Part shown: piece after piece, positions 1-64,000 of the stretch
How positions within the stretch are numbered: position 1 is the stretch's first letter
How the letters are laid out: each line of letters begins with the position of its first letter
Virus record (IMG/VR): IMGVR_UViG_3300017560_000307
Strand: one strand, 5' to 3'
DNA: 64,000 nucleotides
DNA from: a virus
Lineage: Duplodnaviria > Heunggongvirae > Uroviricota > Caudoviricetes
Program-made: the position numbers and the translations under genes
The notes under the pieces: generated by a model
Database searches by the model: none
Seen by the model: the letters and a program-made list of their open reading frames with translations, nothing else
What the model was told of the DNA's origin: nothing

Positions 1-1092
1 TCACTCCCGAAGCGGCACTCGCCGACCCCCAATAATCTTTACCTTCCCCTCAGGCTTGCAGATCGGGCACTTCCTTCCATACATGCCGACATAGCTTTCC
101 CTGCAGGATGAGCACACCTTCATATTCTTCATGGCGATATCCAAATCCTTCATCCAGTCAATAGCACTTGGCCGGAGGTGAGGGTAGAAGATCTTGTCAT
201 ATTGCCGGTCGAAACACAGTCGGAAGTTTTCCATCAGGATGACGTCCAGCCTGGCAAAGGCGGCCCGGTGTCGCTTACTGGAATTCGTCTCTCCCGCCGC
301 AGGCTCCGGTGGCCATTTCAATTTGTGAGTGGTGACATCATCTGGTCTCACCCCTTTGAAGAGGCTGAATGGTTCTCTCGGAGTAAGAAGGATGTAATGC
401 AGAGCCATAGCTAATCCCCATAGATCCGATTCTATGGTTGGCCGAACGGTGCCGTAGCGGATCTCAGGAGCCAGGAAGTTGCTCTGGAAAAAGACGAACG
501 TCTCCGGAGCGAGTCCATCACGATAGACTCCAGATTTCCCCGGAACGCCGACTGCTGCCCAGTCCATATCGATCAGGTCAATAGGTGGTTTGCAATACAT
601 GTTGTGAAAGAGGATGTTGGGGGGATTGATATCCGTGTGAATGATATGGGCGTTATGAAGGGACGCTACTTGTCTCGCCAGCGATGCCGCAATCAGGAGA
701 CGACTGCCCAAAGAGAGGTTTTTGAACATCGCCACATCAAGGGATTTGGTTTCCCGGCTGCGTTTCACGTTTTGGACCAGTACCCCAAACTTCGTGTCAT
801 CGGTACGTTGGACCGCGGCATGGGGAAGGGCAGGGACGATATACAGGATGCCAGTCCTTTTGTGGAAGCCCTCAACATACTGTTGGAAGTTCAATATCCT
901 GGCCCGGATTTCCGGCTTGGGGGTTTTGTACTCCTTGTATAGGTATGGTGTCGGATTGCCTGTTTTGGCGTCATGGGTAGCGAAGAAATCTGCCCTGCCG
1001 TTCGTCTTGTCCTTGTCGATTGCGCCAATCACATATGGGGAAGCGACGAGTGTTGACTGCATGTTTGTCCTAAGGGAAAAAAGCTGTTCCAT
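1..1092 (-). CDS. Ser/Thr protein kinase-like protein with C-terminal Cys4 zinc ribbon (third gene of vWA-PP2C-kinase triad)
   Basis: Catalytic-loop-like HTDINPPN, APE-like FLAPE, C-terminal CSSC...CPIC. Start overlaps the PP2C stop by 23 nt. Stop codon falls at positions 1-3. Confidence 0.6.
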   Translation of the reverse strand: MEQLFSLRTNMQSTLVASPYVIGAIDKDKTNGRADFFATHDAKTGNPTPYLYKEYKTPKPEIRARILNFQQYVEGFHKRTGILYIVPALPHAAVQRTDDTKFGVLVQNVKRSRETKSLDVAMFKNLSLGSRLLIAASLARQVASLHNAHIIHTDINPPNILFHNMYCKPPIDLIDMDWAAVGVPGKSGVYRDGLAPETFVFFQSNFLAPEIRYGTVRPTIESDLWGLAMALHYILLTPREPFSLFKGVRPDDVTTHKLKWPPEPAAGETNSSKRHRAAFARLDVILMENFRLCFDRQYDKIFYPHLRPSAIDWMKDLDIAMKNMKVCSSCRESYVGMYGRKCPICKPEGKVKIIGGRRVPLRE

Positions 1093-2188
1093 GCTTCATC
1101 CAGTACTCCAGGCAATCCTCGTCAATCAGTACACCTACAGTGCGGTTGTCATGCTTGTGGGTCGTGTTTGAACCACCCTCCACCTCCAGTTCATATCCAC
1201 GAACCCACCTCTCGAGGATGTGATGGACATCCGCATTGGGTGTCTGCTTGTTGGCGAAGTGGTATGCCATCTCGTCGCGGATCATGTAGATGCCGTTCTC
1301 TTCCCGTTGCTTTTCTACTTGCCTTCTTTGACGATTGACGAACCCTACAGCCATCCCGTCGGAGCAAATGGCAAAGAAGTTCCCGGATTCGTGTAACTTG
1401 GGGATCTTCTGGATATCCGGCTTGATATTGGCGGCCGTGCCCAGGGCGTTGTCCATGCGATCGCCGTATTTCCCTCCCTTGGGCAGGTAGTTGCGGGCGT
1501 ATCGACCATCACCGGAGAAATGAAACGCCCCACCGTCTCCAATGCTGCCGAAGACAAAACAATCGGAGAATTCTGCCACCAGCAGCAGAGTGGTGGCGGT
1601 GATTCCATTACCGCTTTGGGCGAGTGAAAGATTGAGTCTCTGGATATCCCTATCGGCCTGGGTAACGGCTTCCCGCACGATGAGCTCAGGCAATTCAGGG
1701 TGGTTCTCGATGTCTTTGAGACCACCGTCCATCACGAATCTCAGGATGGATCCTACAGCTGAGGACACAACCTGATGGGAACCGATCCGGCTCTGACTAA
1801 AGGATCCGATCCCATCGGCCACGGCTATGACATTGCAGCCAGGAAGCTGGAGATGAAAACAGGCATCTTCCTGCCGACCCTCGTGTCCAACAGAGGTTGC
1901 ACTGGCAACGATACCTGACAAAAAGTTGGGCAAATCCTCGGGAGCGGGCGGGATTTGAGGAGAAAAGCTCGGAGCTGGTATTGGATCTTGCCTGGTATCT
2001 TGCTCGGTTGTCTCATCTACATCTGTGGCGGTTGATTCCGCACATTTATCGACCACCACCTCCTGTACCGCAGCAGGAGGTGGTGCTGGCTCGTCTGGAT
2101 CCTCAGGTGAGCTGGTACACGGCTCTTCTTCGGGAGTCTGAGTCATTACTTTTTTCCAATTCCTCACCCATTTGCGGATTCGCCGCAT
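1070..2188 (-). CDS. PP2C-family Ser/Thr phosphatase
   Basis: VIAVADGIGS and ICSDGMAVGF metal-binding DG motifs. Pro/Glu-rich N-terminal linker. ATGA overlap with the upstream vWA gene. Confidence 0.65.
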   Translation of the reverse strand: MRRIRKWVRNWKKVMTQTPEEEPCTSSPEDPDEPAPPPAAVQEVVVDKCAESTATDVDETTEQDTRQDPIPAPSFSPQIPPAPEDLPNFLSGIVASATSVGHEGRQEDACFHLQLPGCNVIAVADGIGSFSQSRIGSHQVVSSAVGSILRFVMDGGLKDIENHPELPELIVREAVTQADRDIQRLNLSLAQSGNGITATTLLLVAEFSDCFVFGSIGDGGAFHFSGDGRYARNYLPKGGKYGDRMDNALGTAANIKPDIQKIPKLHESGNFFAICSDGMAVGFVNRQRRQVEKQREENGIYMIRDEMAYHFANKQTPNADVHHILERWVRGYELEVEGGSNTTHKHDNRTVGVLIDEDCLEYWMKHGTAFFP

Positions 2189-3009
2189 CAGGCAATGGGC
2201 TGTGTTTCATCTACAGCACTTTCGGACCCCTGTTTGGGAGACTCACGAAGCGCGGTAATGGACTTGAGGAGGAAGTCGCGGAGTTGTTTCCCGGACTTTG
2301 GAGTATCGAAGAAATCTGGCCCGGAGGAGACATCCTTCAACAGCTCCTTATCGGCTTTATCTCCGTAGGCAGCACAGGCAATAGTCACCCGTTCCCGGAC
2401 GATAGAGTCGCCCAGGTGGAGGGGCTGGCCGCTGTAATTCGCTTTAATTACGGCCGCCTTGCCTTTGGGATCGGACGATCGATTTTCCCCACCATCAGAC
2501 ACGATAATAATGGTGGCGAATCGTTTATCCTTGCCCCGCTGCCCATTCACTTCCGGATTACTCAGCCACCCATCGGTAATATCGCCCGCCAGGAGTAATG
2601 CCTTGCCAATAGCTGTGCCATCTCCATAGCTGAAATAAGGCGCAAGATCGACATCAGCAAGATAGGCAACTAAATCAGTAGTCGGGTCAACGAGCGGTGC
2701 TGGCCTGGCGACAACGGTTGCCTCATTATCGAAGGCAATAAAGGCCACATGGTAGGCGCGTCGATTTGTGCCTCCAGCCAATGTCGCCATCAGGTTATCC
2801 TTGGCGTTGAATACCTGATTGAGTACCTCTACCGTTTTTGACACTCCCGGAGTCTCCGCATCATTGTCCTCAGACATTGAGGCGGAGGCGTCAATGCAGA
2901 TGACCACCAGCTCATCGAACCAGGGGGGAACCTCAATATCTTCCCAAGGCTCTCCTGACTCGTGTTCAAATGCAGGTTTCCTACGCACTTCCTCCTTGGG
3001 CGGTTCCAT
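2188..3009 (-). CDS. von Willebrand factor A (vWA/TerY-like) domain protein
   Basis: MIDAS motif DASASMS, TAIG, IIVSDGGEN. First gene of a three-gene minus-strand operon. Confidence 0.7.
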   Translation of the reverse strand: MEPPKEEVRRKPAFEHESGEPWEDIEVPPWFDELVVICIDASASMSEDNDAETPGVSKTVEVLNQVFNAKDNLMATLAGGTNRRAYHVAFIAFDNEATVVARPAPLVDPTTDLVAYLADVDLAPYFSYGDGTAIGKALLLAGDITDGWLSNPEVNGQRGKDKRFATIIIVSDGGENRSSDPKGKAAVIKANYSGQPLHLGDSIVRERVTIACAAYGDKADKELLKDVSSGPDFFDTPKSGKQLRDFLLKSITALRESPKQGSESAVDETQPIA

Positions 3010-3194
3010 GACGCACTCCTTGATTATGGCTTCCAGTATTTGTATTCATTTCCCCCAGAGTCTTCATAATACTCGCATGCCCCGGCTTTGCCAACATATA
3101 TCCGAGCCGTTCGGCTGATACAATAGAGATATCCAATACAAGTAACGAAATCTTTGAACACAGACGCCTATGAGCGCCAGTTCTTGACGTACCT

Positions 3195-3881
3195 ATGTCG
3201 CTTTTTACACCCGAAATTATCCAAACCGAACGAAATATCGACTTGACCGACCCCAATGGCAAGGCTGTGGCTGAAGCCCTGATCAATGCTACGACCGCCT
3301 ATGTGAGTCGCTATGTGGGGTATCCGATCGAGCAGGCGGAGCAAACATCCTATTTCTCGGATGGATACTCCCATGTCTGGCTGCCAACCGGGGCTCCTGT
3401 CTCGTCTCTTTCCCTCTCCCGGAAGTCAGGTGGTGGGTACACAGATATCCCCAGTAATACCTATGACTGGTCAGAGAGCGGAGAGATCGAGAGCACCTTT
3501 AGCTGGCCAAGTGGACTGAAAGCGGTCAAGGCTGTCTATACCGCCGGCTGGACGGAGAACACTTTGCCCGGGGATCTACGCGATGCCATGATCGATATGG
3601 TCACGCTCAAATTGCAGCAGATTGCCAACTTCTCGGCTTCCACTACAGACACCACTACCGGTGAGGGGGAAGAGGAGGAGGGCGGTAGCAGCGAAGTAAC
3701 CACCCCGCCAGGTCAGCTGAAGAAATACAGTGTTGATGGCTATACCGAAGAGTATTCGACGGCCCAGACCGACGCGTTTTGGAAGGCACGTTCTGCCCAG
3801 CTCGCCAAATCCATCGGTGACAACATTCCAAGCAGCATCAAGGAGGTCATGGCTCGTTACCGCAAGCCATTCGCTATCTGA
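3195..3881 (+). CDS. phage head-tail connector/adaptor (gp6-like)
   Basis: N-terminus resembles the gp6-like head-tail connector family. It is the first gene of the tail-side late operon. Acidic Gly/Glu-rich linker. Confidence 0.5.
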   Translation: MSLFTPEIIQTERNIDLTDPNGKAVAEALINATTAYVSRYVGYPIEQAEQTSYFSDGYSHVWLPTGAPVSSLSLSRKSGGGYTDIPSNTYDWSESGEIESTFSWPSGLKAVKAVYTAGWTENTLPGDLRDAMIDMVTLKLQQIANFSASTTDTTTGEGEEEEGGSSEVTTPPGQLKKYSVDGYTEEYSTAQTDAFWKARSAQLAKSIGDNIPSSIKEVMARYRKPFAI

Positions 3882-4180
3882 TGCTCAAACATTTGCAAAC
3901 AAACACCACAGTCAGCGTCGTCGACGGCAAGATGCAGTCAGTTGAGGGTATGAGCAGCCTGCCAGCATTCAAAGTCCCATCATCGGCAGAAGTCATTGCG
4001 ATTCGTGAAGTACCGGCAGCCCTGGCTTTCAGCTTCCGCTTCAAAGACGTCTACGACATCACCCACTTTCACTACCTAATGGAAGGCACAACCCGTTACC
4101 GCGTCGTTGGAGTCGAAACCTTTAACACACCCTTCGGCGCCCACACCCGTGTCCATGCCGAGATGAAGGCGGGTACCTGA
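3881..4180 (+). CDS. phage head-tail joining / head-closure-like protein
   Basis: ATGA overlap with the preceding gene. Size and position match a head-closure protein. No direct motif support. Confidence 0.35.
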   Translation: MLKHLQTNTTVSVVDGKMQSVEGMSSLPAFKVPSSAEVIAIREVPAALAFSFRFKDVYDITHFHYLMEGTTRYRVVGVETFNTPFGAHTRVHAEMKAGT

Positions 4181-4182
4181 CC

Positions 4183-4665
4183 ATGATTAGCTACCACCTC
4201 GACATCCAGGGCATGAACAAGCTGCAGGCTGCCTTCCAGCGATCGCCACAACTAACCATGTCCAAACTGACCACCGCCATGAATAAGTCATTGGTGCGAC
4301 TGAAGGCAACCGCCAAGGAACTGGTCCCGGTTGATAACGGCACATTGCGCGGGTCGATTCTGATTGATCCTCTCCAAATATCAGGCAACACAATCATCGG
4401 CACAGTCGGAACAGATCTAAATTATTCCGAGTATCAGGAGAGGGGAACCGGTATCTATGGTCCCTACGGCACCCCGATCCGGCCCAAGACCAAGAAGGTG
4501 CTGGCCTGGCAGAAAAACGGCAAGCGGTACTTCGCCAAGGAAGTCAAAGGTTCTCGCCCGCGCTGGTATATGCGTGGATCTCTCGAACGCAATACCAATG
4601 CGGTTCAGGGTTACTTCGACACTGCGGCCGCAGAAATTGTCCGTGAGCTTGGAGGTGGCGCCTGA
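4183..4665 (+). CDS. HK97 gp10-family tail component
   Basis: LVPVDNGTLRGS motif typical of the HK97 gp10 family. Lies in the late operon. Confidence 0.5.
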   Translation: MISYHLDIQGMNKLQAAFQRSPQLTMSKLTTAMNKSLVRLKATAKELVPVDNGTLRGSILIDPLQISGNTIIGTVGTDLNYSEYQERGTGIYGPYGTPIRPKTKKVLAWQKNGKRYFAKEVKGSRPRWYMRGSLERNTNAVQGYFDTAAAEIVRELGGGA

Positions 4666-5117
4666 TGACCATCATCAAGCCGCTGCGAGACGCAGTCTAT
4701 GACCTGGTCGACGGCATTGACGTCTCTGAGGTTCTGCCTGGTGGGTGGGAGGACAAGAGTAAGCACCCGCCTAAACAAATAACCTACCCGGCATTCTGGG
4801 TAGAACCGCTTAGCAACACCACGACCACACTGGATAGCGCGAGCAACGTCAGCACCTTCACGTTTGGCATCTCAATCACCGAAAGCTATGAGGATTCGCC
4901 AATCGCGGAAGACACCGCTATCGAGTTGGCAGATCTGGTTTATCGCCAGGTGTTGCAAGCCATTGAGAACGGCAGCCCTATTCAGGAAGTCGAAGGTGTG
5001 CTCGATGTCATTCCCAGTGGGCAATGGGCCTTTGACCAACGATATCCAGCGCGGGTCTACCGGATTGATGTTGCCATTCGCGTTGCCGAAGACCGTTACC
5101 AGGATTTAGACCCGTAG
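4665..5117 (+). CDS. tail completion / tail terminator-like protein
   Basis: Call rests on position and size only. Start overlaps the previous stop. Confidence 0.35.
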   Translation: MTIIKPLRDAVYDLVDGIDVSEVLPGGWEDKSKHPPKQITYPAFWVEPLSNTTTTLDSASNVSTFTFGISITESYEDSPIAEDTAIELADLVYRQVLQAIENGSPIQEVEGVLDVIPSGQWAFDQRYPARVYRIDVAIRVAEDRYQDLDP

Positions 5118-5136
5118 GAAGGCGGGAAACACATAT

Positions 5137-5340
5137 ATGAATACCAAAGATACAGAAATCGAAACAATCGAAGAGGCCACTCCCAAGCAGGAACCAAAAG
5201 CAATTGAAGCCCCCAGGACTGACTATTTCTTCCCGAATCAGGACATAGACCTGCCGTTTGGCGGCGAGTTCACCAGCCTCAAAGAAGCCGAGGAAGCAAA
5301 TGCGAAATACATAGCAAAACACAATAAGGAGCACAAATAA
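5137..5340 (+). CDS. hypothetical small acidic protein
   Basis: 67-aa ORF with an RBS-like GGAAGG upstream. Coupled to the next gene. Confidence 0.3.
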   Translation: MNTKDTEIETIEEATPKQEPKAIEAPRTDYFFPNQDIDLPFGGEFTSLKEAEEANAKYIAKHNKEHK

Positions 5341-6322
5341 TGGCTAAGCAACTAGGACGACAACGTTCAACCGGCCTGGGCAAGGAATCCACTTACGGCA
5401 CAGCCGTGGCCGCAACAAACTGGTTCCCCATCCAGGAAAACAGCATCAATGATCGCAAGGCGACCGTCACCGACAACAGCGGTACCGGCACCCGTGATGA
5501 CATCCTCTCTACCGGGATTGATTACCTCTACTCGGATGGCAATATCAATGGTGTGATCTACGACAAACACTTCCCCTTGTAGGTCTGGCAGCCTTCGGAT
5601 CCATCTCTACAGACAACCACGCGACCGCGACTGGAGTAAAGGTCCACAAAATCAACCTGGCCAATACCCTGCCCTCATTCACCATTTCCACCAAGGACGC
5701 CAATGAGTCCGTCCGCTACGCCGGCGCCCTCTGTGGTCAGCTTGAAATATCTGGCGCCATGGGCTCCCTTGCTACCTATGCCAGTCAATGGATGGGCCGC
5801 AAGAGTGTCGCTGAGAGCAATACCAGCGCCGTAACCAAGGGGAATTCTTTCCTTCCTGGTCAGATCAAGCTCTATGTAGCCGACACAGTGGATGCCCTGG
5901 ATGAAGCCACCAAGAGTTGCTTCACTGACTTCACCTTCACCCTCAACAACAACCTGTCCACCAACGGCTGTCTTGGATCCATCGATCCAGACTTCGATCC
6001 GGGTGTGCGTAACCTGGCATTGACGCTCAACAAGACCTATGTCAGCACCGAGTTCAAGGATCTGGTGATGGGTACAACGCCCAAGGCCTTCCGCATCATT
6101 ATGGAGAACACCGATGTGGTGATTGGATCCGCTTCTGAGCCCGAAGCCAACACTCACCCATCCGTGGCCATCGACTTTGAGCCTGGTTTGTTCACCGAAT
6201 GGAGCAGGGAAGGTGGACTGGATGATTTGATGACTGAGTCGATTAACTACCAGCCACTTCATTCCTTCAGCGCTGCCAAGTCATTGACCATGACCATTAC
6301 CAACATGGAGACCAGTTACTAA
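5340..6322 (+). pseudogene. putative major tail protein split across two frames (5340-5582 frame 0, open frame 5522-6322 frame -1)
   Basis: The 80-aa N-terminal ORF ends at TAG 5580-5582. The -1 frame is open from 5522 to 6322 and encodes about 265 aa with no RBS or start of its own. The combined length of about 330 aa and the position before the G/GT chaperone fit a major tail protein. No canonical slippery heptamer is present. A C4 run lies at 5573-5576. Confidence 0.45.
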
Positions 6323-6714
6323 TGAGTGAATCCAAATTCAAGATCCGCACCAAGCGTATTTCCCTTGGCTTTCTCGGCAAGGCCTGGGAAGACGCGGACG
6401 CCTATATCGAGTCGCGTTTTCTAAGCATCCCGGATAGCCGCATCATCCAGAAGAAAGTTGCAACGGTTGGTGATGACGACACCAAAGCGATCGAAGAGAT
6501 GTCGTCTGTCATCAGCCAGTTGTTTGTCTCAGGGAAGACATTGGCTCATGACGGCACATTGGTGGACTTGGCTGCCGATGACATTGAGTTGGCCTTTGAC
6601 GCGTTGGCCATGCTCGAACTCTATGGACGCGTGCTGGGGAATCCTGACCCAAAAGCCTCGCAGCCCTCGACGACTACCACGCCGGTCGAGGCCACGAGCC
6701 AGCCAAGCGTCTAG
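6322..6714 (+). CDS. tail assembly chaperone (gpG-like)
   Basis: Positioned immediately upstream of the tape measure. A slippery heptamer lies 3-proximal with an open -1 frame beyond it. Confidence 0.6.
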   Translation: MSESKFKIRTKRISLGFLGKAWEDADAYIESRFLSIPDSRIIQKKVATVGDDDTKAIEEMSSVISQLFVSGKTLAHDGTLVDLAADDIELAFDALAMLELYGRVLGNPDPKASQPSTTTTPVEATSQPSV

Positions 6715-6926
6715 AGCAACGGTATCGGGCTATTTTCGGCCTCTCGATGGCCGAATTCGAGATTGAGCCGTCAGAGGAATTCCTTTACTGGGCAGCCGAT
6801 CAGGCCGCTGAGTACAAGGCAAAGGCTGAAGCGATGGAAATAATGCAGCAGAGACAGGAAGCGGAGAGTCGAGGACATAGCAGCAACCCGGCGCCGTTTA
6901 TCTCACCAGACCAGGAAGATATGTAG
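6322..6926 (+). CDS. tail assembly chaperone G-T fusion produced by programmed -1 frameshift
   Basis: CCCAAAA (X XXY YYZ) at 6648-6654 in the zero frame. The -1 frame stays open from 6648 to TAG 6924-6926, adding about 92 aa (…PKSLAALDDYHAGRG…PDQEDM). Confidence 0.5.
6648..6654 (+). promoter_or_regulatory. -1 ribosomal slippery heptamer CCCAAAA
   Basis: Zero-frame codons read gaC CCA AAA Gcc. This is the classic G/GT frameshift position. Confidence 0.5.
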
Positions 6927-6936
6927 TAGGAGGCAC

Positions 6937-9399
6937 GTGGCCCAGAACAAAGTCGAAATACAACTCAGCGCCGTTGATAACGCCACTTCCACCTTCAAGA
7001 GTGTAGGAAGTGGAATTAGTGAGCTCAGTGGCCGGATCCAGGAGCTCAAGAAGATCCAGCAGGATGCCGCGCGAAGTATCCTCACCGCTCCCGATACCTC
7101 TTCATGGCTGGAATCCAAGGCTGACTTGAAGAAAGTCACCGAGGACCTCTCTTTGGCAGAGAAGGAGCTGTCCGAGACAACAAAGAGCCTTGGCATCGCG
7201 CAGGACGGCACCGCGCAGTCTTCTTCATCCCTGTTCAAGACATTCACGGTGGGGACGTTGGCGGCGAATGCCATTCAAAAGGGGATCCAACTGGCGACTG
7301 ATGCCATCAAGGCCTCGATAGATGCTGCATCCAACTACGAACGCTCACTGATGGGTCTCAATTCCGCCGGTGCGGCCTTCGGATTTACTGCTAACCAGAT
7401 GAATGCAGCCATAAAGCAAGTCACAGACGATGGCCTACTCGGCTTCTCAACTGCCGCCGTGGCCCTCAAGACACTTCTATCCACCGGTATGGATATAGAT
7501 ACCGCCACAATGTTAATGGCTCGCTTCAAGGATGAAGCTGCGTTTGGTCGTAAGGAGACTCTGACCTATGGTCAAGCAGTGGAAAACCTGGCGCAAGCGT
7601 ATAAGACGCAGAGTTCCACCTTGGGTGATGCTGCTGGTCATACCGATAACTTCTCAAATGCTCTTGAAGTCGGTGCTGCCGCCCTCGGCAAAACCGTTGA
7701 GCAACTCACCGCTGCTGAGACAGAGCAGGCAAAGCTCATCGGCTACATGCAGCAAGGTGCTTATACTGCTGGCGATGCCGCTGTATATATGGATACCTAT
7801 GCAGGCTCAGTCGCTCGGATGGAAGCTGAAGGACAGAAAGCATCGGTTTCGTTGGGCCAAGTGCTTATGCCGGCCGTGGAGTTCACCACTGGGGCTTTTG
7901 CGGACATGCTGCAAAGTGTGAATAAATCAAGCAAAGGTATAGAGATATTCCAGGGGTCGCTCGTCACGATAGTTGCCATCGCCCAGACTGCGATTCAGGT
8001 CTTTGTCGGTCTTGGCCAGGCAATTATGGGGACAGTCCAGGCGATTCTGAGCCGGGATATGAATAAACTCAATGAGGGAATCAATCGCGCCACTCAAGGA
8101 TTCGTCAATATCTGGGAGAATTACGACACCCAGATGAAGAAGATCATGAATAGTGGGGCAGATGCCGCCGCCAATGCTCACAAAGAGTCACTTGATCGCA
8201 TGACTCAAGAAAACGGTGCCGCTTCAGTAAAGATGCAACAACAAATTGACGACGCCACTCGTCAATATCAACGTTCGATGGAGAGCCGTAATCGGTCATT
8301 CCAGGAATCAGTAAAAGACATGGTTATCGCGCACCGCGATAAGTCTCGATCCATTCAGTCGGATATTGCCAAGGAGCAGGCCGCTTACGACGCTGCCAAC
8401 CTCAAGCGCAAAGAGTCCTACGAGGATGACATCGCCTCCCTTGAAGAACGTCACCTGGACAAGGTCCAAGACATCGAGGCGCAAATTGCCGAAGAGCGTG
8501 AGAAGGGACTGGTAGTTGATGGAATTCTTTACCAGGAAGCCAATGAGAAAAAGATAGCCAAGCTGGAAGACCAACTGCGAAATGAGACAGAGACTTACCA
8601 GAAGTCAATAGATAAGCGAAAGGCCCAATACAGCGAAGATGTCTCCGCAGATAAGAAGCGGCATGACGAGAAGCTCTCACAGTTACAGATATCTCTCAAT
8701 GAAGAGCTAGTTATCCTCAACCGTCACCGCGCTGATGTGGCCCAGGTTGGTGAGGCGGTCAAGGAGGACGATCTTTCACGTCTCAAACGCAGCTTTGCCG
8801 AGCAGAACACTGAGGCCGCCCGCAACTACGCAGAACAGCTGGAGAGGATACGAAAGCAAGGTAACGAGTTGGGGATCAGTTATACCAACTCCATGAAGGA
8901 TGGCGTGAGTGCCGGATCTGATAAAGTCAAGGATCAGATTGCCTTCGATTTGAGGCGCGCTGTTTCATCCGGCGGGTTGGTCATTGGTGACGGTGGCAAG
9001 GCTGCAGCCGACACTTTTTGGACTAAATTCAATAAGAGCATCGGTGATGGTGTTGACGAGGCAGGAGAGGGGATAAAGCTCAACCTCGAAAAGGCGATCA
9101 AGTCTGGAGGGCTGGGTATTTCCGGTGGTGTGGATATCTCCAACATCATCTTTGGTGCTACCCCGCGCGCCGGTGGCGGTACCACACGCCCAGGCGAAAC
9201 CACACTGGTTGGCGAACGTGGGCCGGAAATCGCCCAGTTCCCGGCCGGCACCAGGATCATCCCGACCCAGCAAACCCGGCAGATCCTCTCCCAGCAACCT
9301 CAAGGGCGACAAACCACCGTCAATATCGGCACGGTCGTCAACCAAAGCAATATGGATCCCGACGCCTTTTTCAGCGCCCTGGCCTGGCAAATCAGATAG
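6937..9399 (+). CDS. tail tape measure protein
   Basis: 820 aa with a GTG start and SD AGGAGG. Long coiled-coil, Ala/Gln-rich sequence with a Gly-rich C-terminus. Follows the G/GT chaperone. Confidence 0.8.
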   Translation: MAQNKVEIQLSAVDNATSTFKSVGSGISELSGRIQELKKIQQDAARSILTAPDTSSWLESKADLKKVTEDLSLAEKELSETTKSLGIAQDGTAQSSSSLFKTFTVGTLAANAIQKGIQLATDAIKASIDAASNYERSLMGLNSAGAAFGFTANQMNAAIKQVTDDGLLGFSTAAVALKTLLSTGMDIDTATMLMARFKDEAAFGRKETLTYGQAVENLAQAYKTQSSTLGDAAGHTDNFSNALEVGAAALGKTVEQLTAAETEQAKLIGYMQQGAYTAGDAAVYMDTYAGSVARMEAEGQKASVSLGQVLMPAVEFTTGAFADMLQSVNKSSKGIEIFQGSLVTIVAIAQTAIQVFVGLGQAIMGTVQAILSRDMNKLNEGINRATQGFVNIWENYDTQMKKIMNSGADAAANAHKESLDRMTQENGAASVKMQQQIDDATRQYQRSMESRNRSFQESVKDMVIAHRDKSRSIQSDIAKEQAAYDAANLKRKESYEDDIASLEERHLDKVQDIEAQIAEEREKGLVVDGILYQEANEKKIAKLEDQLRNETETYQKSIDKRKAQYSEDVSADKKRHDEKLSQLQISLNEELVILNRHRADVAQVGEAVKEDDLSRLKRSFAEQNTEAARNYAEQLERIRKQGNELGISYTNSMKDGVSAGSDKVKDQIAFDLRRAVSSGGLVIGDGGKAAADTFWTKFNKSIGDGVDEAGEGIKLNLEKAIKSGGLGISGGVDISNIIFGATPRAGGGTTRPGETTLVGERGPEIAQFPAGTRIIPTQQTRQILSQQPQGRQTTVNIGTVVNQSNMDPDAFFSALAWQIR

Positions 9400-9405
9400 G
9401 AGTAT

Positions 9406-10290
9406 ATGCAAGAGATTTACATTGGTAACGGCAAAAATGAATACCACCTGCATTCACTCAACGAGTGGCTTCCTGCCGTTGTTTCCCGCGGAGTCGAGGG
9501 GCTTGACGGCCCTTCCATGCGTCTCGATGCTTATCCCAACCCGGGTATTCGTGGCGAAACGGTGGCACAGGCATTACCAGGCGGCAGTCTCATTTCCCTG
9601 AGTGGCTATCTCCGCACAGCGCATTTGGATGATCAGCATCAGGTTCTCGCCAATTACACGGCCGAACGGGAAGCCATGGCTAGAGCCTTGACGCATACCT
9701 ATAACAATCTGGGACGTGCCCAGCCTCTGCTCCTGCGATTCACCGACATGACCGGCCGACAATTGCAGGCTACCTGTTTCATGGATCGCTACAGCGCCCC
9801 GTTGGGACTTCCCACCTCCAATGAATGGCGACTCCAGCTAAGAAACCCAAGTGGTGTTCTCGAATCGCAATCGGTAAAGACCGTTACCGTTGGCCTACCC
9901 AAGCCTGGCGGGGTGGACTTCGACCTCATCTGGGACATCATCTTCACCGAATCATCCGGTGGGTTTGCCACCGCCAATAACGCCGGCACGACTGAAGCCC
10001 AAATGGTTGCGCGCCTGCATGGCCCGATGATCAACCCCCGCCTGACCAATGTTGCTACCGGTGAGTTTATCGGGATCAACCACACCCTCCTTGCCGGTGA
10101 TGTCGTCACGATCGACACCCGCGACAGTTCAATTATTCAGGGCGAGTCGACAAACCGTATGGGAGACCTCGTCGCGGGATCAACGCACTGGAAGGTGCAA
10201 CCAGGTACCAATGACATTCACCTGGAGGCGGAGACCTATACCGAAGGCTATGCCGAAATAGACTTTAGAGATACCTATACCGGCCTGTAA
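9406..10290 (+). CDS. distal tail protein (Dit-like) / phage tail family protein
   Basis: First gene after the tape measure, 294 aa. The call is positional. Confidence 0.5.
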   Translation: MQEIYIGNGKNEYHLHSLNEWLPAVVSRGVEGLDGPSMRLDAYPNPGIRGETVAQALPGGSLISLSGYLRTAHLDDQHQVLANYTAEREAMARALTHTYNNLGRAQPLLLRFTDMTGRQLQATCFMDRYSAPLGLPTSNEWRLQLRNPSGVLESQSVKTVTVGLPKPGGVDFDLIWDIIFTESSGGFATANNAGTTEAQMVARLHGPMINPRLTNVATGEFIGINHTLLAGDVVTIDTRDSSIIQGESTNRMGDLVAGSTHWKVQPGTNDIHLEAETYTEGYAEIDFRDTYTGL

Positions 10291-10292
10291 TC

Positions 10293-11399
10293 ATGAGCAA
10301 GACCAAGAAATCCCTCTACAAGTTGCAAATATGGGATCCCCGGCTCGGGGACAAGGGGCTGGTGGCGGATATCTCAGATATCTGCACCCGACGTTCCTAC
10401 ACCGCGGGACTGAATCGGGCGGAGACGCTCGATCTTTCGATGAGTCTTCCTGTCATCGAGGAGCGGGCTGACAAGTTGAAAATGACTCCCCAGGAAATGC
10501 TGGGCCCGGGTATCCACGATATCCATGTCTGGAGGGGGAATCGTCAAATCTTTGGCACCCGGGTCCGCTACGTCAAACCGACTTTGGATACCAACGAGAC
10601 CTTCACTGTCCATGCATCCGGCTATCTGGATGACTTCATCCATCGCTACCTCTGGCCCGTGGTGGGAGATGATGGTGGCAAAACCAGGTATGAAAACATC
10701 GATATCGGCCAGATCATCATGGATATGATCAACACCACCCAAAATCTTCCCTACGGCAACTTGATGATGCAGGAGGGGCATATTGCCCCCAGCCGCCCCC
10801 TGACCGATGACTGGCATCCCTTTGCCACCAACCTGAAAGAGATATTCCAGGCCATTACCGAGCGTAACAACTCAATTGACTTCAGCTTCTCTTACGACCG
10901 GCGAGTCAATGTCCATTCACCCCAACAGGGGCGCTTCCTCAAGGAGTTGCTCTTCAGCTATCCCGGCAACATCAAGACCATCAGCGGACCGATGGATGCT
11001 TCCCAGGTTGCCAATGTCTCCATCAATCGGGGATCAGGAAATGGTCTGGATATCACCCCGATCGAGACCCGGGATGACTTCGATTCCCAGGAGATTTACG
11101 GCCGCATGGAGCGAATCGACGACTATGCCGATGTATCCTATGTGCCGACCTTGCAAAGTTTCGGTGATGAAACCCTTCGTACCTTTGCCACACCACTTGT
11201 TATCCCAGATGTAGTACTTCGTCCAGGAATGCAGCCGGGGGTTGGTACCTACTGGGTGGGTGACTGGGTGAGATTCTCCGTTCCCAACAGACCATCATTC
11301 AAGAATATCGATGGTCGGGCATGGCGAATCCACGAGATTGCTGTGGATATCAATGACATGGATAGCGAGGATGTGCGATTGACCGTCGCCAACCAGTAA
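10293..11399 (+). CDS. tail-associated / baseplate protein
   Basis: Second gene after the tape measure, 368 aa. TAATG-type coupling to neighbours. Confidence 0.4.
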   Translation: MSKTKKSLYKLQIWDPRLGDKGLVADISDICTRRSYTAGLNRAETLDLSMSLPVIEERADKLKMTPQEMLGPGIHDIHVWRGNRQIFGTRVRYVKPTLDTNETFTVHASGYLDDFIHRYLWPVVGDDGGKTRYENIDIGQIIMDMINTTQNLPYGNLMMQEGHIAPSRPLTDDWHPFATNLKEIFQAITERNNSIDFSFSYDRRVNVHSPQQGRFLKELLFSYPGNIKTISGPMDASQVANVSINRGSGNGLDITPIETRDDFDSQEIYGRMERIDDYADVSYVPTLQSFGDETLRTFATPLVIPDVVLRPGMQPGVGTYWVGDWVRFSVPNRPSFKNIDGRAWRIHEIAVDINDMDSEDVRLTVANQ

Positions 11400-11950
11400 T
11401 GAGTACCAATATCTCCAACCTGAAACTTGAGAAGTCTTTTGAAAATGTGCTGAATGGCCTTACCAGGACTCAGGCGCAGGGGAGAGCCATGCAACCCCAA
11501 GGTTCCCAGGCGTTAAATGTTGAGGTTATCTGGGGGTACCGGGTGCTGGATGTGCCACCCAACGCCGATATCGTTGCCACTACCTCAATAGACGTAGAAG
11601 CGGTGGATCCCAGCAAGATTGTAATCGCGACCATCCTGCACTCCACCTTTGTGAAATACACCAACGGCACCCTCATCAATGCCGACCTTGAGAGCCACGA
11701 GATAGGGGATGACGTGTATCGAGTCTGGCTGAATTATGACGGCCGGAGCGATATGGGGGAGTATTGGCTTGTCCCTGGGCCCACCACAAAAACCATTGAT
11801 GAAATCATGTTGGAGACAGCCGGCTCCTCAAGCATCCCCCATCACAAGGCCAGAGTCACGTTTGCGGTGTACCGGCTAGATGACGTCGAGTCGCCTGCAA
11901 GCCTTGACCAGTACCTGATTTTCTTTCAGGTCAGGATGATTATTGGATAA
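11399..11950 (+). CDS. tail/baseplate paralog 1 (183 aa)
   Basis: First of three tandem paralogs. Shared N-terminal Q-rich helix plus the RLGV-EGY motif, and a conserved C-terminus YLIFFQVRM. Confidence 0.5.
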   Translation: MSTNISNLKLEKSFENVLNGLTRTQAQGRAMQPQGSQALNVEVIWGYRVLDVPPNADIVATTSIDVEAVDPSKIVIATILHSTFVKYTNGTLINADLESHEIGDDVYRVWLNYDGRSDMGEYWLVPGPTTKTIDEIMLETAGSSSIPHHKARVTFAVYRLDDVESPASLDQYLIFFQVRMIIG

Positions 11951-11956
11951 CCCACT

Positions 11957-12499
11957 ATGTCGAAAAGACTTCTTGACTATCGTAAAAGCCCCACCGCTCA
12001 GGTCGCCTCTGCCATTCGAGGCGTCAGAGACAACTATGACCGCAAGCGAACCTTGCAAGTGCAGGGCAACCAGTCTCTCCGGTTGGGAGTGCTGGAGGGG
12101 TACTTCATCATGTCTATCCCCACGACCATCAACCCGTCTGTGGCCTACATTGATATTGAATCGCCAACCAGCGGCATCACCATGATAGGCAACCTGATGT
12201 ACTCGACCTTTTACCCCGTGGCAGCCGGAGGAGAGACGCCGTCTGGCGTGTCGTATCAGCTGGGGGATGTGGTAGGTATCTGGCCAACCAGGATGCGCTG
12301 GGATTGTTTTCTGGCCTACGACAAGCGAGATAAGGGCTCAGGATCATTTACTGACCCCGATGACATTTTTGCTACCGTCGTTGAAAGCAACACAGCTCGC
12401 ATCACCGCCAAACTGCAAGCCTTCGAGGCCTGGAGCATGCCAGTAGGAGCCACGCCATCCCTGCTGGTCTTCTATCAGATTAGGGCGACATTCATGTAA
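11957..12499 (+). CDS. tail/baseplate paralog 2 (180 aa)
   Basis: Paralog of 11399-11950 and 12509-13090. Carries LRLGVLEGY and a C-terminal LLVFYQIRATF. Confidence 0.5.
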   Translation: MSKRLLDYRKSPTAQVASAIRGVRDNYDRKRTLQVQGNQSLRLGVLEGYFIMSIPTTINPSVAYIDIESPTSGITMIGNLMYSTFYPVAAGGETPSGVSYQLGDVVGIWPTRMRWDCFLAYDKRDKGSGSFTDPDDIFATVVESNTARITAKLQAFEAWSMPVGATPSLLVFYQIRATFM

Positions 12500-12508
12500 A
12501 GATTCCTT

Positions 12509-13090
12509 ATGAGCAGAAATATCGCAGATAACAAACTAGAGCGACAGGCTATCGCCCAGATAAACCACCTCCAGAACCAGCAGTTGACGGCGCGGACCGT
12601 GCAGCAGCAGGGGATACAGGCAACGCGACTAGGGGTGGTGGAAGGCTATGCAAGCTTCATCATTAACGGCCTGTCAGCGGAAGGGGGGGTGCCTGCGCCC
12701 AGCCCTACAGTCAGCACCTTTGTCGATATCGAGGCGCCGGAAGGGAGCCCTATCCTGGTCGGGTCGCTCATGCATACCTCATTCATGTTTTTTGGGAATG
12801 TTGGGTCAGGGACGCCTATGTCGGTGGAAAACTGGGACTTCCGGTTCGGCGGTGGATTCTCCAACCAGGCGCAGGAAACCTGGATGACATATGCGGGAGA
12901 TATCACCAACGACAACGCCAATCGCCCCTATGACATCCCCAGCGCCCAGGCATACAGGATCCCAGACAATAAGGTGAGGATAGGCTTCAGATATACCATT
13001 GGAAAGGGCTCGGTTATCTCCTCGCCAATGCTTGTTCTGTATTGCTTTTACCAGCTGCGCATGACCCTCGGCTGGAGTGATGACACCTAA
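12509..13090 (+). CDS. tail/baseplate paralog 3 (193 aa)
   Basis: Paralog carrying TRLGVVEGY and a C-terminal LVLYCFYQLRMT. Confidence 0.5.
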   Translation: MSRNIADNKLERQAIAQINHLQNQQLTARTVQQQGIQATRLGVVEGYASFIINGLSAEGGVPAPSPTVSTFVDIEAPEGSPILVGSLMHTSFMFFGNVGSGTPMSVENWDFRFGGGFSNQAQETWMTYAGDITNDNANRPYDIPSAQAYRIPDNKVRIGFRYTIGKGSVISSPMLVLYCFYQLRMTLGWSDDT

Positions 13091-13136
13091 TCCAAACTCG
13101 CCGCTTGATATAATGTAAGCAGCACACCTATATCCC

Positions 13137-13298
13137 ATGACCAACGAAGAACTCTTCCAGAAAATCCAATCAGGCGAACTCCCTCCAGCCGGAATCATCC
13201 GCCGCACTGGCGCTGCCAAAAACATCATCGTGACCACAGTGGTAAACGGCGAGACGGTCGCGGTACCTGATATTGAACTGTCCCAGGAGGCCGCCTAA
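13137..13298 (+). CDS. small hypothetical protein (53 aa)
   Basis: ATG at 13137. Its stop overlaps the next start as TAATG, indicating translational coupling. Below the ORF-track size cutoff. Confidence 0.3.
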   Translation: MTNEELFQKIQSGELPPAGIIRRTGAAKNIIVTTVVNGETVAVPDIELSQEAA

Positions 13299-14275
13299 TG
13301 GCCACCTACGCCCATCCTCTGACCAGTGCCAGCCGCACCAGCCCCCAGGGCTTTTTGAAAATCTTTGGCAAGGTCTTCACCTCCAGTGGTGTGATTGATC
13401 CCGATGCCCTCAAGGTCTCTGCGCAAGTTACCCCAGACCTGAGTGTCATCGTCTCCGGATCGCTCAATGACGACCATGTCATTTTTATCCACTCAAACGG
13501 AACCTTCATCCAGGCATGGAATGCTCAGGATGAGACTGTCGATGTCCCACTCAACGACTCTGGTGTGACCAAAACCGATGCGCTGGTAGCGTATGTGGAT
13601 ATGACGGAAGGCAGCATCGAAAACGCGAACAATCCTGGAGCTATGAAGTTCCTTGTTGTGCGCCGTGGTGGTTCGTTGACTGGCGCTCCGAACTCCACCG
13701 AGATTGAAGCTGAAACTGGAGAGAATCCTTATATTGAGCTCGCTCATATCACTGTCGGGACTGGTGTTGACGCCAAAATCAACTCAGGCAACATCGTCGA
13801 AAAGCGGGTGCGTGCGTATGTCGATGGGGACAAGATCGCACCGCAAAGCGTTGACACCACTCAGATAAAGGATGGATCTCTCACCAATGCCAAGCTCTCC
13901 ACTACCGCTGGCGAATTAGGGGGAGAGTGGCAAAGTTGGACACCGACGTTTGGCGGCCACAGTGGTATGGCTATATCGAGCGTTGTGATCAACATGGCCA
14001 GGTATAAACAGGTTGGCAAGGTGGTCACATTCCAGCTATCAGCAAACTTCACCCTGGGAAGCCCTGCTGCGCCAGGAATTAACTTCAGTATTCCGGTCCC
14101 AGCCAATACGAGTAATGGCACTCAAGTTTTGGGAGCATATGCCAGTGATGGGGGGGCTGTTTTTGCATTTGCATATATAACCAGTAGCGGCAACGGCTCA
14201 GTACAAAAGCCGTCGAATTTTGCCCTGGGGGCAGATAAAGGAATACGAGCCTTTGGCACCTATGAGGCCGCATAA
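13298..14275 (+). CDS. putative tail fiber / receptor-binding protein
   Basis: Last structural gene before the lysis cassette, 325 aa, with Gly/Ser/Thr-rich beta-like segments. Confidence 0.35.
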   Translation: MATYAHPLTSASRTSPQGFLKIFGKVFTSSGVIDPDALKVSAQVTPDLSVIVSGSLNDDHVIFIHSNGTFIQAWNAQDETVDVPLNDSGVTKTDALVAYVDMTEGSIENANNPGAMKFLVVRRGGSLTGAPNSTEIEAETGENPYIELAHITVGTGVDAKINSGNIVEKRVRAYVDGDKIAPQSVDTTQIKDGSLTNAKLSTTAGELGGEWQSWTPTFGGHSGMAISSVVINMARYKQVGKVVTFQLSANFTLGSPAAPGINFSIPVPANTSNGTQVLGAYASDGGAVFAFAYITSSGNGSVQKPSNFALGADKGIRAFGTYEAA

Positions 14276-14319
14276 TACATGTCTAATCTGACCTAGATGC
14301 CATCAAACAACTTATTACT

Positions 14320-14685
14320 ATGTCTCCACGAAAATCACCCACCACTCACATACCAGAACCAGAATCCAACGAAGCGACTCGCCAGGCATATGTATCTTTC
14401 CAGCTGGAAGCCATCAATAAGCAACTGATGGATGGGGCTGAGCGTGCCACCAGACATGAATCACGGATTGAGACTCAACTCGGGGACATGAAGCGCAAGC
14501 TGGAAGAGATTCCGGAGAAGTACGTCTCCAAGCAGGAGCTCAAGGATCGCCTGGACCCCCTCAAAACAGATGTGGCAGAGATCAATGGAAATATCGGCAA
14601 GGTGGTCTGGCTAGTTATTACGGCCGTCATTGTGGCGTTGCTCGGACTCGTGATTATGAACCCAGGGAAGTTCGGAGGGCTCTAA
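14320..14685 (+). CDS. lysis-cassette membrane protein (coiled-coil N-terminus, C-terminal TM)
   Basis: C-terminal TM VVWLVITAVIVALLGLVIM. Located upstream of a holin-like gene. Confidence 0.4.
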   Translation: MSPRKSPTTHIPEPESNEATRQAYVSFQLEAINKQLMDGAERATRHESRIETQLGDMKRKLEEIPEKYVSKQELKDRLDPLKTDVAEINGNIGKVVWLVITAVIVALLGLVIMNPGKFGGL

Positions 14686-14700
14686 CTTCCGAGTCTCATT

Positions 14701-14970
14701 ATGACCATCGGTGACGCCCTGTTTAACATCTTCCTGGTGTTGCTGGGACTGCTCGGTATCGTCGGCATCCTAGTTCTGATTATCAAAGCCACCAAAGCCG
14801 CCCTCTCCATCGCCCTCGCTCTTTTCGGGCTTGCGTTGGTCCTCGCCATGTATCTGGATGCATTGAATGGTTGGCCCATTCTTGGCAGATTCGCCTGGCT
14901 GTTTTTCCAGATCATTCAGGGCATTTATCAGGGCGCAGACAAGGCCACTAGTGGAATTCCACAATTGTAA
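14701..14970 (+). CDS. holin-like protein (2 TM)
   Basis: Two hydrophobic helices, IFLVLLGLLGIVGILVLII and IALALFGLALVLAMYL. 89 aa, adjacent to the endolysin. Confidence 0.5.
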   Translation: MTIGDALFNIFLVLLGLLGIVGILVLIIKATKAALSIALALFGLALVLAMYLDALNGWPILGRFAWLFFQIIQGIYQGADKATSGIPQL

Positions 14971-14978
14971 GGAGGGTA

Positions 14979-16298
14979 ATGACACAGCGACAAGAAGAAT
15001 GGTTTAGGGGTGCTATCGGCAGAGCAATGAATCTGGACGGTGTAGCCGGGCTGCAATGTGTTGATGTTCCCAATGACTATGCACAGTACCTCTTTGGCGA
15101 CTGGGAGCGCACTATTGGCCGTGGCAACGCCAAGGACAAGTACAACAATGCCCCTAATGAATACTGGCAAAAGATCCCTAACACCGGAGCATCCAATCTC
15201 ATCCCCCAGCCAGGAGATGTCATCTTCTGGGGGGAGATGCCTAACAATCCTTATGGACATGTGGCCGTAGTAGAACGTGCCGAATCATCCAGTATCACGC
15301 TCATTGAACAGGACGGTTTTACCAACACCCGACCCGCCTACCGGGTTACCAGGGGCTATGCCCTCAATGGGGTATTGACCTTCGGCTGGATACGACCACG
15401 AAAGGAGAAAATTACAGGAGGAAACGACGTGTCACCAGATCAATCATTCGCGGAAGTGTTTATCGCTATCGCTCAACGGTGGCCCAATCAATCAGAAATC
15501 GATAAGTGGAAGGGATCCGGCCTGCCATCCTACACCTGGTGTCAGAAGTACGCTCCCAATCCGGTTGTCAATGACCGTGTGGCGCTAAAGATCTATCATC
15601 AGGCCCGTATCGACGCGGGTAAGGGCAGGAACCCGGACGGATCCATCTATCCGGCTGAGCAGTTTGCGGCCGACCGTCTCGCCGGCGGTGCCGACTTCAA
15701 GGCCGTGATCAGCGGCGACATGGCAGCTTATCTTGGCACGTTAGACAGCCTGGAAGCCCAGTTAAAGGCATCAAACACCACCAACGCCTCCCTTCGGGCC
15801 AATATCGAGGCGGAAGCCCAGAAACTCTCCTCTGCGGCGCTTGAGAAGGTGAAGGATGAGTCCTTCAAGATTGCTTACCTGACCCAGACTGGCGAGAACC
15901 CACCATCAAAGCAGGTAGAGGAGTGGAAACGCTCCACCCTCTCGGCCGACGAGTGGGTGCGCAAATACGTTGGGAACGATCAGATGAAGGCCATCATTGA
16001 ACAACTGGATGCAGCCACCATCTCCATCCATCGGCTGAACGAGACCGTGACAAGTCTTGAGACTTCTCTGAAACAGGCTGGTCAGACCGCCATCACTCTA
16101 GCTGAGCAGAAGGAACAGGCAGAATCGGCCGCAGCCGACACTTTGAACGCCCTGGCCGCAGAGCGAGTCATCAGCGAAGACCTGCGGAACCAGCTCCAGG
16201 TTGCCCTGGAGAAGGCTCGACCTATCGAACAATGGACATTCATACAACTATTACTTGAGGCAGTGAAGCGACTCAAAGGAGGGTCGCACAATATATGA
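14979..16298 (+). CDS. endolysin with N-terminal CHAP (Cys/His amidase/peptidase) domain and coiled-coil C-terminal half
   Basis: Catalytic Cys in GLQCVDV and His in GHVAVVE. The C-terminal roughly 250 aa is Ala/Gln/Glu-rich coiled coil. Confidence 0.6.
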   Translation: MTQRQEEWFRGAIGRAMNLDGVAGLQCVDVPNDYAQYLFGDWERTIGRGNAKDKYNNAPNEYWQKIPNTGASNLIPQPGDVIFWGEMPNNPYGHVAVVERAESSSITLIEQDGFTNTRPAYRVTRGYALNGVLTFGWIRPRKEKITGGNDVSPDQSFAEVFIAIAQRWPNQSEIDKWKGSGLPSYTWCQKYAPNPVVNDRVALKIYHQARIDAGKGRNPDGSIYPAEQFAADRLAGGADFKAVISGDMAAYLGTLDSLEAQLKASNTTNASLRANIEAEAQKLSSAALEKVKDESFKIAYLTQTGENPPSKQVEEWKRSTLSADEWVRKYVGNDQMKAIIEQLDAATISIHRLNETVTSLETSLKQAGQTAITLAEQKEQAESAAADTLNALAAERVISEDLRNQLQVALEKARPIEQWTFIQLLLEAVKRLKGGSHNI

Positions 16299-16570
16299 CA
16301 ACCGTAGAAATCATTCAATCCGTATTACTAGGTGGTACAGCAACCACTCTTGCTACCCAGATTCTGAAGTCACCATTCATTCCTGTACCGGCAACCAAAC
16401 ATCCCCGTATCACAGCAGCTGTCGTCTCAGTGATTGCCAGCGCTATTGTTGTCTCCCAGGCAGGCGTTGATGTGAGCAACCTTGGTGATGTTGCCAGTGT
16501 TACCGCGATCTTCGCTGGTGTGTTACTTGTGGCTTCTACCACTTATAACCAGTTGATTAGAAAGGGATAA
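16295..16570 (+). CDS. holin-like / lysis membrane protein
   Basis: 91 aa with 2-3 hydrophobic helices. ATGA overlap with the endolysin. Confidence 0.4.
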   Translation: MTTVEIIQSVLLGGTATTLATQILKSPFIPVPATKHPRITAAVVSVIASAIVVSQAGVDVSNLGDVASVTAIFAGVLLVASTTYNQLIRKG

Positions 16571-16597
16571 CGAAGGCAAAAGCCTGGAGTTTGAATA

Positions 16598-16630
16598 AAG
16601 GACGGCCATACGGTCGTCCTTCTTTGTTGT
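16598..16630. terminator. bidirectional intrinsic terminator between convergent operons
   Basis: Hairpin AAGGACGGCC-ata-GGTCGTCCTT followed by CTTTGTTGTT. Sits between the plus-strand lysis genes and the minus-strand gene ending at 16631. Confidence 0.4.
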
Positions 16631-17002
16631 TCACCATTCATTGAATGGGTCGAAATTCTTCCACTCGTCACGGATTCTGAAGTCCGGTCTTCTCTCACTG
16701 GCTCTGATGATGATATAGGCAATACCGGCGAGGATGGCCATAAGGGAACCGAGGATGACGATCACCACCCAAACTGCCGCCAAGGGTTCCGCTAGCTGCT
16801 GCATTGTAAGTACGAACATTATTGATTCCCTTCTACTGTGAATGTGTGGATATGCCCTTCCACCTCCTTGTGTTCCTGGATGAGTTGCAAGACCGAGAGG
16901 GTGCAGATCAGAATCAGGACGATGAGGATGTTTCGTGCGATGCGGTTCGTGCTGCTCATCTAGGCCACCCCGCAGATATTCCTGGTACTCCACTGGTGCC
17001 AA
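16631..17002 (-). CDS. small membrane protein (probable true start at Met62, about coordinate 16819)
   Basis: C-terminal 62 aa carry a TM helix VWVVIVILGSLMAILAGIAYIII. The upstream part of the ORF is His/Pro-rich and overlaps the next gene. Confidence 0.4.
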   Translation of the reverse strand: MAPVEYQEYLRGGLDEQHEPHRTKHPHRPDSDLHPLGLATHPGTQGGGRAYPHIHSRRESIMFVLTMQQLAEPLAAVWVVIVILGSLMAILAGIAYIIIRASERRPDFRIRDEWKNFDPFNEW

Positions 17003-17343
17003 TCTGTACCAGCTTTGGAAATACGATACGCATGCTGGATATTTTCCCTGGCATCGTAGGCTTCATCATCTGAGACTTCTCGATGCCAATACGAATTCAG
17101 CTGGAAGACTCCCCGATCGTGAGAGGCGTGGATATCATTGTTGTACCCCACCGCCTCGCTCCGGAAGTGCGACTCGTTTTCGGCAATGCACAATGCGGCG
17201 CTCGATCGAGATCCAAAGACCCTGACAATCTCTGCCTTTATTTCTTCAACTGTTGCTAATCGTGCCGGCGGTGCCGACTGAGCTGCCAGTACAACGGTTG
17301 GGGTTGGCGTGGGAGCCTCTGCCGGCGTGGTCTGTACTGACAC
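16960..17343 (-). CDS. lysozyme-like / lytic transglycosylase (SLT-like) domain protein
   Basis: ENESHF…GVFQLNSYWH resembles the SLT catalytic-Glu and GLMQ-like motif. Confidence 0.45.
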   Translation of the reverse strand: MSVQTTPAEAPTPTPTVVLAAQSAPPARLATVEEIKAEIVRVFGSRSSAALCIAENESHFRSEAVGYNNDIHASHDRGVFQLNSYWHREVSDDEAYDARENIQHAYRISKAGTDWHQWSTRNICGVA

Positions 17344-17357
17344 TTTTTGCTCAGTGG

Positions 17358-17603
17358 CTACTCTTTTGGGGAGGCTACCTGGAGTTTGAAGCCATTGATA
17401 TAGGCATCCTTGGCAGCGTAGGCATCGACAGCTGGAGCTGGATCGATCATGACTCGAACCATGGTTCGGCCTTTGGTGGTGAAACCGAAGGCGTAGACAC
17501 CTAACCCGATTACTATGGCGACGAATACGATCGCGCCGATCTTCTTGAAATTGAGACCTTTCTTGGTCTGAGATTTATCTGAACTGGTGGTTGTACCCTT
17601 CAT
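17358..17603 (-). CDS. small membrane-anchored protein
   Basis: N-terminal TM IGAIVFVAIVIGLGVYAF. 81 aa. Confidence 0.4.
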   Translation of the reverse strand: MKGTTTSSDKSQTKKGLNFKKIGAIVFVAIVIGLGVYAFGFTTKGRTMVRVMIDPAPAVDAYAAKDAYINGFKLQVASPKE

Positions 17604-17960
17604 GATGTGATTCCCCCTTATTGGAATGTAAGTAATAATGTGATTAATAAGATAAAGAGCTGAAACACACCGGCCGATCAGGGAGATCTACTATGTTGGC
17701 CAGGGAGGTCTTACTCGCCTTGATGGCTTTACCACAAGGTGCTTATATGCCTGTGTTGCCCAGAGAAAATCATAGCTATGTTGTCAGGTGGATGTATCCC
17801 AGCTGCTTACCTTATTAGTCTGTAAATGTTCATATCTATTGGATATATGTATATATTAACATAATATAATACTAATGTCAATACACCAATTTAACCCTGC
17901 TTAGCCTCAAACCGACTATAGATGTGTTAATAGGTGTCCATGAGATACCAACAATCCCAA

Positions 17961-17989
17961 AATAAAAGAACCCGGATTTCTCCGGGTTC
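17961..17989 (-). terminator. intrinsic terminator (minus strand)
   Basis: Perfect hairpin GAACCCGGA-tttc-TCCGGGTTC, followed on the minus strand by a T-tract. Confidence 0.5.
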
Positions 17990-17995
17990 CAGTTA

Positions 17996-18130
17996 CTATC
18001 CTTCGCAAGAGGTACACGCCTCTCGAGCCTTCCTCTCTACAGGACAGGCCGCCTTCGGTGACTTAGCTTTCATCTCAGCCGCTAATGCCTCCATCTCCTC
18101 ATCCAGTGACAACACTTTTTTATCACTCAT
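17996..18130 (-). CDS. small Cys-containing protein (44 aa)
   Basis: Perfect SD GAGGAGG 7 nt upstream of ATG at 18130. Followed directly by the terminator hairpin. Below the ORF-track cutoff. Confidence 0.35.
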   Translation of the reverse strand: MSDKKVLSLDEEMEALAAEMKAKSPKAACPVERKAREACTSCEG

Positions 18131-18266
18131 ACACTTACCTCCTCATAGGCTTGCTACTATTCATTATAAATGACAGCCTAATGAGTCTATGTATACGTAT
18201 GATTTGGGATTGCTGATTAGCATACCTAGATGAGGCTACATATCTCGATTCTGTTCACTTGGCTGA

Positions 18267-18770
18267 TCATGCGAGTTCGACCAATGATCGCTTGATGAAG
18301 ATGTCTGTGTCCCCTCCTTTATCTATGGAGATGCCTATCATCCCGTGTGGAGCGCTCTCGATCTCGGTGATGTACCCCACTTCTGGTAACAGCGCGAAGA
18401 ATGCGTTATCTCGAGCAACGACGGGCGCTCCAATAGTCAGTTCCTGATCTTCAGCCGGCGATGAAGATGATCCGGGCTGCTGGCCGACTTGATTCATGGT
18501 GCGGCGGCGAATTGGTCGTACGTGGCACTTGCGAACCCATTGGCAGTTGGTCACGATCTGACTATTGGAAGGCGAGACGCAGTAGGCATAGTCTTCACCA
18601 GTCGCCACATCAATGATATAGGCGACCTCTCCAGGGTAATATTCCGACTCTTCGTCGATGATGACTGGTGTGCCGAGAGTGAGGTATTGCTCAGCGCTCA
18701 TTATCGTCCTACAGGGAGGCTGAAGAGCATCCCATCTCCGCCCGTGGTAGTTGGTAAGATTCCATTCCAT
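18267..18770 (-). CDS. hypothetical protein (likely start at Met24, coordinate 18701, TAATG-coupled to SPFH gene)
   Basis: Last gene of the minus-strand operon. No recognisable motif. Confidence 0.45.
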   Translation of the reverse strand: MEWNLTNYHGRRWDALQPPCRTIMSAEQYLTLGTPVIIDEESEYYPGEVAYIIDVATGEDYAYCVSPSNSQIVTNCQWVRKCHVRPIRRRTMNQVGQQPGSSSSPAEDQELTIGAPVVARDNAFFALLPEVGYITEIESAPHGMIGISIDKGGDTDIFIKRSLVELA

Positions 18771-19588
18771 CGGGCTATTGCCTGTGCTTGCGTCTCAATC
18801 TTCTTCAACTCCAGATACTCTGGTGTGATGGACTGGGCTTGCTCACGTTGAGCTTCAGCCTCACCACGAGCCTTTTCGATCGCAGCTTCTGCTTCCTTCT
18901 TGACCCGTTCCACCTCGTTATTGGCCTTGACTACCTGCTGGGCTGCCACCTGGGATTGCTCGATTGCCTGGGAGAAGGCCGCGGAGAATGTCAGGTTGAT
19001 GATGTTCACCGAGTCGACCGAGATACCGTACTTTTCCAGTCGTTCACTCAGGTTGGTCTTGGCTGCCTGAGCCACCTCGGATCGCTTCTTGATCAGGTTC
19101 TCGGCCGTGTAATTGGCCGTTGTGGCTTTGAAAGATTCCTGAATCGCTGGGGCAATGACGCGGTCTGCGTAGTTGATGCCGACACCCTGATAGATATCGG
19201 AGACTTTGCCGCGTTCCAGATGGTAGTTCACCGCCAGTTTGGACTGGACGTCCTGCAGATCCTGGCTGGCTGCAGTTGCGTCGACCTCATCTTTCTGGAC
19301 CTGGGTGTTGAAGGTGACGACCTTCTCTATAGGGAAGGGAGCCTTGGTGGTGATACCCGGACTGAGTTCACGGCCGGTAATAGCTCCAAAGCGGGTGATA
19401 ACACCTACCTGTCCAACATCTACAGCAACGACTGAGGTTGAGAGATAGGCGGCAACCAAGACAATAGCGGATGCTATGCCGAGTTTCCTGGCAAGTCCGG
19501 CTGGAGCGTCACTGGCTCCTCGGACAATGAGTGCACCGACACCGGCTGCCAGACCGATGACGGATAAGAGAATAGTGAGAAAGATCAT
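18701..19588 (-). CDS. SPFH/band-7 (stomatin/prohibitin/HflKC-like) membrane protein
   Basis: N-terminal TM followed by GVITRFGAITGRELSPGITTKAPF, a typical SPFH core. Coiled-coil C-terminus. Confidence 0.7.
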   Translation of the reverse strand: MIFLTILLSVIGLAAGVGALIVRGASDAPAGLARKLGIASAIVLVAAYLSTSVVAVDVGQVGVITRFGAITGRELSPGITTKAPFPIEKVVTFNTQVQKDEVDATAASQDLQDVQSKLAVNYHLERGKVSDIYQGVGINYADRVIAPAIQESFKATTANYTAENLIKKRSEVAQAAKTNLSERLEKYGISVDSVNIINLTFSAAFSQAIEQSQVAAQQVVKANNEVERVKKEAEAAIEKARGEAEAQREQAQSITPEYLELKKIETQAQAIARWNGILPTTTGGDGMLFSLPVGR

Positions 19589-19615
19589 ATATGTTGTTTG
19601 TTTTGGGGAGGTTCC

Positions 19616-19888
19616 TTAGGCCTCTTTCTTGACTGGCACCCATTTCTGGATGGTAACGTTCTGTAGCTCTACCTCAGTACATTCAACCTCGTCTTCATAT
19701 TCCCAAGGTTTCATGTCTTCCTGCATCTCGGTGGATGGAAGATCAACGACTGTCTTGTAATGCTTTCCATCTTTCCAGAGGAAGACAATCTCGTGTACTG
19801 TGACCCACCGACGCTGCCCAATGATCGTGCTTGACACGTTATCATAGGCAACATCTTCGTCTCGAAGCTCTTGACTGGGTATCTTCAC
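19616..19888 (-). CDS. hypothetical protein (GTG start)
   Basis: 90 aa. Preceded by the conserved leader motif at 19893-19945. Confidence 0.45.
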   Translation of the reverse strand: MKIPSQELRDEDVAYDNVSSTIIGQRRWVTVHEIVFLWKDGKHYKTVVDLPSTEMQEDMKPWEYEDEVECTEVELQNVTIQKWVPVKKEA

Positions 19889-19892
19889 TTTC

Positions 19893-19945
19893 CTCCATTT
19901 CTGCCCGTGTGGGCGTGTGCCTTATGGCTGTCTCTCTCCTTCTCC
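19893..19945 (-). promoter_or_regulatory. conserved leader motif copy F (GAGAGAGACAGCCATAAGGCACA…GCCC-N4-GGGC hairpin…AGAAATGGAGG)
   Basis: The reverse complement of 19893-19945 nearly matches the leaders at 42228, 43706 and 44153. Confidence 0.45.
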
Positions 19946-19953
19946 AGGACGCG

Positions 19954-20448
19954 CTAGGCTTCCTTTTTGGCTTCGTCCAGCTGTTCCTGGGCCAGGGCAG
20001 CGAGTTCAGTTTTATATTTGTCGACCAGGAATGAGAGGACGAATTGCTCGTTCTGGACCTCAAGATCTGAGTTGAGCACCCCGGTCTTGATAAGCGTCTT
20101 GGTTTCCTTGTCGAATGCCTTTTTGGCGAGTAGTGATAATCTGCTCATGAATGAGCCTCCTTTAGAGAATGTAATAGTTTTGGTCCCTTTGGAACCGGGC
20201 GTGGTGTCAACGTCGTATATGAGATGAGGGACTGGGGTGACGGATGGGGTGGTTACAGGTGTTTCTATTTCCCATTCATCGCCCAAGTTTTGGCACATCA
20301 CAGTATTTCCTATGTAGATCCTTTGACAACCAAGATCGTGATCTACCCCCTCTACGGTAAACGTCTTACCAACCATCTGTTGTTCGGTAACGCCGGAGCC
20401 TTGGGTCACCCGAACGATGTCTCCTACTTGTGTTATCTGTTTTGTCAT
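19954..20448 (-). CDS. hypothetical protein
   Basis: 164 aa, lying in the minus-strand operon. Confidence 0.45.
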   Translation of the reverse strand: MTKQITQVGDIVRVTQGSGVTEQQMVGKTFTVEGVDHDLGCQRIYIGNTVMCQNLGDEWEIETPVTTPSVTPVPHLIYDVDTTPGSKGTKTITFSKGGSFMSRLSLLAKKAFDKETKTLIKTGVLNSDLEVQNEQFVLSFLVDKYKTELAALAQEQLDEAKKEA

Positions 20449-20643
20449 TTACCTCCGTTCTTTGATTTCTTCTATGGCGGATTTTGCGACGTAGGTCAGC
20501 TCACCCCGCTTGTTCCTGAATTGAGGAACGGTCGTCCCATCGTCATCAGTCAGGGTGAGAATCTCTCCCTTCTTCATGCGGGATCCGTAGTTCGTGATGA
20601 GTCGGTATTGCTTACCGGCCTCGAGCTTCACCGCGGCGTTCAT
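20449..20643 (-). CDS. hypothetical small protein
   Basis: 64 aa. ATGA overlap with the upstream gene. Confidence 0.4.
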   Translation of the reverse strand: MNAAVKLEAGKQYRLITNYGSRMKKGEILTLTDDDGTTVPQFRNKRGELTYVAKSAIEEIKERR

Positions 20644-20993
20644 GGCTGCACCTTTCGTGGTCGACCAGGCTTACGCTTGACTGGTTGGGTCTCGGCCGGT
20701 GTCTCTATCTGAGAAGAGTTGTTGACCACAAACTTCCTGGGCTCGGTATAGAGCGATGTGAGTCTGTCTTGGTCTTTCTGTAAGTTCTTTGACAGCGGTT
20801 GGCCGAAGGCTCCGACGCGATTCAGGACCATGGCAGATCCAAATCCCAAGACTGCACTAAAGGCCAAGGTAAGGATTGTTTCAATTTGCATGTATTGATT
20901 CACCTCCTTTAGGTAGCTTTGCTTGTAATTCGACGATAGTGTTGCGGGACCAGATAACCTGCTCTTCCAGGCCCAGGGCGAATCGCCCACCAC
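20640..20993 (-). CDS. membrane protein with AT-hook-like C-terminus (probable true start ATG 20891 with SD AAGGAGGTG)
   Basis: An internal Met is preceded by a strong SD. That start overlaps the upstream gene stop by 11 nt. The C-terminus is KRKPGRPRKV. Confidence 0.45.
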   Translation of the reverse strand: MVGDSPWAWKSRLSGPATLSSNYKQSYLKEVNQYMQIETILTLAFSAVLGFGSAMVLNRVGAFGQPLSKNLQKDQDRLTSLYTEPRKFVVNNSSQIETPAETQPVKRKPGRPRKVQP

Positions 20994-21087
20994 GTCGCTC
21001 CTTTCTCAGTTTTTTGAGGAGGAAGAAATATCGGAGATTTGCTTCCGCCAGTTCCTGATGCAATGTTGTTTGGGCAGTGTGTGACAT
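20881..21087 (-). CDS. hypothetical small basic protein
   Basis: 68 aa. Coupled to the downstream gene through an ATGCAAATTGA overlap. Confidence 0.4.
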   Translation of the reverse strand: MSHTAQTTLHQELAEANLRYFFLLKKLRKERRGGRFALGLEEQVIWSRNTIVELQAKLPKGGESIHAN

Positions 21088-21099
21088 AGAGGTTCCTTT

Positions 21100-22017
21100 C
21101 TAATGCTCCTGGGCCGCCAGATTGGCGAAGTCATCATCGACAGACTCGGTTGAGCCGTCCGGGTTCGTTTTTATTGTGGGTTGCTGGAATAGTGCTTCTG
21201 CTTCGGCCCACATATCTGGATCAACATCATCTGGTGCTGGTCGGGCTGGAGTAGATGAAGCAGCTGGGGTTGCATCTTCCTGATTGAGCATGGCTCGCCA
21301 GTCACTGTTCTTGCTGTGGAAGTAGCAGATGATGTGGCCATCGTGATAGTGGCGGGTCTTCTCTGCTTTTGAGGCCCAGACCGTATTTTTGCAGTCATGT
21401 ATCTCGCACGGAAGATCTGTTGCTTTTCCTGCAGATACAGCGAGATGATTCTGTGCCGGAGTGACAGCGGGATGGCTAGATTCTTTGCTGTCTAGAGGTT
21501 TAGATGTCTTGACAGGAGGGTGACTTGATGGCAAAGTTCCGGCCGGTTTTGATGGTTGATTTGGAGTTCTTACTCGTTGTTTGTGGTGCTCGTCGGAGTC
21601 CGCATCCTTAGTGTCGTCGATCAGGAACATGCCATTGAGTGAGTATTTTCGGGCATAGGAGCTAGTAGCCCCGGTTACCTGGGACGCGTCCATCCCCTTC
21701 TTTGATTCATCCTCTCTTGCAAGTGCGGTTGTGACCTTTGTCCCTTGACCGTGGATGTCTTCAAGGGTGGATATCGCCCTGATGTAGTAGCGATCACCTG
21801 TCAACACCAGCTCATCAACCTGAGTTAGCACCATGTCGTATTTGATGAGTAGCGGCTTTACCGCCTCAAGGATGGACTCATTACTTCGGTATTTGAATCC
21901 ACCAAAGGAATTGTTAAGATCCTTAGGTGCCTTCAACTCCGCCTGGATGAGTCCCAGACGCTGCAGAAAGGTCATTTCAACAGATTTCTCTTGTGGAGCA
22001 GTCTTGGTTTCTGGCAT
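21100..22017 (-). CDS. ERF-family single-strand annealing protein (recombinase)
   Basis: GATSSYARKYSLNGMFLIDD matches the ERF signature YARKYAL. First gene of the minus-strand operon, downstream of an AT-rich promoter region. Confidence 0.6.
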   Translation of the reverse strand: MPETKTAPQEKSVEMTFLQRLGLIQAELKAPKDLNNSFGGFKYRSNESILEAVKPLLIKYDMVLTQVDELVLTGDRYYIRAISTLEDIHGQGTKVTTALAREDESKKGMDASQVTGATSSYARKYSLNGMFLIDDTKDADSDEHHKQRVRTPNQPSKPAGTLPSSHPPVKTSKPLDSKESSHPAVTPAQNHLAVSAGKATDLPCEIHDCKNTVWASKAEKTRHYHDGHIICYFHSKNSDWRAMLNQEDATPAASSTPARPAPDDVDPDMWAEAEALFQQPTIKTNPDGSTESVDDDFANLAAQEH

Positions 22018-22283
22018 AGAATATCCCCCTTATTATTTCCATATCTGTGATAGAGCTGTGGCAGCCAGGAGGCCCCAGAAGATTCCTTGGGCAATCTGGT
22101 ATGGGGTTATCCCAGCCTTGACGGCTAACTTGCGAGATGGTGTATAGATGTATTTGGTATTCATAGTGTTTATGGGTTATAGATACATCATATAGATTTA
22201 TTTAACATATGTCAATATGCCAATTTAGACTATTGATTTAATGTTGGGAATATGCATTAATAGATGTAATTACTCAACTGCCC

Positions 22284-23069
22284 ATGTATGAAGATCTAAC
22301 CTGCAAACCAATACCCATGTCTCTTCGAGATCCCAAACTCGAAGGCATTGATATCACCACCCTTCCCTGGAAGAAGGTGGTAGTCACCAAGCTCATCAAG
22401 CGAGAAGAGTTCCTCTACCGTGGGGATACACATGGGTATGACTTCTGGGGCAAACTCCGGCGATCGCCAACGGTTAGTCATAAGTACGTCCGGCTCCCAG
22501 AGGGACTAGTCCGAGACCACAATGTTTGTGTGGTCTATAAGACTGGCGAGACCATCAACGGCTTCATGCTCATCTTCCAGAATGCCGCCCCCGCCTTTAC
22601 CAAACCCATCAGCATCAAGAAACCGGAGATCTTCGAGTATTTCCATTGGACGCCGTTCATGCCGCCATCCAAAACCAAACACCAGGACGCGCTATTGCTG
22701 TCTCCTGAGAAGGAACAAGAATTCGAGGAGCGAAAGCGTCGTTGGTCTGGATTACCACCCAGCAATCACGAACCCACAACCCAGGTCAAGTACTACTGCA
22801 GTGGCGGGGAGGAACGGGATGGGAAACTGATCCCCCATACGACGTTGCGAGACTTCGATGCACCACCACTCAAGGACTGCCCGCGGTGCGGTGCAGTGAT
22901 GCTGCAAAACAAGCCACAGCAATGTGACTTCTGCGGTAATACCAGGAATCTTCGTCCGTACAGGAAGCAGAAAACCCGTCGATATGGCGGGAAAGAGCAG
23001 ACCTATGAGGATTTGATGGGTAAGTGGTGCAAGGATTGCCGACAAAAGCAAGAGAGGGAGGAGGTATAA
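22284..23069 (+). CDS. hypothetical protein with C-terminal zinc ribbon
   Basis: CPRCG…CDFCG. First plus-strand gene after the AT-rich divergent region. Confidence 0.45.
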   Translation: MYEDLTCKPIPMSLRDPKLEGIDITTLPWKKVVVTKLIKREEFLYRGDTHGYDFWGKLRRSPTVSHKYVRLPEGLVRDHNVCVVYKTGETINGFMLIFQNAAPAFTKPISIKKPEIFEYFHWTPFMPPSKTKHQDALLLSPEKEQEFEERKRRWSGLPPSNHEPTTQVKYYCSGGEERDGKLIPHTTLRDFDAPPLKDCPRCGAVMLQNKPQQCDFCGNTRNLRPYRKQKTRRYGGKEQTYEDLMGKWCKDCRQKQEREEV

Positions 23070-23180
23070 TGAAGTTACGCATAAGCAAGTTCTATGTAGT
23101 GCAGCATACATGGGGATATAAAGATCGATTTCAGGAGCTGCATTCTGGAGTCGATCTTTTTGTTTACCATGAATGCATAA

Positions 23181-23483
23181 GTGCATAGGAGAATGATGAG
23201 TAAGATGAGTAAGATGAAATATCAAACGAACTGGATACCGCAGTTCGGCGCACCAGTTCTACCTCCAGCGAAACCAAAATCAAGACGCTCTACCAAGAAA
23301 CGGCGGGGATCGTGGCAGAAGCCCAGCGAGGCGATGCGGAGATTAGAACTCAGCAAATGCAAGATCACTAAAATGGACCTGAGGACGGGCGAAGTCCTAG
23401 CCGTCATCGAGCCAACGAGCCGGGCCAAGCCGAAATTGTATGGATCCACCGGCCGCAATCCTCACATCCCCCAGAAGACGTAG
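23181..23483 (+). CDS. hypothetical basic protein
   Basis: Lys/Arg-rich, 100 aa. Confidence 0.35.
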   Translation: MHRRMMSKMSKMKYQTNWIPQFGAPVLPPAKPKSRRSTKKRRGSWQKPSEAMRRLELSKCKITKMDLRTGEVLAVIEPTSRAKPKLYGSTGRNPHIPQKT

Positions 23484-23925
23484 CTGATTGATCAGAGGTG
23501 ACACTTCCCATGCCATCTCAAATCAGGCATCTATGACCTGACCGTGACCCATAAATGCAGCACATGGAGTGAACGAGCCGACGAAGGCTCAGGAAAAACA
23601 CTGTAACAAACGATGCTGATGCCAATGAACCGACACTGACACTCTCAGGGTTGCGACTTGGTGATAAAAATCCACTATTAGCCGTTGACTTGCCCCAACG
23701 GAGTGGCTACGGAACCCCGGAAACCCTAAGAAGTAATGGCCGTAGGTAGTTAGAGGTATTGTCGCTTCAATAAGTGCCCGTTTTTCTGCCGTTGCTATCT
23801 TGGGGGGTAGGGGGGCTATTCCCCTGCCAACTCACCATCCCACCTCACCTCTAGGGTGTCGAGTAGTTGAATACACCAACCCCTTCAATCTTCTGGCCGG
23901 TAATCCATTTCCCAGGTCGTGAATA

Positions 23926-23954
23926 TTGACATAATTACTAAATGAGTGTATAAG
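23926..23954 (+). promoter_or_regulatory. sigma70-type promoter, family copy 1 (TTGACA-N17-TATAAG)
   Basis: -35 TTGACA at 23926-23931, a 17-nt spacer, -10 TATAAG at 23949-23954. Upstream of the gene at 23963. Confidence 0.55.
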
Positions 23955-23962
23955 GAAAGTAT

Positions 23963-24265
23963 ATGACATTCGACAAACACAATCTCCCAACCAAATTCCT
24001 GCGTCCCCCCGTTAAAGCCACCCACGAACACGCTATAGAAACGTGGCCACGAAACTGGAGCGTCTATTTCATCGCCAGACATTGGAGTGGGGGAGAGAAA
24101 GGCTGTCTGACCACGATTGCCAAGTGGTTACAGCAGGTCGATCCACAGCCCAAGCCTCTGACCCGCCAACGTGTACAGGCGATCCGGGACAGCGTGTCCT
24201 GGGCCTTGCGAGACTACTCCGACGGCGAGCTGGGCATAAACACCGACACTGACGCGGTAAAATAG
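23963..24265 (+). CDS. hypothetical protein
   Basis: 100 aa, directly downstream of the promoter. Confidence 0.45.
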   Translation: MTFDKHNLPTKFLRPPVKATHEHAIETWPRNWSVYFIARHWSGGEKGCLTTIAKWLQQVDPQPKPLTRQRVQAIRDSVSWALRDYSDGELGINTDTDAVK

Positions 24266-24392
24266 ACATGTAACCATTTAAACATCTGTACATCTAGCGG
24301 CGTCATCTTCCCCCTTAGGTGGCGTTGCTTGACCTACAGATGTTTAGGGGACCATCAGGGAACATTGCCACCGGTAATCGACTCCCGCTGTT

Positions 24393-24938
24393 ATGACCTT
24401 ATCGGAATACTCAAGAGCCGTGGCCAGCGTCCTTCTTGGCCTGGCCTCGCTCTTCGGTTCATTGCCACCAGCCCTGCCGGCGGCCGAGCCAATCATCATC
24501 ACTCCCAGCAACACTGATCTTGTTTTTGCGGCCACACCACCGGAAACGCATATCCAGAAAACGCAGATTACATCTGAAGTTATTGCTCCCGAACCAGATA
24601 CACGACATATCCCATTGGCTATGCCAACTCCTAATACACCCGCCTCTGGCGGGAACAAATATGAATGGATGGAGGCAGCTGGAATACCCGAATCAGATTG
24701 GCAATACGTTGATTTCATCATCACCAGGGAGAGTGGGTGGCGATACACGGCCGTCAATAGCAGTTCAGGAGCGACTGGACTTTGCCAGGCACTCCCTGGA
24801 TCCAAGATGGCTTCAGTGGGAGCGGACTACCTCACAAATCCTGTGACTCAGCTGAGATGGTGCCACTCATATGCGATCCAGAGGTATCGGGGTTGGTACA
24901 GCTCATACCAATTTTGGCTGGCCAATCATTGGTGGTGA
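24393..24938 (+). CDS. secreted transglycosylase-like (Rpf/3D-type lysozyme-like) protein
   Basis: N-terminal signal peptide. The C-terminal domain IITRESGWRYTAVNSSSGATGLCQ resembles the transglycosylase-like ESG…GL.Q motif. Confidence 0.5.
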   Translation: MTLSEYSRAVASVLLGLASLFGSLPPALPAAEPIIITPSNTDLVFAATPPETHIQKTQITSEVIAPEPDTRHIPLAMPTPNTPASGGNKYEWMEAAGIPESDWQYVDFIITRESGWRYTAVNSSSGATGLCQALPGSKMASVGADYLTNPVTQLRWCHSYAIQRYRGWYSSYQFWLANHWW

Positions 24939-24967
24939 GAAGGGAGCTCTATTAAAAGGAAGACACC

Positions 24968-25243
24968 ATGATCCGCCTCCACCGTTTTGATCAGTACTCG
25001 ATCCTACTATGGTGGTCAAAGAGGCCTTCAGCGCATCGCCAGGATCTGCTCTATGTAGCTGAGATGGCACGATCATACCAGGTGGATCCCCAAGACCTGG
25101 CGATACCCAAACTCCGACGATTTATCCGCAAGCTACTCCGAAGACACCGGCTAATTCCAACCAATCGACCACCAACCGATGCCGACTACCAGGCAGCCAA
25201 GGAGACGTTTCTGGAATGGTGGTACGGCCAGGACATCATCTAA
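24968..25243 (+). CDS. hypothetical protein
   Basis: 91 aa. Confidence 0.4.
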   Translation: MIRLHRFDQYSILLWWSKRPSAHRQDLLYVAEMARSYQVDPQDLAIPKLRRFIRKLLRRHRLIPTNRPPTDADYQAAKETFLEWWYGQDII

Positions 25244-25391
25244 ATCTATGAAAGCACTCAAGACCACAAAGACCAGACGAATTCCACACTACAAAAAGAC
25301 CTGCAAGACGTGTGGCCGCAGGCATTATCACTTTGAATATGCAAATTGCCAGACCGCCAAGTGGCAGCTAGCCAAGGAGGAGGATGTTTGA
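25179..25391 (+). CDS. small zinc-ribbon protein (probable start ATG about 25248, 47 aa)
   Basis: CKTCGRRHYHFEYANC. Overlaps the rusA start. Confidence 0.35.
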   Translation: MPTTRQPRRRFWNGGTARTSSKSMKALKTTKTRRIPHYKKTCKTCGRRHYHFEYANCQTAKWQLAKEEDV

Positions 25392-25791
25392 GTGGTCGGC
25401 GGTCATCGAAGGCATCCGGCCGATCAGCAAGAAAAACTCAAGGCGTAACTTCCGCAATCGATCATTGCCATCCGTGGCGCATGAGAAATTCCACGCTGAA
25501 GCATTCCCCATCATTTATCAACAAAGGCCATCTACGCCCCTCACAGGAGCGACCGTGGCCATTATTCATGTCTACTTAAAAGGAAGGCTGGATATTGACT
25601 GGGATAATGTCGGCGCCAGCTGGTGTGACTTGCTGCAAGATGCTGGAGTGATTGAGAACGACGCCCAGATTCGCATGGGAACGGTAATCAAGCATCCTGG
25701 CTCGGCCGACTGGAGATCAGAGATCCACTTGCTGAACTGGGATGATGTAATCAAGGAACCAGACGAGCTTCTCAGTCTTATCCTTCAATAG
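25384..25791 (+). CDS. rusA: RusA-family Holliday junction resolvase
   Basis: GRLDIDWDNVGASWCDLLQDAGVIENDAQI matches the RusA D-x-D-N and catalytic region. Confidence 0.55.
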   Translation: MFEWSAVIEGIRPISKKNSRRNFRNRSLPSVAHEKFHAEAFPIIYQQRPSTPLTGATVAIIHVYLKGRLDIDWDNVGASWCDLLQDAGVIENDAQIRMGTVIKHPGSADWRSEIHLLNWDDVIKEPDELLSLILQ

Positions 25792-25864
25792 TGGGTTTTG
25801 GTTGTCGTGAGGCTGCCAAATTCGCACAATCCTCGTTATACGAATAATCAGGTTATCCGCGTCT

Positions 25865-26314
25865 TTATCGAGACGGCCTAGTATCTATCACTTCTCTAAT
25901 TGCCCTTCCTATCACCTTCATCTCTTCATGAGTAAACCAGTCGCTTTTCGTTCTATTACATAGGAAGCACGACGGGACTACGTTATCCAGCGTATATCCC
26001 TTCTTGGGATCTACCCGATCCAATCCGCTTCCAGTGTTTTTCTGAGCATCCACCGAGCTTCTTCCTGTCACGGGAAGTCCACAATAGACGCAATCGCAAT
26101 CCTGAAATAAAAGATAATCCTTTCTGGTTATATCCATCTCGACTCCCAATTTCCTTGCAGTGTACTCAAGTCGGAGGAACTTACTATTGGGTTGTCTTGC
26201 TTTCTTGTGTGTATGTTCCTTATAGCAATCCATACAGATTTTTGAATATCGAGACCTAAACCTGTCTATCTCTGATTCTCTCCCGCACCACCGACAAACA
26301 AACTGTATTGGCAT
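25865..26314 (-). CDS. HNH endonuclease (free-standing, with N-terminal zinc finger)
   Basis: CVYCGLPV…LDRVDPKKGYTLDNVVPSCFLCN. Confidence 0.6.
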   Translation of the reverse strand: MPIQFVCRWCGRESEIDRFRSRYSKICMDCYKEHTHKKARQPNSKFLRLEYTARKLGVEMDITRKDYLLFQDCDCVYCGLPVTGRSSVDAQKNTGSGLDRVDPKKGYTLDNVVPSCFLCNRTKSDWFTHEEMKVIGRAIREVIDTRPSR

Positions 26315-26548
26315 AGACCTCCTACTAAAAAGACCGACTCCAAAGTGTTCACCCAGGGAGACGGTCTATTTTCAAAATATAGTTGTATCTGGATGAACTG
26401 ATACATCATCTCATATATAAACATTATGTCAACTATCCTATAGTGCTTAATACGTTCGATTATAGGACTTTTGGTGACCTCAGAAACCCCATAGTAAAAT
26501 AGCCCTTTTCACTTCCCGAAACCCGTGCCATAATCAACGTGCCATTAC

Positions 26549-27142
26549 TTGTACGTTTTTGAGCTACTGGGAAGAATAATCATGCTGATCGGCTACGCTC
26601 GCGTCTCAACTGGCGACCAGACACTGGATTTACAAACCGACGCTCTCACCTCAACTGGCTGCGACCAAATTTTCACCGATATGACATCAGGAGCCAAAGC
26701 TCACAGACCAGGATTGGATGAAGCTATCAAGTACGTCCGACCCGGCGACACACTGGTAGTCTGGCGGCTTGATCGTCTCGGTCGCTCGCTTCGTCACCTG
26801 ATCGAAACCGTCAATGACCTGGAAGCTCGCGGCGTCGGGTTCCGTTCCCTCACGGAGTCGATCGACACCACCACGCCTGGTGGCAAGTTGATCTTCCATA
26901 TCTTCGCGTCCCTGGCAGAGTTCGAGCGGGCCCTGATTCAGGAACGCACCAACGCCGGTTTGGCAGCAGCTCGAGCTCGAGGCCGGGTTGGTGGCCGACC
27001 GAAGAAGCTGACGGACAAGCAGGTGGCTCTGGCCAAGCGGATGCATGCCGACAAACAAACAGACATCGCCACCATCTGTCAGACGCTGGGGATCTCCAAG
27101 TCGACACTGTATCGAATACTCAATGAGCCTTCTTCGTCATAG
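26549..27142 (+). CDS. small serine recombinase (resolvase/invertase family) with C-terminal HTH; probable start ATG 26582
   Basis: MLIGYARVSTGDQ carries the catalytic Ser, followed by GDTLVVWRLDRLGRS. C-terminal HTH ATICQTLGISKSTLYR. Confidence 0.7.
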   Translation: MYVFELLGRIIMLIGYARVSTGDQTLDLQTDALTSTGCDQIFTDMTSGAKAHRPGLDEAIKYVRPGDTLVVWRLDRLGRSLRHLIETVNDLEARGVGFRSLTESIDTTTPGGKLIFHIFASLAEFERALIQERTNAGLAAARARGRVGGRPKKLTDKQVALAKRMHADKQTDIATICQTLGISKSTLYRILNEPSSS

Positions 27143-27230
27143 CGATGGTGCTCCAGATGGACTCCACTAAAGGGATATGTTGTGTGGAGTAGATGGTTTG
27201 AAGGCTGATGGGACAGTGCGCTCTGTCCCT

Positions 27231-27728
27231 CTACCCAATATCCTCGACCAATTCCTTGAGCCTCGCCTCCCCAAAAGGTTTCCACTCCGGATCCCCGAAC
27301 ATCACATGGTTGACTCCAGACATGTACCGGATACGAGGCTTCCAGTGAGTGAAGGTGACGCGATCGAACGTATCGACCTGGAGTCTCCCCCACTCTCCTT
27401 CATGCCCTGGATAATGTTCAACCAGGATCAAGTCTTCTGCCTGATCGAGCCAACCCGGCAAGAACTTGGCAATTAGTCGCGGGTACAGTTCTGGCGCAGC
27501 ACCGGTGATACTGGTGCCTTCGTTGTCATCACATTCGCTAACCAGGACCAACGGAGCCAGACCGGGACCGGTATAGATGCGGACACGGCAATGCGCCATT
27601 ATCAGATTCCGCCCCTGATAAGCGAAGATCTCATCAATGACGTTGGTGCGTTTCACTGCCTTCTCCTTGAAAACTGCTTCTTGATTACATAAACATATTG
27701 ATGGTAAAATGGTTATACATCCAGACAT
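27231..27728 (-). CDS. hypothetical protein
   Basis: 165 aa. Its upstream region at 27722-27776 holds palindromic operator-like repeats. Confidence 0.4.
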   Translation of the reverse strand: MSGCITILPSICLCNQEAVFKEKAVKRTNVIDEIFAYQGRNLIMAHCRVRIYTGPGLAPLVLVSECDDNEGTSITGAAPELYPRLIAKFLPGWLDQAEDLILVEHYPGHEGEWGRLQVDTFDRVTFTHWKPRIRYMSGVNHVMFGDPEWKPFGEARLKELVEDIG

Positions 27729-27776
27729 TAAGATTTTTCAATGTCTATACATCGAGATGTTTAAACATCTCGATGG
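27722..27776. promoter_or_regulatory. operator-like palindromes (AGACATT-n10-AATGTCT and 26-bp perfect palindrome CATCGAGATGTTTAAACATCTCGATG)
   Basis: Perfect inverted repeats built on the ACATC/GATGT half-site that recurs across the window. Confidence 0.5.
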
Positions 27777-27864
27777 CTCGGAATGTCATTTAGGGATGCG
27801 CATGGTGCGAAGCTGGTCTCCAAAACCGGCCGCAAGGGATTTCGACTATCTCCGTCCCTGCCAT

Positions 27865-27937
27865 AGCGGGTTGGAGTAACAGTAACTCGGAAGGCTCATA
27901 ATCTTCGTCTATCTCGGTGCAAATCCGAGACCCGCAA
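27865..27937 (+). tRNA. tRNA-Met: tRNA-Met/Ile2 (CAT)
   Basis: Cloverleaf by hand. D-arm GAGT/ACTC, anticodon loop CTCATAA, T-arm CTCGG-TGCAAAT-CCGAG, CCA encoded. Mismatch at acceptor pair 1:72. Confidence 0.6.
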
Positions 27938-27946
27938 CCAATATAC

Positions 27947-28017
27947 CGACTGATGGCCGATTGGCTAGGCACGCGATTGCAAACCGTGGAATCCCCGTTC
28001 GATTCGGGGTCAGTCGT
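27947..28017 (+). tRNA. tRNA-Cys: tRNA-Cys (GCA)
   Basis: Acceptor CGACTGA/TCAGTCG, anticodon loop TTGCAAA, T-arm CCCCG-TTCGATT-CGGGG, CCA encoded. Short D-stem. Confidence 0.55.
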
Positions 28018-28021
28018 CCAT

Positions 28022-28094
28022 ACGCTCATAGCTCAGTGAATAGAGCAGTTGCCTTCGAAGCAGCAGGTCGGAGGTTTGAATCCTTCTGGGCGTA
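28022..28094 (+). tRNA. tRNA-Arg: tRNA-Arg (TCG)
   Basis: D-arm AGCTCAGTGAATAGAGC, anticodon loop CTTCGAA, T-loop TTTGAAT, CCA encoded. Confidence 0.65.
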
Positions 28095-28099
28095 CCAAT

Positions 28100-28172
28100 G
28101 CTTCCTTAGCTCATCAGGTAGAGCGGCGCACTTGTAATGCGCTGGTACGGGGTTCGAGTCCTCGAGGAAGCC
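28100..28172 (+). tRNA. tRNA-Thr: tRNA-Thr (TGT)
   Basis: Acceptor GCTTCCT/AGGAAGC, anticodon stem-loop GCGCA-CTTGTAA-TGCGC, T-loop TTCGAGT. Confidence 0.65.
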
Positions 28173-28176
28173 CCCT

Positions 28177-28250
28177 CTTGGCGTAGAGTAGCGGACGTAC
28201 TCGCTTCCCTTGGAAGGAAGAAATCGCTCGTTCGAATCGAGCCGCCTTGA
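28177..28250 (+). tRNA. tRNA-Pro: tRNA-Pro (TGG), acceptor stem with two U-U mismatches
   Basis: D-arm GAGT/ACTC, anticodon CTTCC-CTTGGAA-GGAAG, T-arm GCTCG-TTCGAAT-CGAGC, CCA encoded. Acceptor pairs 2:71 and 3:70 are mismatched, so it may be a pseudo-tRNA. Confidence 0.45.
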
Positions 28251-28254
28251 CCAT

Positions 28255-28326
28255 GGGTCTCTAGCACAACGATAGTGCAGCATCCCTGCAAGATGAAGGT
28301 TCTCAGTTTGAATCTGAGGAGATCCA
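28255..28326 (+). tRNA. tRNA-Ala: tRNA-Ala (TGC)
   Basis: Acceptor GGGTCTC/GAGATCC, D-arm GCAC/GTGC, anticodon loop CCTGCAA (C at position 33), T-arm CTCAG-TTTGAAT-CTGAG, CCA encoded. Confidence 0.5.
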
Positions 28327-28333
28327 CCAATTC

Positions 28334-28407
28334 GGGCTCGTCGCATAGCGGCCTATTGCAGCGGACTCTTAATCCGCCTTTCCCTGGTTCAAATCCAGGC
28401 GAGCTCA
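28334..28407 (+). tRNA. tRNA-Lys: tRNA-Lys (CTT)
   Basis: Anticodon stem-loop GCGGA-CTCTTAA-TCCGC, T-arm CCTGG-TTCAAAT-CCAGG, CCA encoded. Confidence 0.65.
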
Positions 28408-28414
28408 CCAGTTT

Positions 28415-28485
28415 GGGGATGTAGTGAAATGGCATCACGCTTGGTTTTCAACCAGGTATCCAGGGGTCAGAACCCTGCTTCCCTA
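28415..28485 (+). tRNA. tRNA-Glu: tRNA-Glu (TTC)
   Basis: D-arm GTGA/TCAC, anticodon CTTGG-TTTTCAA-CCAGG, T-arm CAGGG-GTCAGAA-CCCTG, CCA encoded. One acceptor mismatch. Confidence 0.5.
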
Positions 28486-28491
28486 CCATGT

Positions 28492-28564
28492 GTCCCTGTC
28501 GTCTAGAGGACCAGGACACCACCCTCTCAAGGTGGAAACCGGGGATCGTGACCCCGTGGGGATA
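28492..28564 (+). tRNA. tRNA-Glu: tRNA-Glu (CTC)
   Basis: Bacterial tRNA-Glu-like D-arm GTCTAGAGGACCAGGAC, anticodon CCACC-CTCTCAA-GGTGG, T-arm CGGGG-ATCGTGA-CCCCG, CCA encoded. Three G-U pairs in the acceptor. Confidence 0.5.
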
Positions 28565-28571
28565 CCAATAT

Positions 28572-28643
28572 GCCTTCCTAGCTCAGAGGCAGAGCAGCGT
28601 CTTTACACGGCGACGGTCGGGATTTCAAAATTCTCGGAGGGTA
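28572..28643 (+). tRNA. tRNA-Val: tRNA-Val (TAC)
   Basis: D-arm AGCTCAGAGGCAGAGC, anticodon loop TTTACAC, CCA encoded. Imperfect T-stem. Confidence 0.45.
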
Positions 28644-28650
28644 CCAGTGA

Positions 28651-28722
28651 CCCGTTGTGATGAAATTGGCATCATGCCTCCCTGTTAAGGAGAGATTCTA
28701 GGTTCAAATCCTAGCATCGGGG
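28651..28722 (+). tRNA. tRNA-Asn: tRNA-Asn (GTT)
   Basis: D-arm ATGA/TCAT, anticodon CCTCC-CTGTTAA-GGAGA, T-arm CTAGG-TTCAAAT-CCTAG, CCA encoded. Confidence 0.55.
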
Positions 28723-28728
28723 CCATAT

Positions 28729-28800
28729 ATCCGCGTAGCTCAAGGGACAGAGTGCCACTCTGCGAAGGTGATGATGCATGTTCGATTCATGCCGTGGATA
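28729..28800 (+). tRNA. tRNA-Arg: tRNA-Arg (GCG)
   Basis: Acceptor ATCCGCG/CGTGGAT, anticodon loop CTGCGAA, T-arm GCATG-TTCGATT-CATGC, CCA encoded. Confidence 0.5.
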
Positions 28801-28806
28801 CCATTT

Positions 28807-28878
28807 GCGATCATAGCTCAGTGGTAGAGCGCAGCCTTGTCACGGCTGAGGCCGGCGGATCGTTCCCGCCTGGTCGCG
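28807..28878 (+). tRNA. tRNA-Asp: tRNA-Asp (GTC)
   Basis: D-arm AGCTCAGTGGTAGAGC, anticodon CAGCC-TTGTCAC-GGCTG, T-arm GGCGG-ATCGTTC-CCGCC, CCA encoded. Confidence 0.65.
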
Positions 28879-29187
28879 CCAGTTTGGATTGGTTGACTTG
28901 TAAAGCAATATGTGTTCAAATCTTAGCCCCTGAACCAAGTCTTGGATTGGTGCTCCACAGATTTATGCCCCTCATGGGATATGTCGCACGCCCTTTGGTA
29001 ACGTCCACTCAAACATCCCATCATCAAGACATCTTTCCATCTTCCTGTCTTCCTGTCTTTCCATCTAAACATCAAAACGTTTTGCCTCCCATACATCTTG
29101 TCGTCAGTAATGCTTGCCATCCAGCAGGCAAAACAGCCTCCCTTTCCTTCCGATCCTCCGCCCCGCCCTATGTCTTTTTGACACATC

Positions 29188-32100
29188 TTGTCTCCAAAAG
29201 AACATTTGTTCTACGATCATTTCACGCCACAAGGCGTGATTCTGTGTTGGCATGACTGGAGGCGCTGTGTGGCCTATACCGAACTCCATCTCCATACCGC
29301 CTTTTCTTTCCTTGATGGTGCGTCCCTACCCGAGGAGATCGTCGCCCAGGCCACCGCCTACGGATACCGGTCCCTGGCTATCACCGATCACGACGGGCTT
29401 TATGGCGCCATGGAGTTCGCCCAGGCAGCACGCGCCGCCGGTATCACGCCCATCACCGGTGCCGAGATCACCCTTGACGACGGCTCACATCTCACCCTGC
29501 TCGCGGAATCCCGCACTGGCTACGGCAATCTCTGTCGCCTGCTCACCGATAGCAAGCATGGCAGGCCACCCGCCCCGGTCCCCGTACGATCCGATCCTCC
29601 TACCGTACACCCGGTCCTCAAAACGTCTGATCTCGCCAGTTATGCCGAGGGGCTGATCCTGCTCACCGGGTGCCGCAACGGCCAACTGGCCCGCGCCATT
29701 GACGAGCATCGGCTATACGATGCCGAAACCATCCTCTCGACCTACATCGCCTGGTTCGGCCAGGACAATGTCATCGTTGAGCTCCAGCAAAACTACGTTT
29801 TTGGTGACACGCCTCGTATCGCCCGTCTCGTGGCCCTCGCCGATCGGTTCGGAGTGCGCTACGCCGCCACCGGCAATGTGCACTATCACCTGCAGGAACG
29901 TCATCGCCTGCAGGATGTCCTGGTCGCCATCGCCCACCGGGCGACCCTGGATACCTCACATCGGGAACGCCGACCGAACGCTCACTTCCATCTCCGCACC
30001 CCGGAGGAGATGGCCGCTATCTTCGCTGACTACCCGGAAGCGATCCGCACGACAGAGATCATCGCCGAACGCTGCGCCGCCTTCGACCTCACACAAGATT
30101 TACAGTACGAATTTCCGGATTATGAAGCTGGCACAGGGGAATCACCGGATGCCTTTCTCTCCCGGGTGTGCCATGAGGCATTCGCCGATCGATACAGATC
30201 ATCATCGCCAACCATGCGGGATAAGGCCTTCACCCAATTGCAAGAGGAACTGAGGTTGATTGCGCTGCATGGGTTGGCAGGATTCTTTCTGCTTTACCGG
30301 GATTTGCTGAATCTCGCCCGCGATGTCGCCGCTGAGCTCCGAGGTCGTGAAGCCACCGGCTCCCGTAAATTCCTGCCTCCGGGTCGCGGCCGTGGATCAT
30401 CCGTGAGTTCGATTGTGTGCTATTTGACGGGGCTATCTCCGGTCGATCCCCTCGCCCATGATTTGTACCTGGGAAGGTTCCTTAATGAGGAGTTGCCATC
30501 AATCCCAGATATTGATATCGACTTCCCGCGCGAAATCCGCGAACGCATGATCGAACGCGTCTACGAGGTCTACGGTGCGGACCGGGTTGCCCTGGTCTGT
30601 GCTTTCTCCACCTACCGCCTCCGCAGCGCCGTACGGGATGTGGGCAAAACCCTCGGCCTTCCCCTGACCGATCTGGACCGGATTGCCAAACTCAGCGAAC
30701 CACGCTCCGCCGATGGCCTCGCCGAAGAACTGGATCGATTACCGGAATATGCCGCCCGCAAGAACACCCCGCCCTGGTGCTACCTGATCGACCTTGCCAA
30801 ACAACTCGCCGGCTTTCCCCGTCACGTCACCCAGCACGTCGGGGGGATGATTATCTCGGCCACGCCACTCAATGAAATCGTCCCGATCCAGCCCGCCGCC
30901 ATGGATGGCCGCTATATCTGTCAATGGGACAAGGACTCAACCAGAGACGCTCACTTCGTCAAGATTGACTTCCTCGCCCTGGGCATGCTCTCGTTAGTGG
31001 AAGAATGCCTCGATCTGATCGACGCCTCCGGACGCCAACCGATAGATTTAAGTCGCATCGATTTCAACGACCCCAACGTCTTTCATATGATCCAGGAGGG
31101 CGACACCATCGGTGTATTCCAGGTCGAGAGCCGTGCCCAGATCCAGATGATCCGCCGCACCAAACCGGAAAGTCTGGCGGATTTGATCGTTCAGGTAGCA
31201 ATCGTCCGCCCAGGGCCAATCATCGGTGGGGCCGTCGCCCCATTCGTCGAGAGGCGGATCAATCCCCATTACCAGACCGTCTATGACCACCCCAAACTCG
31301 AGCCGGTTCTAAAAGAGACGTTGGGGGTCATCCTCTACCAGGAACAGGTTTTGCAGGTAGCCGAAGTCATCGCCGGATTCACGCCTGGCCAGGCCGATCA
31401 ATTGCGTCGGGCCATGACCCGCAAACGATCGCACGAAGCCATGGAATCCATGCGACAGGATTTTATTACCGGTGCCGAGGGTGAAGGGATTACCCCCGAA
31501 CTAGCCAGCGACATCTTCACCAAACTGGCCGGATTTGCCGATTATGGATTCCCGAAGAGCCACGCGGCGGCCTTCGGTCTCCTCGCCTACCAGTCGTGCT
31601 GGCTCAAGCACTACTATCCAGCCGAGTTTCTCTGTGCCCTTCTCAATAACCAGCCTATGGGGTTCTACGCCCCGCATGTCCTGATCAACGACGCCAAACG
31701 TCACGGCACTCGCGTCCTCCGACCGGATATCAATGCCAGCCATCTGGAATGCACCGTTGAAGGCAAGCGCACCGTCCGGATCGGCCTCACGTTCGTCAAA
31801 GGGCTATCGGAAGATGCCGCCCTGCGCATCGCCGGGGAGCGTCAGCTCAACGGTCCGTATCGTTCTCTCGCCGATCTTATCCGACGGGTCGCCCTCCGCC
31901 CGGAGGCCCAGCAGAACCTGATCGCCGCGGGCGCCTGCGACTGCTTCGGTTTGCAACGACGCGAAATGCTGTGGCAGATCGGGCTATTCGTGTCACCGAA
32001 GAGATTTGGCGCCAGGAGACGACGGGGAAAACATCCGGGGCAGCAACTCCCTCTGGCATTACCCACCATCCAGGATCAGGTGACTCTTCCCCGCACCACG

Positions 32101-32643
32101 CTCTGGCAACGTATGGTGGATGAATACGAAATAATCGATATGAATCTGCACCATCATCCCCTGCAGTTATTGCGTAAGCAGCAGCCCCGGGGAACATCAT
32201 CCAGCCGGGACCTGGAACATCTTCCCGATGGGATGAAGGTTTTCTTGCCCGGTCTCGTGGTTTGCCGGCAACGGCCCGCCACGGCCAAAGGCATCACGTT
32301 CCTGCTGTTGGAAGATGAATTTGGCCTCGTGAATGTCGTCGTCTATCCCGATCTGTATGACCGGCAACGACAGCATGTGAGATCCACATCGTTATTGACC
32401 GTGGAAGGCCGACTCCAACTCGCCAACAACAACATCAATATTGTGGCCGAACGGCTCCATCCAATTGAGACCAACGGCATGGTGAAGGATCCCCCGCGGT
32501 GGGGAGAATCAGCCCCGGTATCAACCGAGGTCAATCCTGACACCATCCAGCTCGTCCAGCTGCCCGCCCGCGATCTCATCGAGACACCACTCACCAGCGC
32601 CGATATCCGGGCCGTCAATCCGGAATCGCACAACTATCGCTAG
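29188..32643 (+). CDS. dnaE: DNA polymerase III alpha-subunit family (DnaE-type, N-terminal PHP domain); possible GTG start at about 29269
   Basis: PHP motif YTELHLHTAFSFLDGAS…ITDHDGLYG, polymerase core motifs, C-terminal OB-like region. 1151 aa. Confidence 0.85.
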   Translation: MSPKEHLFYDHFTPQGVILCWHDWRRCVAYTELHLHTAFSFLDGASLPEEIVAQATAYGYRSLAITDHDGLYGAMEFAQAARAAGITPITGAEITLDDGSHLTLLAESRTGYGNLCRLLTDSKHGRPPAPVPVRSDPPTVHPVLKTSDLASYAEGLILLTGCRNGQLARAIDEHRLYDAETILSTYIAWFGQDNVIVELQQNYVFGDTPRIARLVALADRFGVRYAATGNVHYHLQERHRLQDVLVAIAHRATLDTSHRERRPNAHFHLRTPEEMAAIFADYPEAIRTTEIIAERCAAFDLTQDLQYEFPDYEAGTGESPDAFLSRVCHEAFADRYRSSSPTMRDKAFTQLQEELRLIALHGLAGFFLLYRDLLNLARDVAAELRGREATGSRKFLPPGRGRGSSVSSIVCYLTGLSPVDPLAHDLYLGRFLNEELPSIPDIDIDFPREIRERMIERVYEVYGADRVALVCAFSTYRLRSAVRDVGKTLGLPLTDLDRIAKLSEPRSADGLAEELDRLPEYAARKNTPPWCYLIDLAKQLAGFPRHVTQHVGGMIISATPLNEIVPIQPAAMDGRYICQWDKDSTRDAHFVKIDFLALGMLSLVEECLDLIDASGRQPIDLSRIDFNDPNVFHMIQEGDTIGVFQVESRAQIQMIRRTKPESLADLIVQVAIVRPGPIIGGAVAPFVERRINPHYQTVYDHPKLEPVLKETLGVILYQEQVLQVAEVIAGFTPGQADQLRRAMTRKRSHEAMESMRQDFITGAEGEGITPELASDIFTKLAGFADYGFPKSHAAAFGLLAYQSCWLKHYYPAEFLCALLNNQPMGFYAPHVLINDAKRHGTRVLRPDINASHLECTVEGKRTVRIGLTFVKGLSEDAALRIAGERQLNGPYRSLADLIRRVALRPEAQQNLIAAGACDCFGLQRREMLWQIGLFVSPKRFGARRRRGKHPGQQLPLALPTIQDQVTLPRTTLWQRMVDEYEIIDMNLHHHPLQLLRKQQPRGTSSSRDLEHLPDGMKVFLPGLVVCRQRPATAKGITFLLLEDEFGLVNVVVYPDLYDRQRQHVRSTSLLTVEGRLQLANNNINIVAERLHPIETNGMVKDPPRWGESAPVSTEVNPDTIQLVQLPARDLIETPLTSADIRAVNPESHNYR

Positions 32644-32693
32644 TTAATCCTTGAAAGATTGTAGCTGTATCCGAGTCTCCTGCCATCTCACCA

Positions 32694-32769
32694 TTTAGAC
32701 ATCCAGATGTTTAACCATTTCTCCATCACTACTGCATAGCATCTTGGAATATAGACATCCCAACATCTC
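32694..32769. promoter_or_regulatory. operator-like ACATC/GATGT inverted repeats downstream of dnaE
   Basis: TTTAGACATCCAGATGTTTAACC and ATAGACATCCCAACATCTCC. Confidence 0.4.
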
Positions 32770-32955
32770 CAAATTCGAGTGAAAAAGAAAACCCCGGCAT
32801 CAACCGGGGTTCAGGGCACTCTTGAGATAGCAGCACATCTCTTCCTTTTAATATCACAACCGATTGATACTCTCTGCGACCATCTCCCGCACCTGATTGT
32901 GCCTCATCAGCGGATCGAAATTCACAATCCAGTCCTCCCCTGCCTTGGCTCCATG

Positions 32956-33246
32956 TTACTGGCCAAGGATATGCCCCAGTTCCGCCTTCGTATAATAAGA
33001 TTCCTCATTTTCAAGTCTGTCCGTCGAACCACCCTCAAAGAAGCGGATTTCATCCTGATACTCTTTCCAGGCAACTGGGTTGGCCCGAAGTCGCTCGACT
33101 GAATTCTCAACCTCCCGCCAGAATTTCTCCTTCTGGTACTGAGAGAGTGCGTCCTCAATCACCTGACTGATGGGTCGTCCTTCTTCAATGGAAAGCGCCC
33201 GCAATGTGGCGGCCAATTGACTATCGACTCGTATGGCGGTGGTCAT
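32956..33246 (-). CDS. ribbon-helix-helix (CopG/Arc-like) DNA-binding protein
   Basis: N-terminus MTTAIRVDSQLAATLRALSIEEGRPISQVIEDAL is RHH-like. Transcribed divergently from parA across an operator-rich region. Confidence 0.5.
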   Translation of the reverse strand: MTTAIRVDSQLAATLRALSIEEGRPISQVIEDALSQYQKEKFWREVENSVERLRANPVAWKEYQDEIRFFEGGSTDRLENEESYYTKAELGHILGQ

Positions 33247-33344
33247 TGTTCACATCCTTTCATGGGTCTGTCCTATATTCTCTCAAATCTCCCACCCCAT
33301 CCATGACTTCGTGTACACCTCCATATATCTCATGTCGATATGGT

Positions 33345-33615
33345 GACACATCCAGATGTCTTGATGTCTACATTCTAACCAGTATTGACATCATGAAATC
33401 TTACCGTCTTACCATCTCACCATCATAGACTCTTAACTTCTAACTGGCTTTAGGGTTAACCATTCTTATGTTTAACCACTAAAACTTGCCAACATATTCC
33501 CATTCAGACATCCCGATGTGTGGCCATTCATATGGCTAGACATCTGGATGGAAAAACATTTGGATGTCTGGCAAACTGTACGTACAAGACATGTTGACAT
33601 CGAGACATCTCGACG
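33345..33615. promoter_or_regulatory. cluster of at least 6 ACATC-n2-GATGT operator-like inverted repeats (candidate parS/operator region)
   Basis: GACACATCCAGATGTCTTGATGTCTAC, CAGACATCCCGATGTG, CTAGACATCTGGATGG, TTGGATGTCTGG, AAGACATGTTGACATCGAGACATCTCGAC. Lies between the RHH gene and parA. Confidence 0.5.
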
Positions 33616-34421
33616 CCTACTGTCTGCTATCGATGAGTGACGCTGGTCACAAGGACGGGAGACACATGCCAACGAAGCAACGCATTATCGCAATCGCGTC
33701 GCAGAAGGGTGGGGTGGGGAAAACCACTTCCACACTCAATATCTCGGCAGAGCTGGCGGCTGCGGGTCAACGAGTACTGATGGTCGATCTCGATCCCCAG
33801 GGCCACCTGGCTGAGGGATTGGGTATTAGCGCAGTAGATCTCGAGCACGAAATATCTGAAGTTCTCTTGCGCGAGACCTCGCTCGCTGACATCATCCTGC
33901 AGGTCAGGGAAAATCTCGACCTGGCACCTGCCAATATCCGGCTGGCCACCATCGAGGGGGTCTTGTTTGGTGCTCCACGTCGGGAAGACCGTCTCAAGCA
34001 GGCGCTGGAGACCGTCCAGGGCCGCTACGACGTCGTTTTGATCGATTGCCCACCCAGCCTTGGCAATCTCACCGTCAACGCCTTCTCGGCCGCCACAGAG
34101 GTTCTCATTCCCATGGCTGTGGAGTTCTACTCCCTGTTGGGGGTGCAGCTACTCCTGGACTCCATCACGAATGCCAGGATGGAGATCAACCCCAAGTTAC
34201 ACCTGCTCGGTATTCTACCCACCAGGATGAACCGAACCAATCATGCCGCCGCGGTACTGGAGAAAGCCCGGACGGACTGGCCAGAGGTTCATCTCTTCGA
34301 GCCGCCGATACCAGAAGCCGTCGCGGTGAGAGACAGCGTGGCAGCCGGGCAACCGCTCCGGGAGTTCAACCCGGTGTCCCCCGCAACTAAAGCCTATGCC
34401 ACGATTGCCAAGGAGTTCTAG
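33564..34421 (+). CDS. parA: ParA-family partition ATPase (likely start ATG 33666)
   Basis: Deviant Walker A IAIASQKGGVGKTT. 251 aa from the probable start. Confidence 0.75.
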   Translation: MSGKLYVQDMLTSRHLDAYCLLSMSDAGHKDGRHMPTKQRIIAIASQKGGVGKTTSTLNISAELAAAGQRVLMVDLDPQGHLAEGLGISAVDLEHEISEVLLRETSLADIILQVRENLDLAPANIRLATIEGVLFGAPRREDRLKQALETVQGRYDVVLIDCPPSLGNLTVNAFSAATEVLIPMAVEFYSLLGVQLLLDSITNARMEINPKLHLLGILPTRMNRTNHAAAVLEKARTDWPEVHLFEPPIPEAVAVRDSVAAGQPLREFNPVSPATKAYATIAKEF

Positions 34422-34423
34422 TC

Positions 34424-34696
34424 ATGGCCCGTAAACCATCACCTGTCGCCTCCCGCCAGACGAATAAGCCGGCCGCGGATGAGTTTTGGCAGAAGTCTCC
34501 TGATGAAGATGAAACTGATGAGATTATAGAAATCCAACCCAAAACCAAACGAACGTATCACCTGCCAGATACCACTCCCCAGCTTCTGATGAAAATCCAG
34601 CTGAAGAGATATTTGGATACTGGCAAAAAGACGGACTACTCGGATCTGGTGAGTGAGGCTGTTGAATACCTCGCCGCAGCCGAAGAGGTTAAATAG
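34424..34696 (+). CDS. small partition-associated (ParB/ParG-like) protein
   Basis: 90 aa, immediately downstream of parA with a 2-nt gap. Confidence 0.4.
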   Translation: MARKPSPVASRQTNKPAADEFWQKSPDEDETDEIIEIQPKTKRTYHLPDTTPQLLMKIQLKRYLDTGKKTDYSDLVSEAVEYLAAAEEVK

Positions 34697-34880
34697 TCAC
34701 TACTACCCTCGGGGCTCACGGTATGTCCAACTTGTCATGAGATCATGACTTTTAACGCAGTGTCATATACTCTGTTACCAGCTGGGAGACAATACGTGGT
34801 GCTGTGCTTGTTGAGTACTCTGCGCGCCCATTCTTGATGGCTGACTAGAAGCACACTAATCCTAACTCCAGGCGGCAAGC

Positions 34881-35789
34881 ATGGCTGAAGACGAACTCAA
34901 GTCAAAAACCTTCGAGGGATTCTCCAGTCCCAACTATACCCAGGTGCCCGACGCCCTGTTCGACTACCTCTTGCCCGATCTCTCCGAGATAGAAATCAAG
35001 GTGCTGCTCTATATCATCCGCCGCACCTTCGGTTTCAAAAAGGACTCCGACAACATTTCCCTCCGTCAGCTCTCCGAAGGGATCACCACCAAAGACGGGA
35101 AGCAGCTGGATCGGGGAACCGGACTCTCCAAGTCCGGGGTTACCAAAGCCCTCCTGAGCCTACGCAAAAAAGGCATTCTGATCCGCTATCGCAACTCGGA
35201 CACGGTGCGGGGATCCACCCCCACCACCTACCGGTTACGCATGGCCGGTGATCCCCTGGATAACCAGGATGAAGTGCCCGATGTGGGAGATTACCCCCTG
35301 TCCACAGGTGTAGACACCCCTGTCCACAGGCGTGGACACCCCCTGTCCACAGGTATAGACACCCCTGTCCACGGTGGTAGACAGCCCCTGTCCACAGGCG
35401 TGGACACACAAGAAACAGTTAAACAACAAACAGAAGTTAGAGAAAGAGATCTCGAATTTTCGAATGGTCGGGTGGTCAGAATTAATTACTCGGAGACCCG
35501 GCGCGCGCTCCAACCGTACATCGAAGACTTTGCGCGAGAATTCGGGGATGAGGCCAAACTGTCATCCTCACTCAGCCGCGCCGTCAATCTCTGCGATCGC
35601 AGCGGTCTGGACATCGATGAGTTTATTGATGTGCTCCTAGCTGCCCGAGCCAAGACCAAGGAAAAATCGGCATCGATCAGCAAGCAAGCCGGCGATGGGG
35701 GAATGTGGGGAACGAAGAAAAACCGGATGCCCTATTGGTTCAAAATCGTCGAAGACATGCTTGGTCTCAAGGACCAGCAATCTGGATAG
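34881..35789 (+). CDS. phage replisome organizer / replication initiator (winged-helix N-terminal domain) with internal iteron array
   Basis: IEIKVLLYIIRRTFGFKK…ISLRQLSEGI…KSGVTKALLSLRKKGIL matches the phage replisome-organizer N-terminal domain. The central region PLSTGVDTPVH x4 is encoded by DNA iterons. Confidence 0.6.
   Translation: MAEDELKSKTFEGFSSPNYTQVPDALFDYLLPDLSEIEIKVLLYIIRRTFGFKKDSDNISLRQLSEGITTKDGKQLDRGTGLSKSGVTKALLSLRKKGILIRYRNSDTVRGSTPTTYRLRMAGDPLDNQDEVPDVGDYPLSTGVDTPVHRRGHPLSTGIDTPVHGGRQPLSTGVDTQETVKQQTEVRERDLEFSNGRVVRINYSETRRALQPYIEDFAREFGDEAKLSSSLSRAVNLCDRSGLDIDEFIDVLLAARAKTKEKSASISKQAGDGGMWGTKKNRMPYWFKIVEDMLGLKDQQSG
35294..35407 (+). repeat. five tandem 22-23 bp iterons (CCCCTGTCCACAGGYRTRGACAC) inside the rep gene; candidate origin
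   Basis: Direct repeats at about 35294, 35318, 35340, 35363 and 35385. The core TGTCCACAGG is near-palindromic. Confidence 0.6.
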
Positions 35790-35818
35790 CCATCAAGACA
35801 TCCTGATGCCTTGATGGC
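35789..35818 (+). terminator. hairpin GCCATCAAG-n12-CTTGATGGC after the rep gene
   Basis: 9-bp stem whose loop contains GACATCCTGATG. No strong T-run. Confidence 0.3.
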
Positions 35819-36486
35819 TCACGGGCGCTTTCAAAGACTGTAATTCACCAGGCAGATAATGTACCTGGCGGGAAATAGTTGACCACTTCCTCAGACGTAA
35901 TCGCCCCCCCCTGAAATCGCGGAGACACCTGGACATTTGTGTGCTAACCGCGCCACCTCATCAACGTCCAGACAATGACGACACCCTGAATCGAATCAGG
36001 ATGGCCAACGTTTCAGGTCAGCGGTGCCCAAGACCGGAGCCTGCCGGGAGCCTCTGTCGGTGCAGAAGGAGCAGGGGCGATCATGGGTCAGGTAAGGGAA
36101 TCGATCACGCCGAGGAACGTCGTCTTATCTATTGTACCTCTCAATGTTCCATACATCGGTTAGAGATACCGGTAAACGCTAAGGTGAAACCTTTACCGGT
36201 AGTGTGTCTGGAGTGCATGCAACGCAATTACGCTGATTATTGAGAGCGACTTTCCCTGAATGCGAAACAGGCATCCATAACGGCTTGACGTATCCATCCT
36301 GTGATGCTATTTTGGGTCATGTAACCCTCTCGTGGCCTTCGGGCCACACTTTGTGACAGCCTCTGTCACCTTCTTAACTGCCTTCGTTGCCACCTTTTTC
36401 GGCAACATCAACGATCACATTGGGTGATCGCCTGAACGGTAGTTCATGGTCTCTGATGACCATGGAAAGGTGATAGTCATGCGCTG

Positions 36487-37626
36487 TTGTATTCCCGACT
36501 CCAAAAAATATGCACGTGGCAGCCCGAATATTCTGCCCGCATCCTCGCTGTGAGCATGCGGTTAGTGAGCAATCGGTCTACTTGTGGTACCTCCCGTTTT
36601 TCCATTCGTCAAAGCACAGAAAGGTCACAAACCATGGCAGCTCCAAAATTCGACAAGAAGGTGAAATTCGTTGCAAGCGACTGGGATGACGATTTCGGCA
36701 GTGACTGGGACGAGGATTCCAGCCTGGTGTCGTTCCCTAATTCCCGGAATACGAGGCGGGTATCAGGTGGCACCACACTGGTGGATCCCAATGGGAATCG
36801 CCAACGCTTCAATCCCCGGACAGGTCAATACGAGATCTTGGAACCCGAGGATGAGGATCCACAGATGATGATCTTCGCCGAGGAAGAGCGCCGCCTGATT
36901 CGCCAGATCCAGCGAACGGGTGAGCGGGGCGGACTGGCCGTAGCGGCCACCAGGGACGCCTTCCGCGGTCTCTACGGCAACCAGGGGCTTGGTGGACTCC
37001 GTGCCTGGCTCGCGACGTTCTTCATGAACTTCCGGATTGTTAATCCCGCCACCAAGTCGGACATGTACCGGCTGGTTGAGGAACTGTCGGCCCTGCGGGA
37101 GAAGCGCAGCATCTACCAGGCCAACAAGACCCAGCAGGTCATTGATGTCCAGATGGCGGGCTATCGGAACGACATCGACGGCATCGACCGCCAGCATGGC
37201 CGGGTCCAGGCACTGGAGGACCTCCGGCTTGAGGTCTACGCCGCGGACCAACGAGGTGAGGTAGCCAACAAGTACGCGAACCTCGAGCACCAGCGATATA
37301 TGGAGTCGTTGCAGGCCGGATATGATCATGAAAGGCAGATGAAGCAGATGGACCACGACTTCGAGCGAGACATGACACTGGTGAAGGAACTGCGCCGGAT
37401 GAGGGCTGACAATAACAACCTGGAGATGATCAAGGGCGACATGGGCGCAAGGCAGACGGTGAAGACGATCAATACCATAATCGAGGAATTCGCCCCCTTG
37501 ATGGAGGGGAAGTCACCGGAGGATCAGGTTGCCCTGGCACCCAACTTCCTCCGCAGGGTGGAGGCAGCAGCCAAGCTGCTGGATGAGCAGATGCGCCGGC
37601 TGACGACCTATGAGGATGAAGACTAG
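36487..37626 (+). CDS. hypothetical coiled-coil protein (likely start ATG about 36634 after SD GAAAGG)
   Basis: The N-terminal 49 aa of the ORF overlap a hairpin-rich leader. The remaining 330 aa are acidic and helical. Confidence 0.45.
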   Translation: MYSRLQKICTWQPEYSARILAVSMRLVSNRSTCGTSRFSIRQSTERSQTMAAPKFDKKVKFVASDWDDDFGSDWDEDSSLVSFPNSRNTRRVSGGTTLVDPNGNRQRFNPRTGQYEILEPEDEDPQMMIFAEEERRLIRQIQRTGERGGLAVAATRDAFRGLYGNQGLGGLRAWLATFFMNFRIVNPATKSDMYRLVEELSALREKRSIYQANKTQQVIDVQMAGYRNDIDGIDRQHGRVQALEDLRLEVYAADQRGEVANKYANLEHQRYMESLQAGYDHERQMKQMDHDFERDMTLVKELRRMRADNNNLEMIKGDMGARQTVKTINTIIEEFAPLMEGKSPEDQVALAPNFLRRVEAAAKLLDEQMRRLTTYEDED

Positions 37627-37704
37627 TGAAGTGCTGACCCGGCCCGGTTGACTATCGGGCCGGGCGATCCTGACAGGCAATCCCCATAGGCAAGGAGATC
37701 ACTG

Positions 37705-39483
37705 ATGGCTATTGAAATCGGCATGAACGAGAACGAAGAGGTGGTCGAGGTTCGGGATCCCCAGTGGAGCATTCACACCATTGGTAACCCTGGAACAGGC
37801 AAGTCCTTCTTCCTTGGTGGCCTGTGCGAGCAGGCGGCGGATCAGGGGGATGGGGTACTGGTTCTCGATCTCAAGGACGGCCATCTGGCCAAAACCATTG
37901 CCTCGCGGACGAAATATCCGGAGCGGGTGGTCTATGTGGCTCCGGGACTTTCGCCCAAAGGGATGACCTGGGGAATCAACCCGTTGCATGGCAATCCAAC
38001 ACTGGTGGTCGATAACGTCCTGGAGATGTTCGATCGTACCGGGGTGTTTGTCGAGACCATGACGCAGGTGAAGCAGTACCTGACAATGGGACTCTGGCTG
38101 GCCCTGGAGGATGATGCTCCCACCCTGAAAACGGTCCTGGATATCCTGGTGCGTCCCGAGGAGCGTCGGCGATTGATCCGGCAGGCAATCGAACAGGACA
38201 CGCTCGACCCGGACATCATCTATTTCTGGACCGACTTCGAGGCGCAGAACCGGGGGGACCAGAACAATAACCGGGTCCAGCGGGATGCCGTGGCGTCGAC
38301 CGCGGTGCGGTTGCGGGAGTTCCTGATCGGGGATCCGGTTGGTGCCTGTCTCAAGCACCCTCAAAACACCTTCTTGCTGCAGGAATGGCTCGATGCCGGC
38401 AAGATCGTCATCTGCGATTTGGTCTCATCGAGAGAGGGTACCCCGCATCGGCAGTCTCGCCGGCTGGGCAATGTGATCATGGCCATGTTCGTCAATGCGG
38501 CCGCGGCCCGGATGGATGTAGGGCCTGACGATCGTTCCTGGCGCCTGCTGGCCGATGAATTCGACCAGCTGGCGTCCGAGACCTTTGTCCACTCGATCGA
38601 CAAGCTGCGGGCTGCAAAGGTCATCCCCGTCCTGGCTCACCAGAATTTCGAACAGATCGGGAATCGACGGTTGAATGCGTCTCTCTCCTCGCAACCCGCC
38701 AAGGTCTACTTCCGAATCGCGGCCGCGGACCGGGCCTCGATCATCCATCGCTTTGGGCAGGAGGAAGCCAGGGTATTGATGAACCTGCCGAACTACCACG
38801 CCAGGTTGTTGCAGCCGCCGGCCAATGAAGATACGGGTATTCGTCACGTTGTTGCGTATCTGCATAAGAAGAAGGATCCGATGGTGGAGAACCAGGGTGT
38901 GACGGTCAGGATCACGCCGCATCTGGGGGAGGTGGTGGATGGGCAGTTATCCCGGGTGATCGCCAATTCCCACCGGTATCTGGTCACCCGGCATGATTCA
39001 ATAGAAGGGTATGACTATGGCTTCCCCGACGACGATACAGCAGACGATGAAGGAGGATTCTTCCTCGACGACGAAGCGGGAGAAGAAGTCACGCCAGGGC
39101 CGCGTCGTCCTCAAGGAGGAGCTGGTGGCCAAGGTGTGGCCCTTGCAGGCGATCCGGGCCGGGGAGGATATATTGCTGGCCTTGAACAGGCACCGCTTCC
39201 TCACCAATCTCCAGATAGCGGATCTGCTGTTCCGGGGGACGATAAACAGTCACAAGAAGATCTACAGCGAAGCGGGGGCGAAGGACGCCGCCGACCTGTC
39301 GTTGAAGCGCCTGTTCGAGTCGAGGCTGATCGAGAGGATGATGGTCTTCCAGACCAGCCGGACCAGGGACAAGGCGACGGGCAAGACCACAGGAAACATC
39401 GTCCGGGCACCGGTCAACATTCTGACCAAGGAGGGGACCAGGATAGTGCGGGCAATGCTCGAGGAAAGATCCGACCTCGTTGA
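37705..39483 (+). CDS. P-loop ATPase of TraD/VirD4/FtsK-HerA type (conjugative coupling-protein-like)
   Basis: Walker A GNPGTGKS, Walker B RLLADEFDQL, AHQNFEQI motif. The acidic low-complexity tail overlaps the next gene for about 470 nt. Confidence 0.5.
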   Translation: MAIEIGMNENEEVVEVRDPQWSIHTIGNPGTGKSFFLGGLCEQAADQGDGVLVLDLKDGHLAKTIASRTKYPERVVYVAPGLSPKGMTWGINPLHGNPTLVVDNVLEMFDRTGVFVETMTQVKQYLTMGLWLALEDDAPTLKTVLDILVRPEERRRLIRQAIEQDTLDPDIIYFWTDFEAQNRGDQNNNRVQRDAVASTAVRLREFLIGDPVGACLKHPQNTFLLQEWLDAGKIVICDLVSSREGTPHRQSRRLGNVIMAMFVNAAAARMDVGPDDRSWRLLADEFDQLASETFVHSIDKLRAAKVIPVLAHQNFEQIGNRRLNASLSSQPAKVYFRIAAADRASIIHRFGQEEARVLMNLPNYHARLLQPPANEDTGIRHVVAYLHKKKDPMVENQGVTVRITPHLGEVVDGQLSRVIANSHRYLVTRHDSIEGYDYGFPDDDTADDEGGFFLDDEAGEEVTPGPRRPQGGAGGQGVALAGDPGRGGYIAGLEQAPLPHQSPDSGSAVPGDDKQSQEDLQRSGGEGRRRPVVEAPVRVEADREDDGLPDQPDQGQGDGQDHRKHRPGTGQHSDQGGDQDSAGNARGKIRPR

Positions 39484-40147
39484 TGAGATCCGGTGGACGC
39501 CGCGACTGCGTCAGTTCGCCGACCAGAGTATTGATCACCAGCTGGAGATCAACGATGCCATCATCGCGCTCATCCGGGGCACAGACAGAACCGGCGCCGC
39601 CAAGGTGCTGAACTGGTTTGACGATGACCTGCTCTCGAAGCGGACCCGGTTCAAGGGGTTTATCCCTGACGGTTTCTGCTTGGTGCAAGTGGTAACCGGG
39701 AGTGAGGATGATCCTGATGTCAGAATCTTTCCCCTGTTCCTGGAGATCGATCGCGGGACGGAGACGATCAAGAGTGGCGGTAAAGGGGGACGGGACTGGT
39801 ATTCCAAAATCCGCCGCTATGGTAACTATTTCGCCATCGAATATCCGAGAGACCCGTTCTACCTGACCCTCGGATTCACGCCGGAGGAAGTGAATTTGTT
39901 TGAAGCACCAAGGGTTTTGACGATCACAACCAATCCAAACCGGGTAGAGAAGATGATTGCGACCACGCATAAAGCCCAGGGGTCCAGCGCCTACTGGTAC
40001 GCCTCCAGGGAAGATGTGCACGACACCCCGAACGCCATCATGGGTGAGGTATGGCGGAATCCGATGTTGGCCTATCCCCACAAGAAGCGGCTCGATGTCC
40101 ATCTTCTGGGATTGCCGGAAATCGGGCCCGACTACTCCTTGTTTTGA
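39011..40147 (+). CDS. replication-relaxation family protein
   Basis: WPLQAIRAGEDILLALNRHRFLTNLQIADLLF is typical of the Replic_Relax winged-helix N-terminus. Confidence 0.5.
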   Translation: MTMASPTTIQQTMKEDSSSTTKREKKSRQGRVVLKEELVAKVWPLQAIRAGEDILLALNRHRFLTNLQIADLLFRGTINSHKKIYSEAGAKDAADLSLKRLFESRLIERMMVFQTSRTRDKATGKTTGNIVRAPVNILTKEGTRIVRAMLEERSDLVDEIRWTPRLRQFADQSIDHQLEINDAIIALIRGTDRTGAAKVLNWFDDDLLSKRTRFKGFIPDGFCLVQVVTGSEDDPDVRIFPLFLEIDRGTETIKSGGKGGRDWYSKIRRYGNYFAIEYPRDPFYLTLGFTPEEVNLFEAPRVLTITTNPNRVEKMIATTHKAQGSSAYWYASREDVHDTPNAIMGEVWRNPMLAYPHKKRLDVHLLGLPEIGPDYSLF

Positions 40148-40879
40148 ACAGGGTTCTGGTGAAGAGGGTGGATGAGAATCGAAGAGTCTTTGGTGAAGGG
40201 CGGTTCCGTTGGAGGCGTCCTTGTTTGTTGCCGTGGGCTATTGAGCCAGGGGCTCTCGGGTCAGCGTGGTCTGTCCATGCTGGATGCTGATGTGCCGTGA
40301 CCGGCTCATTCGGATGATGCCTGTGCATCATCCTCAAGCGCCTGCGTTGCTGGAGGCGTAGAGGTTTGAAGTGGCCATGAATCGGGGATCCGATGGTGAA
40401 GGTGGTTGTTATCCCGCGGGGGTGAATTGCTTTCGAGGAAGCAGGGTGGTGAGGTCGGGTTTGGGTGGAGCCGCTCCCAACCGTTGTACAGCGAGGCAGC
40501 AAAGCTACCTCTTCCGTCCGAGGTGGCGGTGGTATGTGGCCTGGGAGGTTTCCCGAGTCCTTCTTGCAATGGCGTGCTTGAATAGCACACCAAAGCAAGA
40601 CGTTGGTGGTGGAGTCGGAGCTGTTTCGCTCCCGGAGGGGGTGTGCTTCCTGCTCTCCTCATTATCCCGAATGACTCCGGCAAGCACCTCAATGTCGAGG
40701 GTTGCGATAGGTCAGGTGCGGGTGTTGGCTGGCCGTGTCTGGACATGCGACGGCTTGCTCTCCCAGATAGAGGCTGCTACATGTCATAAATAAATTATTG
40801 ATTGCTGGTCGCAAAGGATTACTTGGTGACAGGAGAGCGTGCAGAAAGCACACACAATAATCTTGGAGGATAGATCTCT

Positions 40880-41410
40880 ATGGATAGTTTATTTCAACAA
40901 TATCTGGAAGTGATAGACGAGCGTCAGATATTCCATGCAAGAGAGTTTGGGGACCGTATGGAGAAGATGGGATACGTGGTTGATTCGTTCGATCTGGAAG
41001 GTGAGCAACGAAGCTGCTTCTTTACGGATCCTGACATCTTTCGTCCAAATTCAGCGGTTGTCACTATTACGTATCCAGAGCTGCGAAGGCACAAGATCAA
41101 GCTTTTAGGTCATGGGTGTTCTATCTGTATGTCTGATATAGATGAGAAGTGTCTCGAATGTGGGGGATTGAGGGGGTATACGCCGATGGCAGATACTGGT
41201 CCTGAATATAGTCCAGAGGACCTCGTTGGTGAGTGGCCGGAGTGGCTGTGCTTCTGCCACCAGTTTATGCCATATCCAAGGATGCATTATGGCTGTGAGT
41301 TACATGAGCTAGACAAGAAAATTGCGCGTGAACTCCATGAGGAGCGTGAGAAGGTTGAAGAGCCGGCGGAAACCTGGGATACAGTTCCGTTTTCAGTCTT
41401 CCACAATTAG
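40880..41410 (+). CDS. hypothetical protein with Cys-rich zinc-ribbon-like motif
   Basis: CSICMSDIDEKCLECGG. Preceded by a conserved leader that is duplicated at 42000. Confidence 0.45.
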   Translation: MDSLFQQYLEVIDERQIFHAREFGDRMEKMGYVVDSFDLEGEQRSCFFTDPDIFRPNSAVVTITYPELRRHKIKLLGHGCSICMSDIDEKCLECGGLRGYTPMADTGPEYSPEDLVGEWPEWLCFCHQFMPYPRMHYGCELHELDKKIARELHEEREKVEEPAETWDTVPFSVFHN

Positions 41411-41423
41411 CCTGACTTGAAAG

Positions 41424-41450
41424 GGGCGCTTGCAAGGGCGTCCCTTTTTT
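41424..41450 (+). terminator. intrinsic terminator
   Basis: GGGGCGC-ttgcaagg-GCGTCCC followed by TTTTTT, directly after stop 41410. Confidence 0.55.
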
Positions 41451-41628
41451 CATAGTCGCACTACCTGCTTTAGCTGTCGCTTGGCAAGCCTGCGCTCTCG
41501 TCCCGAGTGGCTGTCTGGTCTCTCGACCTGCTGAGCCTGTGTTTTCAAGGCCCGCTGTACGGCCTTGGGCCAAGCCCAAGCCCCCCGGGGCTGGTACCTG
41601 CCGACCTTCACGGTTCGTGGTTATGCGC

Positions 41629-41656
41629 TTGACACAGGCTAATCCGCCTGTATAAA
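41629..41656 (+). promoter_or_regulatory. sigma70-type promoter TTGACA-N16-TATAAA
   Basis: GCGCTTGACACAGGCTAATCCGCCTGTATAAAGCGC. Confidence 0.4.
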
Positions 41657-42033
41657 GCGCTCCGCTGCGGTTGCTCCTGCCTTCATGGCCGATACGCGAT
41701 TGCTCATCCGCAATCGCTCCAGGGAGCGTGTGAAGTAATTGGAGATCCTGAAGGGTCGGGGTGAGTGTTAGTCGAACTGTCGAAGAGTCGAAATAATCGA
41801 TACCAGAGGGCTTGCGAGCGGGGTGTGTTCTTTCTGTTCTTCTCATGATCAGTGGTAGTCCGTTGGCAAAAATGATGGGCTGGGGCGGTCTTTACAGGGG
41901 CTAGAGCGGCGATCCGGGGGTGTCGTGGTGGTCGTTGGGTACTGCGGTTTTTGCCAACTCAGTGGAGTCGAAAAGGGGGATGGAATTAGTGAGAGGAGCA
42001 GTACAGAAAGTACACACAATCAATCCCTAGGAG

Positions 42034-42231
42034 GTGATGAACATGGATCCAAAACTTGAGACCCAGGCAGTGGCCGAGGTGGTTGAGGCCATGATGGACC
42101 TGATGAAGGAGCAGGGGTTTTTACCCGTGCCAGGTGACTACGTCGAGAAGCGTGACACATTGGGTGAGTCGCATATGATCCGATTCCAGAATGCACAACA
42201 GGTGCTGATTGTGATTACCGTGGAGACCTAA
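42034..42231 (+). CDS. hypothetical small protein
   Basis: 65 aa with SD AGGAGGTG. Confidence 0.4.
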   Translation: MMNMDPKLETQAVAEVVEAMMDLMKEQGFLPVPGDYVEKRDTLGESHMIRFQNAQQVLIVITVET

Positions 42232-42288
42232 GGAGAGGGAGAGAGGCAGCCATAAGGCACACGGCCGAGAGGCTAGATATGGGGAAAA
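42228..42288 (+). promoter_or_regulatory. conserved leader motif copy A
   Basis: GAGAGAGGCAGCCATAAGGCACAC…GGCCGAGAGGCT…ATG. Confidence 0.45.
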
Positions 42289-42591
42289 ATGACTAAAGGA
42301 ATGTCTTATATCAGTCGGGTAACTTCCGGCGACGGGAGCGTGTCGCATGCGGGTGACTGGAAGATCGTGGGGCTGACGGAAAAGACCGTCAAGCTGGAGA
42401 TGATCGTGCGACCCAAAACTATCTGGGGAGAGTATGGCTTGGCCAGAGACGCCAAGGTCGGGGATGTAGTCCTTGTGAAGCGAGACAGTAGTGGCCGCCA
42501 TGCTGTGAGAGATTGGGGTGATGGAACCTTTACCATCTACGCCAACCGGGATGGAACACCTCACTCCTTTGAGCCCATGACTTCGAACTAG
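42289..42591 (+). CDS. hypothetical protein
   Basis: 100 aa. Confidence 0.45.
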   Translation: MTKGMSYISRVTSGDGSVSHAGDWKIVGLTEKTVKLEMIVRPKTIWGEYGLARDAKVGDVVLVKRDSSGRHAVRDWGDGTFTIYANRDGTPHSFEPMTSN

Positions 42592-43043
42592 CAGGATGAA
42601 GGTAGAGAGACACCGCCCAAGTGATATGCCTAATCTGAAAGCCCTCTGGATGATTTGCCGCCCAGGGGGCTTTTCTGTGGTCAAGGTTTCTCCGCATGCG
42701 TAAAGTCGGCCTTGCGTGATCGCACAACCTCCTAAACGCCCGGAGCGGGTGGCTACCGAGCAGTCACGGCAAAGCCGCGCCTCATCGTCACGCCACCGTG
42801 AAGTCGTGGAGGAGATACCAGAGGGCTTGCGAGTGTGGGGAGTGGAGACTCCGTCGCAACCACCTGCTGGAGAGATGTAATTTTATCAGAGCAATCAAAA
42901 GCCGCTTCGCTCCTTCTTTTGACAGCTCTGCTATCTGTTCTTTTGATCCAGCAGGAGGATGCTGTCTGAATATTGGGGTGCGGGACTAAACCTATAGTGT
43001 GAAAATATGGGCAAGGCTAATGAGAGATACAAGATTTGGTGTA

Positions 43044-43072
43044 TTGACATAATAGTATAATATTGATATGAT
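43044..43072 (+). promoter_or_regulatory. sigma70-type promoter TTGACA-N17-TATGAT
   Basis: GTATTGACATAATAGTATAATATTGATATGAT. Promoter family member. Confidence 0.45.
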
Positions 43073-43123
43073 ATATATGTATCCAAAAGAGATACAGCAC
43101 ATGAACAATCGAATAGAAAAGAG

Positions 43124-43330
43124 GTGATAAGTATGAATGATAAAGAATCATTGAAGATGGAAGCCGACATCTATCAGAAGCGAATGGATGCTATTGCTGA
43201 CATGACGGTCTTCCTGACAAACGAGGGGCTGGCCATAGCCAACAGGGCTGCAGAGCTATCCCAGAGGTATGAAGAACTTCAAAAATTACGCGACGAAGTA
43301 TTAGAGAAGCTGGAAGCTCAGCCAGAATAG
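43124..43330 (+). CDS. hypothetical small protein
   Basis: 68 aa with SD GAGGTGA. Confidence 0.4.
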   Translation: MISMNDKESLKMEADIYQKRMDAIADMTVFLTNEGLAIANRAAELSQRYEELQKLRDEVLEKLEAQPE

Positions 43331-43704
43331 TGTGTTGTGGGCGAGCGGGTGGGCGCTCGTACCAGTGGCGGAAGTGCATAAGCGATACGGCCGAGAGGCT
43401 AGAACGGGGGTCTATGCAGCGAGTAAATACAGGGTTCAGAGATAAGACTGGGACTGAGGTCTTTACCGGTGACGTGCTTGAGTTTTCGATTACATGGATA
43501 AACGGCGACGGCTACCGTCATGTTCATCAAGTGGTGGAACAAGGTGAAGATTTCAGGCTTGATACAGGCTATCGAGTTGAGTTTAGAGCGGGAAACAGCG
43601 ACAGGATTACGAGAGAAAACGGTCGTTCACTGAGGTCAATGCGTATGGAGTATGGGCGAGTGATTGGGACGGCTCAAGACAATCCAGAGCTGTTGACGGC
43701 TTGA
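43330..43704 (+). CDS. hypothetical protein (likely start ATG about 43408 after leader motif copy E)
   Basis: MQRVNTGFRDKTG…. Confidence 0.45.
   Translation: MCCGRAGGRSYQWRKCISDTAERLERGSMQRVNTGFRDKTGTEVFTGDVLEFSITWINGDGYRHVHQVVEQGEDFRLDTGYRVEFRAGNSDRITRENGRSLRSMRMEYGRVIGTAQDNPELLTA
43375..43407 (+). promoter_or_regulatory. conserved leader motif copy E (partial)
   Basis: GATACGGCCGAGAGGCTAGAACGGGGG, nearly identical to the 3-prime part of copy A. Confidence 0.35.
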
Positions 43705-43705
43705 G

Positions 43706-43760
43706 AGGAGGAGAGAGACAGCCATAAGGCACATACCCATATGGGTAGAAACGGAGGCGC
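43706..43760 (+). promoter_or_regulatory. conserved leader motif copy B
   Basis: GAGAGAGACAGCCATAAGGCACATACCCATATGGGTAGAAACGGAGGCGC then ATG. Confidence 0.45.
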
Positions 43761-44150
43761 ATGCAATTCAGTAAGGACGAACTAGAAACCATCCTGAATG
43801 CTCTCAAATACACATACGAGGGCATAGACGGGGACATGGGCGCAATGGGCGACAAGGAGGCTAATGCCGAGCTTGGGAAGCTTGACTGGCTTATCAAGAA
43901 TATCGAGGCCGGCGATGAATCTATTCCCGACTTCAGTGGATTATTTGAGCAGAACCCAGCGACATTTATTACATGGCTGATGGAGGAATTCCGTAGCGGA
44001 GATGAGAGCTGGCAGCACCATTTATCTGAAGACGACCGCCTTGAGCTGTTCGTCTCTATGCCAACAGGGGCCAGCGACCTCACTTATAAGCTGTTCCAAG
44101 AGGTCTGCGACAACTATGGGGAGAGTCTGACTGACGTACTGAATCGGTAG
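43761..44150 (+). CDS. hypothetical acidic protein
   Basis: 129 aa. Confidence 0.45.
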   Translation: MQFSKDELETILNALKYTYEGIDGDMGAMGDKEANAELGKLDWLIKNIEAGDESIPDFSGLFEQNPATFITWLMEEFRSGDESWQHHLSEDDRLELFVSMPTGASDLTYKLFQEVCDNYGESLTDVLNR

Positions 44151-44152
44151 AG

Positions 44153-44209
44153 CAGGAGAGGAGAGAGATAGGAAAAGCCATATGCCCTCAGGGGCAGAAA
44201 CGGAGTTGC
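44153..44209 (+). promoter_or_regulatory. conserved leader motif copy C
   Basis: GAGAGAGATAGGAAAAGCCATATGCCCTCAGGGGCAGAAACGGAGTTGC then ATG. Confidence 0.45.
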
Positions 44210-44536
44210 ATGAAACATTACCTAGCAGACTTCATTTGCCAGGACGGAGCCCACCAGCATAGCTACCAAGCTCTTATCCGGGCCTATGACATGGAGCAAG
44301 CCAAAACCATTGCCCAGTCCCACGAATACGACTGTGGTGATGATGACGGCCATGACTGGGACTACAGTGACAACCTTCCTCTTACGGCCTTTGGAGACGG
44401 ATTGACAGCCTGCCGGCTACGAGATGTCTCCGAGATAGATGTTACCGCCTATGATGCCTTGAAAGCGCTGGGCGTGGTCACAGAGATTGACCTGGTTGTG
44501 AGAGTCGCCATTCCAGAAAAACATACGAATGTCTAG
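44210..44536 (+). CDS. hypothetical protein
   Basis: 108 aa. Confidence 0.45.
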   Translation: MKHYLADFICQDGAHQHSYQALIRAYDMEQAKTIAQSHEYDCGDDDGHDWDYSDNLPLTAFGDGLTACRLRDVSEIDVTAYDALKALGVVTEIDLVVRVAIPEKHTNV

Positions 44537-44563
44537 GTGTTTAGATTTTTAGATGTCTGGATG
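44526..44563. promoter_or_regulatory. operator-like ACATC/GATGT repeats
   Basis: GAATGTCTAGGTGTTTAGATTTTTAGATGTCTGGATGG. Confidence 0.4.
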
Positions 44564-44564
44564 G

Positions 44565-44626
44565 GTAAGGAGGAGGGGAGAGCGGTTCAAAAGAGATATG
44601 CCTGAATTGGGCAGAAATGGAGATGA
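44565..44626 (+). promoter_or_regulatory. conserved leader motif copy D
   Basis: GGGGAGAGCGG…GATATGCCTGAATTGGGCAGAAATGGAG then ATG. Confidence 0.4.
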
Positions 44627-44932
44627 ATGTTATTTGACACCAGTAAATTGAGTCCGATGAGTCGGGGACGGGTGGAGAAACATCTGAAGGGGCTTATCAG
44701 GTATCAGGGCACCGTCATGACGAATCAGAATATGTATTCACTCTTCTTAGCCGTTGCCAAGTGTCACAGTGTTAATACAGAAGAGATAGATATTCTTTCC
44801 TACGGTCTCAGCACAGGACGGACGGAAACCAAAGAGACACACTTCTATAATCTTGTCTCCGAGGATGGCTTCCTCCTAGAGATTCCTAAGATGCTCTATG
44901 ACGTTTGCACACTATCCGAAGAGTCAGCATAG
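44627..44932 (+). CDS. hypothetical protein
   Basis: 101 aa. Confidence 0.45.
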   Translation: MLFDTSKLSPMSRGRVEKHLKGLIRYQGTVMTNQNMYSLFLAVAKCHSVNTEEIDILSYGLSTGRTETKETHFYNLVSEDGFLLEIPKMLYDVCTLSEESA

Positions 44933-44991
44933 AACGAAAGCCTCCCGACCCGTACCCACGGCGACGGAGGCTTTCACAGTAAAGGGGGATT

Positions 44992-45339
44992 ATGCACGGA
45001 ACAATCAACGTTGCGGCCATCATGGCCAAGCACCAGGCTACAGCACCACTAGCCCCACCCACCACCCCACGAGATGCAGAACACCGCCAGGACTGGCTTG
45101 ATCGCCTGCATATGGGCAGCTTGCAAATGGCCTACGCGCAATATGGCGCTGCCGAAACCGACGAAGCAAAAGATGAAGTCAGGAAACTATGGGGAGAGAT
45201 CCTCACCGAGGCTCTTGAGCGGCGGGGAAGGCACTACAAATGGTTGAAGAAGGTGTATCTGCCTAGAGTGAGGGCGTGGCAGACACGGATGGAGACGAAG
45301 GCGAGGGCGGAAGCAGCAGGTGATGAATTTGTGTATTGA
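44992..45339 (+). CDS. hypothetical protein
   Basis: 115 aa. Confidence 0.45.
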   Translation: MHGTINVAAIMAKHQATAPLAPPTTPRDAEHRQDWLDRLHMGSLQMAYAQYGAAETDEAKDEVRKLWGEILTEALERRGRHYKWLKKVYLPRVRAWQTRMETKARAEAAGDEFVY

Positions 45340-45345
45340 CATAAT

Positions 45346-45375
45346 AATATAATAGTAATAATATAGATGTATAAC
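45346..45375 (+). promoter_or_regulatory. sigma70-type promoter TTGACA-N18-TATAAC
   Basis: GTGTATTGACATAATAATATAATAGTAATAATATAGATGTATAACC. Confidence 0.4.
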
Positions 45376-45394
45376 CAATAAGGGGGATAATTAC

Positions 45395-45589
45395 ATGGCA
45401 GCAAATGAGGCACAACGCATCAGAAATACCAGGGCGCATCAGCTGGCCTGGGTCGCCCAAACAGCCCTGGAGAAGCTGCAGGCGCTCACCGGTAACGACT
45501 ACGTCGACACGGTCAATAAGATGGAAGACATTCTCCAGCAGACCCAGAACGCACCTATGGTGCGCAAGGTTAGAGTGGGGGAAGCATGA
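45395..45589 (+). CDS. hypothetical small protein
   Basis: 64 aa. Confidence 0.4.
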   Translation: MAANEAQRIRNTRAHQLAWVAQTALEKLQALTGNDYVDTVNKMEDILQQTQNAPMVRKVRVGEA

Positions 45590-45987
45590 ATCACGCCTCC
45601 CTAGAGCTAGGTGAAGAGCTGTTTTACTTGAGCGGATGGGATCCTGGACACGAATTAGTGATTATTACGAACTCCAGAAATGCCTCTGATTGCGGAGTCA
45701 GGAAGCCTATCCACTTCAATAAAATTGGCTATGGCACCATGGGTTGCATCACATACAGCCCGGCCTATGACCTAGGATATTTGTTGAGGAAGTTGCCAGT
45801 GCTCATATTGGGAAACCAGAGCCTACAGATAATTCCTTTTGACGATGGATCTTGGGTATTGGAGTACAACAATTTAGATGGTTCCCCTTGTGGTATCGGA
45901 AGTGAAGCAATGGCTCCGGAAGACGCCGCATGCAAGCTCGCCATCAAGCTATTCAAGCAAGGAATCATCACCAAGGAGACTTTATGA
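45586..45987 (+). CDS. hypothetical protein
   Basis: 133 aa. ATGA overlap with neighbours. Confidence 0.45.
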   Translation: MNHASLELGEELFYLSGWDPGHELVIITNSRNASDCGVRKPIHFNKIGYGTMGCITYSPAYDLGYLLRKLPVLILGNQSLQIIPFDDGSWVLEYNNLDGSPCGIGSEAMAPEDAACKLAIKLFKQGIITKETL

Positions 45988-46304
45988 ACATCCCCAACGT
46001 CTCCGCCAAGAAGTTCTACGAGCAGCGCCAGGCCGAAGTCGACCGTAGCAACGAGGCGTTGCGCAACCGAAAGCCCAAGACGCCAGAGGAGCTCGCAGCG
46101 CTTCGCCAGAAGATCCAGGAGCACAAAGACCAGCCACGAGAGTTTGTGGTGGAGCGCGTCGACAAGCCCTATCTTTCCGATATCTTCAAGGGCCGCTGGG
46201 TGGTGACCGTCGTCGAGAGTGATGGGTTGATCGTTCGGCCAGCAGATAAGCTGTTCAGTACGGAGGAAGAGGCAAACGCCTATTACAAGGACATTGCGGC
46301 CTAG
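45930..46304 (+). CDS. hypothetical protein (likely start ATG about 45984, ATGA-coupled)
   Basis: MNIPNVSAKKFYEQRQ…. Confidence 0.45.
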   Translation: MQARHQAIQARNHHQGDFMNIPNVSAKKFYEQRQAEVDRSNEALRNRKPKTPEELAALRQKIQEHKDQPREFVVERVDKPYLSDIFKGRWVVTVVESDGLIVRPADKLFSTEEEANAYYKDIAA

Positions 46305-46321
46305 CCGCAGAATGGAGGACA

Positions 46322-46690
46322 GTGAAAGAAGTATTGATAAGTAAAGAAGATATGCGCGACATTCTTGTATCGGCTCTCAGGGATAGGCTGACGAACGAAT
46401 ATAGCAGCCCTGCAAGAGAAGTCGTGAATAAAGTAATGGCTGAAGTATCCCCAGAGTTTGAGGCAGTTCTGAAGGACGTTCTCAAGGAGGTGGTGCTTGA
46501 TGATGAGTTCAAGAATCAACTAAGGATTGAGTTCAGGCATAAGGTTGCCAAGCTGCTTGTCGGTGAGCTATCTGGCTCAGTAGATAAAGCAGTCAACTCA
46601 TTCAGGCAAGACCCACGTCTCAAGGCCCAAATGATACAGGCTATCGACTCGATAATAAGTCCAGTCGAGTCGGATACGCAGGACTCCTAA
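46322..46690 (+). CDS. hypothetical protein (GTG start after GGAGG)
   Basis: 122 aa. Confidence 0.45.
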   Translation: MKEVLISKEDMRDILVSALRDRLTNEYSSPAREVVNKVMAEVSPEFEAVLKDVLKEVVLDDEFKNQLRIEFRHKVAKLLVGELSGSVDKAVNSFRQDPRLKAQMIQAIDSIISPVESDTQDS

Positions 46691-46778
46691 GCCGGTAAGC
46701 AAACGGAAGCGTAGGCAGCGTCATCCGCTGCCTGGGGTTGATCGATTGTCGGTCGACCACAGCTAGAAGGGTGATGCA

Positions 46779-47015
46779 GTGAAAGAGACCAGAGAGGACA
46801 TTGTAGCCAAACTCGAAGAACGTAGGCAGCGGCTTGCAGACATGCAGGAGCGTGGTGTTGAGTCCTTGAGTCACTATGACAGGGAGATCGCTTTCGGTGG
46901 AGACGACCAGCTTGCTTTGGTGACTTCCATGCAGTTGATACGCAATCACATTGCTTACCACACCCGCCAGTTGGCGGAGATGGATGAGAAGCCGCAACAG
47001 CCTTCACTGTTCTAA
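46779..47015 (+). CDS. hypothetical small protein (GTG start)
   Basis: 78 aa. A hairpin GGCAGCG-tcatc-CGCTGCC lies upstream at about 46713-46731. Confidence 0.4.
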   Translation: MKETREDIVAKLEERRQRLADMQERGVESLSHYDREIAFGGDDQLALVTSMQLIRNHIAYHTRQLAEMDEKPQQPSLF

Positions 47016-47292
47016 TCCGATGCTACTATTAGAAGGAGGCGTGACCTCGAAAGGATGGCACTACATGGCAACAACACGAAAAGTAACCCTCCTTATCGAT
47101 AGCGAAATCGACGATGAGCTGACTGAACTCGCCCACTTAACAGGTCGTGACAAGCAGAGTCTTGCTCAGGAAGCCTTGCTTGAATGGCTAGAGGACCAGG
47201 AAGACATCAGGGATGCTCAGGCGATCCTCGCCGAAGGCAACCAGAGGATTCCGTTCGAGGAGGTCAAGAGAGAGCTTGGTTTGGCGAGTTGA
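46951..47292 (+). CDS. RelB/ParD-type (RHH) antitoxin; likely start ATG about 47065
   Basis: KVTLLIDSEIDDELTELAHLTGRDKQSLAQEALLEWL…RIPFEEVKRELGL is a characteristic antitoxin C-terminus. Confidence 0.55.
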   Translation: MLTTPASWRRWMRSRNSLHCSNPMLLLEGGVTSKGWHYMATTRKVTLLIDSEIDDELTELAHLTGRDKQSLAQEALLEWLEDQEDIRDAQAILAEGNQRIPFEEVKRELGLAS

Positions 47293-47539
47293 ATTTGAAC
47301 CGGCAGCCCGGAAGGCGCTGCGCAAGATCGATCGCACCTGGCAAGAAAGAATCATCAAATATCTCGAAGAGGTTAGTAGCCTTGAGAACCCGCGAGTGCG
47401 AGGAAAGGCCCTAACAGCAGACTTTTTAGGTCTTTGGCGCTACCGCGTCGGTGACTACCGGATTATCTGCGAGTTCGAGAATGACGTACTGATTATTGCC
47501 GTGATCAAGATTGCTCATCGCCGACAAGTCTATAAGTAG
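47213..47539 (+). CDS. RelE/ParE-family toxin; likely TTG start at about 47276 (87 aa) overlapping the antitoxin stop
   Basis: VWRVEFEPAARKALRKI…GDYRIICEFENDVLIIAVIKIAHRRQVY matches the RelE/ParE fold signature. Confidence 0.6.
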   Translation: MLRRSSPKATRGFRSRRSRESLVWRVEFEPAARKALRKIDRTWQERIIKYLEEVSSLENPRVRGKALTADFLGLWRYRVGDYRIICEFENDVLIIAVIKIAHRRQVYK

Positions 47540-47596
47540 GCTCACAGCCCCACCTCTTGGTGGGGTTTTCTTCTGTCCAGGGCCTAAATTGATGTA

Positions 47597-47625
47597 TTGA
47601 CATAGTATTGCATTAGGCGTATAAG
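47597..47625 (+). promoter_or_regulatory. sigma70-type promoter, family copy (TTGACA-N17-TATAAG)
   Basis: GTATTGACATAGTATTGCATTAGGCGTATAAGTAATGTAT. Confidence 0.55.
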
Positions 47626-47639
47626 TAATGTATAGCACA

Positions 47640-48472
47640 TGAACAAGCAAATACGTCATCAATCCGACCCAGGGGTACATTCACAGGGATGGCGAGTGTG
47701 AGCTTTGGATTCTTTGTAACGATTGGTAGGGAGAATCTATAGGGCGGCTAGATCGAGTTCCAATCTGAGGGAGTTCCAACCTACAGGCAGATGGAAATGA
47801 AACGAAATTGCCTGGATCAATAATGTCCACCTAGGTTCGAATCCTAGAGTCCCTGGGTTGGTTTGATGATGACAGTCATGAATCTAAGTGAGGGGTGGTG
47901 CAAAGCAGATAGACACGCCGCAACTCATGCCGGCTCGAGCCGGCGAGGTCAAGCTTCGGCCGCGGTGCTGGGGACGGAGATCCAGTAATGCAGGTGACTT
48001 TACGAGTTGCAATAGCGTACCTCTCAGCGTATGTGCGTAAATGGCATCTCGGCAACTCCTGCCCCCTCACTGAGATTCATGACAAATGATCGAGATTGTC
48101 CCCTCAGCTTCGGCTGGGGTATCGATTTAACCTCTCAACCTTCGTTGGAAGCAGCAAAATACCCAATATGCTGGCGTCGGCGTCTTCGGCGTCGGTTTTA
48201 AACTTCCTGCGATGAGTTGAGGGGATAGTCTCGATTCTTCCCAGAAGGACAGGCCTTTAGGTGTGGGTTTTTGCTAATTTTTCTCACATCTCCTGTTCTT
48301 CTGAGACGGATTGAGCCTCGATCGTTGATCGAAGAGGCTGGCTTTTGGCGAAGGGGTCTTATCCATGCTCCAAGCGTCCCAGCTCTTCGATGAGCGATTG
48401 AAGGTTTCGTGAGCAAGAGGAGACCTCCGGCCATTGCTCCCCCAGCTGGGCCAGGAGGTCTCCGTTTTCTTG
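47640..48472 (+). ncRNA. candidate large structured non-coding RNA (about 830 nt) between promoter and terminator
   Basis: No ORF over 60 aa on the sense strand. Many GC-rich hairpins with CTTCGG tetraloops, and a tRNA-like T-arm CTAGG-TTCGAAT-CCTAG at about 47838-47858. Bounded by the promoter at 47597 and a strong terminator at 48419-48472. Confidence 0.3.
48419..48472 (+). terminator. intrinsic terminator
   Basis: 10-bp perfect stem GGAGACCTCC…GGAGGTCTCC with an inner palindrome CCCAGCTGGG, followed by GTTTTCTTG. Confidence 0.5.
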
Positions 48473-48659
48473 CGAGACTCGGAGAGGAGACAAGAATCTC
48501 CGGGCGTTGTTTGAACCATGCGGTTCGTGTCCGTTGATCCGGCAGGGTCTCGTGGAGAGACGTGAGGGAGGGTGGCTACTTGGCTGCTCTCCCTCTAATT
48601 CTGATGAAAGGATATACGGCGTTCTAACGTCACCCTTCGCCTAGAGCTAGTCATCGGGA

Positions 48660-48983
48660 TTGGTTCTAATACGGAGGGTGATAATGGGCATTTTGGAGAC
48701 AATTGCCAAACAGGAAGTAAAGCGTTGGTTGAGTCCATACGCACTCAGGGGTGATACGGTCGAGTACACAGCGTCGGGCATCATGAGTATCGGATCACTT
48801 CACCTCAGTGCCAACGTCGGCAACTATGCCTGGTTCAACGGAGAGAGTGTCAAGCTCAAGAGTCGGCAGGTAGCTGTGACAATGGTGGGTGGCGTACCCT
48901 GCCTGTATATCTTCTCGCTGGAAAAGCTGTTCGAAGAGATCTTGCATCCCGAAATAGAAGTGAGCCAACCTGGATTATTTTGA
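48660..48983 (+). CDS. hypothetical protein
   Basis: 107 aa with SD GGAGGGTG. Confidence 0.4.
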   Translation: MVLIRRVIMGILETIAKQEVKRWLSPYALRGDTVEYTASGIMSIGSLHLSANVGNYAWFNGESVKLKSRQVAVTMVGGVPCLYIFSLEKLFEEILHPEIEVSQPGLF

Positions 48984-49037
48984 CTCCAAGAACAGAAAAG
49001 AGAACCTCTTTTAGCTCTCTAGAAAGGATGGTCACAA

Positions 49038-49619
49038 GTGACTGAAGCTTATCCCTTGCAGTGGCCGGATGGTTGGCCACGGGAGCAGAATCCCCAATAT
49101 TCCAAGTTTCAAACTGGATTGGTCCAGGCCAGGAATGGTCTGACCCGAGAACTCGAACGACTTGGAGCGAGTGACATTATCATTAGCTCTAATGCCGCTC
49201 TGAATAAGAACGGCGAAATCTCTGCCAGACAGCCAAAAATCCACGACACCGGTGTCGCTGTTTATTTCACTCTTCATGGTGAGCAACGGTGCCTGCCTTG
49301 TGATAAGTGGGTTTTTCTTGAGGACAATGTCCACGCTCTTGAGTTAACTGTAGGGGCTTTACGAGGGTTGGATCGTTGGGGGGCCAAAGAGATGGTCGAC
49401 GCTGCTTTCCGCGGCTTTGCTGCTCTTCCTCCCGGAGATAGTAGTTCAGTCTCTAGCGGATGGTGGACCATCCTGGATGTGTCACCCGAAGCAACGCTGG
49501 ACGAGATTGAGTCGGCATATCGACGCATGGTGAAGATTTACCACCCCGACAAGGGTGGCAACACCCACATGTTCAAGCTTGTGGTTGAGGCTTATAACGA
49601 GGCCAAGACTTCTTATTAA
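49038..49619 (+). CDS. J-domain (DnaJ-like) protein with C-terminal J domain
   Basis: IESAYRRMVKIYHPDKGGN carries the HPD motif at the C-terminus. The N-terminal 150 aa are unknown. Confidence 0.55.
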   Translation: MTEAYPLQWPDGWPREQNPQYSKFQTGLVQARNGLTRELERLGASDIIISSNAALNKNGEISARQPKIHDTGVAVYFTLHGEQRCLPCDKWVFLEDNVHALELTVGALRGLDRWGAKEMVDAAFRGFAALPPGDSSSVSSGWWTILDVSPEATLDEIESAYRRMVKIYHPDKGGNTHMFKLVVEAYNEAKTSY

Positions 49620-50226
49620 ACACAGGGGCGTTTCCACTCGAGACGCCCCTTCTTTCTTTCCGTATACTCCAGCAAGGAGATCCCTTGAACCCATTGTGAA
49701 TAAGGATGTGCCAGAAATGTGCGCGAGTTCAATTGCAGAAGACCATGTAGATATCAGAGCGCGACTTCTCTGGGATAAGTGGGAACCTCTACTTAAACAG
49801 GCAAATATCCCTGTGAGATTGACAGACATTCCACCTACAAAGCCCAGCGGTACAGTAAGCGCCTTATTCAAGGAGGATTCAAATGGACAGAGAACGATAC
49901 TTACAGAGACGATTCTGATTAGTAAGAATGTATCTGCCGAAAGTAGAGCCTGGACTCTTTTTCATGAGTTGAGTCACTTCGTGCTTGGTCATAACAGAGT
50001 GTCGAATAGTGAAATATCCGAGATGAGAAAAGAGTTCGAGTGTGAATGGATAACCCAGTTATTATATAGGAGATTCTTCCCTGGGGTGAAGTCCAAATAC
50101 TCGTTAGATGTCTCCTATTACTCCAAGAGCATCTATGATGATGAATTTATCAGGAATATTGTTTTTCATCAGGAACGGGTCGAGGAAGCGTACAAGAAGA
50201 TATTGTGCATCCTGCAAGGTGATTAG
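49555..50226 (+). CDS. ImmA/IrrE-family zinc metallopeptidase-like protein (likely start ATG about 49717)
   Basis: FHELSHFVLGHN is an HEXXH motif. The upstream part of the ORF overlaps the J-domain gene and a terminator. Confidence 0.5.
   Translation: MATPTCSSLWLRLITRPRLLIKHRGVSTRDAPSFFPYTPARRSLEPIVNKDVPEMCASSIAEDHVDIRARLLWDKWEPLLKQANIPVRLTDIPPTKPSGTVSALFKEDSNGQRTILTETILISKNVSAESRAWTLFHELSHFVLGHNRVSNSEISEMRKEFECEWITQLLYRRFFPGVKSKYSLDVSYYSKSIYDDEFIRNIVFHQERVEEAYKKILCILQGD
49625..49660 (+). terminator. intrinsic terminator
   Basis: GGGGCG-n13-CGCCCC followed by TTCTTTCTTTCC. Confidence 0.45.
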
Positions 50227-50229
50227 ATA

Positions 50230-50258
50230 TTGACATAATGTAAATATGAGCGTATAAG
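50230..50258 (+). promoter_or_regulatory. sigma70-type promoter, family copy (TTGACA-N17-TATAAG)
   Basis: ATATTGACATAATGTAAATATGAGCGTATAAGGAAG. Confidence 0.55.
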
Positions 50259-50280
50259 GAAGATATTACACAGGAGGTAT

Positions 50281-50487
50281 ATGGGTGAATCTAAGTCAGG
50301 GCTATCTTACGGAGGCCCAGGTCTACTTACACTATTAGGTGTTCTATTTATTGGACTAAAGCTGACTGGGTATATTGACTGGCCCTGGTGGTTAGTCCTG
50401 CTGCCTCTTTACGGCGGCCTAATCGTTGTCCTTCTAGTTGCTCTGATTATTGGGATTGTGGTTATCGCTGCTAAATCCAGGAAGTAG
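50281..50487 (+). CDS. small membrane protein (2 TM)
   Basis: LLTLLGVLFIGLKL and WWLVLLPLYGGLIVVLLVALIIGIVVIAA. Confidence 0.4.
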   Translation: MGESKSGLSYGGPGLLTLLGVLFIGLKLTGYIDWPWWLVLLPLYGGLIVVLLVALIIGIVVIAAKSRK

Positions 50488-50666
50488 TGCTCCACATGAC
50501 GACTCCTGGCCCCTACTTCGGTACTCAACCTTTTGGGTATCGAGGCAAAAGGCTAGGAGTAGACTATGCGATTGCGAGAGAGACTAAAGGCAATCTGGCG
50601 CTTCCTGCGCTGGGATACCCGCTACCGGATCGATGAGCATACCAGGAGAATTGCAGGCGATGACGT

Positions 50667-50861
50667 ATGAGCATCCCTTACTGGTCTAGGCCTTGGCTTG
50701 ACGGAGCGGAAGAGCACTACCGGGACGACGAACCTGAAGACTGGTCTGGAATGACCGACGAATTGGACGACGAAGAGCAGGATGACCACGACCGCCGCTA
50801 TGACGACTATTACAGCGAGCAGAACGGCGATATTGGGGATGAGGCAATGCCACCATATTAA
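50667..50861 (+). CDS. small highly acidic protein (DNA-mimic candidate)
   Basis: 64 aa, more than 40 percent Asp/Glu (DDEPEDW…DELDDEEQDDHD). Confidence 0.35.
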   Translation: MSIPYWSRPWLDGAEEHYRDDEPEDWSGMTDELDDEEQDDHDRRYDDYYSEQNGDIGDEAMPPY

Positions 50862-50919
50862 GAGACAACGGCCTGAGGGGTGCCGCTAAACTCCTCCATT
50901 TCTTTAGGAGACTCATAAG

Positions 50920-51441
50920 ATGTTTATACAACCAAAACCCAGTGATCTAAGTGTTGAGGAAGCTAAGAGGAAAATTGAAGAGTTGCAGCGGCATATTCAG
51001 GCTAAGGATTCTGAGAAGACTAAAGGGGTAACCCTCTATAAAAGAGATGGCTCGATTCTGGCCGAGACGGATAAAAGAACAGTGATAGAAGCGGTCTTGA
51101 GCAGTAAAGCCAACCTGTATGGAGCCGACCTGTATGAAGCCGACTTGCGTGAAGCCGACTTGCGTGAAGCCGACCTGTATGGAGCCAACTTGTATGAAGC
51201 CGACCTGAGTGGAGCCGACCTGAGTGGAGCCAACCTGCGTGAAGCCGACCTGTATGGAGCCAACTTGTATGAAGCCGACCTGAGTAAGGCCAACCTGAGT
51301 GGAGCCAACCTGAGTGGAGCCAACCTGAGTGGAGCCAACCTGAGTGGAGCCAAGTTCTATGGTCGAGGAGGCAATACGAAAATCAAGAAGTCCCAGATTG
51401 GTGACTTTCTTACTGCATTGGGAGTCGTTGCTGAAGAATAG
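50920..51441 (+). CDS. pentapeptide-repeat protein (Qnr/MfpA-like DNA-mimic fold)
   Basis: About 20 tandem A(D/N)LxG/E pentapeptides, such as ANLYGADLYEADLREADL…ANLSGANLSGANLSGA. Confidence 0.65.
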   Translation: MFIQPKPSDLSVEEAKRKIEELQRHIQAKDSEKTKGVTLYKRDGSILAETDKRTVIEAVLSSKANLYGADLYEADLREADLREADLYGANLYEADLSGADLSGANLREADLYGANLYEADLSKANLSGANLSGANLSGANLSGAKFYGRGGNTKIKKSQIGDFLTALGVVAEE

Positions 51442-51458
51442 AGGTAACGGCATAGGGG

Positions 51459-51779
51459 ATGCCGAAAACTATCCCCAACCCATTTCGGAGGATCATGTCA
51501 AAGAAACTCATCAATTGGAGTACACCCAAGGCCGTCCAGCAACGAGAGAAAAAATCTGCCAGTACATCTATGCCAAGCAAGGTCAACCGATCCACGGCCA
51601 AGTGGTGCAAGAAGCTCAAGGGAGCTCACAACTACAGCGAGATTGATGGGAAGAGAAAGTGGTTTTGGTGGACGCCAGAGTGCGGATTTCACCTCTTTGT
51701 ATGCTCGGGTTGTGGTCGGCATGACGTGAGATATGATCCCGACCTCTACGAAAGACCATTTTGGCGGGACGATAACTAA
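51459..51779 (+). CDS. hypothetical zinc-finger protein
   Basis: CGFHLFVCSGCGRHD. Confidence 0.4.
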   Translation: MPKTIPNPFRRIMSKKLINWSTPKAVQQREKKSASTSMPSKVNRSTAKWCKKLKGAHNYSEIDGKRKWFWWTPECGFHLFVCSGCGRHDVRYDPDLYERPFWRDDN

Positions 51780-51861
51780 ATATCCGGATTCATCTCATGT
51801 CCCTCGATTCTGGGAGGCAGCAGATGGCAGCCGGAAAGACAAGTACTCACCAAGGAGGTAG

Positions 51862-52434
51862 ATGGAGAAACAAATCAGTGCGTATCAATTCATATCGATG
51901 TATGAGAATTTGGGTTATGACATCGGCCGACTCGGCTGCATCATGCTTGATATCGACCCGGAAGACCTGGGGAAGCGAGTCAGCGAGGCCATCAAGCCGG
52001 AGGAGGTCTATGTTGATGAAGATCCGGCCAGCTATGCCACGGGAATAGTTGCTGGAGAACCACACGTAACCTTGCTCTATGGCCTATTGCGAAGTGGTCC
52101 CGAGATGCAGAAGCACATATTGCAGGTGCTCAATAGCGGCAATGTGTGTCCGCCCACCGTGCAAATCGACGAGGTTGGCTATTTTGATAGTCCCAAGGCA
52201 GACGAACCCTACTACTGTATCGTCGCCCACCTTGTTATCACCCCGGAACTCCAGGAGTGTAACGAGCGTCTGAAGTTCCTCCCCCACATCAACACTTTCC
52301 CGGGCTATAAAGCGCATATGACCTTGGCCTATATCAAGGAAGATGAATTAGTTCGAGACAGGGTAATTGAGGAGCTAAATACCATGCTCCGCGGCCGACT
52401 ATTGCCCACCAAGGGGCTGAATTTCGGAAGCTGA
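51862..52434 (+). CDS. 2H phosphoesterase superfamily protein (LigT/ThpR-like)
   Basis: Two H-x-T-x motifs, EPHVTLLYGL and KAHMTLAYIK. Confidence 0.55.
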   Translation: MEKQISAYQFISMYENLGYDIGRLGCIMLDIDPEDLGKRVSEAIKPEEVYVDEDPASYATGIVAGEPHVTLLYGLLRSGPEMQKHILQVLNSGNVCPPTVQIDEVGYFDSPKADEPYYCIVAHLVITPELQECNERLKFLPHINTFPGYKAHMTLAYIKEDELVRDRVIEELNTMLRGRLLPTKGLNFGS

Positions 52435-52518
52435 AAATGACTAGATCCTAGTTATCCCTCCTGGCTTCATCGGTGCTCAGACCATTTTCTGAGTAGCGAG
52501 AGAGGCTAGGAGCTATCC

Positions 52519-52848
52519 GTGAGCGACAAGCAAAACGGAGACTGGGATTTTGTTATCCATTCGTATTCGGTAGACCAGGCGTTGGCCGATGGTGTGTTGC
52601 AGGAGCCGTTCGATAACCGCTGTTACAACTCCCATCCACCCAAGCGACTGGTGATGACCGCAGCTATTGCGGAAAGCTTGACTCATGCTGACCTGCAAAA
52701 GGTTTGGGATGGTTGGCTGGAGTGGATTCTGACCGCTGAGGAATTGCCTGAAGAAGAGCGAATGTACACATTCGACTTCCACGGCAGGCAGGTCTGGGTT
52801 TTAGAGGATGGTGTGGCGATCACGATTTTATTTGCGGAGGACTATTGA
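52519..52848 (+). CDS. hypothetical protein
   Basis: 109 aa. Confidence 0.4.
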   Translation: MSDKQNGDWDFVIHSYSVDQALADGVLQEPFDNRCYNSHPPKRLVMTAAIAESLTHADLQKVWDGWLEWILTAEELPEEERMYTFDFHGRQVWVLEDGVAITILFAEDY

Positions 52849-53065
52849 CATGCTCAACCAAGAGCGAGCAGTCCTTCGACTGGGTAAGATCCGTGCCAAC
52901 CTGAACGAGTCCATCCGCATTATGCAGCGACTCGATAAGGACCTCCAAGCCCTGCAACAAGATCTGACGCCAACCTTGGCCGATATCCAGGAGCGAGAGT
53001 ACGAGCTGGAAGATCGCATTGATGTGATAAAGCAAGCTCAGAGGCTTTGGGGCGACAAGAAGTAG
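52808..53065 (+). CDS. hypothetical coiled-coil protein
   Basis: 85 aa. Overlaps the previous gene. Confidence 0.35.
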   Translation: MVWRSRFYLRRTIDMLNQERAVLRLGKIRANLNESIRIMQRLDKDLQALQQDLTPTLADIQEREYELEDRIDVIKQAQRLWGDKK

Positions 53066-53119
53066 AGACAAACGGTTATTGGGGAGTCCACCGCTAAGCG
53101 ACTCCCCACCCTACTTACT

Positions 53120-53536
53120 ATGAAAAACCATGTACCAACCCTAGAGACGTGCCAGAAGCTGAAAGAAGCTGGTTTCCCTCAACACTGTACCTTCAAGTGG
53201 ATAGATCCCTTGAGTCGTCCTGGAACCTGGGTATTGCGTACAGACTTCAACATGTTGACTGATGGTTCCATACGACCGCTCCGTCCTCAGTGTGCCGCCC
53301 CCATCCTGACCGAGATTCTGGATCAGTTGAAGCCCTACGCTCATCTTGACGAATGGGATAACGGTTGGTCCGGCTTTGACCTAAGCGTTTTTTGGGACGT
53401 AATCGACACCGATTGGACTTTGAGAATTGCTAATTCTGAAAGGCAGCTAGAAGAGCCGATGAGTTGTCCCCAAGAGTCCAGAGACAACATTGTCGAAGCC
53501 GCAGCCCTCCTTTGGCTTGAACTGAACCCCAAGTGA
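53120..53536 (+). CDS. hypothetical protein
   Basis: 138 aa. Confidence 0.4.
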   Translation: MKNHVPTLETCQKLKEAGFPQHCTFKWIDPLSRPGTWVLRTDFNMLTDGSIRPLRPQCAAPILTEILDQLKPYAHLDEWDNGWSGFDLSVFWDVIDTDWTLRIANSERQLEEPMSCPQESRDNIVEAAALLWLELNPK

Positions 53537-53749
53537 ACCAGTCTCGCCTTATCGAGAGGTGCGCAGACCATCTACGGGTGGTTGGAGCTTGATGAGGAGG
53601 CCCAAGCAGCCTAGTGTCAAGGGGCGTCTCTCGTGTTGAGGCGTCCCTATTCTTTTATGCTGTTGGAGCATCATATAGGCATTTGGGGCGGAACTATTGC
53701 TGTGGTGAGGGGAAAATTAATGGGGTTTTATATATGAGAAATTGCCCTA

Positions 53750-53778
53750 TTGACATATATTATGATATGTCATATACT
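53750..53778 (+). promoter_or_regulatory. sigma70-type promoter TTGACA-N17-TATACT
   Basis: TATTGACATATATTATGATATGTCATATACT, upstream of the gene at 53829. Confidence 0.45.
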
Positions 53779-53828
53779 AAATTTAGGTTAAATAATTAAT
53801 AAATATTTCATAGAAAGGCATTAAAACT

Positions 53829-54110
53829 ATGAGCAACAAAATCCTAATTATCCAAGTAAGCGATACAGAGGCTGAACAGGTCCAGCCTGAAGTGGTAGTG
53901 AAGTTAAAAGAATCTCATCAACAGAACAAGATAGAGCTAGAGAATGGTATTTGGCTAACAGATAATCTTGATGGTAGGTTCTATGATTCAGAAGATAATC
54001 TTTGGTTAGATGTATGGGAAGTTGAGGCAGATAGTTTCGACTTCAATAACCCTAATGACTACTGGGATAACGATAACCCGGCAATAGGTGTTGGGTACGC
54101 CAGGGCTTAA
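53829..54110 (+). CDS. hypothetical acidic protein
   Basis: 93 aa. Confidence 0.4.
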   Translation: MSNKILIIQVSDTEAEQVQPEVVVKLKESHQQNKIELENGIWLTDNLDGRFYDSEDNLWLDVWEVEADSFDFNNPNDYWDNDNPAIGVGYARA

Positions 54111-54172
54111 TAATCAAGACCTGGGCAGGTCTATAAACTGCCCTGCCTAAAAATATATTGACTCCAATAATC

Positions 54173-54313
54173 ATGAATAAACCAATTGAAATTACAAAAC
54201 TAACCTGCCAGCAATGCGGCCACCAGTGGAATCCTCGTAAGAGGTTTGTATCCCAATGTCCTAACCGAAAGTGCCAGTCGCCCAAGTGGAACCAAGAGAA
54301 GGAGGCGAAATAA
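54173..54313 (+). CDS. small zinc-ribbon protein (46 aa)
   Basis: CQQCGH…CPNRKC. TAATG coupling to the next gene. Below the ORF-track cutoff. Confidence 0.3.
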   Translation: MNKPIEITKLTCQQCGHQWNPRKRFVSQCPNRKCQSPKWNQEKEAK

Positions 54314-54861
54314 TGGCTCGAATATATCCCCCATCTCCGATAAGCAATTGCCACAAAGCCCTAGATGAGTTCGCTAAGGACATTAATGTCACCACCAAAA
54401 CTAAAACCCCCGAATTCGAGGGAATTAAAACCCAGCGTGTGGATGAAATACTAGATGATTTTGGCTGGGACGTAACTACAGGCATAAGACCAAGAAACAC
54501 GACTCCCCATATTCACTACACCCAGAAGGATAAAGCCAAGGCCCAGATGATTGAGTTGGTGAAGAGTGTGAAGCCAGACCCGGTTGTCAACCATATTTCA
54601 GACGGCCCAAGAATGATTGATATGGCAGCTGGGAGGAACAGTGGCATATCGGAATACGAACAAGCCCTTATCAAAGCTATAGAAGGAGGTCAGGAAACCA
54701 AAGCTGCCTCCTCTTCACCCACCAAATGCGGCAGCCACACCGTTGTAAATGGAGTTTGTTCGATATGTGGCTGCACACCCAACCTTGATAAAAGATTCTT
54801 CTCAAAGGAAGAGTGGCTTGAGATGGAAAGGCATGGAATGATCGAGGATCCAAATGTCTAA
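54271..54861 (+). CDS. hypothetical protein with C-terminal zinc ribbon (likely start ATG 54313)
   Basis: CGSHTVVNGVCSICGC. Confidence 0.45.
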   Translation: MPVAQVEPREGGEIMARIYPPSPISNCHKALDEFAKDINVTTKTKTPEFEGIKTQRVDEILDDFGWDVTTGIRPRNTTPHIHYTQKDKAKAQMIELVKSVKPDPVVNHISDGPRMIDMAAGRNSGISEYEQALIKAIEGGQETKAASSSPTKCGSHTVVNGVCSICGCTPNLDKRFFSKEEWLEMERHGMIEDPNV

Positions 54862-55068
54862 GCCTGACCTCGCCCTCTTCACCTGCCTTGTCGCCACAGT
54901 GCTTCTGGCCGGGGCTTGGTTCATCATTCAGATTGTGCTTGGGCTACTTCGATAAACTCGCCGCTGATACAGCCGATGAATAACTGCCTGTCTAACTTCC
55001 TCTCCTTGTTGGTCTGAAGGTGTTTCGCAATCGTGCGGGACAGCCAAGGCTAGTAAGGGAGAAAAGAC

Positions 55069-55905
55069 GTGAACAGGCGCGAGCGTGGCGATCAGCTACA
55101 GGAGCAGCTTTCCGAGGCTATCACTGAGCTGGAACAACAGCTCAATGAAGGCCATACCGAGGGGTTTTTACGCCTCTTAGAATTTTATAGTCGGTTCCGC
55201 AAGTACTCCCCAGGTAACGTCATGTTGATCCTGATGCAGCGACCTGATGCATCATTGTGTGCTGGTTTCAGGCAGTGGGAGAAGCTCGGCTACCAGGTGC
55301 GAAAAGGTGAGTCTGCTGTATGGGTTCGGGGTCCGTACTTCAAGGATGTCACGGATCCAGAGACTGGAGAGGTTGAGAACCGTCTGATTGGCTGGCTTGC
55401 CTTGCCAATCTTTGATGTGTCTCAGCTCGAAGGCGATGTAGAGATTCCGTCGTTTACCCATCCACTGGAGGGTGACTACGATGGTCTGTACACCATGGCC
55501 CGGGTAGGAATCGGTGTCCAGGGAGTCCTGGTCATTGAGGATGACCTGCCCTCAACTATTCATGGTATGGCTTCAGGCGACAAAATCACTATCAACAGGA
55601 ATCTGTCTGACAGTGAGAAGTTCCTTTGCCTCCTCCATGAAGCGGCCCATATCGTACTCAAGCATTCAGAGCGGCATGAGGAGACCTCCAAGCAACAGAG
55701 AGAGTTGTGCGCGGAAGCCACAAGTTACCTGCTTGCCAAACTCTTCGGCCTCGATAACCCCTTCAGCAGGGATTACATCATTGCCTACAACGGAACCGTC
55801 GAAGCTCTGCATGAGAGCCTGAGTGAGATTCACCTGGCTGTGCGGAAGATATCCGGCTGGCTGGAGATTGAAGCTCCATCACAGGAGCAATCAATCGCCG
55901 CCTAG
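55069..55905 (+). CDS. ArdC-like antirestriction protein (N-terminal ssDNA-binding domain + C-terminal HExxH metalloprotease)
   Basis: YSPGNVMLI is an ArdC-N-like motif. LHEAAHIVLKH is a zinc-protease motif. Confidence 0.55.
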   Translation: MNRRERGDQLQEQLSEAITELEQQLNEGHTEGFLRLLEFYSRFRKYSPGNVMLILMQRPDASLCAGFRQWEKLGYQVRKGESAVWVRGPYFKDVTDPETGEVENRLIGWLALPIFDVSQLEGDVEIPSFTHPLEGDYDGLYTMARVGIGVQGVLVIEDDLPSTIHGMASGDKITINRNLSDSEKFLCLLHEAAHIVLKHSERHEETSKQQRELCAEATSYLLAKLFGLDNPFSRDYIIAYNGTVEALHESLSEIHLAVRKISGWLEIEAPSQEQSIAA

Positions 55906-56242
55906 TCATCGGGAGCGGGTCAACCACTCGCTCCCTTCTTTTACCAAGTTCATCAGATTGGCTGGTGAGCTTAGTGAAAGGAAGCAGGAGATGACTGCAG
56001 AGGAGCGACAGAATCTCGTCGACCGTTTGAAAGCCGGAGAGCGAGTGTTCTTTGGCTACAACCAGGAACTTACCCCGGAACTGGCGGCACGTTTGCTCGA
56101 CCAGATTGGTAAGTCCTCTGGAGAGACACTATCCAGGGCCCAGGTGATTAGTCATTCTGGTGCTGGTGTGTTGGTCTGGATTGAGGCGTATTCCGGTAAT
56201 CCGATTGATCAGGGCTTTCTGCGCCGATCGAAGCGGAGGTGA
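55823..56242 (+). CDS. hypothetical protein (likely start ATG about 55991, 83 aa)
   Basis: SD GGAAGCAGGAG. The upstream portion overlaps the ArdC-like gene. Confidence 0.35.
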   Translation: MRFTWLCGRYPAGWRLKLHHRSNQSPPSHRERVNHSLPSFTKFIRLAGELSERKQEMTAEERQNLVDRLKAGERVFFGYNQELTPELAARLLDQIGKSSGETLSRAQVISHSGAGVLVWIEAYSGNPIDQGFLRRSKRR

Positions 56243-56245
56243 GTT

Positions 56246-56644
56246 ATGGGACATTATCTATTGCTCATTACAACGACTTCGGAGAGTACAACGTCGGCCG
56301 CGGTGCGTGAAGAGGTGACGGTTCGCCTGGAAAATGACCCTTCCTTTATAGGTGGGGGAGTGGACGGATGTCTGTTCTCGATCGTGTCGCCCCTTGCAGA
56401 CTACTTTTCCGTCGGGGGTTGGTTCTCTGGCTACCTGATAGGAAGGGATGATGAGACTGGCTACGTGGAAGGTGGCTCAGATGATGACGCTATGCTCATC
56501 ACGCCACAGCTCTATCACGACCACCTCAAGCAATGGGAGGGCAGAACGTTGGCTGACACCGATTGTGTTGACTTCCAGGGAGATGTAGTGAGTCCTGATT
56601 TCATCGGTCGCAAGTACCTGGTGGTAATCGATTTTCACCAGTAG
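56246..56644 (+). CDS. hypothetical protein
   Basis: 132 aa. Confidence 0.4.
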   Translation: MGHYLLLITTTSESTTSAAVREEVTVRLENDPSFIGGGVDGCLFSIVSPLADYFSVGGWFSGYLIGRDDETGYVEGGSDDDAMLITPQLYHDHLKQWEGRTLADTDCVDFQGDVVSPDFIGRKYLVVIDFHQ

Positions 56645-56693
56645 AGAGACATGTACCCCGGCTTGGTTCATCCAGGTCGGGGGTTTCTATGTA

Positions 56694-56722
56694 TTGACAT
56701 ATTATATTCGGGGGCGTATAAG
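56694..56722 (+). promoter_or_regulatory. sigma70-type promoter, family copy (TTGACA-N17-TATAAG)
   Basis: GTATTGACATATTATATTCGGGGGCGTATAAGTAAGGTAT. Confidence 0.55.
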
Positions 56723-56798
56723 TAAGGTATGGAACAAACAATACGACTAGATTGCAGGAAGTGTCACCGGTGGTGGGAATGGCCCATCAATCGATTCT

Positions 56799-57032
56799 GT
56801 GACCAATGTAAGCATTGCGGGGAACGGAACTGGAGTTGTCCGGAGGAGGGGAATGAAAATCACGATTGGGGGCAACAACGAATCAATGAGCCACACTATT
56901 AGTGACGGAGCGACTGTCGCTAAAGTGCTTCAGGTTTTCGTCGGTCTACTCATCGCCTATGGCTTTCATCCAAGCAGAATCAATCAGTATTTTGTGGACG
57001 AAGAGTCGCCACTGGAGTGGAACACGGAGTAG
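56799..57032 (+). CDS. hypothetical small protein
   Basis: 77 aa with weak RBS. May be part of a longer non-coding transcript. Confidence 0.3.
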   Translation: MTNVSIAGNGTGVVRRRGMKITIGGNNESMSHTISDGATVAKVLQVFVGLLIAYGFHPSRINQYFVDEESPLEWNTE

Positions 57033-57049
57033 TCAGTCTCTTGCGCTGT

Positions 57050-58180
57050 GTTTGTTCGGACTCCACCAAGCCGGCAAGCACAGCGGAGGGGATTGAAGCC
57101 AGAGAGCTTCCACAGTCATCACGGCACAGTGTTAGGTCTGTTGTGTGTTTTGGTACGAGATGGTCGTACTCCGTGGGGTTGTTGCCTAAGACGTAAAAAC
57201 TCCCTGCCGTCAAAACGGCACCTCTCCGACGAGATTTTCCATGTCTGTGTCGGGCTTGCCTAGAACCCTTGATCGGGGAAGCGGACATGATGAGCCAGCA
57301 ACCTGCCTTCATGGCGGGGATGTGGCGGATTAGCTTCGGCGGCTGCCTACTGGTTCGCTGGTTGGACTCTGGAGGGGATAGTGCTCACCTTCGTCAAAGG
57401 GTGTTGGGCCGTCCGGACGCCTCTCCAGATTCGAGCCAGGTAACTCAAGAAAACCCACCTCATATGCGCGTGTGCAGAGGGTAAAACAGACTTCGGAGGT
57501 CTGGGGGAGGAACCGCGGAAGCGATCGACACACGCTCGAAACATCCTGGCCCGAATTTTGAAAGATGGAGTGAGAGTTGTCGCTAGACAACACTCCGGTG
57601 AGGCGGTTCGCTACCGCCATCGCAACCGGTGGGCGTTCTGGTGAGCACCTAGGGCAACAAGCCGAGGAGCTAAGTCCCTCGGGGCAATTCCTCTCCATCT
57701 TTCAGTGTTTGAACGTTCTCGCCAACCTCAAAAAGTGAACCGAGCGACCGGGGTGTCTCCCGATCACTCAGTCGTCCGGTGGTTTATTCCACCAGGCGAC
57801 TTGAGACACCAGGTTCGGGGTTGGCGAGAGGGCCCAGAATCCTAGCCAACTGCTTGATATAATGCATACAGCCATGCAGTACCCGGCCAGCGTTTTGAAA
57901 CACAATCGCTTCAAGCCAGACAAGAGCTTCCGAGTACTGCCGGGAGCTCTTTTTTGTTCCCAGGCCGACCGCAATCAGCAGTACCGGTGAACACAGCAAT
58001 GTCTGATGGATGCGGGATCTAAGGGTAGGTCCATAGGCAAAAACGGTTTGAACTTTCGCTCCCCTGAGCATGTGCCTGCCGCTGGATGTCCCCTGGTTGT
58101 ACCAGGTCGACAGACCAGCCTCTGCTTTGGGGCGTGAGAGCTTAATCCCTCTCTAATCGTCCCTTCACAACCTCATATTC
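57050..58180 (+). ncRNA. ORF-free, hairpin-rich region (candidate structured RNA or cis-element), internal terminator at 57924-57956
   Basis: Only short ORFs that conflict with each other. CTTCGG tetraloop hairpins, a tRNA T-arm-like GGCGG-TTCGCTA-CCGCC at about 57596-57612, and a terminator AGAGCT-n15-AGCTCT-TTTTTT. Confidence 0.2.
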
Positions 58181-58232
58181 TATGATGTCTAGATGTTTAG
58201 ATGTCAAGATGTTTAAGCTTCTAGATGTCTAA
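58181..58232. promoter_or_regulatory. dense array of AGATGT/ACATCT operator-like repeats
   Basis: ATGTCTAGATGTTTAGATGTCAAGATGTTTAAGCTTCTAGATGTCTAAACATCC, directly upstream of the gene at 58253. Confidence 0.5.
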
Positions 58233-58252
58233 ACATCCAGGAGGGTTTTGCC

Positions 58253-58495
58253 ATGCCTGCGAAAGACTCAAGTTTTACGTTCGTTGGGTTCGGTAAGGAT
58301 CGCTACGGCTTTCGCTGTTCGATTCTGGAAGACCCTCAGACTGGCCAACGCTCTATCACCTATGACATGAACACCTGGTGGGAGCGAAGTCTATTCCTCA
58401 AACACCTGGAGTCCCTCGGTCTGGCCAGTGACACCAGCGAATCCGCGGAGTCTATCACTCCGCTTCCTGAATCGAGAGCAAACCTCCCTCACTAA
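58253..58495 (+). CDS. hypothetical protein
   Basis: 80 aa. Confidence 0.4.
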   Translation: MPAKDSSFTFVGFGKDRYGFRCSILEDPQTGQRSITYDMNTWWERSLFLKHLESLGLASDTSESAESITPLPESRANLPH

Positions 58496-58634
58496 ACCGG
58501 ATGGACGACCGCCAAGGTCGATGCGCCCGGTAGGGGCGAGGAAAAGCTTTAGCTGTCGGTGGTGACCAGTCTGATGCCAATACCGCGCGGTTGGCTGACT
58601 GAACTACTGAATAGTGCCTGGCTAAAGGGTAACT

Positions 58635-58949
58635 GTGTGGCGGATCGCCCCGGTTGCCCTTTCTCCATACCAGAAAGGAGACGCTGACATGTACGAGCAG
58701 GCTATTCAGCAACTGAAGGCCCGCCGCCCGGTCATGTTGGATCTCAAGGAGGGAGTCACTCCTTCTCAGGCTTTTGAAGTCGCTGACGCGATTGAAAAGG
58801 CACTCGGCATGACGCTGGAACGTCGAATGGTGGTAACCGCCGCTCGACACGCATTGGTGTTGTGGGCAGCCGGGCTTTGTCCCGACCCCTTCGCCAACTC
58901 GCTGTTAGGAGACAGGATCCATGCAAGACGAGATCATCCAGCAGCTTAG
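58635..58949 (+). CDS. hypothetical protein (likely start ATG about 58689)
   Basis: SD AAAGGAGACG. Confidence 0.4.
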   Translation: MWRIAPVALSPYQKGDADMYEQAIQQLKARRPVMLDLKEGVTPSQAFEVADAIEKALGMTLERRMVVTAARHALVLWAAGLCPDPFANSLLGDRIHARRDHPAA

Positions 58950-59340
58950 ACAACATCTCACTGAGATGACGTTGCTGGTCGATACCCTGGAATTCGTAGG
59001 TGATGACACACCTTCAGATTCACCACCAGACGAGCCGACTCCACCACCTGCACCTGTAGTTGGTAAAGGAGAGATTTCGCTCACTGGTGTTGTAGGCCGA
59101 CCAAGATTCCAGCAACCAAGAGGCAGGAGCCTTTGGACCGCTGGTCTTCGAGTTGGTCAAGGAGCTGATGCGGTATGGCACAACATCCAAGCGTGGGGAT
59201 CACCGGCAGAGCTTGCCCGAGACCTCGTGCGTCGCGGAGAGACAATCACCGTCGTCGGCAAGGAGAAGGACAACAGCTACGTGAACGCGGACGGCGTGAT
59301 GGTCGAACAGACCGTCGTTGTCGTCAGTCACTTCGCTTAG
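58921..59340 (+). CDS. SSB-like OB-fold single-stranded DNA-binding protein
   Basis: ISLTGVVGRPRF…WHNIQAWGSPAELARDLVRRGETITVVGKEK resembles an SSB OB-fold, preceded by an acidic Pro-rich N-terminus. Confidence 0.45.
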   Translation: MQDEIIQQLRQHLTEMTLLVDTLEFVGDDTPSDSPPDEPTPPPAPVVGKGEISLTGVVGRPRFQQPRGRSLWTAGLRVGQGADAVWHNIQAWGSPAELARDLVRRGETITVVGKEKDNSYVNADGVMVEQTVVVVSHFA

Positions 59341-59678
59341 GCAATACGTGCTTCTTCTGCGGAAGGTCTGTGCGTAAGGGCAAAAACACCTCCAAGCATC
59401 ACATTATGCCCAAGAGGTATGGAAGAGAGACCATCCTGCACCTGGCGTGCAACACATGTCATCAACGATGGCATCGAGAGATCGACAATCCACAGCTGGA
59501 CTTCATCTACTACGCGGTAGTGATGATTCTGGTCAACTGGGGTCGGGGAATTTACTCCCCGGCCCTTTTTCTTTGGATGAGTGTGCGAATATCTCACCTA
59601 TTGACAACGATACATAATAGATGTATAAGTAAGATGTACATACAAAAATACATAGAATGCTTGGGCAGTGAGAGGTAA
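59175..59678 (+). CDS. HNH endonuclease-like protein (C-terminal 100 aa); start uncertain, ORF overlaps the SSB-like gene
   Basis: CFFCGRSV…HHIMPKRYGRETILHLACNTCHQRWH. Confidence 0.4.
   Translation: MAQHPSVGITGRACPRPRASRRDNHRRRQGEGQQLRERGRRDGRTDRRCRQSLRLGNTCFFCGRSVRKGKNTSKHHIMPKRYGRETILHLACNTCHQRWHREIDNPQLDFIYYAVVMILVNWGRGIYSPALFLWMSVRISHLLTTIHNRCISKMYIQKYIECLGSER
59601..59629 (+). promoter_or_regulatory. sigma70-type promoter, family copy (TTGACA-N17-TATAAG) driving the tRNA-like array and Ro60 operon
   Basis: CTATTGACAACGATACATAATAGATGTATAAGTAAGATGTAC. Confidence 0.55.
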
Positions 59679-60190
59679 GGGTTACTTCGCTGATCTTTGG
59701 TGATCAACAACACTTGAAATGTTGCCTATACTGGTTCGATTCCAGTCGATGTCCGCAAGGATGTTTCCACCCTCCTCACCTTCCTCCCAGGCATTTGAAA
59801 ACACTTCACTCAGGTAGTGAGGGGTAGGGTTACTTCGGATGTTAACCGAGAGGTCGCAGGTTCGAGTCCTGTCTGGACGAAAGTTCAGTAGCTCAGTTGG
59901 TTAGAGCGCTTTTACACTCTCCCCACCTTTCTCCTGAGTGTTTGAAATCACAGCCCAGCGGGCAGTGAGAGATTGGGTTACTTCGCTTTTAACGACGTTG
60001 TCGTTGGTTCGAATCCAACTGGGGCCACCTAGGGCCCCATAGCTCAGTGGTAGAGCACGTACATTTCCCACCTCGGTTTTCTCCCGCTGGACTGATATTC
60101 GGTGACTACCCTTCATCTTCGGATGAGGCGACTTAATACCTCTCAACTTTCTCCCAAGGAGTTGAGGGGTAGCTATCGAATACCCACTAA
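59660..60190 (+). ncRNA. array of four tRNA-like / Y-RNA-like modules (candidate YrlA-type Ro60-binding RNAs)
   Basis: Units at about 59660-59760, 59790-59880, 59881-60030 and 60031-60190. Each carries a box GTGAGRGGTWGGGTTACTTCG (three exact GGGTTACTTCG copies), a TTTGAAAHCAC element, and a T-arm-like GGTTCGA(A/T/G)TCC. Units 3 and 4 start with canonical tRNA acceptor plus D-arm (AGCTCAGTTGGTTAGAGC, AGCTCAGTGGTAGAGC) but lack an anticodon arm and a matching 3-prime acceptor. Confidence 0.45.
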
Positions 60191-60216
60191 TCACTATTAC
60201 CTTTCGTAGGAGGCAC

Positions 60217-61698
60217 ATGTCACGTTTCAATTCCACAACAGTCGGCACCCGCACCACAAATTTTGCAGGCGGTCGCGCATACAAGGAGGATGCGAAGCTT
60301 GAAATAGCCTCCATTCTTCTGAATTCATTTGTCACAGACCAATACTACCGATCAGCTGACAACACTATGAGGCGTCTCGTCGAATTGATTGAAACCCTGC
60401 CGGATAAGCGCTTCGCTGCTCAGGCTGCTCTCTTCGCCCGAACCAAGTACAATCTGCGCTCGATTAGCCACGTGGCCGCCGGTGAGGTTGCCCGACTGGT
60501 CAAGGGTGAGCAATGGACCAAGCGATTCTTCGCCGCAGTTGTCCAGCGCCCTGATGACGCCACAGAGATCCTTTCCTACTACACAACCAAATACGGCAAG
60601 CCGATTCCGAACTCTCTAAAGAAGGGATTGGCAGCTGGTTTGACCAAGTTTGACGGCTACCAGCTGGCTAAATACCGGGGTGAAGACAAAACGTTGTCGC
60701 TCATTGACCTGGTTAACATCACCCACCCGGTTCCGTCAGCCAAGAATACTGAGGCGCTCAAACAACTCATTGAGGGCACACTAAAGAACACCGACACCTG
60801 GGAAGCCAAACTGACTGAGGCTGGAAAGTCGGCCGAGTCCGATGAGGACAAGGCGGATCTGAAGGCTGAGGCCTGGGCTGAACTGATTACCAACCGCAAG
60901 CTCGGTTACATGGCTACATTGCGTAACCTAAGGAATTTGGTTGAACAGGTAAAAGACGAGAGCGTCATCAAGCAGGCGCTAGAAACCCTGGCCGACCCAA
61001 ACCAGGTTCGTCGCTCCCGTGTCCTGCCATTCCGCTTCTACACCGCGTATCAGCAGATGAGTCAGGTCTCCGGCGCCAATAAGGTCTTGAAGGCCCTGTC
61101 CACCGCACTCGACCATTCCGTCGGAAATCTGCCCGAGATGCCAGGAAAGACGTTGGTTGTGATCGATCACTCCGGCTCAATGGACAGCCGTATGAGTGGC
61201 AACTCCCAGGCAACGATGTTCCAGACTGGAGCCCTGCTGGGTGTGTCCCTGGCTAAGTCTCAGGACGCCGATCTGATTTACTTTGGTGACACTGCCCGCT
61301 ATTTCACCTTCAACCCGGCCGACAGCATCTTGAGCATCATGATGGCTCTTGAGGAGGCCAATCGCTGGGGCGGTGCTACAAGCGTTGGCCACGGCACCAA
61401 CTTTGAAGCTGCCTTCAATACGGCGACCAAAGCATACGACCGCATCGTTATCTTCTCTGATATGCAGGGTTGGATGGGCTATCGCACACCAACCACAGCC
61501 TTCAACGCGTATAAGAAGCGCACCGGGGCAAACCCAACAGTCTTCTCAGTCGACCTGGCCGGCTACGGCACACTGCAATTCCCTGAGGATCGCGTATTCT
61601 GCCTGGCAGGGTTCAGTGAAAAGACGCTGGAGTTATTACCCAAGCTCGAAGTTGACAAGAACGCGCTGGTTCATGAGATTGAGGAGGTGGAGGTATGA
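60217..61698 (+). CDS. rsr: Ro60-related protein (TROVE domain + C-terminal vWA/MIDAS), Rsr ortholog
   Basis: The N-terminus FAGGRAYKEDAKLE…KRFAAQAALFARTKYNLRSISHVAAGEV aligns with the Ro60 TROVE pattern. C-terminal MIDAS motif VVIDHSGSMDS…IVIFSDMQG. SD GTAGGAGG. Confidence 0.75.
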   Translation: MSRFNSTTVGTRTTNFAGGRAYKEDAKLEIASILLNSFVTDQYYRSADNTMRRLVELIETLPDKRFAAQAALFARTKYNLRSISHVAAGEVARLVKGEQWTKRFFAAVVQRPDDATEILSYYTTKYGKPIPNSLKKGLAAGLTKFDGYQLAKYRGEDKTLSLIDLVNITHPVPSAKNTEALKQLIEGTLKNTDTWEAKLTEAGKSAESDEDKADLKAEAWAELITNRKLGYMATLRNLRNLVEQVKDESVIKQALETLADPNQVRRSRVLPFRFYTAYQQMSQVSGANKVLKALSTALDHSVGNLPEMPGKTLVVIDHSGSMDSRMSGNSQATMFQTGALLGVSLAKSQDADLIYFGDTARYFTFNPADSILSIMMALEEANRWGGATSVGHGTNFEAAFNTATKAYDRIVIFSDMQGWMGYRTPTTAFNAYKKRTGANPTVFSVDLAGYGTLQFPEDRVFCLAGFSEKTLELLPKLEVDKNALVHEIEEVEV

Positions 61699-62369
61699 AC
61701 CCCATCCCTTTTATCCTCCTCAACTTCGCCGGTATTCTCACCCTCTGGGTGTATATCTACCGTCTGGAGAGTAAACAGAATCACCTGCTCAACCGGAAAT
61801 CCCCAGAGTTCCCAGACCTACGCAAACCCTTCATAGATCTGCAGGAGCGCATCACCTCCGAAGCTGAAGAGACTCGTAGTCAGTCATCCAGTCATGCCAA
61901 GAACAATCAGACAGCAGTGAAGATGCTAACCGGGGTGGTGAAGAAACTTCCGTTGGCCGACGAATTGGCCGGAGTCATCTCCACAGAAGCCACTTCAGTC
62001 GTTGAGGCCACCCAGTCGAATATCCAGGAAGACGGCCAGAAGACGAGGGATGCCATTGCGGCCGAACACAAGAAGACCCGGGAACGCATCGCCCAGGTAA
62101 AGACCCGAATGGCGGATGATGAGAAGGACGATCAGAAGGACAAAGCCAAGGTTCGACGCACTAAGGCGGCTCAAAAGCGTATCGCAGAAGCCCTGGATGC
62201 TGGTGCCAAGGTGAATGTCACCACCGACCCATCACTTCCCGAGGGCACTATGGTCCTTCGAGATGAAGAGACTGGTGATCAGGTAACGATCACTGGAGTC
62301 ACCGTGGAAGGCATCAAGGAAGTAGCCAAGAAGACAACACAGAAGAAGAAGCGTAAGACTTCCAAGTAG
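61695..62369 (+). CDS. membrane-anchored coiled-coil protein (Lys-rich C-terminus)
   Basis: N-terminal TM IPFILLNFAGILTLWVYIY. ATGA overlap with rsr. Confidence 0.45.
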   Translation: MNPIPFILLNFAGILTLWVYIYRLESKQNHLLNRKSPEFPDLRKPFIDLQERITSEAEETRSQSSSHAKNNQTAVKMLTGVVKKLPLADELAGVISTEATSVVEATQSNIQEDGQKTRDAIAAEHKKTRERIAQVKTRMADDEKDDQKDKAKVRRTKAAQKRIAEALDAGAKVNVTTDPSLPEGTMVLRDEETGDQVTITGVTVEGIKEVAKKTTQKKKRKTSK

Positions 62370-62432
62370 GATAAAGGTGTACGTTTACGTTTCATGTGAA
62401 ACATTAGGCAATCAGTATTTAGTAGGAGGTAT

Positions 62433-63707
62433 ATGAAGTTACAGGCACCAGAGAACGCAAACTACGCCGCAGTCGTCGTGAAAATTACTGCCATCAATCA
62501 ACTTGAGGGATCCGACAACATCGTCGGTACTCCACTTATCGGATTCCAGGCCATCGTTGGCAAGAGCACCCAGGTAGGGGATATTGGCATTGTCTTCCCG
62601 GCGGAAACCCAGCTAAGTGATGAGTTTTGTCGAGAAAATAGTCTTTACCGACACAGTGACAAGAATAAGGACCAGAGCGCCAAAGGCTACCTGGAAGATA
62701 ATCGCCGGGTAAAAGCCATGAAGTTCCGCGGCAACCGCTCTGACTGCCTCTTTATGCCCTTGAACTCACTGGAATTCACCGGCGCAAAGGTGAAAGAACT
62801 CCAGGTTGGTGATACTTTCGATGAACTGAATGGTCACAAGCTGTGCGAGAAATACGAAATTAAGCGTCGATCGAGCGGGAACGCTAATCTGGTAAAGAAA
62901 CCCCGATTTGTCCGCGTAGATGCTAAGTTCCTTCCCGAACACCTGGACTCCGATAACTTCTTCCGCAATGTCGACCGAATCCTGCCAGGTACTCAGGTGG
63001 TGGTCACCCAAAAGTTGCATGGGACAAGCTCACGCATCGGCCATACGATTGTCACCCGAAAACTAAACATCTTAGAGAAGGCTCTGAAGCGTCTAGGACT
63101 ACGCATCGAGACTCATGAGTACGATTATGTGTTTGGATCCCGAAAGGTCATCAAGGACGTTCACAACCCCGATGGTGGATTCTATTCGTCCGACATCTGG
63201 ACTGAATCAGGCCAGCGTCTGGAGGGCATTCTGCCCCAGAACTTCATCCTCTATGGTGAGTTGGTAGGGTACACCCCTGATGGTGGAGACATCCAGAAGG
63301 GATATCACTACGGCCAACCGATGGGAGTCAATGAGCTTTACATTTACCGCGTCGCATTCATCAACAATCAGGGGCGTCTGACTGATCTCTCCTGGGACCA
63401 GGTGAGGTTATTTTGCGAAGAGCTTGGGCTGAAGCATGTACCAGAACTGTGGCGTGGCAAGATCGATGAGTTCGACGTCCAGGCATTCATGGATCGCCAC
63501 TATGCCGAGACTGGATACACCCACGCAATCCCGCTAGATGACAACGGTACGGTTGACGAGGGTGTTTGTATCCGGGTTGATGGTCTTACTCCTTATATTC
63601 TAAAAGCCAAGAGCCCAGAATTCTTGAGTTTTGAGTCGAAGATGCTGGATGAGGAAGCAACAGATCTCGAGGCAGAGCAGTCTCAAAGCGAGGAGGCCAA
63701 TGTCTGA
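62433..63707 (+). CDS. ATP-dependent RNA ligase of the Rnl2/Rnl5 (DraRnl-like) type with N-terminal extension
   Basis: Motif I KLHGTS (KxHG as in T4 Rnl2), motif IV-like LYGELVGY, motif V ILKAKSPEF. An N-terminal module of about 190 aa precedes the nucleotidyltransferase domain. Confidence 0.55.
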   Translation: MKLQAPENANYAAVVVKITAINQLEGSDNIVGTPLIGFQAIVGKSTQVGDIGIVFPAETQLSDEFCRENSLYRHSDKNKDQSAKGYLEDNRRVKAMKFRGNRSDCLFMPLNSLEFTGAKVKELQVGDTFDELNGHKLCEKYEIKRRSSGNANLVKKPRFVRVDAKFLPEHLDSDNFFRNVDRILPGTQVVVTQKLHGTSSRIGHTIVTRKLNILEKALKRLGLRIETHEYDYVFGSRKVIKDVHNPDGGFYSSDIWTESGQRLEGILPQNFILYGELVGYTPDGGDIQKGYHYGQPMGVNELYIYRVAFINNQGRLTDLSWDQVRLFCEELGLKHVPELWRGKIDEFDVQAFMDRHYAETGYTHAIPLDDNGTVDEGVCIRVDGLTPYILKAKSPEFLSFESKMLDEEATDLEAEQSQSEEANV

Positions 63708-64000
63708 GGTACAAATTTTAAAGGGCTTGCCTGCCAGTGGAAAAACAACCTACGCTCGTCAGCAAGTCGAAGCCAATCCCGGACAAACAAAACGCTGGTC
63801 AAAAGACGATATCCGCGCCATGTTAGATGGTGGTCGCTGGAGCCGATCCAACGAGAGGTTTGTATTGGACCTGCGTGATCAAGTTATTCGGCAGGCGCTG
63901 AAGAACAATACCCACCTCATAATTGACGACACTAATCTTGCGAGCAAGCACGAAGCGCGTATCCGTCACCTGGTTTCCGAAATCAACAAGCTGGAAGGTA
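63700..64000 (+). CDS. polynucleotide kinase (T4 Pnk-like P-loop kinase domain), 5-prime partial in window (continues past the end)
   Basis: ATG 63700 overlaps the ligase stop. GLPASGKTT Walker A, then NPGQ…DDIR and IIDDTNL, resembling the T4 Pnk kinase domain. Confidence 0.6.
   Translation, partial: MSEVQILKGLPASGKTTYARQQVEANPGQTKRWSKDDIRAMLDGGRWSRSNERFVLDLRDQVIRQALKNNTHLIIDDTNLASKHEARIRHLVSEINKLEG

What the first reader, a model, noticed from the sequence alone, without database searches (positions are those of the whole stretch)
59660..60190. Four degenerate tRNA-like repeats with a conserved GGGTTACTTCG box and T-arm mimics
The units share an ordered set of elements. These are a polypyrimidine tract, TTTGAAAHCAC, the box CAGTGAGRGRTWGGGTTACTTCG, and a GGTTCGANTCC T-loop-like arm. 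Units 3 and 4 begin exactly like tRNAs (acceptor plus D-arm). After the D-arm they diverge into 80-100 nt insertions, and none has a 3-prime acceptor complementary to its own 5-prime end. The 3-prime end of unit 3 (TGGGGCC) instead pairs with the 5-prime start of unit 4 (GGCCCCA), forming a hairpin. This is the architecture described for bacterial YrlA-type Y RNAs (a tRNA-like domain plus a Ro-binding stem), not bona fide tRNAs, and here it is present as a tandem array.
Basis: seen in the sequence. Interest (0 to 1): 0.85.

Follow-up and report, generated by a model that had tools for sequence, protein, structure and literature searches.

The report
Phage Ro60 gene with three Y RNAs
The repeats are three tandem genes for tRNA-mimicking "Y RNAs", the known small-RNA partners of the Ro60 protein encoded immediately downstream in this phage, so this is an unannotated example of an already known system and not a new kind of element.

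Summary
There are three full repeat units of about 148 nt: Y1 59655-59796, Y2 59804-59943 and Y3 59951-60094. A fourth element, a long hairpin at 60096-60182, is of a different kind. Each full unit pairs a purine-rich 5' strand (AGUGAGRG...GGGUUACUUCG) with the polypyrimidine 3' strand (...CUUUCUCC) to form a long bulged stem around a tRNA-like domain. The ORF that starts 35 nt after the array (60217-61698) is a Ro60/Rsr ortholog with TROVE and Ro60-vWA domains. Y2 and Y3 have the published YrlA order (V, T, closed acceptor-like hairpin, D). Y1 has the native tRNA order (D-like, anticodon-like, T, then a GCAA-capped hairpin). Covariation in relatives supports both architectures. It was always on the same strand as rsr, and about a third of loci carry 2-5 copies. 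Phage Ro60 with upstream Y-like RNAs has been studied experimentally (Thermus phage phiLo, 2025). Verdict: the YrlA-type Y RNA interpretation is supported, and this is a new member of a known kind. Unresolved points are the fourth element, the variant Ro-site motif and the function in infection.

The parts
59539..59572 (+). Terminator-like G+C hairpin plus T run that ends the upstream HNH-endonuclease gene (59343-59560). It marks the start of a separate transcription unit.
   Evidence: Terminator scan. HNH_5/HNH Pfam hits.
59601..59629 (+). Promoter-like TTGACA, 17 nt, TATAAG inside an AT-rich stretch about 25 nt upstream of Y1. Inferred promoter for the Y RNA array and rsr.
   Evidence: Read directly. 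The consensus scan did not report it because the last base of the second hexamer is G. No terminator-like site on the + strand between here and the end of rsr.
59655..59796 (+). Y1, a Y RNA of the 'native-order' type. Outer stem 59655-59665 / 59786-59796. Box 59679-59689. D-like hairpin 59692-59705. Anticodon-like hairpin 59708-59724 (5 bp, loop CUUGAAA). T arm 59730-59746. CGA, then a GCAA-capped hairpin 59748-59765. Polypyrimidine 3' strand 59767-59785.
   Evidence: Single-sequence fold, z = -3.3. Model R1 built without it scores it at 31.3 bits, E 4e-7. Six counterparts in other phage contigs, with covariation in the anticodon-like and T stems.
59804..59943 (+). Y2, a YrlA-order Y RNA. Outer stem 59807-59814 / 59933-59940. 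Box 59827-59837. V hairpin 59835-59849. T arm 59856-59872. Closed acceptor-like hairpin 59873-59888 (6 bp, GAAA loop). D arm 59891-59907. 3' strand CUCUCCCCACCUUUCUCC.
   Evidence: Rfam YrlA partial hit 59849-59910, 42.3 bits, E 8e-8. Fold. Alignment A1 and covariation. R1 score 128 bits, as a seed member.
59951..60094 (+). Y3, a YrlA-order Y RNA. Outer stem 59955-59962 / 60083-60090. Box 59975-59985. T arm 60003-60019. 7-bp acceptor-like hairpin 60020-60039 (UGGGGCC / GGCCCCA, loop ACCUAG). D arm 60042-60056. 3' strand with UUUUCUCC.
   Evidence: Rfam YrlA partial hit 59995-60061, 40.5 bits, E 2.7e-7. Fold z = -3.2. A1 covariation. R1 score 113 bits, as a seed member.
60096..60182 (+). Fourth element, an 87-nt extended hairpin with no box, T arm or D arm. 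It contains a Y-stem-like pair in reversed order (UACCUCUCAACUUUCUCC ... GUUGAGGGGUA, 60137-60171). Nature unresolved: a hairpin-type second-class Y RNA, a decayed unit, or an rsr leader structure.
   Evidence: Fold z = -4.4 to -4.6. Inverted repeat I3 and shared 10-mer D10. R1 gives 7 bits, not significant. No counterpart found elsewhere.
60217..61698 (+). rsr, a Ro60 ortholog (493 aa) with a TROVE ring and a vWA domain carrying a DxSxS motif. Inferred protein partner of Y1-Y3. AGGAGG lies at 60208-60213.
   Evidence: Pfam TROVE 9e-23 and vWA_Ro60 1e-8. phrog_850 1.6e-45. PDB 9L5Y/9KOP phage phiLo Ro60 1.7e-30 and 2NVO D. radiodurans Rsr 1e-9.
61695..62369 (+). 224-aa ORF of unknown function. 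Its start overlaps the rsr stop, so it is probably co-transcribed.
   Evidence: ORF list. No Pfam or PHROG hit. No homolog in any retrieved locus.
62433..63707 (+). RNA ligase (424 aa) downstream on the same strand. Possibly a functional partner, but the linkage is specific to this phage.
   Evidence: Pfam RNA_ligase 1.6e-17. phrog_968 1.2e-102. Absent from all 254 other rsr-bearing loci held.

Best explanation
The region encodes three tandem noncoding Y RNAs of the bacterial/phage YrlA family, followed by one further structured element. They lie directly upstream of, and probably in one transcript with, the phage's own Ro60 (Rsr) gene.

Shown here:
- Each RNA folds so that its purine-rich 5' end and polypyrimidine 3' end form a long stem. 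The stem is interrupted by a sequence-conserved internal loop (5' YAGUGAG opposite 3' UUUUCUCC).
- The stem is capped by the GGGUUACUUCG box and a tRNA-like domain.
- In Y2 and Y3 the domain is a circularly permuted tRNA core: V hairpin, a short junction-closing helix, T arm, closed acceptor-like hairpin, D arm.
- In Y1 the domain is a cloverleaf in native order (D-like, anticodon-like, T), followed by a capped hairpin.

Inferred from the characterised relatives (D. radiodurans, Salmonella, M. smegmatis, Thermus phage phiLo):
- The precursor is cut into RNAs of about 135-145 nt.
- The conserved stem and loop is the Rsr-binding module.
- The tRNA-like module recruits a tRNA-binding or RNA-degrading effector, such as host PNPase. 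The phage would thereby redirect or protect RNA turnover or repair in the infected cell.
- Y3's 7-bp acceptor-like stem, with an A-CC-like loop, makes it a candidate RNase P substrate, as shown for M. smegmatis YrlA.
- The neighbouring RNA ligase suggests a link to RNA repair, but that link is not general.
For: Context:
- The Ro60/Rsr ortholog starts 35 nt after the array.
- No terminator-like site lies between the array and rsr.

Family signal:
- Rfam YrlA matches the T/AS/D core of Y2 and Y3 at E 8e-8 and 2.7e-7.
- The box contains the YUAY (UUAC) element that Chen et al. 2014 report before the V loop.

Linkage:
- 233 of those 360 loci hold a detectable rsr. It is always on the same strand, and the RNA is upstream in 201.

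Structure:
- In 17 YrlA-order units, 89.9% of cells are paired, against 33-52% with slid partners.
- 22 of 34 pairs show double changes, and 0 of 500 shuffles reach the covariation score.
- The junction-closing helix is paired in 16 of 16 sequences and covaries.
- In 7 native-order units, 94% of cells are paired against 25-45% slid. All 5 anticodon-like stem pairs and 4 of 5 T-stem pairs covary.

Array conservation:
- Phage contig L018, whose Rsr is 50% identical, has the same order: a native-order unit, then YrlA-order units, then rsr.
- Y1 is closer to L018a (94/131) and Y3 to L018b (102/138) than the window's units are to each other.

Precedent:
- Chen et al. 2014 (PMC4201824) reported YrlA-like RNAs near rsr in 254 bacteria and 22 phages, with at least two Y RNAs per studied species.
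- Hu et al. 2025 (PMC12135203) showed that phage phiLo Ro60 binds two upstream Y-like RNAs and host PNPase.
Against: - Neither Y2 nor Y3 reaches Rfam's YrlA gathering score (42 and 40 bits against 69), and only model positions 23-86 align. This is weak evidence, because none of 18 other box-bearing, mostly rsr-linked loci reached it either.
- The published 5' motif GNCGAAN0-1G is not literally present. The equivalent position reads YAGUGAGRG.
- Expression, processing, Rsr binding and the effector are all inferred. No transcript data exist for this phage.
- The RNA ligase linkage is not seen in any other locus, so an RNA-repair role is speculative.
- The fourth element fits no model and has no counterpart.
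Confidence: 0.85

Rival explanations
1. The stretch is a cis-acting structured 5' leader of the rsr mRNA and does not give rise to separate stable RNAs. Rsr, or a tRNA-binding factor, would bind the tRNA-like and Ro-site mimics in the leader to control rsr translation or stability.
For: - No terminator-like site lies between the array and rsr, and there is only one promoter-like site upstream.
- The last structured element ends 35 nt before the start codon.
- The fourth element carries a Y-stem-like helix closed by a loop. That is what a binding-site mimic inside an mRNA might look like.
Against: - In other loci the same RNAs lie up to about 2 kb from rsr, and in 32 of 233 cases downstream of its start. 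In L388 and L392 they lie about 1.7 kb beyond the rsr start. A leader role cannot be general.
- In Salmonella, M. smegmatis and phage phiLo the homologous or analogous RNAs are discrete Rsr-bound species.
- Co-transcription followed by processing is known for the Salmonella rsr-yrlBA-rtcBA operon.
Confidence: 0.07
2. They are tRNA genes or tRNA pseudogenes: degenerate, intron-containing, or permuted precursors that are matured into working tRNAs. This would extend the phage's 13-tRNA set.
For: - ARAGORN calls 59663-59756 (undetermined) and 59806-59881 (tRNA-Asn GUU).
- T arms, D arms and 7-nt anticodon-like loops are tRNA-like.
- The first unit of L018 scores 49 bits on the tRNA model over positions 5-66.
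- Y3 has a 7-bp acceptor-like stem with an A-CC-like loop.
Against: - The Rfam tRNA model stays below threshold (21.9, 20.6 and 17.9 bits against 29), with non-standard acceptor pairs.
- No unit has a 5' end complementary to its own 3' end in tRNA register.
- Covariation supports the long Ro-type stem and the closed acceptor hairpin instead.
- The strict same-strand linkage to rsr is not a property of tRNA genes.
- The phage's genuine tRNAs sit in a separate array at 27865-28881 and score 40-63 bits.
Confidence: 0.03
3. On the fourth element only: it is a decayed remnant of further repeat units (the 3' strand of one unit fused to the 5' strand of the next) with no function of its own. It would not be a fourth Y RNA.
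For: - 60144-60172 aligns with a Y2 3' strand followed directly by a 5' strand. This rests on repeat D3 at 73% identity and the exact 10-mer TGAGGGGTAG, D10.
- It has no box, T arm or D arm.
- R1 scores it at 7 bits.
- Nothing comparable occupies that position in relatives. L018 has an odd tRNA-Asn-like gene there.
Against: - It folds much better than shuffles (z -4.4 to -4.6).
- Chen et al. [quoted passage not shown] This element resembles that description.
Confidence: 0.45

Closest known systems
YrlA Y RNAs (S. Typhimurium, M. smegmatis, mycobacteriophage ET08; Rfam RF02553; Chen et al. 2014, PMC4201824; structure PDB 6CU1, bioRxiv 10.1101/312249)
   Same: - Encoded next to rsr on the same strand.
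- 5'/3' ends form the Ro-binding stem.
- YUAY (here UUAC) precedes a V hairpin.
- Near-invariant T arm (GGUUCGAnUCC) and D arm (UAGCUCA..GAGC) flank a closed acceptor-like hairpin, i.e. a circularly permuted tRNA-like core.
- A short helix closes the junction.
- Several copies per locus occur.
- Y3 shares the 7-bp acceptor-like stem that made M. smegmatis YrlA an RNase P substrate.
   Different: - The 5' motif is YAGUGAGRG instead of GNCGAAN0-1G.
- The 3' strand carries a conserved UUUUCUCC tract found in only about 5% of retrieved units.
- The Rfam score is below threshold, and only the core aligns.
- Y1 does not have the YrlA order at all.
Thermus phage phiLo Ro60 with Yrl1 and Yrl2 (Hu et al. 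2025, PMC12135203; PDB 9KOP, 9L5Y)
   Same: - A phage-encoded Ro60 with more than one Y-like RNA gene immediately upstream.
- phiLo Ro60 is the best solved-structure match to the window's Rsr (E 1.7e-30).
- It is an experimentally supported model: the protein binds the RNAs and assembles with host PNPase.
   Different: - As described in that paper, the phiLo RNAs are stem-bulge-stem RNAs with a CGAA motif and one or two hairpins. They are not described as tRNA-like.
- The proteins share only about 27% identity.
- The window has three tRNA-like RNAs plus a hairpin element.
D. radiodurans Yrn1
   Same: Like Y1, the tRNA-like features are in native order (D-like, anticodon-like, T) relative to the RNA's 5' end. 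The Ro-binding stem takes the place of the acceptor stem (Chen et al. 2014).
   Different: - Yrn1 has only a partial D arm and a 6-nt 'anticodon' loop, and it lacks the YrlA box.
- Y1 and its six counterparts have the GGUUACUUCG box and a 5-bp stem with a 7-nt loop of tRNA type (CU NNN AA/AC).
- They also have an invariant UCG:CGA three-pair remnant of the acceptor stem and an extra capped hairpin after the T arm.
Genuine tRNAs and circularly permuted tRNA genes (red alga and archaeal examples cited in bioRxiv 10.1101/312249)
   Same: T arm, D arm and elbow nucleotides (GG in the D loop, UUCGA in the T loop). The permuted order with an initially closed acceptor stem is the same.
   Different: - There is no free acceptor end or CCA.
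- A long Ro-type stem is inserted.
- The units are linked to rsr.
- The tRNA model scores are below threshold.
- There is no evidence of maturation to a tRNA.

Membership tests
YrlA-type Y RNA | Encoded within about 4 kb of a Ro60/Rsr (TROVE) gene, on the same strand | tested here: met
   rsr at 60217-61698 (+). Its start is 35-560 nt downstream of the units.
YrlA-type Y RNA | 5' and 3' ends pair to form a stem that carries the Ro-binding site | tested here: met
   Outer and inner stems are predicted in all three units. They covary in 17 relatives: helix 1 has 5 of 6 pairs and helix 2 has 6 of 8 pairs with double changes. Actual binding to Rsr was not tested.
YrlA-type Y RNA | GNCGAAN0-1G motif near the 5' end | tested here: inconclusive
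   The literal motif is absent. The equivalent position reads YAGUGAGRG. Among 348 short-gap units retrieved with the box and T arm, only 13 have a literal GNCGAA, while 117 have RGYGAR. The literal motif is therefore not universal in rsr-linked relatives.
YrlA-type Y RNA | Conserved YUAY at the start of the V region | tested here: met
   UUAC lies within GGGUUACUUCG in all three units.
YrlA-type Y RNA | T-like stem-loop, then a closed acceptor-like stem-loop, then a D-like stem-loop, in that order | tested here: met
   Met for Y2 and Y3: Rfam YrlA alignment over model positions 23-86, and A1 covariation with the AS stem showing 7 of 7 pairs with double changes. Not met for Y1, which has the order D-like, anticodon-like, T, hairpin.
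YrlA-type Y RNA | Reaches Rfam RF02553 gathering score (69 bits) | tested here: not met
   42.3 and 40.5 bits. The threshold also misses all 18 other box-bearing loci tested, including Streptosporangium, Nocardia and Paenibacillus. This reflects a narrow model and not exclusion from the family as Chen et al. defined it.
YrlA-type Y RNA | Bound by Rsr in vivo; T and D loops modified by TruB and DusA | not testable with these tools
   Needs pull-down and modification mapping.
tRNA | Acceptor stem formed by the RNA's own 5' and 3' ends; score above the tRNA model threshold | tested here: not met
   RF00005 scores are 21.9, 20.6 and 17.9 bits against 29, with non-standard acceptor pairs. The ARAGORN calls at 59663-59756 and 59806-59881 rest on the V or anticodon-like hairpin plus the T arm.
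Native-order (Yrn1-like) tRNA-like Y RNA | D-like, anticodon-like and T arms in tRNA order, enclosed by the Ro-type stem | tested here: met
   Met for Y1. Six counterparts exist (L018a, L388, L392, L396, L397, L402), with 94% of cells paired and covariation in the anticodon-like and T stems. Homology to D. radiodurans Yrn1 itself was not tested.
Hairpin-type second Y RNA (YrlB/Yrn2-like) | [quoted passage not shown] | tested here: inconclusive
   The fourth element is a long hairpin (z -4.4) with a CUUUCUCCC tract near its apex. It has no conserved counterpart and no recognisable 5' Ro motif.

The most novel reading that the evidence does not exclude
The array is a maintained set of functionally different tRNA mimics on one Ro60 scaffold, not three redundant copies.
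- Y1 is a complete cloverleaf with an intact 7-nt anticodon-type loop. Published YrlA lacks an anticodon loop.
- Y2 is a closed permuted tRNA core.
- Y3 is a version that RNase P could cleave.
- The fourth element is a loop-closed copy of the Ro-site helix in the rsr leader, which could let Rsr feed back on its own synthesis.

Together with the adjacent RNA ligase and the phage's own tRNA set, this would be a phage module that engages several host tRNA-handling or tRNA-cleaving factors at once.
Probability: 0.15. Interest if true: 0.6.

Novelty: new member of a known kind. Interest (0 to 1): 0.35.

Why it matters
It adds an unannotated phage example to the Ro60-Y RNA system, whose role during infection is still poorly understood.

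Practical points:
- Rfam's YrlA threshold misses this locus and every other box-bearing locus tested. Annotated phage records such as the Xanthomonas phages leave the equivalent RNA unannotated. These RNAs are therefore systematically overlooked, and tRNA finders sometimes mis-call them.
- The simple box plus T-arm pattern, or the model built here, recovers hundreds of loci.

Biological points:
- Two tRNA-mimic topologies sit in one array, and the same order is conserved in a second phage whose Rsr is only 50% identical. This suggests the copies are not redundant.
- That gives concrete RNAs for testing which effectors a phage Ro60 particle recruits.

Tried and rejected
- Megablast of the locus against annotated phages found no match. 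Distant blastn matched only the T/AS/D core in Xanthomonas, Erwinia, Rhizobium and Listeria phages.
- Rsr-based retrieval from viral contigs gave 15 loci at 42-51% identity. They lack the box and have no Rfam hits at gathering score. The custom model finds only weak short Y-like stems upstream of rsr in four of them, so they were of little use for covariation.
- Rfam at gathering score found nothing in the region, and nothing for YrlA in 18 related loci. I rejected it as a membership criterion.
- Searches for a counterpart of the fourth element failed. The pattern scan gave three hits inside coding DNA with no rsr, judged to be chance. Inspection of the last-unit-to-rsr gaps in 17 relatives showed nothing similar.
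- The scan for the box followed by a D arm gave 41 hits. Most are chance matches in genes. Only six, including L018a, are genuine native-order units.
- The tRNA-with-intron reading was rejected on model scores and covariation.
- A general link between rsr and this RNA ligase was rejected: 0 of 254 loci.
- The 'long-gap' class as a whole is heterogeneous. It includes, for example, a distinct Bacteroidota subtype, so it was not treated as one family.
- The supplementary tables of Chen et al. 2014 and the 2020 Annual Review were not available. I could not check whether native-order units or this sub-lineage were already listed there.
Full report
**What is in the sequence**

Window 59655-60182 lies between two features.
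- Upstream is a small HNH-endonuclease gene (59343-59560). It ends in a terminator-like hairpin with a T run at 59539-59572.
- Downstream is a 493-aa ORF at 60217-61698.
- An AT-rich stretch holds TTGACA, 17 nt, TATAAG at 59601-59629, about 25 nt before the first repeat (read). The consensus scan did not list it because the second hexamer ends in G.

The repeat finder gives three copies of the box region at 59664, 59813 and 59961, spaced 149 and 148 nt apart, together with repeated polypyrimidine/TTTGAAA and T-arm segments. The pattern GTGAGRG-N3-4-GGGTTACTTCG occurs three times, against none in 100 shuffles. GGTTCGANTCC occurs three times, TAGCTCA twice and TTTGAAA twice.

**Correct unit register**

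Folded alone, each unit of about 145 nt pairs its purine-rich 5' strand with the polypyrimidine tract at its 3' end. This gives a long interrupted stem around a multi-branched domain:
- Y1 59655-59796, z = -3.3
- Y2 about 59804-59943, z = -1.4
- Y3 59951-60094, z = -3.2

The TGGGGCC/GGCCCCA hairpin (60020-60039) is an internal hairpin of Y3 lying between its T arm (60003-60019) and D arm (60042-60056). The fourth element, 60096-60182, is a different thing: an 87-nt extended hairpin (z -4.4 to -4.6) with no box, T arm or D arm.

**Context**

- The ORF at 60217-61698 has TROVE (9e-23) and Ro60-vWA (1e-8) domains.
- It matches phrog_850 'RNA-binding protein' at 1.6e-45.
- Its best solved-structure matches are the Ro60 of Thermus phage phiLo (9L5Y/9KOP, 1.7e-30) and D. 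radiodurans Rsr (2NVO, 1e-9).
- It is followed by an overlapping 224-aa ORF with no match, and by an RNA ligase (62433-63707).
- The window is a tailed-phage genome: minor tail protein, endolysin, DNA polymerase, and a separate array of 13 genuine tRNAs at 27865-28881.
- No annotated phage is close. The nearest Rsr, at 49% identity, is in a 635-kb uncultured phage.

**Family signal**

- With permissive thresholds, Rfam's YrlA model matches 59849-59910 (42.3 bits, E 8e-8) and 59995-60061 (40.5 bits, E 2.7e-7). The match covers model positions 23-86: T arm, closed acceptor-like hairpin, D arm.
- The tRNA model stays below its threshold (21.9, 20.6 and 17.9 bits against 29), with broken acceptor pairs.
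- The two ARAGORN calls in the region are therefore false positives, driven by a hairpin with a 7-nt loop followed by a T arm.
- The YrlA hits are below Rfam's gathering score of 69. None of 18 other loci carrying the same box, from Streptosporangium, Nocardia, Paenibacillus and others, reached it either. That threshold is too narrow to decide membership.

**The box is a widespread rsr-linked element**

- Of these 360 loci, 233 contain a detectable rsr. It is always on the same strand as the RNA, and the RNA is upstream in 201 of them. The median distance is 350-630 nt.
- Exact boxes per locus: one in 245 loci, two in 85, three in 23, four in 6, five in 1. A profile search gives a similar picture.
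- Tandem copies are thus common, and three is at the upper end.
- The consensus just 5' of the box is ..GGUGGCG.AGA..AC. This is the counterpart of the published GNCGAAN0-1G motif. The window's YAGUGAGRG is a minority variant (AGUGAR in 21 of 348 units).
- A 3' UUYCUCC tract at the matching position marks a sub-lineage of about 25 of 494 units.
- UUAC within the box is the YUAY element that Chen et al. 2014 place before the V loop.

**Structure of the YrlA-order units (Y2, Y3)**

I aligned 17 units of the sub-lineage: Y2, Y3 and 15 from other contigs and genomes. RNAalifold recovered the outer stem, inner stem, T arm, 7-bp acceptor-like stem and D arm.

With the V hairpin added, the pair count gave:
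- 89.9% of cells paired, against 33-52% when partners are slid.
- 22 of 34 pairs with changes on both sides.
- No shuffle out of 500 reaching the covariation score.
- The D stem is invariant and so uninformative.
- The acceptor-like stem has all 7 pairs compensated.

A short helix between the pre-T linker and the segment after the D arm is paired in 16 of 16 sequences at its two central positions (AU 8, CG 7, GC 1; and GC 14, AU 2). It corresponds to the top of the 'anticodon stem' in the published YrlA structure.

Between the outer and inner stems both strands are conserved in sequence: 5' YAGUGAG and 3' UUUUCU. This is what one expects of a protein-binding site, but binding itself is inferred.

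**Y1 is a second topology**

After the box, Y1 has these elements in order:
- a D-like hairpin (59692-59705)
- a 5-bp hairpin with loop CUUGAAA (59708-59724)
- a T arm (59730-59746)
- CGA
- a GCAA-capped hairpin (59748-65)
- the polypyrimidine strand

A model built without Y1 finds it at 31 bits (E 4e-7) through the shared stems, box and T arm.

Six other units share the layout: L018a, L388, L392, L396, L397 and L402. Four have rsr in the held DNA, always on the same strand. L397 has none in the DNA held, and L018a is linked as well.

In the seven-sequence alignment:
- 94% of cells are paired, against 25-45% slid.
- All 5 anticodon-like stem pairs and 4 of 5 T-stem pairs covary.
- Y1's own D-like stem is one column out of register in that alignment.

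The end of the box (UCG) and the CGA after the T arm are invariant. They could form a three-pair remnant of an acceptor stem, but being invariant this is untested. Rfam's tRNA model scores L018a at 49 bits over positions 5-66.

This order resembles what Chen et al. describe for D. radiodurans Yrn1. The broader 'long-gap' class is heterogeneous.

**The array is conserved**

- Contig L018 (Rsr 50% identical) has a mini Y-like RNA, then a native-order unit, then two YrlA-order units, then an odd tRNA-Asn-like gene, then rsr.
- Y1 is more similar to L018a (94/131), and Y3 to L018b (102/138), than Y1, Y2 and Y3 are to each other (88-97 of 134).
- The margins are small. Together with the shared order, they suggest the array predates the split of the two phages and that the units are not interchangeable.
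- Other relatives carry short Y-like RNAs with the stem and box but no tRNA-like insert: L016/L017, L128, and weakly L004-L006 and L008.
- The stem plus box therefore behaves as a module joined to varied inserts.

**The fourth element**

- It shares an exact 10-mer (TGAGGGGTAG) with Y2's 5' strand and a CAACTTTCTCC tract with the 3' strands, but in reversed order. The two pair as a local hairpin at 60137-60171.
- The same 3' segment can alternatively pair with 60107-60116 in the longer hairpin.
- The model does not recognise it (7 bits).
- No relative has anything similar at that position, and a pattern scan returned only chance hits in coding DNA.
- It could be the hairpin-type second Y RNA that Chen et al. 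describe in every species studied, a decayed repeat junction, or an rsr leader structure. I cannot decide between these.

**Mechanism**

Shown here:
- genomic linkage to rsr
- conserved and covarying architecture
- tRNA-like cores of two topologies

Inferred from characterised systems:
- One transcript runs from the promoter-like site through rsr, since no terminator-like site was found.
- The transcript is processed into separate RNAs.
- Rsr binds the conserved stem and loop.
- The tRNA-like module recruits an effector. PNPase is the precedent in D. radiodurans, Salmonella and phage phiLo.
- The RNA ligase next door hints at RNA repair, but it is not linked to rsr in any of 254 other loci held.

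**Comparison with what is known, and novelty**

- Chen et al. 2014 reported 355 YrlA-like RNAs near rsr in 254 bacteria and 22 phages. They reported multiple copies per locus where present, and at least two Y RNAs per studied species.
- Hu et al. 2025 showed that a phage Ro60 binds two upstream Y-like RNAs and host PNPase.
- The finding is therefore a new, unannotated member of a known kind.
- Possibly undescribed details are the AGUGAG/UUUUCUCC variant of the Ro-site region, the native-order unit with an intact anticodon-type loop and an extra capped hairpin, and the mixing of both topologies in one conserved array. I could not access the 2014 supplementary tables or the 2020 review to check.

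Noticed in passing
window 56,950-57,900 (+), within an ORF-poor stretch of about 56,900-58,250: There is no ORF longer than 122 aa on either strand. The small ORFs have no Pfam hit, and there is no Rfam match at E<=0.1. The + strand folds at -393.7 kcal/mol against -344.8 for shuffles (z = -5.3), while the - strand gives z = -3.6. No similar DNA exists in annotated phages. This is a candidate large structured noncoding RNA about 1.7 kb upstream of the Y RNA array.
   Followed up: partly
window 27865-28881: A tight array of 13 genuine tRNA genes (Met, Cys, Arg, Thr, Pro, Ala, Lys, Glu x2, Val, Asn, Arg, Asp). Junctions between neighbouring tRNAs give partial false hits to the Y RNA model, as Chen et al. 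warned for dimeric tRNAs.
   Followed up: partly
window 59663-59756 and 59806-59881: ARAGORN calls a 'tRNA-???' and a 'tRNA-Asn (GUU)' inside Y1 and Y2. These are artefacts of the tRNA-like modules. Automatic annotation of this phage would probably list two spurious tRNAs here.
   Followed up: yes
window 55069-55905: A 278-aa protein with an ArdC N-terminal anti-restriction domain and a weak M78 peptidase (IrrE-like) domain. It is a likely anti-defence gene a few kb upstream of the locus.
   Followed up: no
18 related loci (L273, L260, L262, L266, L277, L282, L285, L288, L299-L301, L303, L309, L316, L317, L326, L330, L018): Rfam's YrlA model at its gathering score detects none of these box-bearing loci, which include cultured Streptosporangium, Nocardia and Paenibacillus. 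The curated threshold appears to miss most of the family as Chen et al. 2014 defined it.
   Followed up: partly
Xanthomonas/Xylella phages Tabio, Sopo, Tenjo, Usme and others (e.g. LR743528.1 38492-38577): A YrlA-like T/AS/D core lies about 170 bp upstream of their Rsr homolog, which is annotated as 'hypothetical protein'. The records have no annotated feature under the match.
   Followed up: no
L128 about 7040-7220; L016 11320-11395; L017 4430-4514 (-): Short Y-like RNAs of about 65-75 nt with the outer and inner stems, an AGUGA-type loop, the GGGUUACUUC box and a UUUUCUC strand, but no tRNA-like domain. L128 has two of them between its YrlA unit and rsr. In L016/L017 a further structured stretch of about 300 nt with a terminator follows before rsr.
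   Followed up: partly
L018 4479-4557: Between the Y RNA array and rsr, this phage contig has a tRNA-Asn(GUU)-like gene with a full acceptor stem and an encoded CCA. ARAGORN calls it, but Rfam's tRNA model at threshold does not. It sits where the window has its fourth hairpin element.
   Followed up: partly
L197, L219, L252, L271, L280, L284, L305, L311, L359, L378 (Mucilaginibacter and other Bacteroidota): A distinct box-bearing subtype: AAGGAUGCCGUAGAAACG-GGUUACUUCG, then two hairpins, a T arm and a conserved ..CCCCC..CGCCUGUUGCUCCUUAU 3' part with no D arm. It looks like a separate structural class of rsr-associated RNA.
   Followed up: no
window 59791-59804 and 59938-59951: The spacers after Y1 and Y2 share RUUUGAAAWCAC. 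This motif is not found in the spacers of the L018 array. It may be a processing site or a trace of recent duplication of the spacer.
   Followed up: no
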